A stretch of 57,897 bases of DNA from Candidatus Faecimonas intestinavium (GCA_018716045.1 DVKL01000013.1:1-57897); one strand, 5' to 3'. Shown: positions 1 through 57,897, counted from the stretch's first letter. Translations and numbers: made by a program. The notes: generated by a model not told the origin, from the letters alone.

Positions 1-695
1 TGATTACTTTGATGCATTTTCTTTTGCTTGATTTTTCTTTTAGTACGTTTTTCTTCTTTTCTTTTTAAATAGCTTTTATTGTACATCCAAATTTCTTGTA
101 AGGTCATAGTCTCTAATTCTAGTTCTGTTAACTCATCTTGAATTCCCATATCTAGATTGGCACAAAATATTCTTTTAAATTTTCTGTGTTTGGGATTTTT
201 GTTCATTTTCCTTAAGTCGCAAAGGTATAAGTCTCTTACTTCTGTTGTTCCTTCTAAAAAAGAAGCAAATCGCTCTTGGCTTGTCTTTTTAATTTCTTCA
301 AATTTCTTTTTTAACATTTCTTCTTGTTGAAGAGCTAAAGCGATTTCATAGCTTCTTTTATATTCTTCTATTACTTGTTTCATTTGTTCTGTGTAAATAT
401 CTGGTAGTATTTCCTCGCTACCTTTCGTATGTAAGTCTTTTTCATATGCTATCTGTATTCTTCCTAAAGCAATATCATAGGGGTGTATTTCCTTTGGAAT
501 TGACCATTCATTTAATATTTTTATTCTTTCTTCTTTTGATGATTCTTTTAGTTTTGTTAATAAGCCTTTTATATAGTCAGGATACTTAAAGTTTTTCTTT
601 TCTATTTCTTTTTGATCTGGGATAGGAAAGACTACTATATATACTATATGGTTAATTTCTACTACGCGATATGCCATTAAAAGTTGTTCTTCCAT
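1..695 (-). CDS. hypothetical protein of at least 231 aa; its C-terminus lies beyond the window edge. Co-oriented, 48 nt downstream of the Y-family polymerase gene
   Basis: Absent from the ORF track because there is no stop in the window. ATG at 695-693 is preceded by a GAGGGGG SD. I checked the frame codon by codon down to base 3 and found no stop. Starts MEEQLLMAYRVVEINHIVYIVVFPIPDQ and has a K/E-rich helical tail. No family recognised. Confidence 0.6.
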   Translation of the reverse strand, partial: MEEQLLMAYRVVEINHIVYIVVFPIPDQKEIEKKNFKYPDYIKGLLTKLKESSKEERIKILNEWSIPKEIHPYDIALGRIQIAYEKDLHTKGSEEILPDIYTEQMKQVIEEYKRSYEIALALQQEEMLKKKFEEIKKTSQERFASFLEGTTEVRDLYLCDLRKMNKNPKHRKFKRIFCANLDMGIQDELTELELETMTLQEIWMYNKSYLKRKEEKRTKRKIKQKKMHQSN

Positions 696-743
696 AGAGT
701 CCCCCTCTCTTGGCGCGTATTATAACACAAAAAAAGGATTTTT

Positions 744-1970
744 TCAATCCTTCATATTTCGTTTGGATTTTGGATTCCCTATAATTTTTAATGATGCCGG
801 AGCAATAATTGATTTTCCAAATTTTTGATTAATATCATCAATTGTTTTTTGTATTTCTTCTTCCTTTTCCTCTTCCTCATTATTTTCTTCGAATAATGTC
901 ATCTGCCTTTCTTTTGTCTCTTGTAAATCTGCAAGTCTTACACCAATTAAACGAATTGGATCTTTTTTGTAACTTTTATTGAATATTTCTATTACTAATT
1001 TATAAATTTCCTTTGTGCTATTTGTTATATGAGGTAATTTTGCTTGCGCAGAATAGTTTCTGAAATCTTTATTTTTATAGATAACCGCTACTGTTTTGGC
1101 ATATTGCTTTTGTTTTCTTAATTCCCTGGTTACATCTTCTGTTTGTCTAAATAAAATATCTTTTAATTTTTCCTCATCTGTATAATCATGGGTCAGAGTC
1201 TCTGTTGTGGAAATACTAGTTGTTTTACTGCTTCTTGGCTCTACTTTTGTATTATCGATTCCCCAGGCTGCTTCTTTTAAATGTTTCGCTTGGTTTTTAA
1301 ATTTTCTTTCTAGCACTTTTTCATTAGCAAAGGCTAAATCTTTTATTGTATAAATATTTAGTTTGTTTAACTCTTCTTTCGTTCTTTTTCCTACCATGAA
1401 TAAGTCCCCTACATCTAGTGGCCATAATTTTTCTTCAATCTCATCTTTTAATAATGTATGGACTTTATCAGGTTTTTCAAAATCAGAAGCCATTTTTGCA
1501 CATAACTTATTATTTCCAATACCTATATTTACTGTGAAACCAAATTTTTCTTTTACTTCTTCTTTTATTTTTATAGCTAGTTGATAGTAATCTTTATATA
1601 AATAATTTGTTCCAGTCATATCTAAGAAACATTCATCAATTGAAAACTTTTCTAACAGTGGGGAATATTGTGATAAATACTCAAAAAGTTTTTTTGATTG
1701 TTCATAATACCAACGATGATTAGGTGGAAAGATTTTTAAATTGGGACATTTCTTTTTTGCTTGATAAATAGTTTCTGCTGTTTTTATTCCCATTTTTTTG
1801 GCTACTGGAGACTTGGCTAAAACTATTCCTCGTCTTTCTGTTTCGGAACCACCGATGATTGCCGGAATTTTCCTAATATCCGTTTTATATCCCTGTTTTA
1901 ATAAAAGTACTGCTGTCCATGATAGAAATGCATTATTTACATCTATATGAAAAATCAATCTTTCCTTCAT
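744..1970 (-). CDS. Y-family (DinB/UmuC-type) translesion DNA polymerase
   Basis: MKERLIFHIDVNNAFLSW N-terminus and SIDECFLDMT catalytic motif, about 408 aa. Start moved from the track start 2075 to ATG 1970, which has a GAGGGT SD. Confidence 0.85.
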   Translation of the reverse strand: MKERLIFHIDVNNAFLSWTAVLLLKQGYKTDIRKIPAIIGGSETERRGIVLAKSPVAKKMGIKTAETIYQAKKKCPNLKIFPPNHRWYYEQSKKLFEYLSQYSPLLEKFSIDECFLDMTGTNYLYKDYYQLAIKIKEEVKEKFGFTVNIGIGNNKLCAKMASDFEKPDKVHTLLKDEIEEKLWPLDVGDLFMVGKRTKEELNKLNIYTIKDLAFANEKVLERKFKNQAKHLKEAAWGIDNTKVEPRSSKTTSISTTETLTHDYTDEEKLKDILFRQTEDVTRELRKQKQYAKTVAVIYKNKDFRNYSAQAKLPHITNSTKEIYKLVIEIFNKSYKKDPIRLIGVRLADLQETKERQMTLFEENNEEEEKEEEIQKTIDDINQKFGKSIIAPASLKIIGNPKSKRNMKD

Positions 1971-2040
1971 ATTTACCCTCACTTTTATCCTTATTATAAT
2001 GAAGTTTCCTTTTTCACGCAATCGAACAACGGTGGTTTTT

Positions 2041-2050
2041 AGAATATTCT
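2041..2050. promoter_or_regulatory. perfect 10-bp palindrome AGAATATTCT in the divergent polymerase/XRE intergenic region (candidate operator)
   Basis: Read directly from the sequence. It lies between a minus-strand TTGCGT-17-TATAAT promoter candidate (about 2000-2030) and the XRE start at 2087. Confidence 0.3.
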
Positions 2051-2086
2051 TTAAAAAACAAAACATACTAATCATATGGTGATGAT

Positions 2087-2383
2087 ATGAATCGAGACGA
2101 GAGAAATTTATATGAATTATATTTTAAGAAAATAGTTATTGAACATATTCGGGATGCTAGAATTGCTAAAGGCTGGACACAGGCACGACTTGCTGATGCG
2201 ATTGATGTTTCTCATGAATTTGTACGTTCTTTAGAATCTTTAAAAGGCCAAAATACTTTTTCCGCTTTTACTGCATGGAGAATATCAAAAGCATTAAATG
2301 TTAGTTTAGATGATTTATTAGAATTTGATATGGAACAGTTTCGTCCTATTATAGAAAAAGCAATGCAAGAAAAGATTTCTTAG
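2087..2383 (+). CDS. XRE-family helix-turn-helix transcriptional regulator (98 aa)
   Basis: HTH motif GWTQARLADAIDVSHEFVRSLE. No peptidase S24 domain. Divergent from the polymerase. Confidence 0.8.
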   Translation: MNRDERNLYELYFKKIVIEHIRDARIAKGWTQARLADAIDVSHEFVRSLESLKGQNTFSAFTAWRISKALNVSLDDLLEFDMEQFRPIIEKAMQEKIS

Positions 2384-2391
2384 CATTGCTT

Positions 2392-3894
2392 TTATTTTTC
2401 TATTAGACTTACCCCTGTCATTTCCTCCGGTTTTTCTATATTCATCAAATCTAATATTGTTGGAGCTATATCTCCTAATTTTCCTTCATGAAGTTTAAGT
2501 CCTTGTTCTGTAATAATAAATGGTACAGGGTTCGTTGTATGAGATGTTACTATATTATCATTATCATCTAACATTTCTTCACAATTACCATGGTCAGCAG
2601 TAACAATTAAAATCCCACCTAGTTCCATTATTTTATCATAGATTAGTTTCAAATTTTTATCTACAGTTTCTACTGCTTTGATTGCTGCTTCTAATACCCC
2701 TGTGTGGCCTACCATATCTCCATTTGCGAAATTCAAAATTACTAAATCTGTATTAGGTAATTCTTTTAATAGATTTTCTGTTACTTCATCAGCACTCATT
2801 TCTGGTTTTAAGTCATAAGTTGCAACTTTAGGAGAAGGTATTAATACTTTCTTTTCGTTTTTATAATCTACTTCTTTTCCTCCATCAAAGAAGAAGGTTA
2901 CATGAGCATACTTTTCGGTTTCAGCGATTCTTAATTGAGATAAGTTTTGCTTTTCAATATATTCTCCTAAAATATTTGTTAATACTGGATCACTAAAGGC
3001 ATGTGGGGCTTTTACAGATTCTACAACTGGCATCATAGTTAATGTCTTTACATTGTTAAAATGAACAGTTTCCATATCTACTGCCGTTGGATTAGTTATA
3101 GCTGTGAAGAGTTCTCGTAATCTATCCTTTCTAAAATTGAAAGCAATGATTCCGTCATTTTCTTCTACATTTCCATCTTCAACAAACTTAGCTGGTAAGA
3201 AGAACTCATCTATAATTTCATTTTTATAACTATTTTCGATATATTCTCTTGGTGAATTTTCTATGTCTCCTTTGTTATTTACAATAACATCATACGCTTT
3301 TATTAGTCTGTCATAGTTGTTATCTCTATCCATAGCGTAATATCTTCCTGAAATAGAGGCAATTTGGCCAAAACCTAATTCTTTTAATTTTTCTTCTACT
3401 TTTTCTATATAAGTATAAGCACTTTTTGGAGGTACATCACGTCCATCTGTAAATAAATGGAGATATACATTAGTTACCCCTTCAAGTTTACACATGTCTA
3501 GTAGTGCTAGTAAATGATTTATATGAGAATGCACTCCTCCATCACTTATAAGTCCCATTAAGTGTAGATTAGAGTCATTTTCTTTTACGTGATGCATTAC
3601 TTTTTTTATTTCCTCATTTTGGAAAAATTCTTTATCTTCAATTGATTTATTGATTAGTTCTAGTGGTTGATAAACAATTCTACCAGCTCCTATGTTCATA
3701 TGTCCTACTTCACTATTTCCCATCTGTCCTTTAGGAAGCCCTACTAGTTGTCCAGACGCGGTTAAAGTTGTATGCGGATAAGTATTCCATAATTCTGTAA
3801 ATATCGGGTTTTTCGCTAACGCTACTGCATTTCCATGGGTTTCTTCTCTTAGTCCATATCCATCTAATATTGCTAATACAATTGGCTTTTTCAT
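2392..3894 (-). CDS. gpmI: 2,3-bisphosphoglycerate-independent phosphoglycerate mutase
   Basis: 500 aa. PIVLAILDGYG, GNSEVGHMNIGAGR and ADHGN motifs typical of iPGM. Confidence 0.95.
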   Translation of the reverse strand: MKKPIVLAILDGYGLREETHGNAVALAKNPIFTELWNTYPHTTLTASGQLVGLPKGQMGNSEVGHMNIGAGRIVYQPLELINKSIEDKEFFQNEEIKKVMHHVKENDSNLHLMGLISDGGVHSHINHLLALLDMCKLEGVTNVYLHLFTDGRDVPPKSAYTYIEKVEEKLKELGFGQIASISGRYYAMDRDNNYDRLIKAYDVIVNNKGDIENSPREYIENSYKNEIIDEFFLPAKFVEDGNVEENDGIIAFNFRKDRLRELFTAITNPTAVDMETVHFNNVKTLTMMPVVESVKAPHAFSDPVLTNILGEYIEKQNLSQLRIAETEKYAHVTFFFDGGKEVDYKNEKKVLIPSPKVATYDLKPEMSADEVTENLLKELPNTDLVILNFANGDMVGHTGVLEAAIKAVETVDKNLKLIYDKIMELGGILIVTADHGNCEEMLDDNDNIVTSHTTNPVPFIITEQGLKLHEGKLGDIAPTILDLMNIEKPEEMTGVSLIEK

Positions 3895-3906
3895 ATCATC
3901 GTCTCC

Positions 3907-5184
3907 TTACATTCTATTGTCATTTAAACAAAACATTGCATAAATTGGGATATATCTAACATCTTTTTTAGTTGCAAAATTATTTTCTGTTACACGATAT
4001 GCTTCAGTTACTGTAAACTTTTTCATAAATACTGATAAAGATTTTGCTTTAGAGTCTGATTTTGTAATTAGTTCTATCGGGATGATTTTACCCATTCTAT
4101 TTTGAATTACAAAATTAACTTCTGCTTTTCCTTCAGATTGATAATAGTATAGGGCATATCCCGCTTCCGCTAATGCTTTCGCAATACTATTTTCATATAA
4201 TATTTCTTTTATCTTTTCATCGCTCAGTAGTTGTTTTAAGGTTACGTGCAACATTGAGAATAACAGCCCATCATCTGGTAAATATAATTTAAAACTATCT
4301 GTTTCTCGGCAACTACTAAGCGGAGATTTTACTGTAGATATCTTATAGCTCCTATAAACAATTTGGTTGTTTACCAAGAAGTTAATTGTACTGTCATATT
4401 CTTTTGCTCTTCTTCCTGTACCGATTACTCCGTATTGAAATTTTTTATTTTCCTTTTTTAGTTGCTCTGGAAGAGATTCTATTACTTCTAGACCTCTTGG
4501 TATATCAATTAATGTTTTACAAGAAATGAGTTCTCTTTCATATACTTCTAAAATTTTTTGTTTAATGATATCGATTTCTTGTTCACTCTTACCCGATAAG
4601 TTAGCATCTACTACTTCAGGCAATCCTCCGGTCATTAAGTATTCTTGAAATAATTCTAAAGCTAATTTATGGAATGGGCAAGTTTTATGTTTTGTAAATG
4701 ATTCACGAATTAGTTCTGCTAAAGCTTTTTCATTTTTTGCCCATAAGAATTCTTCAAAATCCATTTCGTTCATACCTTTAAATTGTAATTCTTCTCCTTT
4801 AAAAAGAGTTAAATTTTCTCTACGTGAAGTAATAGCAATCATATGATATTTGCTATGTTCACTGCCAAATAACTTTAATCCTTTTATTATTTCAAGATTA
4901 TTTACATTATCAAAAATAATTAAAGTGTCCTCTGGCAGTATTGTTTCCCCTGATAGAAGTGATAAATTTAAGATTAAACGTTCTGTGGATTTTTCGCGAA
5001 CAAATAGATCTTCTAATGGCTTATTGTTACTCGTATTAAAATAGATTGTGTTTTTATAATTTGTTTTGCCAAAGTCTAAGGCAGAATAACTTTTTCCTAC
5101 TTGTTTTGGTCCATATAAGATTAAGGGTTTTCTAATAATATCTTTTTGCCACTTTTGCAGGAATTTTTCTATTTTTCGTTCCAT
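3907..5184 (-). CDS. AAA-type ATPase with a C-terminal DUF4143-like domain
   Basis: Walker A GPKQVGKS and Walker B LIIFDNV, 425 aa. The family name is from memory of the architecture and was not searched. Confidence 0.65.
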   Translation of the reverse strand: MERKIEKFLQKWQKDIIRKPLILYGPKQVGKSYSALDFGKTNYKNTIYFNTSNNKPLEDLFVREKSTERLILNLSLLSGETILPEDTLIIFDNVNNLEIIKGLKLFGSEHSKYHMIAITSRRENLTLFKGEELQFKGMNEMDFEEFLWAKNEKALAELIRESFTKHKTCPFHKLALELFQEYLMTGGLPEVVDANLSGKSEQEIDIIKQKILEVYERELISCKTLIDIPRGLEVIESLPEQLKKENKKFQYGVIGTGRRAKEYDSTINFLVNNQIVYRSYKISTVKSPLSSCRETDSFKLYLPDDGLLFSMLHVTLKQLLSDEKIKEILYENSIAKALAEAGYALYYYQSEGKAEVNFVIQNRMGKIIPIELITKSDSKAKSLSVFMKKFTVTEAYRVTENNFATKKDVRYIPIYAMFCLNDNRM

Positions 5185-5252
5185 ATTTTGTATCCTCCTT
5201 ACACATTTTCTAAATTAAGTATACTTTTTTTCCTTGCAAAAGTCAACCGAGA

Positions 5253-5278
5253 AAGAAAAAAAGACGCTATTCGTCTTT
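5253..5278 (-). terminator. rho-independent terminator after spo0A
   Basis: AAAGACG-ctatt-CGTCTTT hairpin overlapping the stop codon, followed by a T7 run on the minus strand. Confidence 0.6.
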
Positions 5279-6050
5279 AATTAGCTAATGGTTTACTAAA
5301 TTCTAATCTTAACTTGTCCGCTACTGTAATAATGAATTCTGAATTTGTTGGCTTTGCTTTATCAATATCTACACTATGTCCAAATATCTCTTCCATCAAG
5401 TCCCAGTTACCTCTATTCCAACTTACTTCGATAGCATGTCTTATAGCTCTTTCTACACGAGATACTGTGGTATTAAATCTTTTAGCGACTTCTGGATATA
5501 ACTCTTTTGTAATTCCACCAACAATTTCCGGTCGTTCATACACTAAAGAAATGCTTTCTCTAATGTATTGATAGCCTTTAATATGAGATGGTACACCTAA
5601 TTCATGTAGTGTTTTGGTTATAGCTATCTGTAGATTATTATGATATACATCTATTTCTTTACCACCAAATTTTACTCCTGCTGCTACTTCTAATATTCTC
5701 TTTTCTAAATCTTCTAACTCAAATGGTTTTAATATAAAGTAATTTACCCCTAGCTCAGAAACTTTACGAATCATATCTTGTGTATTATAAGAAGTTAATA
5801 CAATTACTTTCTTATCGATTGATTTCTTTTTCATATATTCCAGTACTGCAATTCCATCTTTATTAGGCATAATTAGGTCTAATAGAATGATATCATACTC
5901 TTCCTGTTTCTTTTCTATCAAACGAATTCCCTCTGCACCATCATAAGCTTCTAGTGAAATTGTGACTTCGGGACGTTCTTTAAAATATTCCTTAATCATT
6001 TCTACTAAACTCTTATTATCGTCTACTACTAATACTCTTGTCTTTTTCAT
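5277..6050 (-). CDS. spo0A: sporulation master response regulator Spo0A
   Basis: REC domain (VLVVDDN, LLDLIMP). Hallmark Spo0A C-terminal domain: [42 protein letters not shown]. Start set to ATG 6050 (AGGAGAA SD). Confidence 0.9.
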
Positions 6051-6112
6051 TTGTTCTCCTCTCAGTACTGCACGTATTTTCATTATATACTAGCTTTCTT
6101 AAAAATGATAGA

Positions 6113-6134
6113 GAAAAAAAAGACAAGTTTTGTC
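6113..6134 (-). terminator. terminator after tpiA
   Basis: GACAA-gtt-TTGTC hairpin followed by T8 on the minus strand. Confidence 0.5.
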
Positions 6135-6137
6135 GAA
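6131..6137 (+). promoter_or_regulatory. perfect Spo0A box (TGTCGAA) about 85 bp upstream of the spo0A start
   Basis: Exact 7-mer match to the canonical 0A box in the tpiA-spo0A intergenic region. Confidence 0.45.
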
Positions 6138-6151
6138 ACTGTCTAATTTGT

Positions 6152-6853
6152 CTAATTTTCTAATTTTTCTAAAAAGATTTTTAATTGGGCAGGTTTTAAA
6201 CTCAAACCACCTAATAAGTATCCATCTATTATAGATATTTTTCTTAATTCTTCTATGTTTTTCTCATTGGCACTTCCACCATATAACACTTTATTATCAG
6301 GAAGATATTTTTTGATTAGTTTTATAATTTCCTCTATCTCTACATTTGTTGGAGTTAGTCCCGTACCGATTGCCCATATTGGTTCATATGCAATAATTAT
6401 TTTTTTTCTTATTTCTTCGTTTAAACCACTAATTGCTTTTTCTATTTCGTTTATGATTACTTCATTCTGTTGATTATTTTCTCTTTCTTCTTTGGACTCC
6501 CCAATACATAAAATGGGAATTATTTCTTCACGTAATAGATTTTTAACTTTTTCATTAATTTCTTTGTTCGTTTCTTGTTGATATTTTCTTCTTTCTGAAT
6601 GACCTACAATACAATATTTTACTTCCATTGATTTTAATTGTGATGCCGATACTTCTCCAGTATAAGCTCCACATTCTGTACTACTTACATTTTGAGCTCC
6701 TAATTCTATATTTGATAAATTTGCTACTCCAATAAATATATTCGTAGGGCATAGTATTATTTTTGAACTTTTTTCTATTGTTTCTAATTCTTTTTGATAA
6801 GTTAGAAAGTCTTCTTTTTTTAAATTACATTTATTATTTAATGCTATGATCAT
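6152..6853 (-). CDS. tpiA: triosephosphate isomerase
   Basis: VGHSERR and AYEPIWAIGTG motifs, 233 aa. Confidence 0.95.
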   Translation of the reverse strand: MIIALNNKCNLKKEDFLTYQKELETIEKSSKIILCPTNIFIGVANLSNIELGAQNVSSTECGAYTGEVSASQLKSMEVKYCIVGHSERRKYQQETNKEINEKVKNLLREEIIPILCIGESKEERENNQQNEVIINEIEKAISGLNEEIRKKIIIAYEPIWAIGTGLTPTNVEIEEIIKLIKKYLPDNKVLYGGSANEKNIEELRKISIIDGYLLGGLSLKPAQLKIFLEKLEN

Positions 6854-6867
6854 TTTATCAATTCCTT

Positions 6868-7362
6868 CTACATTTGATAAGCGCTATTTTTCTCTATATT
6901 TCTTGACTTCATATATATTTGCATTCCAGACTCTACTCCTAAATCCTCAAATCCATGATTAGAAAAATATGTTGTTGGAATCCGAGTTCCTTCTTCTTGT
7001 AGTAACACCACTTCCTCCATACCTAAAGTAGTAAATGCAAAATTTTCAGCTTCTTGTAACATTTTTTCTTGCCATTTTGAGGAAGCTGTATTATCTATTG
7101 TCATTTGACACACTTTTCTATCTTTTTCTCCCATTAAATGGGCTACTGTTATTATCTGTTCATCACTTTGAATAAATAAGGTTTTCAAAATCTCTGGTCG
7201 TTCTTGTTCTAGCTGTTTATAGTCAATTTCAGACATCATATTTCTTGTCTTTTGCAAATATTCTGAAGTTGAATTCTTTAAACCGTTTCTAGTTTCATAC
7301 TCTTCTATTAATTTTATATGTTCATTATTATATGGACTGGCAACAACCACTTGTTCTCTCAT
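6868..7362 (-). CDS. hypothetical protein, possibly a degenerate GNAT-like fold, inserted between pgk and tpiA
   Basis: 164 aa. The C-terminal part (AENFAFTTLGMEEVVLL...YFSNHGFEDLG) resembles the GNAT beta4-alpha3-beta5 region but lacks a clear Q/RxxGxG/A loop. The start abuts the pgk stop (7362/7364). Confidence 0.4.
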   Translation of the reverse strand: MREQVVVASPYNNEHIKLIEEYETRNGLKNSTSEYLQKTRNMMSEIDYKQLEQERPEILKTLFIQSDEQIITVAHLMGEKDRKVCQMTIDNTASSKWQEKMLQEAENFAFTTLGMEEVVLLQEEGTRIPTTYFSNHGFEDLGVESGMQIYMKSRNIEKNSAYQM

Positions 7363-7363
7363 T

Positions 7364-8542
7364 TTACTTTATAGCTTCCAATCCTGGTAGAGTTTTTCCT
7401 TCTAGATATTCTAATGTGGCTCCCCCTCCGGTAGAAGCATGGTAAACTTTATCTTTATATCCTGAAGTAGAGGCTGCGGCAACAATATCTCCTCCACCTA
7501 ATATAACTTTAATATTATTATCTACTATAAATTGTAAAATATGATTCGTTCCTTGTTTATACTTTTCAAATTCATATACTCCTAAAGGACCATTCCAAAC
7601 AGCAATTTTAGCATCTTTTAGATAGTTTTCAAATAAAGACTCCGTATTAGGTCCAATGTCTAATCCCATTTCGTTATATTCCAAATCACTAATATCTTTT
7701 ACTTTGTACTCTTCCTTTTCACTATATTCTGTTGTTATAGCAACATCTACTGGTAGTACAATTTTGTTTGGATATTCTTTTACAATGTTTTTACAGAATT
7801 CTATGTTTTCTTCATCTAATAAAGAGTTTCCTATTTCATACCCTTCTGCTTTTAAGAATGTGAAAGCCATTCCTCCACCAATTAAAATTTTGTCTGCTGT
7901 TTTTACTAGATTTTCAATTACACCAATTTTATCCGCTACCTTTGCACCACCTAGTACGACTATAAATGGATGCTCTGGATTATCTAATTCTTTTAGAGCG
8001 GTTAATTCTTTTTCAATTAGAAAACCTATACAAGATTCTAGATGAGAAGCTATTCCTACATTAGATGCATGTGCTCTATGAATTGTACCAAAAGCATCAT
8101 TAACAAATACGTCACCTAGAGATGCCCAGTACTTTCCTAACTCTGGATCATTTTTACTTTCTTTTTTGCCATCTAAGTCTTCATATCTTGTATTTTGTAC
8201 TAAGATTACATCTTTTTCTTTCATGTTGTTAATAGCATTTTCTAACTTTTCTCCACGAGTCTCTTCAATGAATGTTACTGACTGATTTAATAATTCTTCT
8301 AATCTTTTAGCAACAGGAGCTAAATTATTTTTTGCTAAATCTGCTTCTTCTTTTACTCTTCCTAAATGTGAGAATAAAATTACTTTTGCATTATTATCCA
8401 ACGCGTATTGAATCGTAGGCAATGCTGCAGTAATTCTTGTATCATCTACTATTTTTCCTTCTTTCATTGGAACGTTAAAGTCACAACGAATTAATACTTT
8501 TTTATTTTCTAAATTTATATCTTTTATTGTCTTCATGGCCAT
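7364..8542 (-). CDS. pgk: phosphoglycerate kinase
   Basis: 392 aa. RCDFNVP, SHLGRV and GGGDIVAA motifs. Confidence 0.95.
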   Translation of the reverse strand: MAMKTIKDINLENKKVLIRCDFNVPMKEGKIVDDTRITAALPTIQYALDNNAKVILFSHLGRVKEEADLAKNNLAPVAKRLEELLNQSVTFIEETRGEKLENAINNMKEKDVILVQNTRYEDLDGKKESKNDPELGKYWASLGDVFVNDAFGTIHRAHASNVGIASHLESCIGFLIEKELTALKELDNPEHPFIVVLGGAKVADKIGVIENLVKTADKILIGGGMAFTFLKAEGYEIGNSLLDEENIEFCKNIVKEYPNKIVLPVDVAITTEYSEKEEYKVKDISDLEYNEMGLDIGPNTESLFENYLKDAKIAVWNGPLGVYEFEKYKQGTNHILQFIVDNNIKVILGGGDIVAAASTSGYKDKVYHASTGGGATLEYLEGKTLPGLEAIK

Positions 8543-8605
8543 CTTCTCCTATCTATATTCAGTATATCATTTTTTTTAATGAAAAAAAAGAAGTTGCCTT
8601 CTTTT

Positions 8606-9610
8606 TTATTGCTCCATTAAGTATTTAGCAGTTCTTACCATTTGTGCAGTATAACTCATTTCGTTGTCATACCAAGAAACAACTCTTGCTAATTGTTTTC
8701 CTTCTACCTCTAGAACACTAGTTGACAATCCATCTACTAATGAACCGCAATGTCTTCCAATTACATCACTTGAAACAATTGGATCATCTGTATATTGTAA
8801 TGTTTCATTTTGTGCACCTTTTAATACTGCATTAATTTCTTCTGCAGTTGTATTCTTTTCAAATTCAAGAACTAAATCAATTACTGATCCTGTTGGTACA
8901 GGCACACGCATTGCTGCTCCATCTAATTTTCCGTCTAAGTTAGGGCAAACTTTTCCAATTGCAGATGCTGCTCCAGTTGATGCTGGAACGATATTAGCAG
9001 CACATGCTCTACCACGACGTGCTTTAATTCCCTTTTTATGAGGAACATCTAAAGTAGCTTGATCGTTTGTATAGGCATGAACTGTAGTCATATATCCCTT
9101 TACAATACCGAATGCTTTATCTAATACATCCACTACTGGTGCAAGACAGTTAGTAGTACAGCTTGCCGCTGAGATTATCTTTTCATCTCCTTTTAAAATC
9201 ATATGATTAACATTATAAACGATTGTTTTTATATCTCCTTTTGCAGGTGCAGAGATAATTACTTTTTTAGCTCCTGCATTGATGTGTGCCATTGCTTTTT
9301 CTTCTGATGTAAATTTACCAGTACATTCTAATACTACATCAATATTTAAATCTCTCCATGGTAAATTTGCAGGGTCTGTTTCAGCATAAATCTTTATGCT
9401 TCTATCACCTACTACAATATTGTCACCTTCACTATGAATTTCATCAATTCTATAGTTTCTATGATTTGTATCATACTTTAATAAATATGCTAATTGTTCA
9501 GCATCTGTTAAGTCGTTAATTGCTACAACTTCAAATTCTGGATCTTCTTCCATTAAACGAAATGCAAGTCTTCCGATTCTTCCGAATCCATTAATTGCAA
9601 CTCTTACCAT
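8606..9610 (-). CDS. gap: glyceraldehyde-3-phosphate dehydrogenase
   Basis: INGFGRIGR and SCTTNCLAP active-site motifs, 334 aa. Confidence 0.95.
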   Translation of the reverse strand: MVRVAINGFGRIGRLAFRLMEEDPEFEVVAINDLTDAEQLAYLLKYDTNHRNYRIDEIHSEGDNIVVGDRSIKIYAETDPANLPWRDLNIDVVLECTGKFTSEEKAMAHINAGAKKVIISAPAKGDIKTIVYNVNHMILKGDEKIISAASCTTNCLAPVVDVLDKAFGIVKGYMTTVHAYTNDQATLDVPHKKGIKARRGRACAANIVPASTGAASAIGKVCPNLDGKLDGAAMRVPVPTGSVIDLVLEFEKNTTAEEINAVLKGAQNETLQYTDDPIVSSDVIGRHCGSLVDGLSTSVLEVEGKQLARVVSWYDNEMSYTAQMVRTAKYLMEQ

Positions 9611-9630
9611 ATAATCCCTCCTTTATTCTC

Positions 9631-9659
9631 ATTATATAGTTTTCTATTTTTTGTTTCAA
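9631..9659 (-). promoter_or_regulatory. sigma-A type promoter of gap (TTGAAA-17 nt-TATAAT)
   Basis: The minus strand reads TTGAAAcaaaaaatagaaaactaTATAAT, and the -10 lies about 20 nt upstream of the gap ATG. Confidence 0.6.
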
Positions 9660-9691
9660 TATATTCCTATCTTTTTGACACTTTTTTGTCG

Positions 9692-9721
9692 CAAAAAAAT
9701 ATCCACAGATTCTGTGGATAT
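9692..9721 (-). terminator. rho-independent terminator after the kinase-like gene
   Basis: Perfect 10-bp stem ATATCCACAG/CTGTGGATAT with a 3-nt loop, followed by T7 on the minus strand. Confidence 0.8.
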
Positions 9722-9728
9722 TTCCTTT

Positions 9729-11393
9729 TTATTCATGGAAACAACTTCCACCAATAAACTCTCTTAATATCGAATCTTGTGGAATTACGTCTGCTGGAAT
9801 TGGTAAGAATAATCTTAAGAATTCAATCAATCTTTTTGCTTCTGCATAATATGGAGAGTCTTGTGGTACTGCATATAATAATGGTTCTACATATGTTTTT
9901 AATACACCTATCTCATAAATCAATGCAGAATTGAAGGTAAAATCTGCATCATCTTGATAAGGGAAGATATATTTTTCTTCTCCTTTTCTTACACTATGCC
10001 ATGCTTTTAAAGTATGTTCTACATTATTATTTCTAGTACGATTGTCTCTTACCATTCTTCTTAACATTCTATTATCTGCTGTAGAAACTCTATTATGATT
10101 ATCGATATTTAGTTCTGTTAAGGCAGATATGTAAATTTTATATTTTTTGCTCCTTGGAATATTGGTTAAAATTTTAGAATCTAACGCATGAATTCCCTCT
10201 ATTAATAAAATATCTTCTTCTCCTAAGCTCATTTCTCCTTTATATTCTTTAGTTCCCAAAGGGAAATTATATGTTGGAACTTTAATTGTTTTTCCACTTA
10301 ATAATTCTTCTATTTGTTTGTCAAATAGTTTTAAATCAATGGCTTCTAAACATTCATAGTCAGGATTTCCATTTTCATCAATTGGATTTTCGTCTCGTTC
10401 TACAAAATAATCATCCATAGATAATACTCTTGGATGTAACCCAAAACTTTCTAAATACATTCTTAGCTTCCTAGAAGTAGTAGTTTTTCCTGAAGATGAG
10501 GGCCCAGCCATTAAAACTATCTTGATGTCTTTTCTTCTTTTATTAATTTCTTTTGCTAGATTTAATAAGCGGTTACTTTGAAGAGTTTCATCAATGCGAA
10601 TCAAATCATTTATTTTTCCTAAAGATACTAATCTGTTTAAGTCAACTGAATTTTCCACACCTATGATTTTAGCCCAGTCTCTATATTCTTGGAAAACTTC
10701 AAACATATGTGGATGATGTTTATATACTGGGATTTTATCGGGATGAAATACTGTTGGAAATTGTAATATAAAACCATCATCTTTTACGTAAGTTAAGTCA
10801 AAATCTTTTACTCTTCCAGTAGAAGTTGGCATTTGATTATAAAAGTAATTATAATAGTTTCCTAATCTATATAAAGTGACATATCCATTTGTTGTATAAG
10901 ATAGAACTCCGGCTTTGGAGTCATCATTTTTACTTTTAAAATATTTTATTGCTTCAGTTCTATCTACTGTACTTCTAATGATTGGAGTATCTGCTTCAAT
11001 TATCGTTTTCATGGTTTCTCTTATATTTTTAACTCTATTTTCTGTCAATTTAAATGTTGTCTCTATATAAATTCCTTTGTCTAAGGAATGTTGAACAATA
11101 ATATCTGCATCTTCTCCAAATAATTTTTTTACTGCGTATAATAATACATAGGTAAGTCCACTAATGTGCGTACTATTCCCTTCTTTTGAAGTTAAGTCCA
11201 AGAACTCAATTACAGAATCTTCTTCTATGGTTCTAGTAAGTTCTCTTAGTCTATTATTTACTTTGGCTATTAAAATGGGATATTTAAAGTCTTTTTGGAA
11301 TTCTGTAGATATTTCTTCTAAAGACATTCCTTTACTCATTTGATATTTCTTTCCTTTTATTTCTACTTCGATTGTTTCAATCATCTTTGTCAC
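9729..11393 (-). CDS. uridine kinase/phosphoribulokinase-family P-loop kinase with a long TGS/ThrRS-like N-terminal extension
   Basis: 554 aa. Walker A GPSSSGKTTT at about residue 300, and MDDYF. Architecture recalled from clostridial udk-like genes. Confidence 0.65.
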   Translation of the reverse strand: MTKMIETIEVEIKGKKYQMSKGMSLEEISTEFQKDFKYPILIAKVNNRLRELTRTIEEDSVIEFLDLTSKEGNSTHISGLTYVLLYAVKKLFGEDADIIVQHSLDKGIYIETTFKLTENRVKNIRETMKTIIEADTPIIRSTVDRTEAIKYFKSKNDDSKAGVLSYTTNGYVTLYRLGNYYNYFYNQMPTSTGRVKDFDLTYVKDDGFILQFPTVFHPDKIPVYKHHPHMFEVFQEYRDWAKIIGVENSVDLNRLVSLGKINDLIRIDETLQSNRLLNLAKEINKRRKDIKIVLMAGPSSSGKTTTSRKLRMYLESFGLHPRVLSMDDYFVERDENPIDENGNPDYECLEAIDLKLFDKQIEELLSGKTIKVPTYNFPLGTKEYKGEMSLGEEDILLIEGIHALDSKILTNIPRSKKYKIYISALTELNIDNHNRVSTADNRMLRRMVRDNRTRNNNVEHTLKAWHSVRKGEEKYIFPYQDDADFTFNSALIYEIGVLKTYVEPLLYAVPQDSPYYAEAKRLIEFLRLFLPIPADVIPQDSILREFIGGSCFHE

Positions 11394-11489
11394 CCTCTTT
11401 ATTTTCTCTTATTATTGTATCATACTTTGTCGTTTTACAATATGCATATTTTTATAGCTTTACACCTATACTAAAATTGGGTGATTCAC

Positions 11490-12071
11490 ATGAGTTTAGT
11501 TCCTGTTGTTGTTGATAAGGAGATTAATGGCGAACGCAGTTATGACATTTTTTCTAGATTATTGAAAGAGCGTATCGTTTTTATCAGTGGAGAAATTAAT
11601 GATTCTTTAGCAAATACTGTTGTTGCTTCTTTACTTTATTTAGATTCCATCAATCATGATGATATTTCTATTTATATTAATTCTCCTGGGGGAAGTGTTT
11701 CTGCTGGTTTTGCCATTTACGATACTATGCAATTTGTTGCTAGTGATGTTTCTACAATTTGTATAGGTATGGCTGCTAGCATGGGTGCTTTCTTACTTTC
11801 TAGTGGGACTCCAGGTAAAAGGTATTCTTTACCAAATGCTGATATTATGATTCATCAGCCATTAGGTGGTGCTGAGGGACAAGCTAGTGATATTAAAATT
11901 GCCGCTGATAGAATTATTTTACTACGGAAACGGTTAAATAAAATTTTAGCTAAAAATACCAAAAATTCTTTACGTAAAATAGAAAAAGATACTGAAAGAG
12001 ACTATTACTTAGATACAGAGGAAGCTGTTTTATATGGATTAATCGATAAAGTAATAAAAAATAGAACTTAA
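11490..12071 (+). CDS. clpP: ATP-dependent Clp protease proteolytic subunit
   Basis: [19 protein letters not shown] (catalytic Ser) and MIHQP motifs. ATG 11490 preferred over the GTG at 11481. Confidence 0.95.
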
Positions 12072-12090
12072 TATTGAAGTTCTATTTTTT
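12061..12090. terminator. bidirectional terminator between convergent clpP and whiA
   Basis: 9-bp stem ATAGAACTT/AAGTTCTAT (12061-12069 / 12077-12085) flanked by an A-run and a T-run. It overlaps the clpP stop. Confidence 0.7.
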
Positions 12091-13020
12091 GTCTAAATTT
12101 TTAAATCTGGTAGCTAGTTCTTTAATTTTACGAAATCTATGGTTTAACCCCGATTTTGTTATAGGGTTTCCTGTCTCTATTGTAATAATCTCACTCAATT
12201 CTTTTAAAGAAGCTTCTGGATATTTTTTTCTATATTCCAAGGCTTCTTGGGTTTTATCATCTAATAAACTCGTACCTAAATTTTCTTCAATAATTGTAAT
12301 ATCATCTAACTGAGCAGTCGCTGTTGCAACTACTTTATCCATATTAGCCTGCTCACAATTATTCAAACGATTTGCTTGGTTTTTTTTATTGCGATAAATT
12401 CTTTGATTTTCAAAATATAAAACTGCATTATTTGCTTTGATAATTTTTAAATAGTCACTGATTTTATCTGCTTCTTTAATATATAGCATATAGCCTTTAT
12501 CTCTTGTGAGTATTTTTACATTTAAATCAAATAAATTTAATAGTTTTTGTACAAAAACTGCCTCTGTAGATTCTTCTATTAATAATTCCATATGATATCT
12601 TGATGTTTTAGGATCATTAATGCTTCCTGAGCTTAAAAACACTCCTTTTAAATAAGCTCTGATTTCTTCATTTGCACCTACTATATATTGTGGAGGTCTA
12701 TCTAGGTATACTCCTTTTTCATCTTGATAACCAATGTCTTCTAAAATAAAGTCCTTTTTTTCTTCTATCGTTAGAACAAATAAATCTTTTTTACTAAAGT
12801 TCAAACTGTCTTTTACTTCTTTTTTTATTTTTACTTCGTATAATGCTTCTAGTTGTTTTTCTATTCTTTCACAAATTAGGGGATTTTCTGTTGTTAGTTG
12901 AAACCCATTTAATGTATTGTGTCCATTATTTCTAATATATCCAGATAATTCAGCAATCATTTCGGACTTAGAACCAATATTTTTAGATATTTCTTCTTTA
13001 ATATCTGTTGTATAGGACAT
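12082..13020 (-). CDS. whiA: DNA-binding protein WhiA
   Basis: 312 aa. Degenerate LAGLIDADG region plus a C-terminal HTH, and conserved yvcK-whiA linkage. Confidence 0.85.
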   Translation of the reverse strand: MSYTTDIKEEISKNIGSKSEMIAELSGYIRNNGHNTLNGFQLTTENPLICERIEKQLEALYEVKIKKEVKDSLNFSKKDLFVLTIEEKKDFILEDIGYQDEKGVYLDRPPQYIVGANEEIRAYLKGVFLSSGSINDPKTSRYHMELLIEESTEAVFVQKLLNLFDLNVKILTRDKGYMLYIKEADKISDYLKIIKANNAVLYFENQRIYRNKKNQANRLNNCEQANMDKVVATATAQLDDITIIEENLGTSLLDDKTQEALEYRKKYPEASLKELSEIITIETGNPITKSGLNHRFRKIKELATRFKNLDKK

Positions 13021-13021
13021 T

Positions 13022-13975
13022 TTAATTCCTCATTAAATAGTTAAATACTAAAGCACTTAATTTTAAACTATTATGTCTTAAAGTATTATCTTCTATTGTG
13101 ATTAAATCTTCTTCTATCAGTTCTGTTCCAAGACTTTCAATTGCTGCATAATCGATCTTTACAGGATCTTTTTGTTCTGCTGTTGCATACTTTTCTGCTA
13201 TTTTTTTATCTATTTTCGTGTTACTTGCAACTACTACATTGATTTTTCTGAAATCTAAATATCTGTTTAATAATTTAACATGATCACTAACTGTAAAGTT
13301 GTCAGTTTCTCCTGGCTGAGTTACTGCATTACATAAATACATTAGTGGTGCTTTTGTTTCCTTTAATGCACTTTTTACTTCATTACAAATAACATTAGGT
13401 AAAATACTTGTATAAAGACTTCCCATACTAAAAATAATTAAGTCAGCTTCTGCTATGGCCTCAATTACTTCTGGCAATACTTTTGGTTCTTCTTTGTAAT
13501 ATATTTTTTGAAACTGATGATGTGCTTTTGTAATTTCTTCCTCTCCTTCAATAATATTTCCATCTCTATCAAGTCCCATTAGTGTTAACGAAGAATCTTC
13601 AGAAATTGGTAAAACTGTATGTTTAACATCAAACAATTTACATAAAGATGCGATAGATTCTTTTAATGATCCTGTAATATCTAACATTGCTGTTAGTATT
13701 AGATTACCAACTGCGTGTCCATTTAAGTCACTAGATGTATTAAAACGATATTCTACCATTTTTTTAATTGGATCATCTATTTCTGATAAAGCAGTAATTA
13801 CCTTTCTGATATCTCCAACTGCAGGGGTATTAAATTCTTTCCTTAGTTTACCAGTCGACCTACCATTATCTGATACTGTAATGACAGCTGTAATGTCTAC
13901 CGGGAAATCTTTTAACCCTTTTAAAAGATAGGAGATTCCAGTTCCTCCTCCAAAAACAACAACTTTTTTATACAT
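13022..13975 (-). CDS. yvcK: YvcK-family gluconeogenesis/cell-shape factor (CofD-like)
   Basis: VVVFGGGTG and VSDNGRSTG motifs. Start set at ATG 13975 (GAGGAGG SD). Confidence 0.85.
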   Translation of the reverse strand: MYKKVVVFGGGTGISYLLKGLKDFPVDITAVITVSDNGRSTGKLRKEFNTPAVGDIRKVITALSEIDDPIKKMVEYRFNTSSDLNGHAVGNLILTAMLDITGSLKESIASLCKLFDVKHTVLPISEDSSLTLMGLDRDGNIIEGEEEITKAHHQFQKIYYKEEPKVLPEVIEAIAEADLIIFSMGSLYTSILPNVICNEVKSALKETKAPLMYLCNAVTQPGETDNFTVSDHVKLLNRYLDFRKINVVVASNTKIDKKIAEKYATAEQKDPVKIDYAAIESLGTELIEEDLITIEDNTLRHNSLKLSALVFNYLMRN

Positions 13976-13988
13976 TTTTTCCTCCTCA

Positions 13989-14774
13989 TTATACATTATA
14001 TAACTCTTTTTGATTAGTTTTAGTACTTTTTATAAAAATTATGATTCCAGAAACTATAAAAACTAGAGATACTAATTGGGCCATTTTTAACGGTCCTAAC
14101 ATTAAAGAGTCTGTTCTCATAGCCTCTATAATAAATCTAATAATCCCATACCAAATCAGATAAAAACTTGTTAATTGTCCTATTTTTAAATATTTATATT
14201 GACGTATTATTAACATTGCTAGGAAACCAAAGAGACACCATACAGATTCATAAAAGAATGTGGGCTGTCGATACTCTCCTAAAATATACATTCCATCAAT
14301 TATAAATTGTGGTATGCCAAGTGATTTTAGATGTGCTGCTGTAGTGATTGGTCCGTATGCTTCACTATTGAAAAAGTTTCCCCATCTTCCAATTGCTTGA
14401 GCAATAATTAGTCCTACTACGATAATATCTAGTATTTTCCATAAATTCACTTCATGCTTTTTGCAATAATAAATAATAAATAGCAGTCCGGCAATAATCC
14501 CACCATGGATTGCTAATCCACCGTTCCATATTTGGAAAATTTCCACAGGGTTATCTAGATAGTAAGAAAAATTGAAAAGGACATAATAAAGCCTTGCTCC
14601 AATGATTCCTATGATAATAGTATTAAAGGTAAGATTTACTAAAAAGTCTTCCTCAATTCCTCTTTTTTTTGCTTCCTTATAAATCAAAAAGCAAGCAACT
14701 AGCATTCCGATAAAAATAAATATTGAATACCAGTATATTTGAATTGGTCCTAAATCTAGAGCTACTTTTTCCAT
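13989..14774 (-). CDS. lgt: prolipoprotein diacylglyceryl transferase
   Basis: Polytopic membrane protein with GARLYYV, GGLAIHGG and GRWGNFFN motifs. Confidence 0.9.
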   Translation of the reverse strand: MEKVALDLGPIQIYWYSIFIFIGMLVACFLIYKEAKKRGIEEDFLVNLTFNTIIIGIIGARLYYVLFNFSYYLDNPVEIFQIWNGGLAIHGGIIAGLLFIIYYCKKHEVNLWKILDIIVVGLIIAQAIGRWGNFFNSEAYGPITTAAHLKSLGIPQFIIDGMYILGEYRQPTFFYESVWCLFGFLAMLIIRQYKYLKIGQLTSFYLIWYGIIRFIIEAMRTDSLMLGPLKMAQLVSLVFIVSGIIIFIKSTKTNQKELYNV

Positions 14775-14789
14775 ATCTTACCTCGTTTT

Positions 14790-17603
14790 TTATAATATTT
14801 TCTTTAAGAATTGTCCGGTATAAGATTCTTTTACTTTGGCTACTTCTTCTGGTGTTCCTGTGGCAACGATTTGTCCACCTTCATCTCCACCTTCTGGTCC
14901 TAGGTCGATAATATAGTCAGCAACTTTTATAACATCTAAATTATGTTCAATCACCACTACCGTATCTTTATTATCCACTATTTTCTGTAAAATTGCAAGC
15001 AAGCGTTTGATATCATCAGTATGAAGTCCCGTGGTTGGTTCATCTAAAACAAATAAAGTTTTACCTGTTGCTTTTTTTTGTAATTCTTTTGCTAATTTTA
15101 CACGTTCGGCTTCTCCTCCAGATAGTGTTGGTGCACTTTGTCCTAGTTTTATGTATCCTAGTCCTACGTCTTCTAATACTTGTAATTTATTTTTTATCTT
15201 TGGTACATTTGAGAAAAACTCTAGTGCTTCTGATACTCTCATATCTAGTACTTCGGCAATATTTTTTCCTTTATATTTTATGTTTAGGGTTTCTCTATTA
15301 TACCTTGTACCATGACATACTTCACATGGTACATAAACATCTGGTAAAAAATGCATTTCGATTTTTTTAACACCGTCTCCACGACATGCTTCACAACGCC
15401 CTCCCTTTACATTGAAAGAGAATCTATTTTTTTCAAAACCATACATTTTAGCTTCTTTTGTTGTTGTGAATAAAGTACGAATGTCATCAAATACTCCAGT
15501 ATATGTAGCTGGGTTAGAACGAGGTGTTCTACCAATTGGATTTTGAGAAATCGCAACCAATTTATCAATGTTATCTAAGCCCAAGATTTTCTTATGCTTT
15601 CCTGGTTTTTCTTTAGAACTATATAATTTAGAAGAAACTGCCTTACAAAGAATTTCATTTACTAAACTACTTTTTCCACTTCCTGATACTCCAGTTACGC
15701 AAGTAAATGTTCCAAGAGGAATATCCACATCAATATTTTTTAGGTTGTGTTCTTCTGCTCCTTTTATCTTTAGGAACTTCTTATTTCCTTTTCTTCTTGT
15801 TTTTGGAACCTCGATACATTTCTTGCCACTCAAATATTGTCCTGTTAAGCTGTTTTCGTTTTTCATTACTTCTTCTGGAGTTCCAGCTGCTACTATTTTT
15901 CCACCGTGGTCTCCTGCGCCTGGACCGATATCTACTAAATAATCACAAGCAAGCATTGTATCAGTATCATGCTCTACTACGATTAAAGTATTTCCTAAAT
16001 CTCTCATCTCTAACATTGAATTAATTAGTTTTTCATTATCTCTTTGATGAAGACCGATGCTTGGTTCGTCTAATACATATAGAACACCTGTTAAGTGTGA
16101 ACCTATTTGTGTTGCTAATCTGATACGTTGTGCTTCTCCACCTGATAATGTTCCGGCACTTCTACTTAATGTTAAATATTCTAAACCTACATTTTTTAAG
16201 AAGTGTAGACGATCTTGTACTTCCTTAATAACAAGTTTAGCAATTTCTTTCTTCTCTTCTGATAATTCTAAATTATCAAAGAAAGGAATTAACTCTTTAA
16301 TACTCATTTGTGTTACTTCATAAATATTTTTTCCATTTAGCTTTACTGATAAAACATCGTCTGTTAGTCTTGCTCCATGACAAGTCTCGCAAGTATGCTC
16401 TACCATGTAGTTTTCTAGCCACTCTCTAATCCATGTAGAACTTGTTTCCATATATCTTCTTTCTAAGTTGTTAATAATACCTTCATAGAAATCTCTACTA
16501 TTATATTTATTTCCACTCTTTGAAGAATATTGAAAATGAATTACTTCATCTGAACCGTAAAGAATTACGTTTTGCTGTTTTTTAGTTAGACTCTTCCATG
16601 GTTTTGTCATATCGATTTTATAATGTTTGCAAACGCATTCTAGTTTTTGATAATCTAGTCCTTCTGGGTCGTCTGTTAATGTTTTTATACATCCTGATGC
16701 AATAGATTTGTCTTTATCGGGAATAATTAAATCTGCATCAATTTGTAACTTTATTCCTAACCCCTTACAATCCGGACAAGCTCCATACGGAGCATTAAAA
16801 CTAAATATTCTTGGTTCTAACTCTGGTAAAGAGAACTCACAGTAAGGGCAGGCAAATGATTCAGATAAAACGATTTCTTTTTTATTTTCTCCTAATACAT
16901 CTATTACTACTTTTCCTTCTGCTAATTTAGTCGCGGACTCGATTGCTTCGAACAGTCTTGATCTTATTCCTTCTTTAATAATTAGTCGATCTATTATTAC
17001 GTCTATTTTGTGTTTTTTATTCTTATCTAATGTAATATCATCAGATAAATCCATCATCTCATCATCTACACGAACTCTAATATAACCTTCTTTGCGTAGA
17101 CTTTCTAACAAATCTTTTTGAGTACCTTTTTCACCATGAACAACAGGAGCCATAATAATTATCTTAGTTCCTTCTTCGTATTCTAATACTTTATTTGTCA
17201 TTTCTTCTACACTTTGACTTGATATTGGGATATTGTGATTTGGGCAATATGGAACTCCAACTCTTGCGAAAATTAGTCTTAGGTAATCATATATTTCTGT
17301 TACTGTTCCAACCGTTGATCTAGGATTGTTATTTGTTGTTTTTTGATCAATACTAATTGCAGGTGATAAGCCTTCAATACTATCTACATCTGGCTTCTCA
17401 CTACCACCTAAGAATTGTCTAGCATAGGCTGATAAGCTTTCTACATATCTTCTTTGTCCTTCAGCATAGATTGTGTCAAATGCAAGGCTACTTTTCCCGC
17501 TTCCTGATACTCCAGTCATAACAATAAGTTTATTCTTTGGTAACTCTATATTTACATTTTTTAAATTGTTTTCTCTTGCACCTTTTACAATAATTTTATC
17601 CAT
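14790..17603 (-). CDS. uvrA: excinuclease ABC subunit A
   Basis: Two ABC modules (GVSGSGKSS twice; LSGGEAQR and LSGGEAER) plus zinc-finger cysteines. Start at ATG 17603 (AGGTGA SD). Confidence 0.95.
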   Translation of the reverse strand: MDKIIVKGARENNLKNVNIELPKNKLIVMTGVSGSGKSSLAFDTIYAEGQRRYVESLSAYARQFLGGSEKPDVDSIEGLSPAISIDQKTTNNNPRSTVGTVTEIYDYLRLIFARVGVPYCPNHNIPISSQSVEEMTNKVLEYEEGTKIIIMAPVVHGEKGTQKDLLESLRKEGYIRVRVDDEMMDLSDDITLDKNKKHKIDVIIDRLIIKEGIRSRLFEAIESATKLAEGKVVIDVLGENKKEIVLSESFACPYCEFSLPELEPRIFSFNAPYGACPDCKGLGIKLQIDADLIIPDKDKSIASGCIKTLTDDPEGLDYQKLECVCKHYKIDMTKPWKSLTKKQQNVILYGSDEVIHFQYSSKSGNKYNSRDFYEGIINNLERRYMETSSTWIREWLENYMVEHTCETCHGARLTDDVLSVKLNGKNIYEVTQMSIKELIPFFDNLELSEEKKEIAKLVIKEVQDRLHFLKNVGLEYLTLSRSAGTLSGGEAQRIRLATQIGSHLTGVLYVLDEPSIGLHQRDNEKLINSMLEMRDLGNTLIVVEHDTDTMLACDYLVDIGPGAGDHGGKIVAAGTPEEVMKNENSLTGQYLSGKKCIEVPKTRRKGNKKFLKIKGAEEHNLKNIDVDIPLGTFTCVTGVSGSGKSSLVNEILCKAVSSKLYSSKEKPGKHKKILGLDNIDKLVAISQNPIGRTPRSNPATYTGVFDDIRTLFTTTKEAKMYGFEKNRFSFNVKGGRCEACRGDGVKKIEMHFLPDVYVPCEVCHGTRYNRETLNIKYKGKNIAEVLDMRVSEALEFFSNVPKIKNKLQVLEDVGLGYIKLGQSAPTLSGGEAERVKLAKELQKKATGKTLFVLDEPTTGLHTDDIKRLLAILQKIVDNKDTVVVIEHNLDVIKVADYIIDLGPEGGDEGGQIVATGTPEEVAKVKESYTGQFLKKIL

Positions 17604-17672
17604 ATACTTCACCTGCCACATATTATACCATATTTTTTTTATTTTTTTTACTCAAGTTTTGCATTAATATTT

Positions 17673-17699
17673 TATAGCAAAAACATTTGTTCGTCAATC
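17673..17699 (-). promoter_or_regulatory. uvrA promoter candidate (TTGACG-15 nt-TGcTATAAA) with an overlapping LexA/Cheo-like box CGAAC-AAAT-GTTT (17681-17693)
   Basis: Read on the minus strand. One mismatch to GAAC-N4-GTTC. The box overlaps the -35/spacer, as is typical for SOS operators. Confidence 0.4.
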
Positions 17700-17702
17700 G
17701 AA

Positions 17703-17733
17703 CAAAAAAAACAATTATTTTTATAATAACTGT
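17703..17733 (-). terminator. terminator after the 643-aa HExxH gene
   Basis: The minus strand shows an ACAGTTAT/ATAATTGT stem (one G-U pair) followed by T8. Confidence 0.5.
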
Positions 17734-17741
17734 TTCTCTTC

Positions 17742-19673
17742 TTAGCCAACTTTTTTTACACTAGTATTCTCTTCCATTTGTCCTATATTGCTTTCGCTAT
17801 TCATTAGCATATCACTTAGTTGACTATTTATATGTGATATACTAGATTCTTGTGAGAATCCCTGATTAATTTGATTTTTATTATTTGAATTTTTTCTATT
17901 TAGATAGCTTATTGTATATTTGGCTAGATAAGTTAAAACCTTGTTATCTGATTGTTGATATCTCATCATTTGTTTATTAATTAATTCCATATTTGGTCTT
18001 TCTATATTTTCTAACATTTCTACATAATAATATCCTATAAAAAAGTTATATAAGCTATCTACGTATGATTGGTCAAAATAATCATATCTTTTCTTTGCTG
18101 CTTCTAGTATTGTTGAAAATTTCATTAGTTGCTGGGAACATTCTATAAAATATCTATTATATACTCCGTTTAGACTTTCTTTTATATTACATCGTGAGCA
18201 CGTTTCATTAAATGTATTTAAATCTGTCTTTTTTAAATCACGCATGGTTAGTGCATTATAGTGAGGAACTTGTACAAAATTTTCTATTAGATTATTTACT
18301 TGTCTAGCAGTATATTTTCCACTGTTTATAGCAGCTATTACTACTTGTTCTGGAATATTGTTTAAAATAAAATTACAAAATTCTCTTCCTGCAGGGGTTG
18401 GAGTAATTACATTGTTGAAAAGGTAGTCTATATTTATTTGTCCAGAAGTAGTCAGTATTGCTGCAAGATGAGGGTACTGTTGCAGACTCTCAGGATTTAT
18501 TTTGATTGCTTCTAATAAGCGTTTTATATCATAATCAATATATCTATACAATCTTTGAGTAGTAGGATCTATTTTTACAGAAAAAGATCTTCTGCAATTT
18601 ACGGCTTGCGCATTCTTAAAACATTTTGTCATTAATTCTTGTTTATCTTTTCCTTTATAATATTTCGATAGAAACTGTCTTGTTTTCTTCCATCCTCTTT
18701 CATCTGCATCAATTTCTATTTCGTCACTATCGTGGTTCCTTCCATAATCATTAAAAGTACTTCGTAGCATCAGATTTAATTCATAGGCTGCGCCTTCAAA
18801 GCTTTCTTCATTTTTTGTTTGTACTTCCTGTCTTTGATGGGATAATTCATGGTTCTCTACAAATAGTAAAAAGATTAAATCTTTTTCTTGATAAGTTCTT
18901 GAGCTGTTAGCAGAAGCAGAAGAATTCAATTTTATAGAATTAATGATATTATAGTCAAAACAAGTATATCCATATAGGCCCATGCTATGTGCCCAGTTGA
19001 TTGGATTTCCTCGATCTTTTCCTCCAATAAATGTTCTAGCATTTTCTGTTCCTTCTTTATAATAATGTGGTAAAAAGGAAAGAATGGCAGATACTATTGC
19101 TGGTGTTGGTTTAATAGAATCTAGATGACTAAATATATAATTTATATATGTTTCATATTTTCCACTTTTAAAGTCTTTGACATTATCTAGATAAATACTC
19201 ACTAAGGATAACTCTTCTGATGTTACTATTGCATTTTCTTCTAACTTTTTGAAAATTCTATCATATATTCTTTGGTTATATTCACGATGACTTTTTAATA
19301 CATTGTTGGGATATATTTTGTTTAATGTTTGTTCATCTAAATAATTAAAGACAATATTAATATTTGGCTCTATATATAATGCTGTTCCCATATATTTTTC
19401 TTTGTTTTGTTGCACAAGTCTTTTCAAATATTGTGCATAATTTTTAAAATCTTCTGTTTCTATAAACCTTTTATCTTGGGCAATTCTCATTGCCACGTAA
19501 TGATCTAGTGATTCTTTTAAAGCTAAATAGAAAACATCGGCATCTTCACTATATTTGGCTAGATATTCTTTTTCTAACATATTTAATAACTTAGGATTCT
19601 CTAATATCTCTCGATATCTTTTGTCACTTGGATAATTTGCTCTAAAGCTATTGATATAACTCCAATTATACAT
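17742..19673 (-). CDS. hypothetical 643-aa protein with an HExxH (HELSH) metallopeptidase-like motif
   Basis: VENHELSHQRQ is encoded at 18837-18851, with acidic EIEIDADERG about 45 residues downstream. No signal peptide or TM seen. No family recognised. Confidence 0.5.
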   Translation of the reverse strand: MYNWSYINSFRANYPSDKRYREILENPKLLNMLEKEYLAKYSEDADVFYLALKESLDHYVAMRIAQDKRFIETEDFKNYAQYLKRLVQQNKEKYMGTALYIEPNINIVFNYLDEQTLNKIYPNNVLKSHREYNQRIYDRIFKKLEENAIVTSEELSLVSIYLDNVKDFKSGKYETYINYIFSHLDSIKPTPAIVSAILSFLPHYYKEGTENARTFIGGKDRGNPINWAHSMGLYGYTCFDYNIINSIKLNSSASANSSRTYQEKDLIFLLFVENHELSHQRQEVQTKNEESFEGAAYELNLMLRSTFNDYGRNHDSDEIEIDADERGWKKTRQFLSKYYKGKDKQELMTKCFKNAQAVNCRRSFSVKIDPTTQRLYRYIDYDIKRLLEAIKINPESLQQYPHLAAILTTSGQINIDYLFNNVITPTPAGREFCNFILNNIPEQVVIAAINSGKYTARQVNNLIENFVQVPHYNALTMRDLKKTDLNTFNETCSRCNIKESLNGVYNRYFIECSQQLMKFSTILEAAKKRYDYFDQSYVDSLYNFFIGYYYVEMLENIERPNMELINKQMMRYQQSDNKVLTYLAKYTISYLNRKNSNNKNQINQGFSQESSISHINSQLSDMLMNSESNIGQMEENTSVKKVG

Positions 19674-19732
19674 GTACTATCACCCTACTTTTAGATAAGT
19701 ATATCATATTGGTTTATTGCACTGAATAGTAA

Positions 19733-20566
19733 TTATCGATTTTTCGATTTAAAAGTACAGGATTTGCATAACTCTTCACACGGTTTTCTATCCTGAAAAG
19801 ATTTTTTTAGTTTTTTATATCTTTCCTTCTTTTGAATTTCTTCTATTGATTCATTAAATATATTTCCTAAATTAATAATACCATCACTATCAAGACAACA
19901 TGGTACTACTGTTCCATCTGCTAAAATTGCAAGTTGTGTTTTTAATGCATGACAATATCCACAGCTTTTGTGACTTGTAATTTCTGGCCATTTGAACTCA
20001 TTATCTTTATCCACATATATTGTGGAAGAAATTTTTACGTTATTTTCTGTTTTTAATTTTTCCACTGTTTCTGTGGATAAATTATAATACATTTTTAGCT
20101 TTTCCACTGTTTTTGTGGACTTTTTATCTAACTTATTATCTTTTAATGTCCATAACCTGTAAATAATCACAGTATCTGGGGATAGCTTCTCTACATTTTT
20201 AAATATTTCTTCTTCATAGTTTGGAATATTTTGTTCACAATGGAGAGAAAAATTTATTTTATGTAACACCTTACAATCTTTTAATTTATCTACTAATTTA
20301 GGAAATAATGTTCCATTGGTTGTAAGATTTACGTTTAGGTTATACTTTTCCGCTAAATTTAGAAATTTTATTATTTTAGGATGAAGTAATGGTTCACCTT
20401 TGACATGAAGATAGATAACTTTTGTTACTTTTGATACTTCTTTTAGAATATGTTCAAACTCCTCTTCGGTCATAAATCTTTTTTCTTTTTTCACAGGAGA
20501 ACAAAAAGAGCAATTTAAGTTACAGCTATTGGTTATTTCTATATATACTTTTTTATACTTATCCAT
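19733..20566 (-). CDS. radical SAM protein with a SPASM/twitch-type C-terminal cysteine cluster (277 aa)
   Basis: CNLNCSFC (CxxxCxxC) at residues 15-22. C-terminal CGYC...PCC...CEELCKSC. The start (20566) abuts the uvrB stop codon (20568-20570), with 1 nt between. Confidence 0.8.
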   Translation of the reverse strand: MDKYKKVYIEITNSCNLNCSFCSPVKKEKRFMTEEEFEHILKEVSKVTKVIYLHVKGEPLLHPKIIKFLNLAEKYNLNVNLTTNGTLFPKLVDKLKDCKVLHKINFSLHCEQNIPNYEEEIFKNVEKLSPDTVIIYRLWTLKDNKLDKKSTKTVEKLKMYYNLSTETVEKLKTENNVKISSTIYVDKDNEFKWPEITSHKSCGYCHALKTQLAILADGTVVPCCLDSDGIINLGNIFNESIEEIQKKERYKKLKKSFQDRKPCEELCKSCTFKSKNR

Positions 20567-20567
20567 A

Positions 20568-22520
20568 TTAATTTCCTGATTTCATCTCAAACAATATATC
20601 GCGTAATTCCATAGCACGTTCGAAGTCTAAGGCTTTTGCTGCTTCTCTCATTTCTTGTTCTATTACATCTACTGTCTTCGCGAATTCTTTCTTGGTCATC
20701 TTCTTTGGTTTTTCTGCAGCTTTTTCATCCACGTTACTAATTACTTCTCTAATTTCCTTATTAATTGTTTGAGGAATAATTCCATGTTTCTCATTATACT
20801 CTTCTTGAATCTTTCTACGTCTTGCAGTTTCTTCTATTGTCTCTTTCATAGAGTCTGTAATTTTATCTCCATACATAATGACATGGCCATTTGCATTTCT
20901 TGCACAACGTCCTACTGTTTGAATTAAACTTCTAGTACTACGTAAGAATCCTTCTTTATCTGCATCTAATATCGCAATAAGTGATACTTCGGGAATATCA
21001 ATACCTTCACGCAACAAGTTAATTCCTACTACTACATCATACTTTCCAACACGTAAGTCATGAATAATTTGTAGTCTTTCTAACGTTTTAATTTCCGAAT
21101 GAAGATATGCTACTTTGATATCTAGTTCCTTTAGGTAATTTGTTAGTTCTTCTGACATACGAATAGTTAATGTTGTGACTAAGACTCTTTCATTCTTTTC
21201 AATTCTATCTTTAATTTCTCCTACTAAGTCATCAATTTGTCCTTCTGTTTTTCTTACTTCAATTGTTGGATCTAGTAGTCCTGTCGGACGAATAATTTGT
21301 TCTACAAATTTCCCTCCTGTATGTTCTAATTCTAAATCTCCAGGAGTAGCAGACACATAGATAGCTTGATTAATCTTTTTCTCAAATTCATCATATTTTA
21401 ACGGTCTGTTATCAAGTGCACTTGGAAGACGGAATCCATACTCTACAAGATTCATCTTTCTAGCTCTATCTCCATTATACATTCCTCTAACCTGCGGTAG
21501 GGTAACATGAGATTCGTCTACCACTAATAAATAATCTTTTGGAAAGAAATCCATTAATGTCGTTGGAGTTTCTCCTTTTTTTCTACCAGCCATTGGTGCT
21601 GAATAGTTTTCAATGCCAGAACAGAAACCTGTTTCTTCTAACATTTCAATATCATAATTTGTTCTTTGTTCTAGGCGTTCTGCTGCTAATAGTTTATTAT
21701 TTTCCTTTAATTCTTGTAATCTATCTTTTAACTCTTCTTTAATACGTACAATAGCAGCTTTTAACTTATCATCACTAACTACGAAGTGGCTCGCAGGAAA
21801 AAGACTAACATTCTTTTTGTTAGAAATGATTGCTCCTGTTAGAGTGTCGATTTCACTAATTCTATCAATTTCATTACCAAAGAATTCTACTCGATATCCT
21901 GTTGTATTTTGGTAAGCGGGAATGATTTCCACAATATCTCCACGTACTCTAAAAGTACCACGTTTAAAATCTAAGTCATTTCTTTCATACATCATTTCTA
22001 CTAGCTTTGTTAATATTTCATTTCTTTCAACTTCTTCTCCAACAGATAAAGTTAGCATTTTATTTCTATATTCTTCTACTTCTCCAATACCATAGATACA
22101 AGAAACACTAGCAACAACAATAACATCATCACGGGATAATAAACTACTGGTTGCTGCATGGCGCAATTCATCGATTTCGTCATTAATAGATGAATCTTTT
22201 TCGATATATGTATCTGTTGATGGAACATATGCTTCTGGTTGATAATAATCATAGTATGATACAAAGTACTCAACTCTATTTTCAGGAAATAATTCTTTTA
22301 GTTCTGAATAAAGCTGGCCTGCTAAAGTCTTGTTGTGAGCAAGTACTAATGTTGGTTTATTTACTTCTTTGATTACATTCGCAATTGTAAATGTCTTTCC
22401 TGTACCGGTTGCACCTAAAAGAACTTGTTCTTTTTTTCCTTCTTTAATACCTTCTACTAGCTCTTTTATAGCTTCTGGTTGATCTCCGGAAGGCTTAAAT
22501 TTTGATACTAATTTAAACAT
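20568..22520 (-). CDS. uvrB: excinuclease ABC subunit B
   Basis: GATGTGKT Walker A, DESH box, helicase motif [15 protein letters not shown] and C-terminal UVR domain, 650 aa. Confidence 0.95.
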
Positions 22521-22601
22521 ATTTTTCCCTCCTTTTTTATATCGACCGAATAATATATTTGTTTATATCTCTCGGAAATATTCTAGCATTTATTGCATAA
22601 T

Positions 22602-22634
22602 AAAACAAGAAAGTACTTGTCATTTCTTGTTTTA
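22602..22634 (-). terminator. terminator after the 163-aa ORF
   Basis: AACAAGAAA/TTTCTTGTT 9-bp stem with a 10-nt loop, flanked by an A-run and a T-run. Confidence 0.6.
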
Positions 22635-22643
22635 CTTTTACTT

Positions 22644-23135
22644 TCATCTTGTTCTTATTTTTATTAGTTCTTTTTCCATTTGATTAAACTGACTTCTAGG
22701 AAAAGTAAGCTTATTTAATGGTTCACTTAAATTTGGTATTCTATGTTGCCTTGCCCAGGGATTATGTTCTAGGTATTGGTCTCTTAATAATCTTTGAACC
22801 CTTAAGTTTAAATAATCATTTCTAGTATTTATTGACATGCAAGCACTTTCTATATCCATATCAAAATATACAGTTATATCTTCCGGAAGATATGGATTGC
22901 TGGTCTCTAAATGCAGATAACTACTACTTGGCGTTTTCATCCCTTGTAAATAAAACATTCCATTATCATTATAAATAGGATGATACCATAATAACTCTCT
23001 ATTTTCTTTTAAGATTTCTCTTATCTCTTTTAATGTTATTAATTGATCCTTACTTTTACTTTCCGCTGTTAGTGTTTGTTCTATTCTTTCATACATTTGT
23101 TTTGCTAGAGAAGAATATTTATAAGCATTATTCAT
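22644..23135 (-). CDS. hypothetical protein (163 aa)
   Basis: Long ORF with its own terminator. No recognisable motifs. Confidence 0.5.
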   Translation of the reverse strand: MNNAYKYSSLAKQMYERIEQTLTAESKSKDQLITLKEIREILKENRELLWYHPIYNDNGMFYLQGMKTPSSSYLHLETSNPYLPEDITVYFDMDIESACMSINTRNDYLNLRVQRLLRDQYLEHNPWARQHRIPNLSEPLNKLTFPRSQFNQMEKELIKIRTR

Positions 23136-23279
23136 AACTTCGTTCCTTTCTTTCGGCTTTTTATTTTAACATTTTATGACTAACAATGCAAGAAAGTATT
23201 ACAGTTTATGCAATTATAAAAGTACTTTACTTTTTTCTTCTGTTTATCTATAATGGAAGAACACGCAAGGAGGCGAATT

Positions 23280-23648
23280 ATGAGACAAGATCATTCTAAT
23301 TTAATTCAAGGTAGCTATGATTTATTACTATTAGATGAGGATGTTCCTAAAGAGTATTTTACTTCTAACACATCTGTTCATGCTAAAGCAGTGGAATTTG
23401 TCCCTGAGTTAAATAGAATAGAAATGGAACTATACTTAAAAAACAAAAAGTCTTCAGGTCAGCAAATGCTATATGTATCTCTTAACCCATTGCGATTAGC
23501 AATTGCTAATGAATACTCTGTAGATACTTGTTTTTTAAATAATGGTATCAATGATATTATGGATTTTGATAAAAGCTATGAGATTCCATATACTAAAGTA
23601 TTAACATTAGAACATTCTGCTGAAAAACACTCTACCGAAAATAAGTAG
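23280..23648 (+). CDS. hypothetical protein (122 aa)
   Basis: AAGGAGG SD 6 nt before ATG 23280, and TATAAT at 23249-23254. The track start 23253 was rejected. Confidence 0.5.
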   Translation: MRQDHSNLIQGSYDLLLLDEDVPKEYFTSNTSVHAKAVEFVPELNRIEMELYLKNKKSSGQQMLYVSLNPLRLAIANEYSVDTCFLNNGINDIMDFDKSYEIPYTKVLTLEHSAEKHSTENK

Positions 23649-23664
23649 AGTGTTTTTTATTTTA

Positions 23665-24669
23665 TTATTTTTTATTTCGATTAGTTTTTTTTTGCTTATA
23701 GAAAGTTAGGGCTGTTTTTTTTACTATTCCTTGCAGGCATTCTGGAGTATAGCTTTTTAATAAGAAAAGACTATTAAACAATCTTGGATTTGTGGATAAA
23801 AGTTTTTTCATTGAATCCAACTCTTGTAGTTCAAACTCAGGATTTACTTTATATAAATATCTTCTAAATATATCATTATATGGGTTAACTTCATTATCTG
23901 TCCATGGTTTTATTCCTAATAATCCATAACTATGTAATATTTTAGGAGCTTTTTTTGCAGCTATTATTTCTGCTGTATCTCTTTTTATTTTTTTACAATA
24001 CAAATCAAGTGTTACTCCATTCATCATACTAACTGATGGTGGTAGATTATAACTCATTGGCATCTCTTCTATTTCTTTTCCTAATACATAATTTAATATA
24101 TCCTGATCTGGATAAGTTAACTTTTTCGTTGGATTATCTCGAACAAATTTTATTATTTTTTCTTCACAGTTCTCTTTTTTCCACCAATTTGTGTTGATTT
24201 TCAATACCCCAGAATTAAAATATCTCGCCACTCCAAGTTGATCCAGATAGGAAGGTGCAGCATTGTCTAATACTGCATGAATTTTACCATTATATCTATT
24301 TAATTCTGCTAAATTATCAACTACTATAGTATCCGAATCTAAATATAGCAATTCCTCTATTTCATCTATTTGATCCCCTAATACTTTTTGAAAAAAAAGT
24401 CTAGCATTAGCAGCCTGTGTATTTTGCCAACCTGGTATTCCATATTTTTCTAAATGAAAACTTTCTATTGGATAGATTGATAAATGGACATTAGGATATT
24501 CTTTGACTATTTTTTCTATTAGAGCATAATCTTGTACGTTCAAATTTTCTGTCATAAAATAAATATCTAATTTTTTTCCGTTTACATTTTCTATTAATGA
24601 AAGCATCGAAGCTAATGTTATTGTTAAATAATCTTTATTTGTTGCATATAGTATTCCTGTATTTTTCAT
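23665..24669 (-). CDS. family 8 glycosyltransferase (retaining GT-A)
   Basis: LYLDSDTIV (DxD) and YFNSGVLKIN motifs. Start at ATG 24669 (AGGTGA SD). Confidence 0.75.
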   Translation of the reverse strand: MKNTGILYATNKDYLTITLASMLSLIENVNGKKLDIYFMTENLNVQDYALIEKIVKEYPNVHLSIYPIESFHLEKYGIPGWQNTQAANARLFFQKVLGDQIDEIEELLYLDSDTIVVDNLAELNRYNGKIHAVLDNAAPSYLDQLGVARYFNSGVLKINTNWWKKENCEEKIIKFVRDNPTKKLTYPDQDILNYVLGKEIEEMPMSYNLPPSVSMMNGVTLDLYCKKIKRDTAEIIAAKKAPKILHSYGLLGIKPWTDNEVNPYNDIFRRYLYKVNPEFELQELDSMKKLLSTNPRLFNSLFLLKSYTPECLQGIVKKTALTFYKQKKTNRNKK

Positions 24670-24708
24670 ATATTCACCTGTCACATTATACTAACTAATT
24701 TTTTTTCG

Positions 24709-24737
24709 TTCGTCAACTAAATGTCTATATTTCGACA
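24709..24737. promoter_or_regulatory. two same-orientation 0A-type boxes, TTCGTCA (24709-24715) and TTCGACA (24731-24737), 22 bp apart
   Basis: These are the reverse complements of TGACGAA and TGTCGAA. The second lies just upstream of a TGaTACAAT extended -10 (24755-24763) for the 24773 gene. Confidence 0.35.
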
Positions 24738-24772
24738 TTTTTTCTGGAAATTAGTGATACAATAAGGAAAAG

Positions 24773-25636
24773 ATGGTGGAAAAAATGGATAAGTCACAGT
24801 ACTTACAAATCGCTAAAAAAATAAATTTAGCTAATTTTGATGATTTTATGGATCATTATAATTTAACGCAAGGACAATTACTTGGTATAATTGATAGTGC
24901 TCTTCATACTAATATTTCTTTATTGCAGGCTACTTCTTTAAAAAAGATTTTGCAGAAAAAACAGTCATTATTTCAACTTACTGATACTAAAGTTGGAATT
25001 GTTTCGGATATTCATATTGGTCATTCACAAATGAATTGGGATTATGTTTATCGTGCTTATGACTTTTTTGCTGAAAATGATATTTTTACAGTTTTTAATC
25101 TTGGAGATTTATTTCATGGGTTTTATTATAAAAGTAAGAATAATCCTAATCGTTCTGTTTTTGAATGTTATAGTCAATTAGTTGATTTTGAAACACATTA
25201 TCCTGCTGGGTTTACTACGTTTTTAATACATGGTAATCATGAAAAAAGATTTGAAGAGGTTGGCATGGATTTATGGGAACATATTCCAGCAAGAAGAGAT
25301 GATGTTTTTTCTATTGGTGAAGGAAGGTGTTGTGTTACTTTAGGTAAGTCTATTTTATCTTTAAATCATCCTACTTTAACAAAAGATTTTATTCCACCAG
25401 ATAATAATGTACTTTTATCACTAGCAGGACATGGACATGCTTTTTATAAAAATAAAAAGCATCTTTCTGTTACCACTTGTAGTGATTTTGCTTTAGAAAA
25501 AAATTCATATGGGTTAGCAGTTCCTGGTTTTGCTATTTTAGAAGATAACGGAAAGCAGTTAAATTTTAAGGGATATTCTTTAGAGGAGAAAGAGCCCCGG
25601 GAAGTTCTACAGTATAGTTTTGTTAAAAAAAGATAA
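24773..25636 (+). CDS. calcineurin-like metallophosphoesterase
   Basis: GIVSDIHIGH, GDLFHG, GNHE and GHGH motif series. An N-terminal domain of about 80 aa is unassigned. Confidence 0.75.
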   Translation: MVEKMDKSQYLQIAKKINLANFDDFMDHYNLTQGQLLGIIDSALHTNISLLQATSLKKILQKKQSLFQLTDTKVGIVSDIHIGHSQMNWDYVYRAYDFFAENDIFTVFNLGDLFHGFYYKSKNNPNRSVFECYSQLVDFETHYPAGFTTFLIHGNHEKRFEEVGMDLWEHIPARRDDVFSIGEGRCCVTLGKSILSLNHPTLTKDFIPPDNNVLLSLAGHGHAFYKNKKHLSVTTCSDFALEKNSYGLAVPGFAILEDNGKQLNFKGYSLEEKEPREVLQYSFVKKR

Positions 25637-25646
25637 AGTCTACACT

Positions 25647-26438
25647 CTATCTTTTTTTCTTTAATGTTAATACAAATTCTGCAATACCATCTTCCTCATT
25701 AGAAGTTGTTATTGCTTTTGCTTGGTCTTTTACTTCAGGAAGAGCATTTCCCATGGCTACGCCTAAACCCACACTTTCAATTATCTCCAAATCGTTTAGC
25801 TCATCTCCAAAGAATATCATTTCTTCCGAAGAAACTCCTAGATTGTCACCTAGATGCTTTAAAGTATGTGACTTATTTATATTTTGTGGATTAATAATTA
25901 ACCATTGCCTATCGTCTTTTGAGTCCTGCATTACAAAACAATTAATATCCGGAAAGTTAGTACTTATCCATTTATAATGTTTTCTTGCTTCTTCTCCTGA
26001 TTTTAGAAAAATATTCATTCTGGCAATTTTTTCATGTACTTCACTAACAGAATCGATATCGATTATGAATGGTAGATTACTTTTCTTTTTTTGCTTATAA
26101 ATATAGTACTTGTTTCCTGATATTATATCTATTTGAGTAGCATATTCTTCTACCGCTTTCGTAATTTTTTCTGCTTCTTGTTGTTCTAAAAACCCCATCC
26201 ATTCATCTGTGTCTTCCTCTGGATTATATATAGAAACCCCATTGTTAATAATAATATAGTTAAACATATCAATTGGTACAACATCCCTTAACCCATCTAA
26301 AGTCCTAGCTGTTGCTCCAACGATATAGTAACCTTCTTTTTTTAATTCTCGTAATACTTTTTCTGTTTTAGGGCTTACTTTTTTATCATCTGTTAATAAG
26401 GTTCCATCAAAGTCCATTGCAATAATTTTATATTTCAT
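25647..26438 (-). CDS. Cof-type HAD-IIB phosphatase
   Basis: AMDFDGTLL and FGDELNDLE motifs. Start at ATG 26438. Confidence 0.85.
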   Translation of the reverse strand: MKYKIIAMDFDGTLLTDDKKVSPKTEKVLRELKKEGYYIVGATARTLDGLRDVVPIDMFNYIIINNGVSIYNPEEDTDEWMGFLEQQEAEKITKAVEEYATQIDIISGNKYYIYKQKKKSNLPFIIDIDSVSEVHEKIARMNIFLKSGEEARKHYKWISTNFPDINCFVMQDSKDDRQWLIINPQNINKSHTLKHLGDNLGVSSEEMIFFGDELNDLEIIESVGLGVAMGNALPEVKDQAKAITTSNEEDGIAEFVLTLKKKR

Positions 26439-26525
26439 AATCTTCACTTCCTAACAAAAGTATAGCTATTGATACCTAATTTATCAAGTTAAAAGATGTA
26501 TAATTACACTAAAAAAGAGCAAATA

Positions 26526-29033
26526 TTAATTTTGCCCTTTTTGATTTCTTTTATATGATTTTACCATTCTATAAACCTGTCTATCATTATGACTGCTTAA
26601 GCAAGATGGTACATATTCATGATTACTGTTTAACTCTTGTAATATTTTTTTTACTTCTTCTCCTGCTTCATCTGGGTTATATCGTTGTTCTTGTATTCTA
26701 TGTAATGTTTCTAATAAGTAGGTTCCTTCTAATGTCATTGAATTTGTTTCTATTTTACTTAATTCTGTCTTATTAGGAATGTAATAAGTAGATGTTGGCT
26801 CTTTTTGATTTAAAATATCATAAATTCTATGGGCTGTTGGTTTAGGAATTTTTGATAATATCTCACATGTGTTATTATGATTTCTTTCTATTAATTCTTC
26901 TTGATTTGGTATTGTAGATTTATAAATGAATGGAATTTTTCCTGCTTCTAAACGACTTGATATTTTTTTTGATAAATGACTAGAAATTAAATCCTTCATA
27001 CTGCCTTGAAAATACTCATTATTTTCTGTTTCTGCATTTATTTGTAATAGTCTAAGCCAATTTGCCATTTCTTTTAGTTCAGGATATTTTCTATATTGTT
27101 CTTGGTCACTTTCACTGAAATAGTTTTGTATTAAGATATTCGCAGGAGTAATTTCACCGTGATATAATTCATTATCGTTACCAATTCCTGTTTGAAAAGA
27201 ATATGTAGGATAGATTCTTGTAGTATCTAATTTAGGAACCTGTTCAGATCCTTCTTTTATATCATTGAAAAAGTCTGAATTCTCATTTACAATTCTTGTT
27301 GTATCTAATACATGAACCCCTATTTTTCTACTGCCATCCATTTGATATTCTATTGAAAATGCATAAGGCTCTAAGCCTTCCATTTGGAATGTTCTAATTG
27401 TATCATTTGGTATAAATTCAGGATAATTACGATTTCTATTTTGTGCAACACCTGTGTCTAAAGCATATTGATAGGTTTGTTCTTTATCTATTCTATTTTG
27501 TTCAGATTTAGGCGTACTCTTAGTTTTAGTTATAGGATGAATATAATTTATTTCATTAATATCTTGTAATACTTGATTTGTATTTTGATATCCTTTACCT
27601 TTTATATACTCTCTAAACTCTTCTAATCTTTGATTATACTCCATTAATTCTCTCGATGTTAATCTTGCTCCTTGTTTGATAAATTGTTTTAATATTTCTT
27701 TATAATAACTTGGTTCTATATAATCTTTCTTTTGATTTAGTAGTTTTAGTTTATAGTTTTTAATAAATTGATCTAGAATATATAATGTGACATGTTTTCT
27801 TTCAGTAATCCTTACTTTTTTTCTGCCTTTTCCTTCTTTTATTTTTATAGCTTGTCTCGCATTTTTAAACTCTCCAATTTCTAATAATTTTTTAATATAT
27901 TCATAATTTCTATCATCATTTAAAAGAACTTGTAAAATATCAAAATATGCTCTAGTATCTTCATCTTCTATATAAATTAGAGGTCTAATATCTTCAATTG
28001 CTGTCTCTAAGTGTTTTAAGAATCTTTTTTCTGTATCTTTAGCAGATGTATCACTTTTTCCTATTTGATTTCTTTTGGTTTTAATTACCTGTTTAGCTAA
28101 TGTTATCATTTCATCTAGTTGAAACCTTGGTAGAGTTTTCATTTCTTTTAATAGTATTTTTACTTCTTCTGGTAGTCCATTTTGTAGGCTAGATATTAAA
28201 GATATGTTGTATTTTCCGTTATCTATATCCTGTAAAAATTTTTGATATCTTTCTTCAATTTCATTTGTTGGTATTATGAATTCTCTACTCTCTAATAATT
28301 CTTCTGTAGTTATTTCTAATCTATCTACTTTTGATAATTCTATACTTTCTACTTCTTCTAGTTCTTGTAGAAGTTTTATCATTGTTTTACTTCGATTTGC
28401 ACGATTGATGATTTCTTTTAGTTTTTCTTCATAAGGTTGATACATTTCTTTCGTTGGAGGCATTGTTTTAGACCAAGGCATCAAGTATTTTCTCGTTGGA
28501 TTTTTCTTCTCTGCTTCCATTTCTTGCATATTTTCCGTTGTAGATAATTCTATATCTAATAGCTCTGCTACATCCTCTAAATATCTAAAGGCTAATTCTC
28601 TTAATAGATCAATTCTGTCTCTATGCACTTTTGAAGTTAGATATGTATCAAATAATAACTTGGTTTCTCTATCTAACCAATAATTACTTTCTTCAATATT
28701 TTCAATTAATAATTGTTTTTGACTTTTTGTATCTGTTACTGTGTTATATGCCTTCTTACGTAACTGAAGAAATTTTTGATACGTAAGTTCTAGTCTCTTA
28801 TTCGTAGCATTCTGTTCAGCAACTAATTCTCTTTTTCCTGTTGCGGCATATTTCCTTTTTGCAGATGTTGCTTTTCTTTTTCTGTTATTTAATTCTTTAC
28901 CAATTAATGATAATGTTTCTTTCGTTATCTTTACTCCTAAGATGTTTTCAATTTCTTCTACTGTTTCTACTCTGTCTAATAATTCAATTGATAGCTTTAC
29001 GATTTCTTTTTGTCCTAATTTCTTCTTTTCCAT
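26526..29033 (-). CDS. 835-aa protein: long helical K/E-rich N-terminal region plus a C-terminal RNB (RNase II/R)-like domain that appears catalytically inactive
   Basis: AFSIEYQMDGSRKIGVHVLDTTRIV parallels DDAxSVE...GVHIADVSxxV. IPFIYKSTIPNQEELIER parallels VPFIYRxHExPxxEKL. The terminal TYLLETLHR parallels RRYxDLxVHR. The DxDD and RRY catalytic residues are missing. Confidence 0.45.
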   Translation of the reverse strand: MEKKKLGQKEIVKLSIELLDRVETVEEIENILGVKITKETLSLIGKELNNRKRKATSAKRKYAATGKRELVAEQNATNKRLELTYQKFLQLRKKAYNTVTDTKSQKQLLIENIEESNYWLDRETKLLFDTYLTSKVHRDRIDLLRELAFRYLEDVAELLDIELSTTENMQEMEAEKKNPTRKYLMPWSKTMPPTKEMYQPYEEKLKEIINRANRSKTMIKLLQELEEVESIELSKVDRLEITTEELLESREFIIPTNEIEERYQKFLQDIDNGKYNISLISSLQNGLPEEVKILLKEMKTLPRFQLDEMITLAKQVIKTKRNQIGKSDTSAKDTEKRFLKHLETAIEDIRPLIYIEDEDTRAYFDILQVLLNDDRNYEYIKKLLEIGEFKNARQAIKIKEGKGRKKVRITERKHVTLYILDQFIKNYKLKLLNQKKDYIEPSYYKEILKQFIKQGARLTSRELMEYNQRLEEFREYIKGKGYQNTNQVLQDINEINYIHPITKTKSTPKSEQNRIDKEQTYQYALDTGVAQNRNRNYPEFIPNDTIRTFQMEGLEPYAFSIEYQMDGSRKIGVHVLDTTRIVNENSDFFNDIKEGSEQVPKLDTTRIYPTYSFQTGIGNDNELYHGEITPANILIQNYFSESDQEQYRKYPELKEMANWLRLLQINAETENNEYFQGSMKDLISSHLSKKISSRLEAGKIPFIYKSTIPNQEELIERNHNNTCEILSKIPKPTAHRIYDILNQKEPTSTYYIPNKTELSKIETNSMTLEGTYLLETLHRIQEQRYNPDEAGEEVKKILQELNSNHEYVPSCLSSHNDRQVYRMVKSYKRNQKGQN

Positions 29034-29201
29034 AAACTATAGTCCTTTACTTAAAATTTATCTATATAAAACATCTCTGTTTGTTTTTAAGCACACTAGT
29101 TTCTTTTGACTTTATCATACTCTTTTATTTGTTTATTTACAATCTTTTATTTTCTTTATATTTATGGTATAATAATAAGCCTTAAAGCGAGGAGATATAT
29201 T

Positions 29202-29933
29202 ATGGTTCCTATTTACATTAATGATAAAGAGTATTTTATTTATCCTAAAACTGATTATTTGGATGCTGGTGCTAGCGGTAAATGTTACAAAGTTTGTGAT
29301 GATGACCGTATCTTAACAGTAAAACTATATTTAAGTGAGTCTGCTTTAAGTGGTGAAGAAGTCTTTTTCCCTGATGAAGAAACCCTAGAAAAGTTAATTC
29401 AATTGTCACCTTATACCAGTCCTATTTTATTAAGCAATTATCTGGTAAGAGATGGTAAGGGAAACTATATTGGGTGTGCTAGAGACTATATAGAAGCATC
29501 TTCTCCTAATGCTACAGAAGCAGTTTTTCAACTTCCTAAAGAAAAAGCATTAGAACATTTTCAGAAAATCGAAGAAAAAATTCCAATTTTTGATGAAAAT
29601 GGTATTTTGCTTGATGATTGGAATTCTTATAATATTATGCTTGGTAGAGTGGCGAACGGTGATGAAAAATTATATGTTTTTGATGACAGTAGTTATAGCC
29701 TTTCTTCTCATTATGGACAATCTAATCATCGTGAATTTACTCATTTAATTGAAGATATGATTGAAGAATATTTGATTATATATGGTCTAGAACGAGTTAG
29801 ACCTTATGTTGTTGATAAATTAAGGGCATCTTATACTCCTGTACATTTTTTTGAAGATATTAGTAATCATTCTAATACTTTAGGAGAAGGAGTTTTACAA
29901 TATGCTAAAAAGATGAAAGATAGATATTATTAA
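29202..29933 (+). CDS. small protein-kinase-like fold protein (243 aa)
   Basis: GASGKCYKV glycine loop, VKLY lysine, DDWNSYNIM catalytic-loop-like and VFDDSS DFG-like motifs. GAGGAG SD before ATG 29202 and TGgTATAAT at about 29165. The track TTG start was rejected. Confidence 0.5.
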   Translation: MVPIYINDKEYFIYPKTDYLDAGASGKCYKVCDDDRILTVKLYLSESALSGEEVFFPDEETLEKLIQLSPYTSPILLSNYLVRDGKGNYIGCARDYIEASSPNATEAVFQLPKEKALEHFQKIEEKIPIFDENGILLDDWNSYNIMLGRVANGDEKLYVFDDSSYSLSSHYGQSNHREFTHLIEDMIEEYLIIYGLERVRPYVVDKLRASYTPVHFFEDISNHSNTLGEGVLQYAKKMKDRYY

Positions 29934-29956
29934 AAGAAGTGTTTTTTGCACTTCTT

Positions 29957-31387
29957 TTATTTTATTTTTTTTAAATATTGGGTTGCATGTGTTTTGGATA
30001 AATTCCACTCTCTAAAGTCTTTTGTCTTAAAATCAATTCTTTCTAAATAGTCACTTAATTCTGTTTTTATGTCTTTATCTTTTACTTGATTTAAGAACTT
30101 TGTTAATTCTGGAATATTATCCGCATGATTATTCATTAAGTATACAAGATCAATATCTTTCTTTTTATAGTACCTATCAATATTATTCACTGCTATTATT
30201 TTATCAATATTAATATAGTTAATTATAACGTACATTGTTATTAAGATAATCATATAACTTTGTACAATGTTAAATTTATCCTTTATTATATAGATTATAG
30301 TTGGAATTAAACAAATTGTTTCGGTAAATAAACTTATATAAACTAATAATCTTAATAGTGTATAACCAAATTCTTGTTCGTACAAAAACATTCTTATAAA
30401 TGATGAAATAATTATGATAAAGGTTAAAACTACTAATATTATAGATAGTATTTTTATTTTTTTATTATCTTTTTTATTATTATACCTTTTAGTATATAAA
30501 ATTACACATAGATTAATTAGTGATACTACCATTAATTGGAAGAATCCTTGTCTTGCATATTCAGCATAACTAATTGTTTCTCCTACAGAATGTAAAAGTA
30601 ATGATTTTATTTGGATAATATCAAAAATTACATATATTATATTTAATGTAATTAGTAATAATTTTATAGTGCCTGTTTCTTTCTTCTTTTCAGGAAGTTC
30701 TTCTTCTCTATCTTCAAGTTGATAATCTGTTAATAGATAATGAAGAGTTCCTGATAAATATAAAAAGAATGCTATCGTAACAACAATTCGTGTAATAACA
30801 CTTCCTATATTTAGTTTTTCTAGAGCTCTTCTTGGAATATTAAATATATTATTTATTATATTATTAAAAATCATATCGGCAGAGGATAGTAGTAATAATA
30901 CTATTATTATAATAGGTAAGATGATTATTACCGATTTTATTTTCTTTTTTGTTTCTTCTTTTAATTTTAATTTAGCACTGATTTTATTTGCTACCTCAGA
31001 TGTGACTTCTCCAAAATGTTCTAATGGGTTTAACAGTATACGTATACTATCTGCTATTATTTCTCCTACCTTAAATGTTGGTCTTATTGTCATAATATAA
31101 AGTAGAAGTAATAAGAATGTTAAAACAAAAGTATTTAAAATTTTAAAAAACAAATTATCAAATATAAAGTATGTTGCGGATAAGAGTATAATTGGGATTA
31201 ATAAAATCAATCCTTTTTTATTTTTTATTCTATTGTTTTTTTCTAATATTACATAGATAACTATCAATAATGGAATAATAAATAAAATTACTGATAATCC
31301 TAGTTTTTCTTCAATAAATAATATAGTAAACCATATTGCTAAAAGAAAAATATATAAAAAGTTAATCATTTTCATTCTCCTTTTCAT
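29957..31387 (-). CDS. polytopic membrane protein (DUF4173-like)
   Basis: At least 10 predicted TM helices. Its position after DUF2975 and the YozG-type HTH matches a triad I recall as common in Firmicutes. The exact start is uncertain (M1, M5 or M7). Confidence 0.6.
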   Translation of the reverse strand: MKRRMKMINFLYIFLLAIWFTILFIEEKLGLSVILFIIPLLIVIYVILEKNNRIKNKKGLILLIPIILLSATYFIFDNLFFKILNTFVLTFLLLLLYIMTIRPTFKVGEIIADSIRILLNPLEHFGEVTSEVANKISAKLKLKEETKKKIKSVIIILPIIIIVLLLLSSADMIFNNIINNIFNIPRRALEKLNIGSVITRIVVTIAFFLYLSGTLHYLLTDYQLEDREEELPEKKKETGTIKLLLITLNIIYVIFDIIQIKSLLLHSVGETISYAEYARQGFFQLMVVSLINLCVILYTKRYNNKKDNKKIKILSIILVVLTFIIIISSFIRMFLYEQEFGYTLLRLLVYISLFTETICLIPTIIYIIKDKFNIVQSYMIILITMYVIINYINIDKIIAVNNIDRYYKKKDIDLVYLMNNHADNIPELTKFLNQVKDKDIKTELSDYLERIDFKTKDFREWNLSKTHATQYLKKIK

Positions 31388-31580
31388 AGTCCAAAATATC
31401 TCCCGGTTTACAATTTAACACCTCACATATTTTGTTTAGAGTTGAAAAGCGGATGGCTTTTCCTTTATTAGTTTTTAATATAGATAGATTCGCTTGAGTG
31501 ATGCCAACTTTTTCAGCTAGCTCTTGTGATGATATTTTTCTTTTTGCCATCATGACGTCTAAATTTACAATAATTGCCAT
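31362..31580 (-). CDS. YozG-like XRE-family HTH transcriptional regulator (72 aa)
   Basis: MAIIVNLDVMMAKRKISSQELAEKVGITQANLS is characteristic of the family. Confidence 0.85.
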   Translation of the reverse strand: MAIIVNLDVMMAKRKISSQELAEKVGITQANLSILKTNKGKAIRFSTLNKICEVLNCKPGDILDYEKENEND

Positions 31581-31592
31581 AGATACCTCCTT

Positions 31593-32060
31593 CTAGATTG
31601 TTAAATCATTTTCTTCTTTAAACTCAGTTGCTTGTCTAAATAATTCTGCTAATAAATATAACGCTATTCCTACTCCAATAAATAGAATAGTAAAAAATGT
31701 TAAAGATATTTTTAGCGTTAAAGTGTAAGTAGGATAGATAAAGATTGATAGAAGTAAGGCTAGAAAAGTAATTATAGATATTACAAAACTTATTCTGCTA
31801 GCATTTTTTAAATGTCTTACTGTTGTAAGGTGAAAAGACTTTTCCGCATTAAATTGATTAAATAGTTTTATAAATTGGATTATTAATCCTAAAAATAAAA
31901 TCCCTGCTGGATAAATTAAAAATACTAATAGATCAAATTTAACATTTAATAATTCTAACCATTTCCATAATGTTAGTAATAGTATGGTGCCTACTACTAA
32001 GCTTATTCTTAATACTATATTTAATATTTTTACTATTTTTTTTGGTATTTTTTCTTTCAT
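31593..32060 (-). CDS. DUF2975-like four-TM membrane protein
   Basis: 155 aa with 4 hydrophobic helices, immediately upstream of the YozG-like regulator. Confidence 0.6.
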   Translation of the reverse strand: MKEKIPKKIVKILNIVLRISLVVGTILLLTLWKWLELLNVKFDLLVFLIYPAGILFLGLIIQFIKLFNQFNAEKSFHLTTVRHLKNASRISFVISIITFLALLLSIFIYPTYTLTLKISLTFFTILFIGVGIALYLLAELFRQATEFKEENDLTI

Positions 32061-32145
32061 AATTTTCCTCCTTTTGATATTATTATATGCTTTATATATT
32101 AAATGTCAATATATTTTTATTGTTTTTCGATAATCTATTACTAGT

Positions 32146-32168
32146 AAAAAAAGGTATAACAATATACC
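32146..32168 (-). terminator. terminator after the ftsEX-M23 operon
   Basis: GGTATA-acaa-TATACC hairpin followed by T7 on the minus strand. Confidence 0.65.
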
Positions 32169-32174
32169 TTTTTA

Positions 32175-33395
32175 TTATCTATTATTCCAACTTGATGGGA
32201 ATGTAACATAATTTGCTGGATTAAATACTCTAGAAGTATAAGCACTGTAACTTAGGCATCCTCCACCTTTATGCCAACTACACGTTGACATTTCAAGATG
32301 TAAGTGTGGTCCTGAGGAATTTCCTGTGGATCCCATATTTCCAATAGGTGTATATGCAGAAATAATTGGTCCGTTACTAATGCTTGCGCTTGTTCCCCAC
32401 TTACTATTAACATACGGAGCTACCGCTGAACTAAAGCTTCTCATATGGGCATAAGTAGCATATACATATCTTCCTCCAATATTATGACGTAATATTACGA
32501 TATAAGCACCGGCATTATCATATCCTGCGAAGAATAATTGACCAGCAGCAATTGGATATATAGTAATAGACTTATTATCCGATCCTAAATCAATACCTAA
32601 ATGACCATTATTACCATAACGTTGTGTAATATATCCATACTCCATTGGTCTAAGGAACCCATTTGCACTTGGTACAGATCCTCCTCCGCTACCGTTTGAC
32701 TGTTGAATTCTATACTGGCAGGCTTGAATATCCTCATTAGTGCCACAACCTAAGCTTTTATAGTATTGCACATTACTCTTAGCAGCTTTTATCTGTTCTT
32801 CGATAGTAGGCATTCCAACTCTAATCTTAGCATTTTCATCCTCTATCTTTTCACTCTCTGATTTTAGCTCTTCTTGTAATTTTTTTAGAGACTCTTTTTT
32901 TTCTGTTAAATCTTTTTGTTGTTGCTTATTTTTTTCTATCAAGTCTTCTAATTCTTTCATTATTTTATCATTATATTCTGTTAATTGTTCAACAACGGAC
33001 ATTCTATATATCATGTCTGTAATACTGGTTGCTCCAAATGCATATTCAAGATATGCATTTTCTCCATTAGCGATTTGATAGTATTCTAATATTTTCTTAC
33101 TTTCTTCACTTTTTTCTTTAATTTCTTGGTTACTTTTATTTATTTCTTCTTCTAAAGAAACAATGTCATTCTCTGTCTGTGTAATTTGGTTTTCAATATC
33201 AGAAATTTTAGCTTTTATTTCTTTAATTTCTTTCTCGTTCGTAACTAACTTACTTTTCTTTTCTTCTAATTCTTTCGTTAATTTTTCCGCTTCTGCTTCA
33301 AATTGACTAATTGTTTTAGCTCTTGTTTCTATTGGTAGTGCTAACATAGAGACTACAATTAGACAACTAGTTAAAATTATAGTTAATTTCTTCAT
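32175..33395 (-). CDS. secreted coiled-coil M23 (LytM) peptidoglycan hydrolase, FtsEX-partner type (PcsB/EnvC-like architecture)
   Basis: Signal peptide and a coiled coil of about 190 aa. Intact HxxxD (GHLGID) and HxH (GPHLHLE). The start overlaps the ftsX stop. Confidence 0.8.
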   Translation of the reverse strand: MKKLTIILTSCLIVVSMLALPIETRAKTISQFEAEAEKLTKELEEKKSKLVTNEKEIKEIKAKISDIENQITQTENDIVSLEEEINKSNQEIKEKSEESKKILEYYQIANGENAYLEYAFGATSITDMIYRMSVVEQLTEYNDKIMKELEDLIEKNKQQQKDLTEKKESLKKLQEELKSESEKIEDENAKIRVGMPTIEEQIKAAKSNVQYYKSLGCGTNEDIQACQYRIQQSNGSGGGSVPSANGFLRPMEYGYITQRYGNNGHLGIDLGSDNKSITIYPIAAGQLFFAGYDNAGAYIVILRHNIGGRYVYATYAHMRSFSSAVAPYVNSKWGTSASISNGPIISAYTPIGNMGSTGNSSGPHLHLEMSTCSWHKGGGCLSYSAYTSRVFNPANYVTFPSSWNNR

Positions 33396-34300
33396 TATAT
33401 TTTCAAATACTTTCTTACGGCACCGGCACTACCAACCATACCAACTAAGATTCCAATTATTACAACAATTCCTGCTGTAGAATAGATAAAAGGTTCTGGC
33501 TTAATCAATTGAATTAGCTGAGTAAATAAATAACCATCAAAATGATTATAGAAAGCTAAGTAACCATATGTTGTGAAAATAATTGGAACTATTGATCCTA
33601 ATAACCCTAGAATCATTCCTTCTATAATAAATGGTGTCTTTATTGTAAAATTACTTGCTCCTACCAAACGCATAATTCCAATCTCTCTACGTCTTGCTGA
33701 GATTGTTAGCTTGATAGTATTTATGATTAAGAATACAGTTACTACTACTAGGGCTATTACTATTCCATATGTTACTTTTTCAATAGATGAAAAAGCAGTT
33801 ATCATTTTATCTACCATTCCTTCGCCATATCTTACTGTATTTACCTGATCGATTTTTTCTATTTTCTTTGCTGTTGCTGATATATTCTCTACATTTTTTA
33901 CTTTCACTTGAAAGGTATCTTTTAATGGACTCTCTGAATCGTTCCATTCATCTAATACAGTATCAAATACTTCTGATTCTTTCTGCATATCTTCTTTTAC
34001 TTCTTGTTTTGATTCGAAAGTTATACTTTTTTTATCGACATTTGGTATTTTTCTTAATCTTTGTTCTACAGATGTCACATCTTCTTCTGTGGCATCATTA
34101 TTTAGGAATATTACGATTGTTAAATCTTTTTCTATTTCCTTGGTAAAATTTTGAACATTAAATGATGCCATAATTGCGATTGCTACTATAATTAATGTAA
34201 TTGTGATACAAGAAATAGATGCTAAAGATAAGCTAAAGTTTCTTATTACACTTTTAAAGGCATCTCTAATACTTCTACCTAACATTCTAAATATTTTCAT
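33395..34300 (-). CDS. ftsX: cell division permease-like protein FtsX
   Basis: 301 aa. TM1, a large extracellular loop, then 3 TM. Overlaps the ftsE stop. Confidence 0.9.
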   Translation of the reverse strand: MKIFRMLGRSIRDAFKSVIRNFSLSLASISCITITLIIVAIAIMASFNVQNFTKEIEKDLTIVIFLNNDATEEDVTSVEQRLRKIPNVDKKSITFESKQEVKEDMQKESEVFDTVLDEWNDSESPLKDTFQVKVKNVENISATAKKIEKIDQVNTVRYGEGMVDKMITAFSSIEKVTYGIVIALVVVTVFLIINTIKLTISARRREIGIMRLVGASNFTIKTPFIIEGMILGLLGSIVPIIFTTYGYLAFYNHFDGYLFTQLIQLIKPEPFIYSTAGIVVIIGILVGMVGSAGAVRKYLKI

Positions 34301-34985
34301 CTACATATGTTCCTTTCTTCTTAAAGTTAACCAAATGACCGTCTTTTAGAGTAACAACTTGTTTTTTCATTCTATTTACAATTTCTTTGTCGTGAGTTGC
34401 CATAATGATTGTTGTTCCTCTTGTTTTATTAATATCGTCTAATACTTTCATAATCTCCATACTTCTTTCAGGATCTAGGTTACCTGTTGGTTCATCGCAT
34501 AGCAATAGTTTGGGATTATTTACAATAGCTCTGGCAATTGCTACACGTTGCTGTTCTCCTCCAGATAATTGGTCCGGATAGTTATGAACTTTATTCTTTA
34601 GCCCAACTTCTTCTAACGCACGCAACACGTTTTTTCTTGTAACTTCTTTTGTTGCACCGATAACTTCCATTGCAAATGCCACATTTTCATAAACTGTTAA
34701 CTTTGGTAACAAGCGATAGTCTTGGAATACGATACCTAATTTTCTTCTAAGTTTGTAGACCTTAGTATTTCTAAGCTTTGCTACATCTAATCCACCTACA
34801 ATAATTTGCCCCTTTGTAGGTTTTTCTTCTCGATATAGCATTTTAATCAAGGTACTCTTACCGCTACCAGATCCGCCGATTACGAAAGTAAAAGAACCCT
34901 TCTCAATAGCAAGATTTAAATCATAAATTGCTGTTACACCATTTTTGTATTTTTTTTCTACATTTTTTAATCTGATTAAGTCCAT
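34287..34985 (-). CDS. ftsE: cell division ATP-binding protein FtsE
   Basis: [17 protein letters not shown] and [12 protein letters not shown] motifs. Start at ATG 34985 (GGAGGT SD), not the track start 35072. Confidence 0.9.
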
Positions 34986-35032
34986 ATTTACCTCCACTCT
35001 AGTATATTTCATTATATCATATATTTCGACAT

Positions 35033-35064
35033 AACAAAAGAGGAGTTTCGTGAAATCTCCTCTT
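35033..35064 (-). terminator. terminator after the YitT genes
   Basis: AAGAGGAG/CTCCTCTT 8-bp stem followed by TTTTGTT on the minus strand. Confidence 0.55.
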
Positions 35065-35071
35065 GTTAACA

Positions 35072-35941
35072 CTATTTTCCACCTTTTACTTCATAGGCAT
35101 CCTCTACTACAAAGAATACTCCTGGATCAATTAATTTAATTCCTTCTGTTACCTTATAATAATCTCTGGTTGGGATTACTAACAATAACACTTTTCTTTG
35201 CTTTTCAAAAAAGGCTCCTTTTACATTAAATATAGTTGTAGTATGATGTAATTTATTTACGATATACTCTCTTATTTCTTTTTCTTTTGATGTTACTATA
35301 TAGAATGCTTTATTTTTAGATATTCCTAGTAATACTTTATCAATCATCAAATTATTTATAAAGACCAGTATGATGGCATACATCATCATTGACCAACCAA
35401 AGAAAATACTACCTATCACTATTATTATAGAATTAATTACCATGCTGGATTTTGTTACTGGGATTTTAAAATACTTATCCAAAATCTGACTTATAATAGG
35501 AAGCCCTCCATTACTAAATCCCGTTTTATAAATAAAACCGTTTGCTAAACCTCCTATTACACCTGCAAAGATGATTATCAAAAATGTATCTTCATAATTT
35601 AAATTAATATTTTGAGTAATTAAAGCGGTTATCTTTACAAACAAAGGATAAAGAAATGTTGCTAGAATGGAGCCCGCGGTTCTTTCTTTTCCTAAGTACA
35701 TAAAACTGAATAATAAGCAGGCTAGGGATATTAGTAATATCATAATTGAAGAATCTATTCCATAAACATAATTTGTGATTACAGCAATTCCATTTACCCC
35801 TCCTGCTACTAGACCAGTTGGTAAAAGTAATAGATTATATACCAAAGATAAAACAAATAAAGCTAGTATTAATATTACTATTCTACGAAGTAGGCTTTTT
35901 CTTTTTATTTTTTTTATTATTTCTTCAAAAAAGTTATCCAT
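35072..35941 (-). CDS. YitT-family membrane protein (DUF2179 C-terminal domain)
   Basis: 289 aa. GGVNGIA and GGLPIISQIL motifs and a C-terminal FFVVEDAYEVKGG. Confidence 0.8.
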   Translation of the reverse strand: MDNFFEEIIKKIKRKSLLRRIVILILALFVLSLVYNLLLLPTGLVAGGVNGIAVITNYVYGIDSSIMILLISLACLLFSFMYLGKERTAGSILATFLYPLFVKITALITQNINLNYEDTFLIIIFAGVIGGLANGFIYKTGFSNGGLPIISQILDKYFKIPVTKSSMVINSIIIVIGSIFFGWSMMMYAIILVFINNLMIDKVLLGISKNKAFYIVTSKEKEIREYIVNKLHHTTTIFNVKGAFFEKQRKVLLLVIPTRDYYKVTEGIKLIDPGVFFVVEDAYEVKGGK

Positions 35942-36822
35942 TATTCACCTCCAAAGACCTCGTAGGCATCTGTCACTACAAAGAAAGAGTCTGGATCAAT
36001 TTCATGAATTCCTTCTTTTAACCTATAATAATCCTTGGTAGGTAATACACACATTAAAACAGTTTGATTTTCTTTCGCATAGCCACCTTTAGCATTAAAT
36101 ACTGTTACTCCATGGTTTAAATACTTTAAAATATACTCTTTTATTTTTTTCTCTTCTCGAGTTACAATGTAGAATGCTTTACTGTCGGATACTCCTAGAA
36201 TAACCCTATCTGACATAAAACTAATTACATATAAGACAATAATTGAGTACATAAAATGAGTTGGACCGAAAACAAAGGCAGTTAGTAGTACAATTGTTCC
36301 ATCACAATATAACATACTATTACCCATACTTATTTTTAAATACTTTGATAAAATTTGATTGATAATATCTGTTCCTCCAGTAGTAAATCCTGCTTTATAT
36401 ATCATTCCGGCACCAAAGCCATATACGACTCCTCCAAAAACAGATATTAATAATAATTGATTTGTATCTATATCTACTATTGCACTAATGTTACTTGTTA
36501 AACTAACGAACAACGGAAACAGAATAGAACCAAGAATTGTTGCCTTCGTTTTATTCTTACCTAGCAAAAAGTAACTTAATATTAGTAATAATATATCCGC
36601 AACTAATATTACGATGGAATTATCAATTTTAGTCAGATAATTCAGAATAATCGCAAGGCCACCTACTCCTCCTGCTACAATATTGTTTGGTGCTAGAAAC
36701 AAATTATAAGAGATAGCTATCAAAAAACAACCTAAAACAAATTGAATATGTCTTTTTACACTTGCTTTAGAGTTTATCCGTTCTAATATTTTTAAGTCTT
36801 TTGTCTTAGAAAATATTCCCAT
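35941..36822 (-). CDS. YitT-family membrane protein (tandem paralog)
   Basis: Colinear with the previous gene (GGVGGLA, GGTDIINQIL, FFVVTDAYEVFGG). ATG 36822 after a GAGGGG SD. Confidence 0.8.
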   Translation of the reverse strand: MGIFSKTKDLKILERINSKASVKRHIQFVLGCFLIAISYNLFLAPNNIVAGGVGGLAIILNYLTKIDNSIVILVADILLLILSYFLLGKNKTKATILGSILFPLFVSLTSNISAIVDIDTNQLLLISVFGGVVYGFGAGMIYKAGFTTGGTDIINQILSKYLKISMGNSMLYCDGTIVLLTAFVFGPTHFMYSIIVLYVISFMSDRVILGVSDSKAFYIVTREEKKIKEYILKYLNHGVTVFNAKGGYAKENQTVLMCVLPTKDYYRLKEGIHEIDPDSFFVVTDAYEVFGGE

Positions 36823-36842
36823 ATACACCCCTCACTTTATTT

Positions 36843-37941
36843 TTATCTTTTTTGTTTTAAATTTGCTTCAATAAACAAATCTATATCTCCATCTAATACT
36901 TTGTTAACATTGCTAGTTTCAATATTTGTTCTATGATCTTTCACCATAGAATAAGGATGAAGAACATAACTTCTAATTTGAGATCCAAAATTGATATTTG
37001 CTTGATCTCCTTTTATTTCATTTAATGCTTGTTCCTGTTGTTCTAGTTTTCTAATTAAAAGCTTGTTTTTTAAAACTTTTAATGCTTGTTCTTTGTTTTG
37101 GATTTGACTTCTTTCGTTTTGACAAGTAACAACAATTTTTGTTGGTAGATGCGTTATTCTAACTGCAGAGTCTGTGGTGTTTACTCCTTGTCCACCGGCA
37201 CCGGTCGAACGATAAACGTCTATTTTTAAATCTTTTTCATCTATTTCTATATCATTATCTTGTTCTATTTCTGGTGTTATTTCTACTGATGCAAATGATG
37301 TATGACGTCTATTGTTAGAATCAAAGGGAGAAAGTCTAACTAATCTATGAACTCCTTTTTCATTTTTTAGATAACCATAAGCATTTGTCCCTTTCACTCG
37401 GATGGAAACATTTTTGATGCCTGCTTCTTCTCCATCCTGATAATCTAATACTTCTATTTTATATTTTTTCTTTTCACACCATCTTGTATACATACGATAT
37501 AACATCATAGCCCAGTCGCAGGACTCAGTACCGCCAGCACCTGGATGAATCTCCAAAATACAGTCATTTTTATCATATGGCCCATCCAGAAGAAGAATAA
37601 AGCTCAATTCTTCTACTTTTTGTTTTATTAATACAGTTTCTTGTTCCAATTCTTGTCTATTTTTTTCATCTATTTCCAATTCTAACAAATTAACTAACTC
37701 TAAATTATCATTTGTCTGTTGTAATAAGTTTTCTATACTTTCTACTACTTCTTTTTCTGTATTTAATTCTTTAATGATTTTTTCAGCAGTTGTTCTATCA
37801 TTCCAAAAGTTTATATCATTTGTTTTTTCTTCTAAAGTCTTAACTTGCTCCTTTTTGCTATCAATGTCAAAGTGACCTCCATAGTTCTTTTAATTCTTTA
37901 TTACTTTTATTTAATGATTCTTTTATTTCTTTTAATTCCAT
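36843..37941 (-). CDS. prfB: peptide chain release factor 2, requiring a programmed +1 ribosomal frameshift at CTT TGA C (37872-37866)
   Basis: ORF0 MELKEIKESLNKSNKELKELWRSL ends at in-frame TGA 37869-37867 and is preceded by an internal GGAGG. The +1 frame continues DIDSKKEQVK... into track ORF 36843-37688 with no stop. SPF and GGQ motifs are present. Total 365 aa. Confidence 0.92.
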
Positions 37942-38133
37942 TCTTTCCTCTCCTTTTTAGTTTATACTTTTTTTTATTTTCTATTCTTTCATAAATTCAA
38001 TGATAAAGTAACATATTTTTTTTCTTTTCTCAATCAATTTTTATTTGTTTTTTGTATATATTTGTATACTTTGCATATATTATAAGTGAGGAAGGTTCAC
38101 TGTTACGTGTGAAGATCCTCTGTAAATAGATAT

Positions 38134-38150
38134 AGGAGCCAAAAGGCTCC
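38134..38150. terminator. GC-rich hairpin GGAGCC-aaaa-GGCTCC flanked by a T-run (plus strand), immediately after the NADAR stop
   Basis: Perfect 6-bp stem. T6 follows on the plus strand. On the minus strand it follows the operon stop and is followed by a U-rich UAUAUCUAUUU. Confidence 0.5.
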
Positions 38151-38154
38151 TTTT

Positions 38155-38640
38155 TTATTTTAATAATTCATCTCGTAATTTCATCCACAATTTACCTAAG
38201 TGATTTTCTCCAGTTCTATCTTTTCCCCATCCCCAGAAATTATCTTTAGGTGAATCTTCAACAATTATATAGTCTTTCGTTTGTAATAGTTTTTGTTTGA
38301 CATATGGGTTTTGCTGTAATTTTTTTCTTAAAAGTTCTTCCATAATTGTTAATTTTACTTCTTGCCAATCACTTCTTACTTTATCTTTATTAGCAAAGGC
38401 TATTTTTTGAGCTTCATGAGCTGAATGACTTTTTTTTATTTCTTCCGCTATTTCTGGGGCTGATTTCAAAAATTTAGCGGTCTGATAGGCCTCTTCTAGT
38501 GATGCATATAAATATCCATCCCATTCCACTTTAAAAGAACTGAAGTTATCTAGGCAATAAAATTCTCTAGGATAAAATCCTATTACATCATTCATTTTTT
38601 CACTTAACCAAGTATCACGATATTGTTCTAATTTAATCAT
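38155..38640 (-). CDS. NADAR (YbiA/DUF1768) domain protein, 161 aa
   Basis: FYCLDNFSSF, ASLEEAYQTAKF and VEDSPKDNFWGWGKDRTGENHLGKLWM motifs match the NADAR signature. Start at ATG 38640 (AGGAG SD), not 38757. Confidence 0.8.
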   Translation of the reverse strand: MIKLEQYRDTWLSEKMNDVIGFYPREFYCLDNFSSFKVEWDGYLYASLEEAYQTAKFLKSAPEIAEEIKKSHSAHEAQKIAFANKDKVRSDWQEVKLTIMEELLRKKLQQNPYVKQKLLQTKDYIIVEDSPKDNFWGWGKDRTGENHLGKLWMKLRDELLK

Positions 38641-38651
38641 AAAATTCTCCT

Positions 38652-39671
38652 TTATACTTTCTCTTCTAAAATCCATTCTTGCAAATATTTTATTTCCGAA
38701 TGGCAATATTCGCACTTTCCCTTTGTAACATCTATTGATGCTCCACAATTTGCACATCTAATAATATTTTCTTTATTTCCTAAATTTAATAAGGTATTTT
38801 TATTTTGTTTCATAGTGTATGTCTGAGTTATTATCTTAGATTTTAATTTTTTGTTTTCATAAGTAACTATCCTTAAATCTGCCGTTACATCAACATATAA
38901 TACTCCATTTACTTCATAGTCTTTAAAATTGGTATAATCTAAAATATCATAGTCTATTATATTTTCCTTACTATAATATTTTTTCCTTATCTCATAATTT
39001 AGGTTATTAAAAAATGTTTTTTTGTTAATTTTAGTTCTTTGCCAAAATTCTATTTGTTTTTTATTTTCTTTATCTTTAAATTTCTTTATAGGAGATAAGA
39101 TTATATATGCATCTGCAATATAGAAAAAATAATATAAAATTAGAGAAAGAATAATACCATATATAAATATTTTTATAATATCATAGTTATTAAAAGTCCT
39201 TGAAGTAAGTTTTATAAAAATAAAGCTTATAATAATGCTAATAATAATATCTACAATTAGTGTTATTACTCTATAGATATTACTCTTTAGTACTCTATCA
39301 TAATGATATTTACTACCTAAGTCTTTCTCACTGTAATCCATATTATAATAAGTTTTACAATAAGGACAACCATCAATAAAATCCTTTAGTGGAGATTTCA
39401 TTCCACAATTAGGACATTCGTATTCTTCATTTATATTATTATCCATAATATATGTGTACTCTATTCTTGAATCAAATAACTTTTCTTTATGTGCTAATTT
39501 ATTATCTATATAATATTCTTTTTGGCAGCGGATTCCTCGCTCTATATTATCATTAACGGAATCATTAGTATTTCTTTCTAAGATTTTGTTTCCAACAATA
39601 TATTTCGTTCTTATATTGATTCCATATCTTTTTAATTTTTCTTTTTGATATGTTTCTGATATTAAGGCCAT
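38652..39671 (-). CDS. membrane protein with two zinc ribbons (CPNC..CPYC and CANC..CEYC) flanking 2 TM helices and a cytoplasmic beta-rich domain
   Basis: 339 aa, motifs read directly. AGAGGAA SD. Starts 6 nt after the upstream stop. Confidence 0.6.
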   Translation of the reverse strand: MALISETYQKEKLKRYGINIRTKYIVGNKILERNTNDSVNDNIERGIRCQKEYYIDNKLAHKEKLFDSRIEYTYIMDNNINEEYECPNCGMKSPLKDFIDGCPYCKTYYNMDYSEKDLGSKYHYDRVLKSNIYRVITLIVDIIISIIISFIFIKLTSRTFNNYDIIKIFIYGIILSLILYYFFYIADAYIILSPIKKFKDKENKKQIEFWQRTKINKKTFFNNLNYEIRKKYYSKENIIDYDILDYTNFKDYEVNGVLYVDVTADLRIVTYENKKLKSKIITQTYTMKQNKNTLLNLGNKENIIRCANCGASIDVTKGKCEYCHSEIKYLQEWILEEKV

Positions 39672-39677
39672 GTTCCT

Positions 39678-40031
39678 CTAGTTATTATTGTTATTGTTGT
39701 TATTATTGTTATTATTGTTGGAAGATGAACCACCGCTATAACTATAACTAGATGACGGTGTATAATGTGGAATCACACGTAAATAGTTTTCCTTCATAGT
39801 AAATCCATCAATTGAGGAATTAATACTTTTAGCAGCAATTACTGCTGTGACTGTAGTTCCAAGACATAAAGAAACTTTATCTGTCCCTCCAACGACAGTA
39901 CCCTCTGGGTTGGAAGACAAGAAGTAATATATTTGATTTAATTCTTCCATAGAAAAGTCGTAATAATTAGTTAAATCAATGCATCTTTTTTTTCTAATTA
40001 ATTCTTCATATGTTTCTGGTTCTTTATCCAT
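39678..40031 (-). CDS. 117-aa hypothetical protein with a Ser/Tyr/Gly-rich C-terminus ending in 13 consecutive Asn
   Basis: AAGGAG SD. The ATG overlaps the radical SAM stop (ATGGATAA). Sequence ...EGTVVGGTDKVSLCLGTTVTAVIAAK...HYTPSSSYSYSGGSSSN13. Confidence 0.6.
   Translation of the reverse strand: MDKEPETYEELIRKKRCIDLTNYYDFSMEELNQIYYFLSSNPEGTVVGGTDKVSLCLGTTVTAVIAAKSINSSIDGFTMKENYLRVIPHYTPSSSYSYSGGSSSNNNNNNNNNNNNN
39681..39719 (-). repeat. (AAY)13 trinucleotide tract encoding poly-Asn
   Basis: Plus strand gtt att att gtt att gtt gtt att att gtt att att gtt, directly before the stop codon. Confidence 0.9.
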
Positions 40032-41775
40032 TTTGATTCTCCTTATCTAAATAATAAAACTCTATATTTTGAAATGGTAGATTTATTGCTTGTATATGGT
40101 AATAGGCATTATTTTTTTGTTTCATATAATGATAATCTCTTAATGCTGTTGTTGTAAAAAATATGTTATTAGCATTTGTAAGAGATAAGTATTTTGAAAA
40201 TTTCTTTAGCCAACTACTAATATCATAAGAGTAGTATCCTTCTTTGTCGCTTGCTATTTCATCTAATACACCTTTATAAACCAACTCTGTTGCAATATGT
40301 CTTTGTTTTTCCCTATTCTCATCTCCGTAAGTCACTAAATTACCACTTAAAAGCATAATATATAGTGCATTATTTTCTGGATATTCACACTCTGCACTTA
40401 TTAACTCTTTTTTCATATAAATTATTACTTTATTCTCTGGCGTTAAATATATAAAATCCCTGTAGGATTTTTTTATTTGGGATGCTAATTGGTATTCTTT
40501 TTCATTCACTTTTAAAATAAAACTATTTTCGTCATATATATATTTTAACTTTTGATCTTTTTCAATTATATCTTCTAGAGATGGATAACTTTCTGTAGAT
40601 TTTGTTGGTCTAAAATTCTCTTTATTTTCTATTCTCATTTTTGTTATATATTCATAGACAAATTCTTCATTGTTTATGTCTTTTGGATAGTTTTTATCTT
40701 TGTATAATTCTTGTTGTAGTTTGCATGTATAACTTTTGCTACTGTTATAAATATTTTTTACAAATGGGCACCCCGTTTTGCACAAGTATAAATATCCACA
40801 GTTTTTACAATCCTCATTAAACGGTAGTTTGTTATGATTTATAAATATTTTATTAGATGCCGTTTTTAATATTTCTTCTACAGTATTTTTATATATATTA
40901 CCATAATAATAATCTTTTTGTTTCTGTCCTCTTACGCATGAGTAGATATCTCCGTTTCTTTCTAATAAAAAGAACTTTTCTCCACAATTATTACAATTAG
41001 TACAATATTCTGGTCCAAACTCATTAAACCAAGCTCCATTCACTCCGCTGTCTAAATTTGTTCCATCAAATTCTTGATGCATTCGTTTATAGAAATTCAC
41101 TTGTTCTTCTTCTGTCATTGGATGTAATAATCCATTTGAATTGTAAGAAAAACCTATCATAAAATTAAAATCATTCATATCTAAACATGTATTTTTGTCT
41201 AGGAACTTGATATCTTTTATAATTTCTTCGATATGTTGGTAATGTTCTTTAAAGATTGTTGACGATACTTTCTTTTTATTTGGTATATCTTTTAGTAGTT
41301 CTATATTTTCCAGTATTTTATCCAGTGTTTTTCGGTTCCCTTTTGTTACTCTATATTCGTTATGAAGGGAAAATGGTAAGTCTAGACTCCCAGATATGGA
41401 TACATTAAATTCTTTTATTGTATCTATGTGTTTTTTTAAATCATATAAGTTGGTTTTGATATGGGGAGTACCTACTTTGAAGCCGGCATCTGTAATAAGT
41501 TGCTTGTTTTTTTGATAATACTGACTAATATACTCAATGATATCATGAAAATCTTGCTTACTTAAAGTGGTTACTTCTCCTCCGTGTAAAGATATATTAA
41601 ATGGTATAACATTCGATTCCTTTAGTTTATTAATGGTGTATTCTAGAGTCCCTAACGTTGTATATTTTGTATATTCCTCTTTTGTATTATCTTCTAAATA
41701 GCAATATTTGCATTCCATGTTACAAGCCATGGTTGGGACATACAACAAATGTATATATTTATACTCTTCCTTCAC
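40024..41775 (-). CDS. radical SAM/SPASM-domain enzyme with an unassigned C-terminal extension of about 220 aa (583-593 aa)
   Basis: CNMECKYC (CxxxCxxC) near the N-terminus. SPASM-like CTNCNNCG...SCVRG...CKNCGYLYLCKTGCPF. GTG 41775 has a GGGGGA SD. The alternative GTG 41805 overlaps the upstream gene by 19 nt. Confidence 0.75.
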   Translation of the reverse strand: MKEEYKYIHLLYVPTMACNMECKYCYLEDNTKEEYTKYTTLGTLEYTINKLKESNVIPFNISLHGGEVTTLSKQDFHDIIEYISQYYQKNKQLITDAGFKVGTPHIKTNLYDLKKHIDTIKEFNVSISGSLDLPFSLHNEYRVTKGNRKTLDKILENIELLKDIPNKKKVSSTIFKEHYQHIEEIIKDIKFLDKNTCLDMNDFNFMIGFSYNSNGLLHPMTEEEQVNFYKRMHQEFDGTNLDSGVNGAWFNEFGPEYCTNCNNCGEKFFLLERNGDIYSCVRGQKQKDYYYGNIYKNTVEEILKTASNKIFINHNKLPFNEDCKNCGYLYLCKTGCPFVKNIYNSSKSYTCKLQQELYKDKNYPKDINNEEFVYEYITKMRIENKENFRPTKSTESYPSLEDIIEKDQKLKYIYDENSFILKVNEKEYQLASQIKKSYRDFIYLTPENKVIIYMKKELISAECEYPENNALYIMLLSGNLVTYGDENREKQRHIATELVYKGVLDEIASDKEGYYSYDISSWLKKFSKYLSLTNANNIFFTTTALRDYHYMKQKNNAYYHIQAINLPFQNIEFYYLDKENQNG

Positions 41776-41786
41776 TACTATTCCCC

Positions 41787-43097
41787 CTAATAATAATTGT
41801 TCCACGTATTTCCTGTATCACTATATTCATCATAGTAATATATTGATGTAGGACTATTTTTGAAAGCTCTTGAATTTATGTATGTCTGTTTTGGTACTCT
41901 TATTGATAAAAGACTAGAGCATTCTCTAAATGCTGATGAGCCAATTTCTTCAAGATTACTATTTTCTGTTATATTTACTTCTGATAATCGAGAAGCCCCA
42001 TAAAAGGCATGTCCACCTATTCTAGTAACTGAATCTGGTATATCTATTGATATTAGTGAACTACATTCTTCAAAGGTATTTCCTCTAATTTCTTGTAGGT
42101 TTTTAGATAGCTCAATATTTTCTAGTGAATATGCATTATAGAAAGTTTCTCCTCCCATATATGTTAAAGTATCTGGTAATTTAACTGACCTAAGTGAGGA
42201 ACAATTATAAAATGCACTTCCCCCAAGATATTCTAAGCTATTAGGAATGTTTATCTTTGTTAAACTAATATCATTTTTGAAGGCCTTTCCTCTAATCTCT
42301 GTAATACTATTAGGTAAGTTTACCTCTTCTAAAAATGGCATATTGGCAAATACATTTCCACGAATGCTTACAATTTCTTCGCCCTTATATGTTTCTGGTA
42401 TATTCACTGTTTTAAAATTAGTTAGACCGAATGTATAGAATCTAACTCCATAACCATTATCCATCTTTTCATAAAATGTAATTGGTCTAGCAAATATAAT
42501 TAGTGGCAATATTATTGCTGCTACAATACCTACTATAAATATTGGTTTTGTTTTGTTTGGAACAAATGTTGTTTGCACATTCATTATAATATTAGTTATC
42601 TTTTCTGATGGACGTTCTTGAATTTGTTTTTTTAAGTACTTTAACATATTATAATTTCTTGTGTATTTAAATAAAATTATTAATAAAACTAAACCTATTA
42701 AATATGTTAGTAATGGAAAATGAAAGAAAATCAGTATTATATATATAAACAATAATAACACAAATAAAATATTTAATATTTGTTTTCTTTTTAATAGGGA
42801 TGCAGGTATTACTTTGCTATTTTTATCTATTTGAAGTTTTGATAATTGTCTATTAATAAATTCTTCTAATAATTGTGATTCAGTTAGATTGTACATAGAA
42901 TCAAAATTAGCTTTAGTAACGATTTTTTTCTGGATAGGTGGATCTACTATTTCAGTATTTTGTGTTGAAGTGTTGCATGGTTGACCGCAATTTCCACAGA
43001 ATTTGTCGGTTACTTTAATATTTCCTCCACAATTTTTACATTTTAGATTTGTATCGGTTGTTGATTGATTGTTTACTGCAGACTGCTGGTTTATCAT
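41787..43097 (-). CDS. zinc-ribbon / 3-TM / BspA-type leucine-rich-repeat (LRR_5-like) protein
   Basis: N-terminal CKNCGG...CGNCGQ and three hydrophobic helices. About 8 repeats of the IPxSVTxIGxxAFxxCxxL type. AAAGGAG SD. Confidence 0.7.
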   Translation of the reverse strand: MINQQSAVNNQSTTDTNLKCKNCGGNIKVTDKFCGNCGQPCNTSTQNTEIVDPPIQKKIVTKANFDSMYNLTESQLLEEFINRQLSKLQIDKNSKVIPASLLKRKQILNILFVLLLFIYIILIFFHFPLLTYLIGLVLLIILFKYTRNYNMLKYLKKQIQERPSEKITNIIMNVQTTFVPNKTKPIFIVGIVAAIILPLIIFARPITFYEKMDNGYGVRFYTFGLTNFKTVNIPETYKGEEIVSIRGNVFANMPFLEEVNLPNSITEIRGKAFKNDISLTKINIPNSLEYLGGSAFYNCSSLRSVKLPDTLTYMGGETFYNAYSLENIELSKNLQEIRGNTFEECSSLISIDIPDSVTRIGGHAFYGASRLSEVNITENSNLEEIGSSAFRECSSLLSIRVPKQTYINSRAFKNSPTSIYYYDEYSDTGNTWNNYY

Positions 43098-43140
43098 ATA
43101 TTACTCCTTTTTTGATATACTACTATACTTTTATATCTTG

Positions 43141-43149
43141 ATTATAGCA
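43141..43149 (-). promoter_or_regulatory. extended -10 (TGcTATAAT) candidate promoter of the five-gene operon
   Basis: The minus strand reads tatgcTATAATcaag about 45 nt upstream of ATG 43097. The -35 is weak. Confidence 0.4.
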
Positions 43150-43180
43150 TAAATTTATTTGTTATTTTATTTTTTTCCAT

Positions 43181-43204
43181 AAAAAAAGCATTAATAAATA
43201 ATGC
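43181..43204 (-). terminator. terminator after the oxidoreductase gene, insulating it from the five-gene operon
   Basis: GCATTA-ataaa-TAATGC hairpin followed by T7 on the minus strand. Confidence 0.6.
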
Positions 43205-43205
43205 C

Positions 43206-44255
43206 TTATTTTAAACTTTTTAATTCTCCCATACGTGAAGTAGGTATAAATCCTGGCTCTGATGCAATTACATCTGGAATTCTATTTACTATTGTCGCAC
43301 AAGTAAGTTCTACTGTACTTGGCTTTTCAATTACCATCGTAGTATTTGGTTCACCATAAACTGTCCATTCATTTCTATCAAATTCATCTTTATTATATAC
43401 TTTTCCAATACACTCTGTTTCAAGAGTGATTCCTTCTTTTGTCTCAGTAGTAACAACAGCGCTCATTCCTGTTGCCATCCCTGCTTTTACAGTCATTCCT
43501 AATGTAGATGATTCAATGTCGTAATCATTGAATTGTGGTACACATTTTTGTCTTTGGCTTACTACGGTTAATCCTAATTTGTCACATAGCCAACCATTCA
43601 CATTCCACATGTATGATGGAGCATATTTACCACTTTCAATTACTTTCTGTCTTTCTTCATCTGATATTTCATCTGCACTAGCTACTTGAGAGGCGAACTC
43701 TTCTTTGGTCAATCCTGCTCCATGGGCTTTTGCTAAAGCTATTCCATAATCTTCTACATTATAGGAAGAACTACCTTTAATCTTTGTAATATTATGGCTT
43801 GCTCCTGTTAATGTTGTAATTAAATTTCCCCAGAATGCATCTTGATATCCACTACCAGTTATAGTACAGTTATTTTCTTTTGCAAGGTTATCAATTTCGC
43901 TAGTTAATGTTGGGTTAGAATTCATCGGATAAAATGCTTCCTCACAGGTAGTAATTGCATTTACTCCACATTTGGCACAAGTAAGTAGTGCTTCCTTAAC
44001 ATCTGCAAGTAAACTCATTGTTGTAACAATAACACAATCTGGTTTTAATTTTTTTAATAGTTCTTCTGCATGGTCTACATTTTCAACTATTACTCCAGTA
44101 TTTTCTCCCTTCATTATTTGTCCAATATCTTGGCCAATAACATCAGGATTAATATCTACAGCCCCTACGATTTCTCCACCATTTTCTATAACATAGCGCA
44201 TGGTGTATACGCTCATTTTTCCTACTCCATATTGAAAAATTCTTAATCCTTTCAT
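43206..44255 (-). CDS. NAD(P)-binding oxidoreductase, DapB-N-terminal / 2,4-diaminopentanoate dehydrogenase-like
   Basis: RIFQYGVGKMS Rossmann start, 349 aa. The overall resemblance is recalled and not searched. Confidence 0.5.
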   Translation of the reverse strand: MKGLRIFQYGVGKMSVYTMRYVIENGGEIVGAVDINPDVIGQDIGQIMKGENTGVIVENVDHAEELLKKLKPDCVIVTTMSLLADVKEALLTCAKCGVNAITTCEEAFYPMNSNPTLTSEIDNLAKENNCTITGSGYQDAFWGNLITTLTGASHNITKIKGSSSYNVEDYGIALAKAHGAGLTKEEFASQVASADEISDEERQKVIESGKYAPSYMWNVNGWLCDKLGLTVVSQRQKCVPQFNDYDIESSTLGMTVKAGMATGMSAVVTTETKEGITLETECIGKVYNKDEFDRNEWTVYGEPNTTMVIEKPSTVELTCATIVNRIPDVIASEPGFIPTSRMGELKSLK

Positions 44256-44313
44256 TTTTCCCTACCTTTCCTCTTTAGTATATCACTTAAGTATCATAAA
44301 GAATCACTTTGGA

Positions 44314-44340
44314 TAAAAAAATTACACCTTTTAGTGTAAC
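44314..44340 (-). terminator. terminator after the NUDIX genes
   Basis: TTACAC/GTGTAA stem followed by T7-8 on the minus strand. Confidence 0.55.
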
Positions 44341-44352
44341 TTTACATTTATA

Positions 44353-44949
44353 TTATTTTCTTTTTTTATTTATATATACTTTTATTAAATCTGGGTCATG
44401 TTGGTTTTTTGGCAGGCTATCTAATGAAAAAAACTTCATGTCTTTTGATTCATCGTCCCAGATTAACTCTCCAGAATATTTTTTGACTAGATATAATGCC
44501 GTATTATTTATCACAACATCTCCATTTGGATATTCTTTTTTTCTAGAAAGTCCTGAGATAATATCTAATAATTCTAAATCTTCCTCTTTTACTTCTAAAT
44601 TAGTTTCTTCTTTGATTTCTCTAATTATAACTTCTTGAAATCTTTCTCCAAGTTCTTGACATCCACCTGGTAATCCCCATCTATCATTATCTTTTCTACG
44701 TTGTAATAAAATCTCCCCTTGCAAATTTTCAATAATAGCTGCTGATCCATCCTGTAAAATTGGAATTTTATGTCGTAATTCCCCCATGCACATTCTTATA
44801 AATACAGGATAACCTATCACATTACTTAATTTTTTTATTTCTTCTGTGTTTAATCCATTTATTATGTTTTTCAATTTTTCATATGGCAAATTTCTTTTTT
44901 CTGCTTCGGTTAATTTTTTTATTTCTTCTATTATTTTTGTATTGTCCAT
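44353..44949 (-). CDS. NUDIX hydrolase (198 aa)
   Basis: Nudix box GGCQELGERFQEVIIREIKEETNL. Confidence 0.85.
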   Translation of the reverse strand: MDNTKIIEEIKKLTEAEKRNLPYEKLKNIINGLNTEEIKKLSNVIGYPVFIRMCMGELRHKIPILQDGSAAIIENLQGEILLQRRKDNDRWGLPGGCQELGERFQEVIIREIKEETNLEVKEEDLELLDIISGLSRKKEYPNGDVVINNTALYLVKKYSGELIWDDESKDMKFFSLDSLPKNQHDPDLIKVYINKKRK

Positions 44950-45011
44950 TATTTTTCATCTCCTGGGCTTGATTTTTAGATATTTCATAAATTATTATAG
45001 TTCTTTTTTAT

Positions 45012-45419
45012 TTAAATTAAATTTAAATCTTCTAACATTTTCTTGTGATCATAGGCTAACTCCATTGTCTTAATTTCTTCTGGCTTAAACCATCTAACTT
45101 CATCACATTCACTTATTGGTGTTGGTATTCCTTTTATGATTTTGCAAGTATGGGGTAAACAAATAAATGTTTTAGTTGGATGTCTTCCTATTTTATCATA
45201 GTATTTTCCAACAAATTTTATATTTCCAAGTTCCACACCTATTTCTTCTATCGCTTCTCTTTTTAACGCATCTTCTACTTCTTCTCCCCATTCTATAGCG
45301 CCAGCTATTAATCCCCAATAACCTGTATATGCGCCTGCAGTTCTGTGCATTAATAATATTTCTCCATTTTCATTTGTAATAATTCCATCTACTCCAACAT
45401 ACGGATGATCTTGCTTCAT
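45012..45419 (-). CDS. NUDIX hydrolase (135 aa)
   Basis: Nudix box GAIEWGEEVEDALKREAIEEIGV. Confidence 0.85.
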   Translation of the reverse strand: MKQDHPYVGVDGIITNENGEILLMHRTAGAYTGYWGLIAGAIEWGEEVEDALKREAIEEIGVELGNIKFVGKYYDKIGRHPTKTFICLPHTCKIIKGIPTPISECDEVRWFKPEEIKTMELAYDHKKMLEDLNLI

Positions 45420-45559
45420 TATATTCTCCTTTCTCGTTTTTATTTAATTCATTAATTAAATTATAACACATTTTTATCTTATTAGTTTTTATAATACACT
45501 TGCACGGACTAATATTAAGTGATACAATCAGTTATATTTTTAGTTAGAGGTATATTAGA

Positions 45560-46171
45560 ATGAAAAGATATAAACAAACTGAAATCGATTTGGTCGTTAA
45601 TGCCATTCTTGACGATGGTGTACTGAGTGTTCCTACTGATACTGTATATGGGATATGTGCTAGAGTTCATTCTCCAGAGGCTTTTAATAAACTAGTAGAA
45701 GTTAAGAATCGGCCATCTAATAAAAAATTCCCGGTTATGTGTAGTGATATAGAACAGATTAAAAGTATTGCAATCGTAGACGATAAAGCAGAAAGGCTAA
45801 TTAGAGCTTTTATGCCTGGTCCTATTACTTTAATTTTAAGAAAAAGGGCTGACGTTTTCACATATATTAATAACGGCGGTACAAAAGAAACTGATGAGCT
45901 TGCTATTAGAATGGCACCCTCTATATTTTTAAAGCAAGTAATCAATGGTGTAGGAAGTCCTTTGTTTATGACAAGTGCCAACCAAAGCGGTCAGGAAATA
46001 TGCAAAACTTTAGATGATATAGAAAGAACTTGTCCAGCTTTAGACGGAATGGTAGAAGGAGAAGTATCTCTTGGACAAGCAAGTACTATTGTAGATTGTA
46101 CTGGTGATACTATAAAAATACAAAGAAGAGGACCTATTTCAGAAGAAGAAATTATGCGTATTTTAAAATGA
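45560..46171 (+). CDS. YrdC/Sua5-domain protein (L-threonylcarbamoyladenylate synthase, TsaC/YwlC-like)
   Basis: LSVPTDTVYGI, KNRPSNKKFPV and FMPGPITLIL motifs, 203 aa. Confidence 0.8.
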   Translation: MKRYKQTEIDLVVNAILDDGVLSVPTDTVYGICARVHSPEAFNKLVEVKNRPSNKKFPVMCSDIEQIKSIAIVDDKAERLIRAFMPGPITLILRKRADVFTYINNGGTKETDELAIRMAPSIFLKQVINGVGSPLFMTSANQSGQEICKTLDDIERTCPALDGMVEGEVSLGQASTIVDCTGDTIKIQRRGPISEEEIMRILK

Positions 46172-46189
46172 CCACATTATTATAACAAC

Positions 46190-46228
46190 AAAAAGCAAAT
46201 AATCAAGTTTGGGATTATTTGCTTTTTT
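46190..46228. terminator. bidirectional terminator between convergent tsaC-like and HD genes
   Basis: 10-bp stem GCAAATAATC/GATTATTTGC with A5 upstream and T6 downstream. Confidence 0.75.
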
Positions 46229-46261
46229 ATTTTATTCGTTGCTATTTTCTAATTTTTAATC

Positions 46262-46870
46262 TTATTTATTGTTGCAATGCTTAAATATAGAATCATAGTC
46301 ACTTTTCCATTCAAACCCCCACTTTTCATATTGCGTTTTTAGAACTTCCTTGATTTCTTTATAAACAGGTAGTAATTTGGGAAATCCCTCGATTGCTTTA
46401 TCTGCATATGTTGCAAAAATTTCGTGATTCATAATAGGAGCATTTATTGTTAAAGGGTGAATCATCCCTTCTAGTTTATCACAAGCATTTACAAAGCGAG
46501 ACTCTTCTGTTGCTTTTTCTTTGTATTCTTTATAATACGTAGCAATAGAACTATAGTAAGTATTAGATAATTCTTTTATTTTTTCTATTTCGTAATTATC
46601 TTTACGTATATTTATTTTTTTGACGGTATTTTCTTTAATATCTACATCTTTCTCTAAATCCATTTCGCCAAAATCATGATAAATCGAAAGACTAATACAT
46701 TTTTGATAATCTAAATCTAAGTTTAACTCTTTATAAAAATAATCAACTATTAGTATTAATTTAAAAGTGTGTTCTGCGGTACTTTCACTAAAAAGAGGAT
46801 AATTTCCATATCTTTTTGTTTTTTGCAAATCGTTTACTTTAAATAAAAAGTCTAATTCCTTTGTTTTCAT
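46262..46870 (-). CDS. HD-domain phosphohydrolase (YfbR-like 5'-nucleotidase family)
   Basis: ESTAEHTF ... YHDFGEMD ... D pattern. Start at ATG 46870 (AAAGGAG SD). Confidence 0.7.
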   Translation of the reverse strand: MKTKELDFLFKVNDLQKTKRYGNYPLFSESTAEHTFKLILIVDYFYKELNLDLDYQKCISLSIYHDFGEMDLEKDVDIKENTVKKINIRKDNYEIEKIKELSNTYYSSIATYYKEYKEKATEESRFVNACDKLEGMIHPLTINAPIMNHEIFATYADKAIEGFPKLLPVYKEIKEVLKTQYEKWGFEWKSDYDSIFKHCNNK

Positions 46871-47029
46871 TCTATCTCCTTTTATTAATTTCATCTCTCT
46901 TGTTTACTATTATTATATTTCACATAATACTTCTGATATTATCATACTAATTTTTTAGTCATTAACAATATTTTATTCCATAATTATTCTTTTTCCTATT
47001 TATATCTTGCATCAATTATAGTAAACAAC

Positions 47030-47053
47030 AACTACTTTTAATAAAAAGTAGTT
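47030..47053 (-). terminator. hairpin after the 170-aa membrane protein gene
   Basis: 10-bp stem AACTACTTTT/AAAAGTAGTT with a 4-nt loop. The distal U-run is weak. Confidence 0.4.
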
Positions 47054-47059
47054 TGCAAA

Positions 47060-47572
47060 TCATTCAATAGAAAGTGTTACTTCATCAGATAAAAGATTCT
47101 TTGATTTTAACCACATGCTAAGATAGTTTATTATTTTATATTTAACAATATTAGACATTTTCGTTCCATCAGCATAAGAAATACAATCTTTCTTTTTTAA
47201 ATTATTATTAAAAAGTATTTTTCCTTTTGCATCCAACTTATAATCAACATTTACTTTTCTCTTTTTATAATACAGTTCGAACCCTTCTAAAGTATGAATA
47301 TCTTTAAACTTAATATAAAAATTATTAGGGTTTTGTAAAATTGGTATAATTAAGATCATATAGGTGCAAACAATAACTCCTATTGTTGGATATACAATAA
47401 ACTCAAGATTGATATCAAGAATTCCATTTATTAGCAAATATATAAAAAGTATATCTAAAACAATCAATATAATACTTCCAATAATATTGCTTATGCCATA
47501 TTTAGGTTTGATTTTTCCATTAACAAGGCTAATACCTAAAGCTGTTCCTCCAACTGTTTCTATAACTCCCAT
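47060..47572 (-). CDS. hypothetical membrane protein (170 aa, 3 TM plus a soluble C-terminal domain)
   Basis: Hydrophobic N-terminal half. No family recognised. Confidence 0.5.
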   Translation of the reverse strand: MGVIETVGGTALGISLVNGKIKPKYGISNIIGSIILIVLDILFIYLLINGILDINLEFIVYPTIGVIVCTYMILIIPILQNPNNFYIKFKDIHTLEGFELYYKKRKVNVDYKLDAKGKILFNNNLKKKDCISYADGTKMSNIVKYKIINYLSMWLKSKNLLSDEVTLSIE

Positions 47573-47746
47573 TTTAACACTCCTTACTATAGTTATTTTA
47601 CAATATTTTCCGCATCATTTCTAGCTGTCATTTTAGGTATTAATTGAGTTATTCTAATAATACGACTTAACTTAATTCTATTTATAAGGCATTTTTTTCA
47701 CTATATCGTAGTCGGTTATTCTCCCAATTTCTTAGTAAATTAATCA

Positions 47747-47779
47747 ACAAAAAAACGCCCAAATGATAATAGGACGCTT
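47747..47779 (-). terminator. rho-independent terminator after secA
   Basis: The minus-strand RNA pairs AGCGUCC with GGGCGUU (including G-U pairs) and is followed by a U6 run. Confidence 0.55.
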
Positions 47780-47821
47780 CTTTAATTTTCATTCTTTTTA
47801 GATGCTATAGAACATAAGAAA

Positions 47822-50320
47822 TTATGCATTTTTTCCACAGCACTGTTTGTATTTCTTACCACTTCCACATGGACATGGATCATTTCTACCGATTTTTTTT
47901 ACTCTTTTTGGCGTTTTTTTAGCAGGCTCTTTTCCACCCTCATTAGTTATTTTCTTTTTGGCTACTTCTTTTCGCTCAATATTTTGTCTGATTTCTGCTC
48001 TTAATAAGAATGTTGTTACATCTTTATCTATCTTTTGCAACATTTCATCAAACATATCATACCCTTCCATTGTATAAGCACGTAGTGGATCTTCTTGTGC
48101 ATAACCTCTTAAGTGAATTCCTTCTCTCAAGTGAGACATAGTGTTGATATGTTCCATCCAATAGTTATCGACTACTTGTAATGTGATTGCTTTTTCAAAC
48201 TCATCTGTTACTTCTTGTGGAATCTCTTTTAGCTTTTCTTCATATTCTTCTGTAATTTTCTTTACTAATACATCGATTGTTTCTTCCTCTGATAATCCTT
48301 CTATATCAGATAATTTTATATCTTTCTTTAGTAAATTTTCATTTACATATTCTTTGATTTCTTCATAATCTTCTTTTCCAAGAGTACCTTCTGGTGCTAA
48401 GTGAGATTTTACTAAATCCTCCATATGATGACGGAATGTATCTAAAACCATTTCATGAATTGATTCACTATCTAAGATTCTATTTCTTTTCGCATACATA
48501 ATTTCTCTTTGATCGTTCATAACATCATCATATTGTAATAGTTGTTTACGAATATCAAAGTTATTTCCTTCTACACGTTTTTGTGCAGTTCCGATAGATC
48601 TTGTAAATGTTTTACTCTGAATTGCTTGTTCACCAAGTCCCATAGACTTCATCATTTCACCAATTCTATCAGAACCAAAACGAACCATTAGGTCATCTTT
48701 CATAGATACAAAGAATTGTGTATATCCAGGGTCTCCTTGACGTCCTGAACGTCCACGCAATTGGTTGTCAATACGACGAGATTCATGACGTTCAGTACCA
48801 ACTACGCATAATCCGCCTAATTTCCTAATATCATCTGATAATTTAATATCTGTACCACGACCAGCCATGTTAGTAGCAATAGTCACTGATCTTTTTTGAC
48901 CAATTTTAGATATAATTTCTGCTTCTCGAGCATGATTTTTTGCATTTAATACTTCATGCGGAATATGAGCTTTTTTTAATAAGTCACTTATTAATTCACT
49001 TGTTTCAATTGCAATTGTACCAATTAAAACTGGTTGTCCTTTTTCATAACGTTCTTTTACAAAGTTAATAATCGCTTTATACTTAGCTTCTTTTGTTGCA
49101 TAAACTAAGTCTGGTGCATCAATACGAATTACTTCTTTGTTGGTTGGTATTTCTATAACGTACATATTATAGATATTTCTAAATTCTTCTTCTTCGGTTT
49201 TTGCAGTACCTGTCATACCAGATAATTTTTTATACATTCTGAATAAATTTTGGAAAGTTATTGTCGCTAATGTTTTTGTTTCTTGATTTATAGTTACTCC
49301 TTCTTTTGCTTCAATTGCTTGATGAAGCCCATCAGAATAAGCACGGCCTTTCATTAGACGACCAGTAAATTGGTCAACTATTACTACTTCGTCATCTTGT
49401 ACAACGTAATCTACATCTTTTTTCATAGCATAATTCGCACGTAATGCTTGATTAATATAATGAACTAAAGAAGCATTTTCAATATCATAAAGATTTTTTA
49501 CATGGAATGATTTTTCTGCTTTTTCGCTGCCTTTTTCAGTCAAAGTTACTGCTTTAGTCTTTTCATCATAAACATAGTCATCTTCTACTTTTAATCCTTT
49601 TGCGAAATGATCAGCATCTAAATATAAATTAGCACTGTTCATTTGTCCACCCGAAATAATTAAAGGAGTTCTTGCTTCATCGATTAATACGGAGTCAACC
49701 TCATCGATGATAGCAAAGTTTAAAGGTCTTTGTACTCTATCTTCTTTTCTAATTACCATGTTATCTCTTAAGTAATCAAAACCAATTTCGTTGTTCGTAG
49801 AATATAGAATATCGCAATTATACGCTTCTTGTTTTTCTTTTGCGCTTAATTCTCTTGTATTAACACCAACTGTCAATCCTAAGAAACGATATATATCTCC
49901 CATCCATTCAGCATCACGTCCAGCTAGATATTCATTAACTGTAATGACGTGTACTCCTTCACCAGTTAAGGCATTTAAATAACCAGGAAGTACACAAGTT
50001 AAAGTTTTTCCTTCACCAGTTTTCATTTCTGCTATATTACCATAATGAATAGCAAGTCCACCTAAAATTTGTACATAAAAGTGCTTTTCTCCCAAAACAC
50101 GAAAAGAAGCTTCTCTTGCCGTTGCAAAAGCTTCTACAAGGATATCTTCTAAAGTTTCTCCATTTTGTAGTCTTTCTTTAAATTCTTCTGTTTTAGCTTT
50201 TAATTCTGTATCTGTTAATTTAGAATATTCTTCATCTAAATCCATGATTTTATCTGCCAAGACTTCAAATCTTTTTAATTCTTTATATTCATGATCAAAT
50301 ATTTTTCTTAATAATTTCAT
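47822..50320 (-). CDS. secA: preprotein translocase ATPase SecA
   Basis: 832 aa. MKTGEGKTL Walker [20 protein letters not shown] and C-terminal zinc motif [13 protein letters not shown]. Confidence 0.97.
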
Positions 50321-50350
50321 TCTGACATCTCCTTAACTATTTATTTTACC

Positions 50351-50381
50351 AAAAAAAAAGAAAGAATAAAAGCTTATTCTT
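50351..50381 (-). terminator. terminator or attenuator after hpf, directly upstream of secA
   Basis: AAGAATAA/TTATTCTT 8-bp stem followed by a T9 run on the minus strand. Only about 30 nt remain before the secA ATG. Confidence 0.55.
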
Positions 50382-50392
50382 CCTTTTTCTTA

Positions 50393-50923
50393 CTATTCAG
50401 ACTCGATTACACCATAGTTTCCATCAGTTCTTTTATATACAACTGCTACTTGGTTTGTTTCACTGTCTTTATACATATAGAATTGGTGACCTAAGAGCTC
50501 CATTTGAAGTATCGCCTCTTCTTCGTTCATTGGTTTTACTTCGACTTTCTTTCTCTTTAAGATCTTTTTGTCATCCATATCTTCTTCATCAGCAAATGCA
50601 GACATAGAAAAGTCTTTATTTGTTTTCACTTGTTTTGACATAATCCTTGTCTTGTTCTTTCTAATTTGCCTTTCTAGCTTATCGATAGTTTTATCGACAG
50701 CTGCATAGAAGTCATCTTTAGATTCTTCTGATCTTAAAATAAATGCTTTTAGTGGTATGGTAATTTCTACTCGTTGCTCATGATTTTTTACTTTAACTAT
50801 GACAGATGCGCGAACATTTTCGCTATTTTCTAGGTACTTATTTAACTTTTCTAGTTTTTCTTCAATATATTCTTTCATAGCGTCTGTAACCTTAAGCTTA
50901 TCTCCATGAATAATAATTTCCAT
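50393..50923 (-). CDS. hpf: ribosome hibernation promoting factor, long form
   Basis: 176 aa. S30AE N-domain plus a C-terminal dimerisation domain (KPMNEEEAILQMELLGHQFYMY). Confidence 0.9.
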   Translation of the reverse strand: MEIIIHGDKLKVTDAMKEYIEEKLEKLNKYLENSENVRASVIVKVKNHEQRVEITIPLKAFILRSEESKDDFYAAVDKTIDKLERQIRKNKTRIMSKQVKTNKDFSMSAFADEEDMDDKKILKRKKVEVKPMNEEEAILQMELLGHQFYMYKDSETNQVAVVYKRTDGNYGVIESE

Positions 50924-50974
50924 ACTATCACCTCCTTATACTTGTAGTATAGCATAGTTTCGAAAAAAAAACTA

Positions 50975-51196
50975 CTATTTAACAGTAGCAGTTTCTTTAA
51001 CTAATTTTACATTTAAAGCTTGGTATCCTTTACTAGTTTCTACCAATTTAAACTCTACTAGTTGTCCTTCTGATAAAGTCTTATAGCCTTCTAATTCTAT
51101 TGCAGAGTAATGAACAAATACGTCTTCATTTTCTTTGTATTCGATAAAGCCATATCCTTTATCATTATTGAACCACTTTACGCGTCCAACCATCAT
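50975..51196 (-). CDS. cold-shock protein (CspA family)
   Basis: [13 protein letters not shown] (RNP1) and VFVHYS (RNP2). Start at the ATG ATG pair 51196/51193 after a GAGGTG SD. The track N-terminal extension was rejected. Confidence 0.9.
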
Positions 51197-51332
51197 GTTT
51201 TTGCACCTCATTTCTACCAACAGCTTACGATATCTTCTTGGTGTTTTAATCATACCAATTTTTACCATTATTTTATTGAAAATTCCTCTAATTGCCTATC
51301 AAACGGACTTTTTTGGTCCTAATTTACTAATT

Positions 51333-51352
51333 TTCGACAAAATTCGACAAAA
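51333..51352 (-). promoter_or_regulatory. tandem perfect Spo0A boxes: TTCGACAAAA x2 (minus strand TGTCGAA-ttt-TGTCGAA, 10-bp phasing)
   Basis: Exact 10-nt direct repeat read from the sequence. It lies 91-110 bp upstream of the agrB ATG and about 140 bp upstream of the csp ATG. Confidence 0.55.
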
Positions 51353-51442
51353 AAACGGGCTTTTTTTACTATTCACAGATTTTTCTGTTCTGTTATTTTA
51401 TTCATTATATAATTATATTGTTAGAGGATATGGTGGTTGTAT

Positions 51443-52039
51443 ATGAAACAATTATTTTTGGAAAATAGCATGAATTTTATTTGTAAATACCAATCCATTT
51501 CTGACTACGATAAAAAAAAGGTAAAATACGGTTTAGAAGGGCTTTATCTTACTATAACAAAAATGGTACTATTAACAATTTTAGCTCTTTTGCTAAATAT
51601 GTTTAAAGAATTTATTTTGGTTGTAGTTTTCTTTAATGTCATTCGTTATACCGGTTTCGGATTTCATGCAGAAAAAAGCTATCAGTGCTTATTGTTTTCC
51701 ACTTTTAACTTTATTGCAATACCATTTTTATTGTTGCATATACAATTATCCAACTTTTTTGTATATACCATCTGTGCAATCTGTATTTTCCACTATTTAC
51801 TTTTTGCACCCGCTGATACAAAAAAAAGACCTCTTTCAAATAAAAGAAAGAGAATCATTCGTAAAATTATTACAGTTATGATTGGTTTTATTTATACATT
51901 GATGATTATTTTGTTGAATAACACATATTGGACTTCTATTATTTTGTCAGCAATGATTATTCAAGCTATTATTATCAGTCCTCTTATTTACCGGTTATTT
52001 AATCAACCATATAACAACTATAAGGCATTAAATATCTAA
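51443..52039 (+). CDS. agrB: AgrB-type membrane peptidase (accessory gene regulator B)
   Basis: About 198 aa, polytopic. VIRYTGFGFHA motif typical of AgrB. GGTGG SD before ATG 51443. Confidence 0.8.
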   Translation: MKQLFLENSMNFICKYQSISDYDKKKVKYGLEGLYLTITKMVLLTILALLLNMFKEFILVVVFFNVIRYTGFGFHAEKSYQCLLFSTFNFIAIPFLLLHIQLSNFFVYTICAICIFHYLLFAPADTKKRPLSNKRKRIIRKIITVMIGFIYTLMIILLNNTYWTSIILSAMIIQAIIISPLIYRLFNQPYNNYKALNI

Positions 52040-52086
52040 AGAGGTATTTAATATATTATTTTTGTAAAGGAGTGTAGTGTGATAGT

Positions 52087-52209
52087 ATGAAGAAGAGATT
52101 ATCTCAATTATTAATGGCCGTAGCAATGTTGGCAACAGGAATGGCTAGTGTTGGATGTGAATGGTGGATATTTGATGAACCTGATTCAATAAATTTATTT
52201 AAAGATTAA
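52087..52209 (+). CDS. agrD: AgrD-type autoinducing peptide precursor (40 aa)
   Basis: Not in the ORF track. MKKRLSQLLMAVAMLATGMASVGCEWWIFDEPDSINLFKD: amphipathic leader, single Cys, and an acidic/Pro (DEP) tail. Lies 47 nt after agrB. Confidence 0.7.
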   Translation: MKKRLSQLLMAVAMLATGMASVGCEWWIFDEPDSINLFKD

Positions 52210-52229
52210 TTTTTACATCCTGCCTGTTT

Positions 52230-53528
52230 TTACAGGTTTTTTTTATATATTGATAATTCCTGAATATAGTAATTGTCAATTATATCTTGCTTACTAGTTA
52301 ACCATGAATTCTCACTGATAAGTTTAGATGCAAAGTACAAACCATTTCCTCTTCCCTCACCTTTTGATGATACTCCCTTTTTATTTCTGTCATTCATATT
52401 CTTAGTCTTTTTGAATGTATTTGAAAACACAATGTTTACTTTATCTTTTAGTTCATATACTTCTATAGTTAAATTTTTCTTTCTACTTTCAGCTGCTGCT
52501 TCTATCGCATTGTCAAAGTATATTCCTATTAGTTTGCATAATATCCTTATATCTTTTTCTGATAATTTATTTAAGATTCCCTTCTTCTCAAGACTTACAT
52601 CTGTCATTAAATTAATTTTTTGCTTTTGAGCAATTGCTGCTTTATAATACATTAACCCTTTGATTCCGCCTGTAGGTAAATTCTTTAAATTTGTTACGGC
52701 TTGTCCTTCAATATTTATATTATCTTCTAAAATTTCATCTATCTTATCTTTTACCTTTTTCTCTTTTGTTAAACATCGTAATACTGCAAGTTGATTTTTA
52801 TATTCATGGCGATTTAATTGTTCTTTTTCAATCCAGTCTTCAAAATTTTGAACATAAGAAAACATATTATCATATTCATTCATTAGATTATTGTAATTAT
52901 TACGTTCATATAAAAATATACTTAGTAATACAATAAATATTATTACTAGTGCAATATTGATTATTATTATAATATTAAATTGACTTATTTGTGTAAAATT
53001 ATAGGAAACTATTGTAAATACTAATATTGTTAATGCCATAAAAATTAAGGTGGAATTACTACTTAATCTTTCTAATTTTTTATTTATCTCTTGTGCCATT
53101 TTCTTTGTGAGTATTAATTTTATGATTGATATAGCGACTATACTTATTAATAAATTTGATAATATTCTTAAATACCATAGACTTCTAATTTCTGAGATAG
53201 TAAAAATCAAAACAAGGAGTGCACCGCAAACCATATCTGCTACAAAAGTTAAAATCATTACAATACTCGATAACAGGATTACTTTTGATACGTTTTCTTT
53301 AAATATAATTTTATAAACAATTATATTCATTAGATATGTTATAAGTGTATTTACTCCTTGATAATCAATATTTCTAATTAAGCTGGCTATCATCGCATAC
53401 CCTATGATTAACATAATATTCTTTATAGATAATAATCTTTTCTTACTATTTGTTAATTTTTTTACAATATAAATTCCAGTAAATACCATGATTATCGGAC
53501 AGACTAAACTAACCAACACCTCTAACAC
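52230..53528 (-). CDS. agrC: AgrC-like (HPK10) membrane sensor histidine kinase
   Basis: 6-7 TM N-terminal sensor. H-box around NRHEYKNQL. GHKL N and G boxes (FDNAIEAA, GEGRGNGL). Confidence 0.75.
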   Translation of the reverse strand: MLEVLVSLVCPIIMVFTGIYIVKKLTNSKKRLLSIKNIMLIIGYAMIASLIRNIDYQGVNTLITYLMNIIVYKIIFKENVSKVILLSSIVMILTFVADMVCGALLVLIFTISEIRSLWYLRILSNLLISIVAISIIKLILTKKMAQEINKKLERLSSNSTLIFMALTILVFTIVSYNFTQISQFNIIIIINIALVIIFIVLLSIFLYERNNYNNLMNEYDNMFSYVQNFEDWIEKEQLNRHEYKNQLAVLRCLTKEKKVKDKIDEILEDNINIEGQAVTNLKNLPTGGIKGLMYYKAAIAQKQKINLMTDVSLEKKGILNKLSEKDIRILCKLIGIYFDNAIEAAAESRKKNLTIEVYELKDKVNIVFSNTFKKTKNMNDRNKKGVSSKGEGRGNGLYFASKLISENSWLTSKQDIIDNYYIQELSIYKKNL

Positions 53529-54240
53529 GATTAAACATCTCCCTTTTCTTACTTCTTGATATTCCGTTGAATTCTTCGCCAGTTTTTAGAACAGCTACAT
53601 TTTTACTAAGATTATAATATTGTACTTGTTCTACGTTGATAGCAATTGCTCTATTACATTTGAAAAATCTTTTATCTAATTTTTCTAACACTTCATTTAG
53701 TGTTCCTTGGATTGGATAGTCCCCTTCTTCTGTATGAATTATGCATCGTTTACTATCCATTTCTTTTTCTATTTTAATGATACTTCTATATTCTACATTA
53801 TAAGCAATATTCTTATATGTATATCTTAGAGTGTTATATTTATTATCATAATGTTTCATACAAATTAATAAAGCGTCTTTTAGCTTTTGTTCTGAACGGT
53901 CTAATTTATTTATGAAATCTACTAACATTAATCTTTTACTTAAAGCTTCATATTTATATTCTGCATATCCAGAAATCATGATAATCATAGATACCCAATC
54001 ATCATATTCTTCTCTGATTTTTCTTGCAGTATTAATTCCAGAACCGATATCTGTCTTTATATCTAATAAATAAACTTTAAAACCTTTTATTTTCTTTATT
54101 TCTCTTTCCCACTTATCATCGTAGCAAGTAAATGTATAACATTTATATTCTGTGTCATATTTCATCATAAATTTATCAATTTGATATTTGTATTCTTTTA
54201 GTAACTCTGGCTCATCTTCACAAATTACAAAATTTATCAT
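53509..54240 (-). CDS. agrA: LytTR-family response regulator (AgrA-like)
   Basis: REC domain (ICEDE, LLDI) plus a C-terminal LytTR domain. The stop overlaps the kinase start. Confidence 0.8.
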   Translation of the reverse strand: MINFVICEDEPELLKEYKYQIDKFMMKYDTEYKCYTFTCYDDKWEREIKKIKGFKVYLLDIKTDIGSGINTARKIREEYDDWVSMIIMISGYAEYKYEALSKRLMLVDFINKLDRSEQKLKDALLICMKHYDNKYNTLRYTYKNIAYNVEYRSIIKIEKEMDSKRCIIHTEEGDYPIQGTLNEVLEKLDKRFFKCNRAIAINVEQVQYYNLSKNVAVLKTGEEFNGISRSKKREMFNRVRGVG

Positions 54241-54313
54241 ATTAATCTCCTTATATTTCCAAATTTTACCAGTTATTATAAAAATAAAAACTGCTATTGC
54301 TAGCAGTTTAGTT

Positions 54314-55408
54314 TTAGGACTTCTTTCGTTTGAAGAATGGTATCTTTTCTTCTATTTTTTTTGTTCTTGTTGGAGTTTTATCAGAGATTATTGTAGTATG
54401 CAATACAAACCATAATACAATAATAAATATGATTATATATACTATTTTTCCTAAAACTGGATCTTTAATTGTATAAAGAATAGATGCTGCTGCAAACAGT
54501 AGGTTTATACCATAAATAATTAGAACTGTAGTTCTTTGTGAAAAATTCATACCTAATAATTGATGATGTAGATGTTTCTTGTCTGCTTGAAATGGAGGCT
54601 GACCCTTTAACAGTCTTCTGATAATCGCGAACAAAGTATCTAAAATAGGTATTCCTAAAATCATAATTGGAACAAAGAAAGATGTTAGGGCAGGACCTTT
54701 AAATTCTAATAATGTAATTACTGATATAATAAATCCCATAAATGTTGCACAGTCTCCGGCAAAAATCTTGGCGGGATAGAAATTGTGTAATAAAAAACCT
54801 AATGTAGAACCCAACATGATAAACGTTAAAATCATGACTAGACTTCCGCCTCTTCCTTGATAAAATCCAATAATGCCGATAGTCAAATAGAAAATAGAAC
54901 AAACTCCTCCACTTAATCCATCTAATCCATCTATTAAATTAATAATATTTGTACACGCAACAATGAAGAAAATGGTAATCCAAGGAGCAAAAATGCCGAA
55001 ATCTAATGAAAAACCAAATGCAGTTATATTATCTAGCGTTATTTTTCCATAAAATACTATTATACAGGCAGCTATTAAATGACCTATCATTTTTTGATAT
55101 GCTCGAATTGGTTTAATATCATCCATAATTCCTGTTAGAATAATAATAAAACTACCAATTAATATAGAATTCATTCTAATACTCTGTTCACCAAATAGCA
55201 TATATCCAAATAAGAAGCCTAAAAATATTCCTACTCCTCCTAGCATTGGAGTTGCTTTTTTGTGAATATGCCTATGTCCCTCATCGGCGCGAGGCACGTC
55301 AATTGCTCCAACGTGGATTGCAATTCTTTTGATTATCGGCATAATTAATGCCGTGAATAAAAACGTAACTAAGACTATTTTACTTGCATCTAGGATTTGT
55401 TCTTTCAT
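54314..55408 (-). CDS. tagO: undecaprenyl-phosphate N-acetylhexosamine-1-phosphate transferase (MraY/WecA GT4 family, TagO-like)
   Basis: Polytopic. NLIDGLDGL and HLHH motifs. Start at ATG 55408. Confidence 0.75.
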   Translation of the reverse strand: MKEQILDASKIVLVTFLFTALIMPIIKRIAIHVGAIDVPRADEGHRHIHKKATPMLGGVGIFLGFLFGYMLFGEQSIRMNSILIGSFIIILTGIMDDIKPIRAYQKMIGHLIAACIIVFYGKITLDNITAFGFSLDFGIFAPWITIFFIVACTNIINLIDGLDGLSGGVCSIFYLTIGIIGFYQGRGGSLVMILTFIMLGSTLGFLLHNFYPAKIFAGDCATFMGFIISVITLLEFKGPALTSFFVPIMILGIPILDTLFAIIRRLLKGQPPFQADKKHLHHQLLGMNFSQRTTVLIIYGINLLFAAASILYTIKDPVLGKIVYIIIFIIVLWFVLHTTIISDKTPTRTKKIEEKIPFFKRKKS

Positions 55409-55471
55409 TCTCGTCACTTCCTATTAAAATTATAGCAGAATTATTTTTAATAGAAAAGAAAAAAACCAATT

Positions 55472-56467
55472 TTATTGGTCTTCTTCTAATAACGTAATAT
55501 TATTTAACAGCGTTCCCGTTCCTTCGGCTACACACGTCAAAGGTGACTCTGCAATTAAAATTGGTACTTGCAACTCTTTTTCTAATAATTCTGGTAACCC
55601 TCTTAGCATTGCTCCTCCACCAGTTAATATAATTCCTTTTTCTACAATGTCTCCAGATAATTCTGGTGGGGTCTGTTCCAAAACATTTGTTGTTGCTTTT
55701 ACTATTTTTTGAATACTTTCTTCTAAAGCTAATTTTGTTTCATCTTGTGTTATTTCTATTGTATCTGGTAATCCAGTAATTAAATTTCTCCCTCTTACTT
55801 CTAATTTTTCCTTTTTGTTTGGATCGAAGATGTTGGAAAATCCTATTTTTATATCTTCTGCCGTTCTTTCTCCAATTAATAATTTATATTTTTCTTTTAT
55901 ATATTTAATAATATCTTGATCGAATACATTTCCAGCAATACGTACTGATGTAGAAGATACAATATCATTTAATGAAAGAATAGCAATATCTGTGGTACCT
56001 CCACCAATATCTATTACCATATTAGCTGTTGGTTTAGAAATATCCATTCCTGCTCCTATAGCTGCTACTTTTGGTTCTTCCTCAATATAGACTTTTCTTG
56101 CACCTGTTCTTTCTGCAGCTTCTTTAATTGCATTTTTTTCTACTGGTGTAATGTTTGTTGGACAGCATATTAAAATTCTTGGTCTGGAGAAAAGCTTTTT
56201 TGCTTTGATCTTCTTTATAAATGAATTTAGCATGATTTCTGTAATCTCAAAATCTGCAATTACACCATCTTTCATTGGTTTTATAGCTTTTACTTTTCCT
56301 GGTGTTCTTCCTAACATCTCGTTTGCTTCTGTACCAACTGCAATTACACTTTTAGAATCTGTATCAATCGCAACTATGCTAGGTTCATTTAACACTATTC
56401 CTTGTCCTTTAACATATATTAAAACATTTGCTGTTCCTAAATCTATTCCAATATCTTTTGCCCACAT
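55472..56467 (-). CDS. mreB: rod-shape determining actin homolog MreB/Mbl
   Basis: IGIDLGTANVL, DIGGGTTD and LTGGGA motifs. Start at ATG 56467 (AAGGAAGTGA SD). Confidence 0.92.
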   Translation of the reverse strand: MWAKDIGIDLGTANVLIYVKGQGIVLNEPSIVAIDTDSKSVIAVGTEANEMLGRTPGKVKAIKPMKDGVIADFEITEIMLNSFIKKIKAKKLFSRPRILICCPTNITPVEKNAIKEAAERTGARKVYIEEEPKVAAIGAGMDISKPTANMVIDIGGGTTDIAILSLNDIVSSTSVRIAGNVFDQDIIKYIKEKYKLLIGERTAEDIKIGFSNIFDPNKKEKLEVRGRNLITGLPDTIEITQDETKLALEESIQKIVKATTNVLEQTPPELSGDIVEKGIILTGGGAMLRGLPELLEKELQVPILIAESPLTCVAEGTGTLLNNITLLEEDQ

Positions 56468-56565
56468 ATATGTCACTTCCTTTTCTGTCATTAATATTTT
56501 ATCATAAAATCTTAATTTTATAATAAAATATATTCATATTTTTTATATTTATGAAAAAAAAGAGA

Positions 56566-57210
56566 CTATTGCTCTTTATTTTCAGAAGTTTGTAATTCTT
56601 TATTTAAGTAAAGGGTAGGATTTACCACAGTTCCGTTTACATATAATTCAAAGTGTAGATGATTTCCCATGTCTTTATCTAATTCGTTTGTTCCACTTTT
56701 TCCTATTACCTGACCTTGTGTTACCATATCTCCCTTTTTTACACTTACTTCTGATAGACTTTGATAGATGCTGATGTAACCGTTTTCATGTTTTATTTCT
56801 ACTACTTTTCCTAATGTTTCGTCTTCTTTGACATCTGTCACACTTCCGTCTAGCACCGCTACTACATCAAAAACTTTTTCACCTACAAAATCTGTACCAG
56901 AGTTTTGCATATATGTGTTGTCATGATATACAATTGATTTTTCTTGTGTCTCTGCATCTGCTTTATAGTCATAATAATTTTTACCTATACTTACAGTTGT
57001 ATCTGTATATGGATTAATCATCATTGTGCTTTCTTTTATCACTGGCTGTTCTTCTTCTAATACTGTACTTGTTACATAACTTGTCAATTCATCTTCGGAA
57101 GTATCTTTTTGTAGATTGCTTCTTAACATAGCAGTTCCAAACATTACACTAACAATTGCTAAAGTCATTATAGTTGGTAAGACATATGGTTTTAATTTTC
57201 TTCTTTTCAT
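56566..57210 (-). CDS. spoIIQ: SpoIIQ-like membrane-anchored degenerate LytM (M23) protein
   Basis: N-terminal TM anchor. VVEIKHENGYISIYQSLSEVSVKKGDMVTQGQVIGKSG...GNHLHFE closely parallels B. subtilis SpoIIQ as I recall it. The HxxxD histidine is replaced (NSGTD). Confidence 0.65.
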   Translation of the reverse strand: MKRRKLKPYVLPTIMTLAIVSVMFGTAMLRSNLQKDTSEDELTSYVTSTVLEEEQPVIKESTMMINPYTDTTVSIGKNYYDYKADAETQEKSIVYHDNTYMQNSGTDFVGEKVFDVVAVLDGSVTDVKEDETLGKVVEIKHENGYISIYQSLSEVSVKKGDMVTQGQVIGKSGTNELDKDMGNHLHFELYVNGTVVNPTLYLNKELQTSENKEQ

Positions 57211-57261
57211 TTTTTTCACCTCATTATAAGTTTTAACCAAAAAAAAAGATTTATACTTCTT

Positions 57262-57459
57262 TTAAAATATTTTTGAAGAAATAAATAAATCCATTAAAAA
57301 ATTGGTGACTAAATAAATTAGTGAAAGTCCTAGCAAGAAGTAAAATACTCTTGCTTGAATTACGTGATTTTTTTTAAATATTTGATTAATATTTACAGCA
57401 TCCATTGCCCAAATAACAACTACAGTTACAAATGCATATAGTAATAGTTTCCCTAACAT
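57262..57459 (-). CDS. small two-TM membrane protein (DUF1146/YwzB-like)
   Basis: 65 aa with two hydrophobic helices. Overlaps the rpiB stop. Confidence 0.55.
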   Translation of the reverse strand: MLGKLLLYAFVTVVVIWAMDAVNINQIFKKNHVIQARVFYFLLGLSLIYLVTNFLMDLFISSKIF

Positions 57460-57897
57460 TGTTCTTCCTCGTATTCTTTTATTTTTTGTCTACGACGAAC
57501 ATGTTTTTCTTCTTCTGATGCTTTTGTCTCTATGAATATTGTTATTAATTCTACTGCTTTTTCTAGTGGCATTTTTTCACCAAAAGCAATAATATTAGAA
57601 TCATTATCTACTCTTGTTGCAATTGCTTCCTCTTTTGTATCTACTTTTGCACAGCGAACTCCCTTTACTTTATTACAAGCTATACTAATTCCAATTCCTG
57701 TTCCACAGATTGCTATTCCGAAATCAACGTCTTTGTCTGCAACTAAGTTCCCTAATTTAAAAGCATAATCTGGATAATCCACAGATTCTTCTGATGTTGT
57801 TCCACAGTCTGTAATATCATATTGATTCATTAATCTATCAATTATTTGCTCTTTTAATATATAACCTCTATGGTCGCTTGCTATTCCTATTTTTATA
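57453..57897 (-). CDS. rpiB: ribose-5-phosphate isomerase B (N-terminus at or just beyond the window edge)
   Basis: The frame stays open upstream of the track Met and reads IKIGIASDHRGYILKEQIIDRL MNQYDITDCG...CGTGIGISIACNK. The start codon lies outside the window. Confidence 0.88.
   Translation of the reverse strand, partial: IKIGIASDHRGYILKEQIIDRLMNQYDITDCGTTSEESVDYPDYAFKLGNLVADKDVDFGIAICGTGIGISIACNKVKGVRCAKVDTKEEAIATRVDNDSNIIAFGEKMPLEKAVELITIFIETKASEEEKHVRRRQKIKEYEEEQC

Follow-up and report, generated by a model that had tools for sequence, protein, structure and literature searches.

Among described systems, anSME (structures 4K36-4K39; family TIGR03942) is the best match, by both profile and structure, to the radical SAM enzyme analysed here. 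It has the same radical SAM core and full SPASM domain, lacks an N-terminal RRE as our enzyme does, carries eight auxiliary Cys with near-identical spacing, and modifies a protein, namely a sulfatase bearing a C/S-x-P-x-R motif. In anSMEcpe (C276-D277), an Asp directly follows the third auxiliary Cys and serves as the catalytic base. PqqE/PqqA and MftC/MftA offer a second comparison, as in each of them a SPASM enzyme sits beside a small gene with a conserved extreme C-terminus, modifies the C-terminal residues of the carrier peptide or protein encoded there, and requires no exporter. These pathways also have RRE chaperones (PqqD and MftB) and defined follow-up enzymes, and their product is a cofactor. 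Iterative action on a repetitive C-terminal core is known from PoyD, a proteusin epimerase with Asn-rich cores, from the epipeptide epimerase YydG/EpeE, and from the cyclophane or ranthipeptide maturases GrrM/OscB and PapB, which work on repeated motifs; in each case one enzyme modifies many equivalent positions. Finally, tail-fibre modules of the P2/Mu-like type, including that of the CJIE1-like prophage, mature their fibres through chaperones and autoproteolysis.

The locus belongs to a 57.9-kb window, which is the whole stretch of DNA that was analysed, and its five minus-strand genes fill positions 38155-43097, flanked by housekeeping genes such as prfB, NUDIX and YitT. The first gene, g1 (41787-43097), encodes a membrane protein of 436 aa with a Zn ribbon, three TM segments and BspA-type LRRs; its TAG stop was read at 41789-41787. 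For the radical SAM enzyme, the longest ORF (40024-41805) starts at GTG 41805 and would overlap g1 by 19 nt. However, we favoured GTG 41775 because the N-termini of the homologues point there, which gives a protein of 583 aa (40024-41775) with GGGGGAA 6 nt upstream of its start and 11 nt between this start and the g1 stop. The enzyme stop and the start of g3 (39678-40031), a 117-aa Asn-tailed protein, both lie in ATGGATAA, read from the sequence at 40031-40024, and through it the two genes are translationally coupled in the window. The fourth gene, g4 (38652-39671), codes for a 339-aa membrane protein with two Zn ribbons and lies 6 nt after g3. Another 11 nt separate it from the NADAR gene, called as a longest ORF at 38155-38757, with its real start at ATG 38640 behind an AAGGAG motif (38155-38640; 161 aa). 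The re-read ORFs and junctions agree with the initial annotation, which had described five packed minus-strand ORFs with near-zero gaps. Its domain content (LRR, radical SAM/SPASM, zinc ribbons and NADAR) was also recovered by profile matches, although those to the zinc ribbons were weak.

Transcription signals had been proposed at both ends of the block, and the downstream one was confirmed by the terminator scan. This G+C-rich hairpin (AGGAGCC-TTTT-GGCTCCT; minus strand, 38134-38151), detected on both strands, lies 4 nt past the NADAR stop and is likely the end of the transcription unit. From there up to 43200 the scan detected nothing further on the minus strand that resembles a terminator, and thus nothing inside the block. 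The upstream signals exist as described but carry less weight. The weak hairpin followed by seven T residues (minus strand, 43204-43181; stem 43204-43188), read from the sequence at the end of the upstream gene, has just two G-C pairs and falls below the scan criteria. Similarly, TGcTATAAT was read on the minus strand at 43149-43141, 44 nt ahead of the g1 ATG; however, promoter-like matches in this AT-rich region were at chance level (42 found against 41.7 expected), so promoter claims carry little weight.

The enzyme matched the Radical_SAM profile (3.3e-11; PF04055, 44.1 bits against a cutoff of 29.5) and the SPASM profiles PF13186 (25.1 bits, cutoff 21.5) and TIGR04085 (42.2 bits, cutoff 27). 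Its CxxxCxxC motif (C18/C22/C25) was invariant in an alignment of 12 diverse homologues, as were G275 and eight further Cys (C258, C264, C280, C323, C326, C332, C336 and C351). The enzyme satisfies the SPASM pattern C-x9-15-G-x4-C ... C-x2-C-x5-C-x3-C ... C, and the eight Cys would be enough for two fully ligated auxiliary clusters. The AF2 model (pLDDT 87) gave anSME (4k36, 8e-16), CteB, SuiB, ChlB and SkfB as top Foldseek matches, all of them peptide or protein maturases, and EpeE, PapB and GrrM also occurred in the Foldseek and NCBIfam lists. Judged from these profiles, the enzyme is a predicted member of the broad radical SAM/SPASM class that modifies peptides or proteins.

A clean fit to a characterised family such as anSME, which the initial annotation had named as a refuting outcome, was not seen. 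Apart from the generic SPASM domain model, none of the 38 NCBIfam matches reached its cutoff, and the best profile matches remained far below theirs: anSME at 90.9 bits (TIGR03942; 8.5e-26) against 349.45, or 26%, DynA at 88.2 against 450, DarE at 70.4 against 650, and PapB at 70.2 against 340. The named RiPP maturases (DynA, DarE, PapB, AmcB, HxsB, GrrM/OscB, XyeB, MftC and others) were rejected due to these missed NCBIfam cutoffs. A full-length match, C-terminal domain included, was obtained to phrog_1802 (4.3e-42; residues 13-578 on positions 49-554 of 556), which the Archangium and Thiomargarita homologues and a protein of phage CAM-P21 (6e-142) matched as well. This 'radical SAM domain-containing protein' is an unannotated sequence cluster, without an assigned function, substrate or link to Asn tails. 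In the curated families and the literature searched, we found no family or paper describing the enzyme family or the Asn-tailed proteins.

The enzyme family is further set apart from anSME by a conserved, beta-rich C-terminal domain of about 220 aa (residues ~362-583; minus strand, 40024-40692). This extension had been described as holding no recognisable motif, and structure and sequence comparison likewise gave no match: the best PDB structure hit was not significant (E 0.024, TM 0.3), and neither BFVD, Pfam nor a sequence search against PDB returned anything significant. Yet the domain is conserved. The motifs YGDExRxKxxH and FFTTxxxRDxHYxKxxxNAYYHIQxxNLPF are invariant, and Y483, G484, K490, H493, T542, H549, N556, Y559, H560 and P567 are invariant or nearly so in alignments of all branches. 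Modelled alone with AF2, it folded confidently (pLDDT 88, pTM 0.79). On the strength of the alignments, we regard it as the signature domain of this radical SAM family, and we propose that it serves as the substrate docking site.

In the g3 protein, roughly the first 90 residues look folded, a linker rich in Ser, Gly and Tyr comes next, and poly-Asn forms the C-terminal tail. The protein has no Pfam, NCBIfam or PHROG family and no signal peptide. The tail (minus strand, 39681-39719) is encoded by 13 consecutive Asn codons, a mixture of AAC and AAT, directly before the TAG stop, and its length is N13 or N14 among strains with 99% identity. No other run of at least seven Asn occurs in any frame of the whole window, and runs that likewise mix AAC and AAT are kept in genomes of 57-71% GC, such as Archangium (69%), a Rhodocyclaceae MAG (71%), Chitinilyticum (61%) and Rhodoferax (59%). 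Because it is unique in the window and retained at such GC contents, the tail is not an artefact of AT-richness, and selection on the run acts at the protein level. The initial annotation was right about the presence of a low-complexity tail on this small protein; however, the tail is not an incidental trait but the conserved, defining feature across loci.

To the bacterial set belonged 31 related loci from Firmicutes, Proteobacteria and Myxococcota, each with a full-length enzyme including the C-terminal domain. An Asn-tailed ORF, either a homologue or an analogue of g3, adjoined the enzyme in all 31; in L031 it lay upstream. The tails, with Ser or Thr ahead of the run, comprised N9-15 followed by no or one further residue (R or G), and a few ended in NGNNG or GNNNG. 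By comparison, the same scan yielded 48 loci whose SPASM enzymes are generic, and none of these had a run of at least seven Asn. Across contexts the partners share nothing except the C-terminal Asn run, as their other domains are unrelated. The conserved core is therefore two genes, the enzyme and the Asn-tailed protein, with strict co-occurrence across phyla. The proposed gene-neighbourhood test thus bore out the pair, which persisted in 31/31 bacterial and 17/17 phage loci. The five-part system fared differently: co-occurrence of all five genes was not found outside this genome's species, with NADAR absent and g1 and g4 only partly present.

Proteases or exporters were not consistently linked to the pair, with S9 peptidases in L021 only and an alpha/beta hydrolase in L028 only, and we therefore do not assign the pair to the classical leader-core scheme of RiPPs. 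As with PqqA and MftA, no exporter is required here; in contrast to those systems, the enzyme has no RRE, no set of follow-up genes is conserved, Asn alone makes up the core, and a phage structural protein is also a putative target. The difference from the iterative RiPP enzymes is that the core holds neither Cys nor a conserved aromatic residue, that NHLP and Nif11 leaders are missing, and that the family cutoffs were not reached. For g3 and nine further proteins with Asn tails, Pfam and NCBIfam gave no family at E values up to 0.01-0.1, and a proteusin-type system was rejected due to the absence of an NHLP or Nif11 leader from all ten.

A distant branch of the enzyme, with 33-36% identity, occurs in phages and prophages of Campylobacter and Helicobacter. 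In all 17 of these loci, S/T/G-N2-6 forms the end of a product encoded one or two genes upstream of the enzyme, and NN within the last eight residues was found in just 7 of the other 231 ORFs. The Asn end is carried by the receptor-binding tail fibre or else by a small protein from a neighbouring gene; in CAM-P21 the gene is annotated as tail fibre, and in L097 Asn-rich ends occur on two proteins, one fibre-like and 1000 aa long, the other small. It is by co-occurrence only that this branch is tied to the long-tail branch. The phage enzyme has the H-fibre and its Tfa-like chaperone on one side and a tail assembly chaperone on the other, and its position in the tail-fibre module thus resembles that of a fibre maturation factor, although fibre maturation is not known to involve radical SAM chemistry. 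Unlike these modules, the cassette in the window is chromosomal and has no phage genes nearby. The CJIE1-like H-fibre and its chaperone are functional in P. aeruginosa or E. coli without a radical SAM enzyme (PMC7882524), so the phage modification would not be essential for receptor binding in that assay.

With a probability of roughly 0.6, we interpret the enzyme as a peptide or protein maturase that modifies the Asn tail of the adjacent protein, the two genes forming one module. The earlier proposal that the 117-aa protein is the radical SAM substrate is strengthened at its core by co-occurrence in every related locus, across phyla and phages, and we infer that the tail is the part acted upon. 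The C-terminal domain would dock the partner protein and the Asn tail would thread into the radical SAM active site, where 5'-deoxyadenosyl radical chemistry would modify it, probably iteratively along the run, while the auxiliary clusters would handle electrons. Candidate outcomes are L-to-D epimerisation, cross-links at Asn C-alpha or C-beta, possibly between the chains of an oligomer, and oxidation. In this genome and its Firmicutes relatives, the pair is translationally coupled to the surface LRR membrane protein and usually also to the membrane protein with two cytoplasmic zinc ribbons. In phages the target would be the H-fibre that binds the receptor, or else a small protein associated with the fibre, with a short Asn end in either case. 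NADAR, as an unrelated YbiA-type gene, would share the transcript by chance in this species. Weighing against this interpretation, g3 has no signal peptide, whereas the LRR domain of g1 is extracellular. Moreover, the tail could instead be a docking or regulatory element and not the site of modification. A broader reading, to which we give slightly less than even odds, is that a genetically encoded C-terminal oligo- or poly-Asn tail marks proteins for an undescribed radical SAM modification, installed by a dedicated enzyme family with a new docking domain, and that this system has spread across Firmicutes, Proteobacteria and Myxococcota. Temperate Campylobacter/Helicobacter phages would use it on their receptor-binding tail fibres, and the modification would then influence, in a way not described before, how stable the fibre is or which host it recognises.

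The same pairing would also arise if the Asn-tailed protein were a partner, acting for example as scaffold, chaperone or active-site plug, while the enzyme modified something else, such as the LRR protein or, in phages, the tail-fibre body. The partner's N-terminal domain, sizeable and folded-looking compared with a short leader, fits such a role, as do the LRR gene directly upstream of the enzyme in Firmicutes (L016 excepted) and the Asn-rich ends of both the fibre-like and the small protein in L097. We consider it unlikely, since partners with otherwise unrelated domains have only the Asn run in common, the run is on the fibre itself in Campylobacter phages, the C-termini of g1 homologues are not conserved, and the proteobacterial loci have neither an LRR nor a fibre gene. 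A role for the codons rather than the residues, in which stalling at low Asn-tRNA would tune the coupled downstream gene, finds some encouragement in the position of the run at the 3' end of g3, 6 nt ahead of the g4 start, and in its N13 or N14 length between strains. Such a translational sensor is very improbable, however, as no same-strand gene follows the run in L022, unrelated genes follow it in L019, L025 and L028, the Asn-tailed gene precedes the enzyme in L031, phage tail-fibre ends carry short runs, and the proteins that end in the run are always conserved and 90-150 aa long, unlike a short leader peptide.

If the enzyme were an ordinary anSME, or another characterised SPASM maturase with an unlinked substrate, its neighbours would be coincidental. 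Although anSME comes first by profile and by structure, we regard this as practically negligible: besides the score of 90.9 against 349 bits, the additional 220-aa domain and the strict link to Asn tails, the anSME Asp is replaced: in our family the third auxiliary Cys precedes V, P or H and then an invariant R-x-Q, as in the HMMER alignment to 4K37 that sets 'YPCDFY' opposite the family's 'YsCvRgQ'. The initial annotation had also considered a five-gene defence or conflict module, in which the LRR protein would be the sensor, a modified nucleotide or an adduct of the ADP-ribose type would be the product of the radical SAM enzyme, and NADAR would undo this modification. Within the species the five genes do remain linked, anti-phage members are known among NADAR families, and the N-terminal part of the enzyme is weakly similar to viperin. 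NADAR matched PF08719 (1.8e-28; 100.3 bits against 35.1) and passed the YbiA-type TIGR02464 (98.4 against 73.7), whereas it reached only 79.6 bits against a cutoff of 240 for NF053876 (DS32_2, anti-phage). A DarT-NADAR pair or DS32_2 was rejected due to this missed cutoff, the absence of a DarT or ART domain from the four neighbouring proteins in Pfam, and the lack of conservation of NADAR with the cassette. PADLOC-DB v2 gave weak partial matches only, namely pVip at 24.7 bits over residues 25-106 and PDC-M42C at 39.9 bits (1.2e-10) for NADAR, with nothing for g3 or g4, and the viperin matches cover only the generic first ~80 residues. Furthermore, the complete SPASM domain and the closest structural matches speak for peptides as substrates, and the flanks are housekeeping genes, not defence islands. 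NADAR is missing from all of the approximately 30 related loci and is found in this place solely in strains that are at least 98% identical, a lack of co-occurrence that largely refutes the five-gene module. We thus give the defence module very little credence, and neither defence nor NAD-related readings are supported. NADAR is a species-specific passenger, probably co-transcribed here, and not part of the conserved module.

Outside the conserved pair, g1 and g4 are accessory partners, the former in Firmicutes-type loci only and the latter in most of them. The LRR_5 match of g1 was strong (1.2e-53), its N-terminal zinc ribbon match was weak, and hydropathy gave a hairpin pair plus one more TM segment with positive charges inside, so that the LRR faces outward and the zinc ribbon is cytoplasmic. 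An LRR_5 gene lay directly upstream of the enzyme in L001-L015, L017, L018, L032 and L037, and was absent from L016 and from every proteobacterial or phage locus; the g1 homologues varied in length and N-terminus. In g4, two CxxC...CxxC motifs (86-105 and 306-323), matched weakly by Pfam zinc ribbons, enclose two TM segments (~135-190), which places both zinc-ribbon halves on the same side. No meaningful name for g4 was found in the annotation sources, and C5 and C8, the membrane partners in Proteobacteria, showed no homology to it in hhalign. The gene was absent from L013, L014, L016, L026, L037 and all proteobacterial and phage versions, and present in L001-L012, L015, L017, L018 and L032. 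Both proteins would probably tether the modified protein to the membrane or make use of it there, a tentative role. In the broader reading of the Asn tail as a mark for modification, the system would form part of an LRR-bearing envelope apparatus in gut Firmicutes.

The five minus-strand genes of the initial annotation were recovered by ORF calling at the positions claimed for them. They comprise an LRR membrane protein gene (g1, 41787-43097), the radical SAM/SPASM gene ending at 40024, a gene for a 117-aa Asn-tailed protein (g3, 39678-40031), a double zinc-ribbon membrane protein gene (g4, 38652-39671), and a NADAR gene (start ATG 38640, end 38155). The longest ORF of the radical SAM gene starts at GTG 41805; the N-termini of homologues and a GGGGGAA box favored the GTG at 41775 (583 aa). 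The tight junctions described earlier were read directly in the sequence: ATGGATAA at 40031-40024 is common to the radical SAM stop and the g3 start, and the other intergenic distances measure 6 nt and 11 nt. The domain calls held as well, with LRR_5 in g1 (1.2e-53), Radical_SAM and SPASM in the enzyme, and NADAR in the fifth gene (1.8e-28). The profile search returned weak zinc-ribbon matches and nothing else for g4, and no match for g3. A hairpin at 38134-38151, 3' of the NADAR gene, was the sole minus-strand terminator-like site in a scan from ~43200 to 38134, so the five genes here are probably one transcript. The proposed extended -10 element is present but has little value as proof, as promoter-like matches occur at chance level in the ~29% GC DNA of the window; promoter prediction in such AT-rich DNA is uninformative.

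The flanks of the block are of a housekeeping type. Upstream there are two adjoining NUDIX hydrolase genes (44353-45419, minus strand) and one gene with similarity to the DAP dehydrogenase C-terminal domain (43206-44255); every strain of the species keeps them in synteny. Directly downstream, prfB (36843-37941, minus strand) carries the classical programmed +1 frameshift, an ordinary and well-known feature. Its ATG at 37941 is followed by 24 codons and GGAGG TCA CTT TGA C, with the frameshift site at 37880-37866, and the frame runs on to 36843.

The enzyme is far more widespread than the block. More than 100 full-length relatives at ~75% identity were found in metagenome bins of gut Bacilli and Clostridia, together with roughly ten more divergent full-length clusters (29-49% identity). 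Three unrelated chromosomal contexts contained the LRR gene, the radical SAM gene, a ~120-aa gene, and a ~340-aa gene, with NADAR absent. When one genome per species was scanned under profile guidance, 30 loci with full-length enzyme relatives emerged, from Bacilli and Clostridia bins, Archangium, Thiomargarita, Beggiatoa, Rhodoferax, Propionivibrio, Chitinilyticum, Maricurvus, Psychromonas, Campylobacter, and Helicobacter. The five window proteins were searched by tblastn against these loci. NADAR was found in none of them, g1 was limited to the Firmicutes-type loci, g4 occurred in most, but not all, of these, and g3 was detectable in them. This distribution does not bear out a five-gene system. 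Within the window's own species (at least 98% identity), synteny extends to all five genes, NADAR among them. As NADAR is syntenic only there and absent from the other loci, it is a species-level passenger. Variants of g4 at least 98% identical are present in hundreds of assemblies, and the carrier of the window is a prevalent gut bacterium.

The part of g3 best conserved in an alignment with its neighbors' counterparts was its low-complexity tail, ...GGSSS-N13-15-R, where N13 is a run of 13 Asn. Next to the enzyme in proteobacterial and myxobacterial loci, a small gene encodes a different N-terminal domain, and its product still ends in S/T-N9-15-G, sometimes in ...NGNNG. The hhalign comparison of the Firmicutes and proteobacterial partner N-domains gave a probability of 9% (P = 0.0037). 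The Asn-tailed proteins fall outside all NCBIfam and Pfam models. We scanned the loci in six frames for runs of at least seven Asn. In every locus with a full-length enzyme, exactly one ORF with such a run adjoined the enzyme (31 loci: L001-L028 except the truncated L029 and L036, plus L031-L034 and L037). The 48 loci retrieved alongside them that carry generic SPASM enzymes had no such run, and the g3 tail was the only one in the window. The run, written with both AAC and AAT codons, persists where genomic GC is as high as 57-71%; it is therefore selected at the protein level rather than a by-product of AT-richness.

In the window species, the last Asn codon of the tail (39681-39719) is directly followed by the stop, while in related genera an Arg closes the tail. 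Run length is N13 for the window and L155, and one extra AAT codon makes it N14 in L086 and L152-L154; the strains differing in this way are 99% identical. One MAG (L156, 5638-5994) has a degenerate tail, SSSNTNNNHNNNTHNHN; the LRR gene of one strain (L152, 2572-3882) is interrupted by a nonsense codon, Q160*; and the entire cassette is fragmented in a 'Clostridium sp.' MAG (L033, 6300-11050). Each of these could be a sequencing error or a real pseudogene.

Two enzyme loci, from C. jejuni 414 and a Helicobacter bin, had no long Asn run, and for this reason viral contigs were scanned. The scan resulted in 14 more full-length enzyme relatives with 33-36% identity, and the isolated Campylobacter phage CAM-P21 also carries a distant relative (L151, MW462221.2 26302-30189). 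A short Asn run ends one gene located one or two positions upstream of the enzyme in 17 of 17 phage and prophage loci (L151, L030, L035, L088-L100, and L134), with tails such as ...SSGNNF, ...SCNNNNN, ...SMGNNS, ...SCNNNNGG, and ...SSNNNNNNRG; among the other ORFs of these loci, NN was present in the last eight residues of 7/231. The gene order in CAM-P21 is baseplate genes, tail fiber (phrog_1162), a 211-aa protein (phrog_10241), the enzyme (phrog_1802), tail assembly chaperone (phrog_1158), and tail sheath, and the fiber ends in ...APSGSTNNNNY. The window enzyme matched phrog_1802 over its full length, and the CAM-P21 version is on at least 1000 contigs. Thus, in three contexts not otherwise related, the enzyme family adjoins a protein that has an Asn run at its C-terminus.

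The phrog_10241 protein is a Tfa-like chaperone required for the function of the H-fiber, the receptor-binding tail fiber of CJIE1-like Campylobacter prophages (PMC7882524). In CJIE1-like (pro)phages of Campylobacter and Helicobacter, the enzyme gene belongs to the tail-fiber module and is located behind the genes for the H-fiber and this chaperone. An intermediate architecture was found in the viral contigs L097 (2196-5978) and L100/L134 (2478-5970). There, a 918-1000-aa fiber-like protein comes first and a 93-108-aa protein with the end ...SNNNNNN(RG/LAGNV) second; the enzyme is last, preceded by a relative of the Tfa-like chaperone that is shorter (phrog_10241, E 3.6e-6). The layout is reminiscent of the window, with its large binding protein and small Asn-tailed protein. 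The hhalign comparisons of the partner proteins with the phage Tfa-like chaperone and with H-fiber C-termini gave no signal. H-fiber and chaperone made in enzyme-less hosts kill Campylobacter (PMC7882524), so binding in this assay does not depend on the proposed fiber modification.

Besides the CxxxCxxC motif, 12 diverse homologues share eight more Cys arranged in the SPASM pattern, and the AF2 model of the enzyme is confident (pLDDT 87). The nearest solved structures are anSME (8e-16), CteB, SuiB, ChlB, and SkfB. By profile, anSME and DynA are closest, although the window enzyme scored far under every curated cutoff. The anSME Asp located just after the third auxiliary Cys is missing in the window enzyme, and there is no N-terminal RRE. 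The C-terminal ~220 residues are conserved in all branches of the family, with the motifs YGDExRxKxxH and FFTTxxxRDxHYxKxxxNAYYHIQxxNLPF, and formed a confident fold when modeled alone (pLDDT 88, pTM 0.79). Foldseek found nothing significant for this domain in the PDB (best E 0.024) or BFVD (best E 0.007 at TM 0.3), a profile search of PDB sequences gave no match under E 0.5, and there is no Pfam or NCBIfam model for it. Four proteins (P0236, P0198, P0237, and P0187) carry the conserved C-terminal motif of the enzyme in their last 65-100 residues behind unrelated N-termini, GIY-YIG-like in P0236 and a g1-like LRR in P0187. They may represent cassette decay or recombination, mobile endonuclease insertion, or assembly chimeras.

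We consider the feature a maturase system of the radical SAM/SPASM kind whose substrate signature is unprecedented and which has a new accessory domain; its presence in phage tail-fiber modules was unexpected. A maturase-substrate pair is the simplest interpretation, and the co-occurrence and the enzyme class point to it; the proposal that the enzyme modifies the 117-aa protein is supported to that extent. The C-terminal domain would dock the partner protein, the Asn tail would enter the active site, and the tail would be modified, probably repeatedly. The competing proposal, a defense or conflict module with NADAR, was not upheld: NADAR passed the YbiA-type model TIGR02464 (98.4, cutoff 73.7), failed the anti-phage NADAR model (79.6, cutoff 240), and has no conserved linkage. 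A defense-system assignment via PADLOC was considered and dropped, as was a defense-island context, which the neighborhoods do not support. As for the reaction of the maturase-substrate pair, candidate chemistries are epimerization, Asn-centered cross-links, and oxidation. Formation of sactionine, ranthionine, or cyclophane, which depends on Cys or aromatic residues, is unlikely because the tail consists only of Asn and the preceding Ser/Thr.

Much new peptide chemistry has come from radical SAM/SPASM maturases. To our knowledge, their known substrates depend on Cys, aromatic, or specific motif residues, and we know of no described substrate class like a homopolymeric Asn core. This core is conserved across genomes from 29% to 71% GC and paired with an enzyme domain without a recognized fold, which would imply chemistry on Asn itself. 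PHROGs holds an unannotated cluster for the enzyme. A full-text literature search covering few subscription journals found nothing linking radical SAM/SPASM enzymes to poly-Asn substrates or tail fibers; radical SAM genes of Campylobacter phages CP220 and CPt10 are mentioned in a generic remark only (PMC2853527). The pairing provides a simple genome-mining rule, an enzyme with the C-terminal domain plus an adjoining ORF ending in N(n). Experimental entry is easy because two genes suffice and the C-terminal peptide is traceable by mass spectrometry. CJIE1-like H-fibers are already under engineering as antibacterials, and an overlooked fiber modification could alter their stability or host range.

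In Firmicutes, the enzyme/Asn-tail pair sits between the two membrane proteins, g1 with three TM and the LRR outside, and g4 with two TM and both zinc-ribbon halves on the same side. Proteobacteria have unrelated small membrane proteins instead, and g4 showed no homology to the proteobacterial membrane partners C5 and C8. The g1 C-terminus (...GNTWNNYY) suggested a second substrate; this candidate was rejected because g1 homologues lack a conserved C-terminus. Other genes were found beside the pair in single proteobacterial loci: two S9 prolyl-oligopeptidase-family peptidases in L021 (10325-14663), an alpha/beta hydrolase in L028 (10258-11190), a protein-glutamine gamma-glutamyltransferase (TGL) in L027 (10300-11799, minus strand), and a methyltransferase with weak PCMT similarity in L031 (10563-11186). 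They are possible follow-up enzymes, none conserved across loci.
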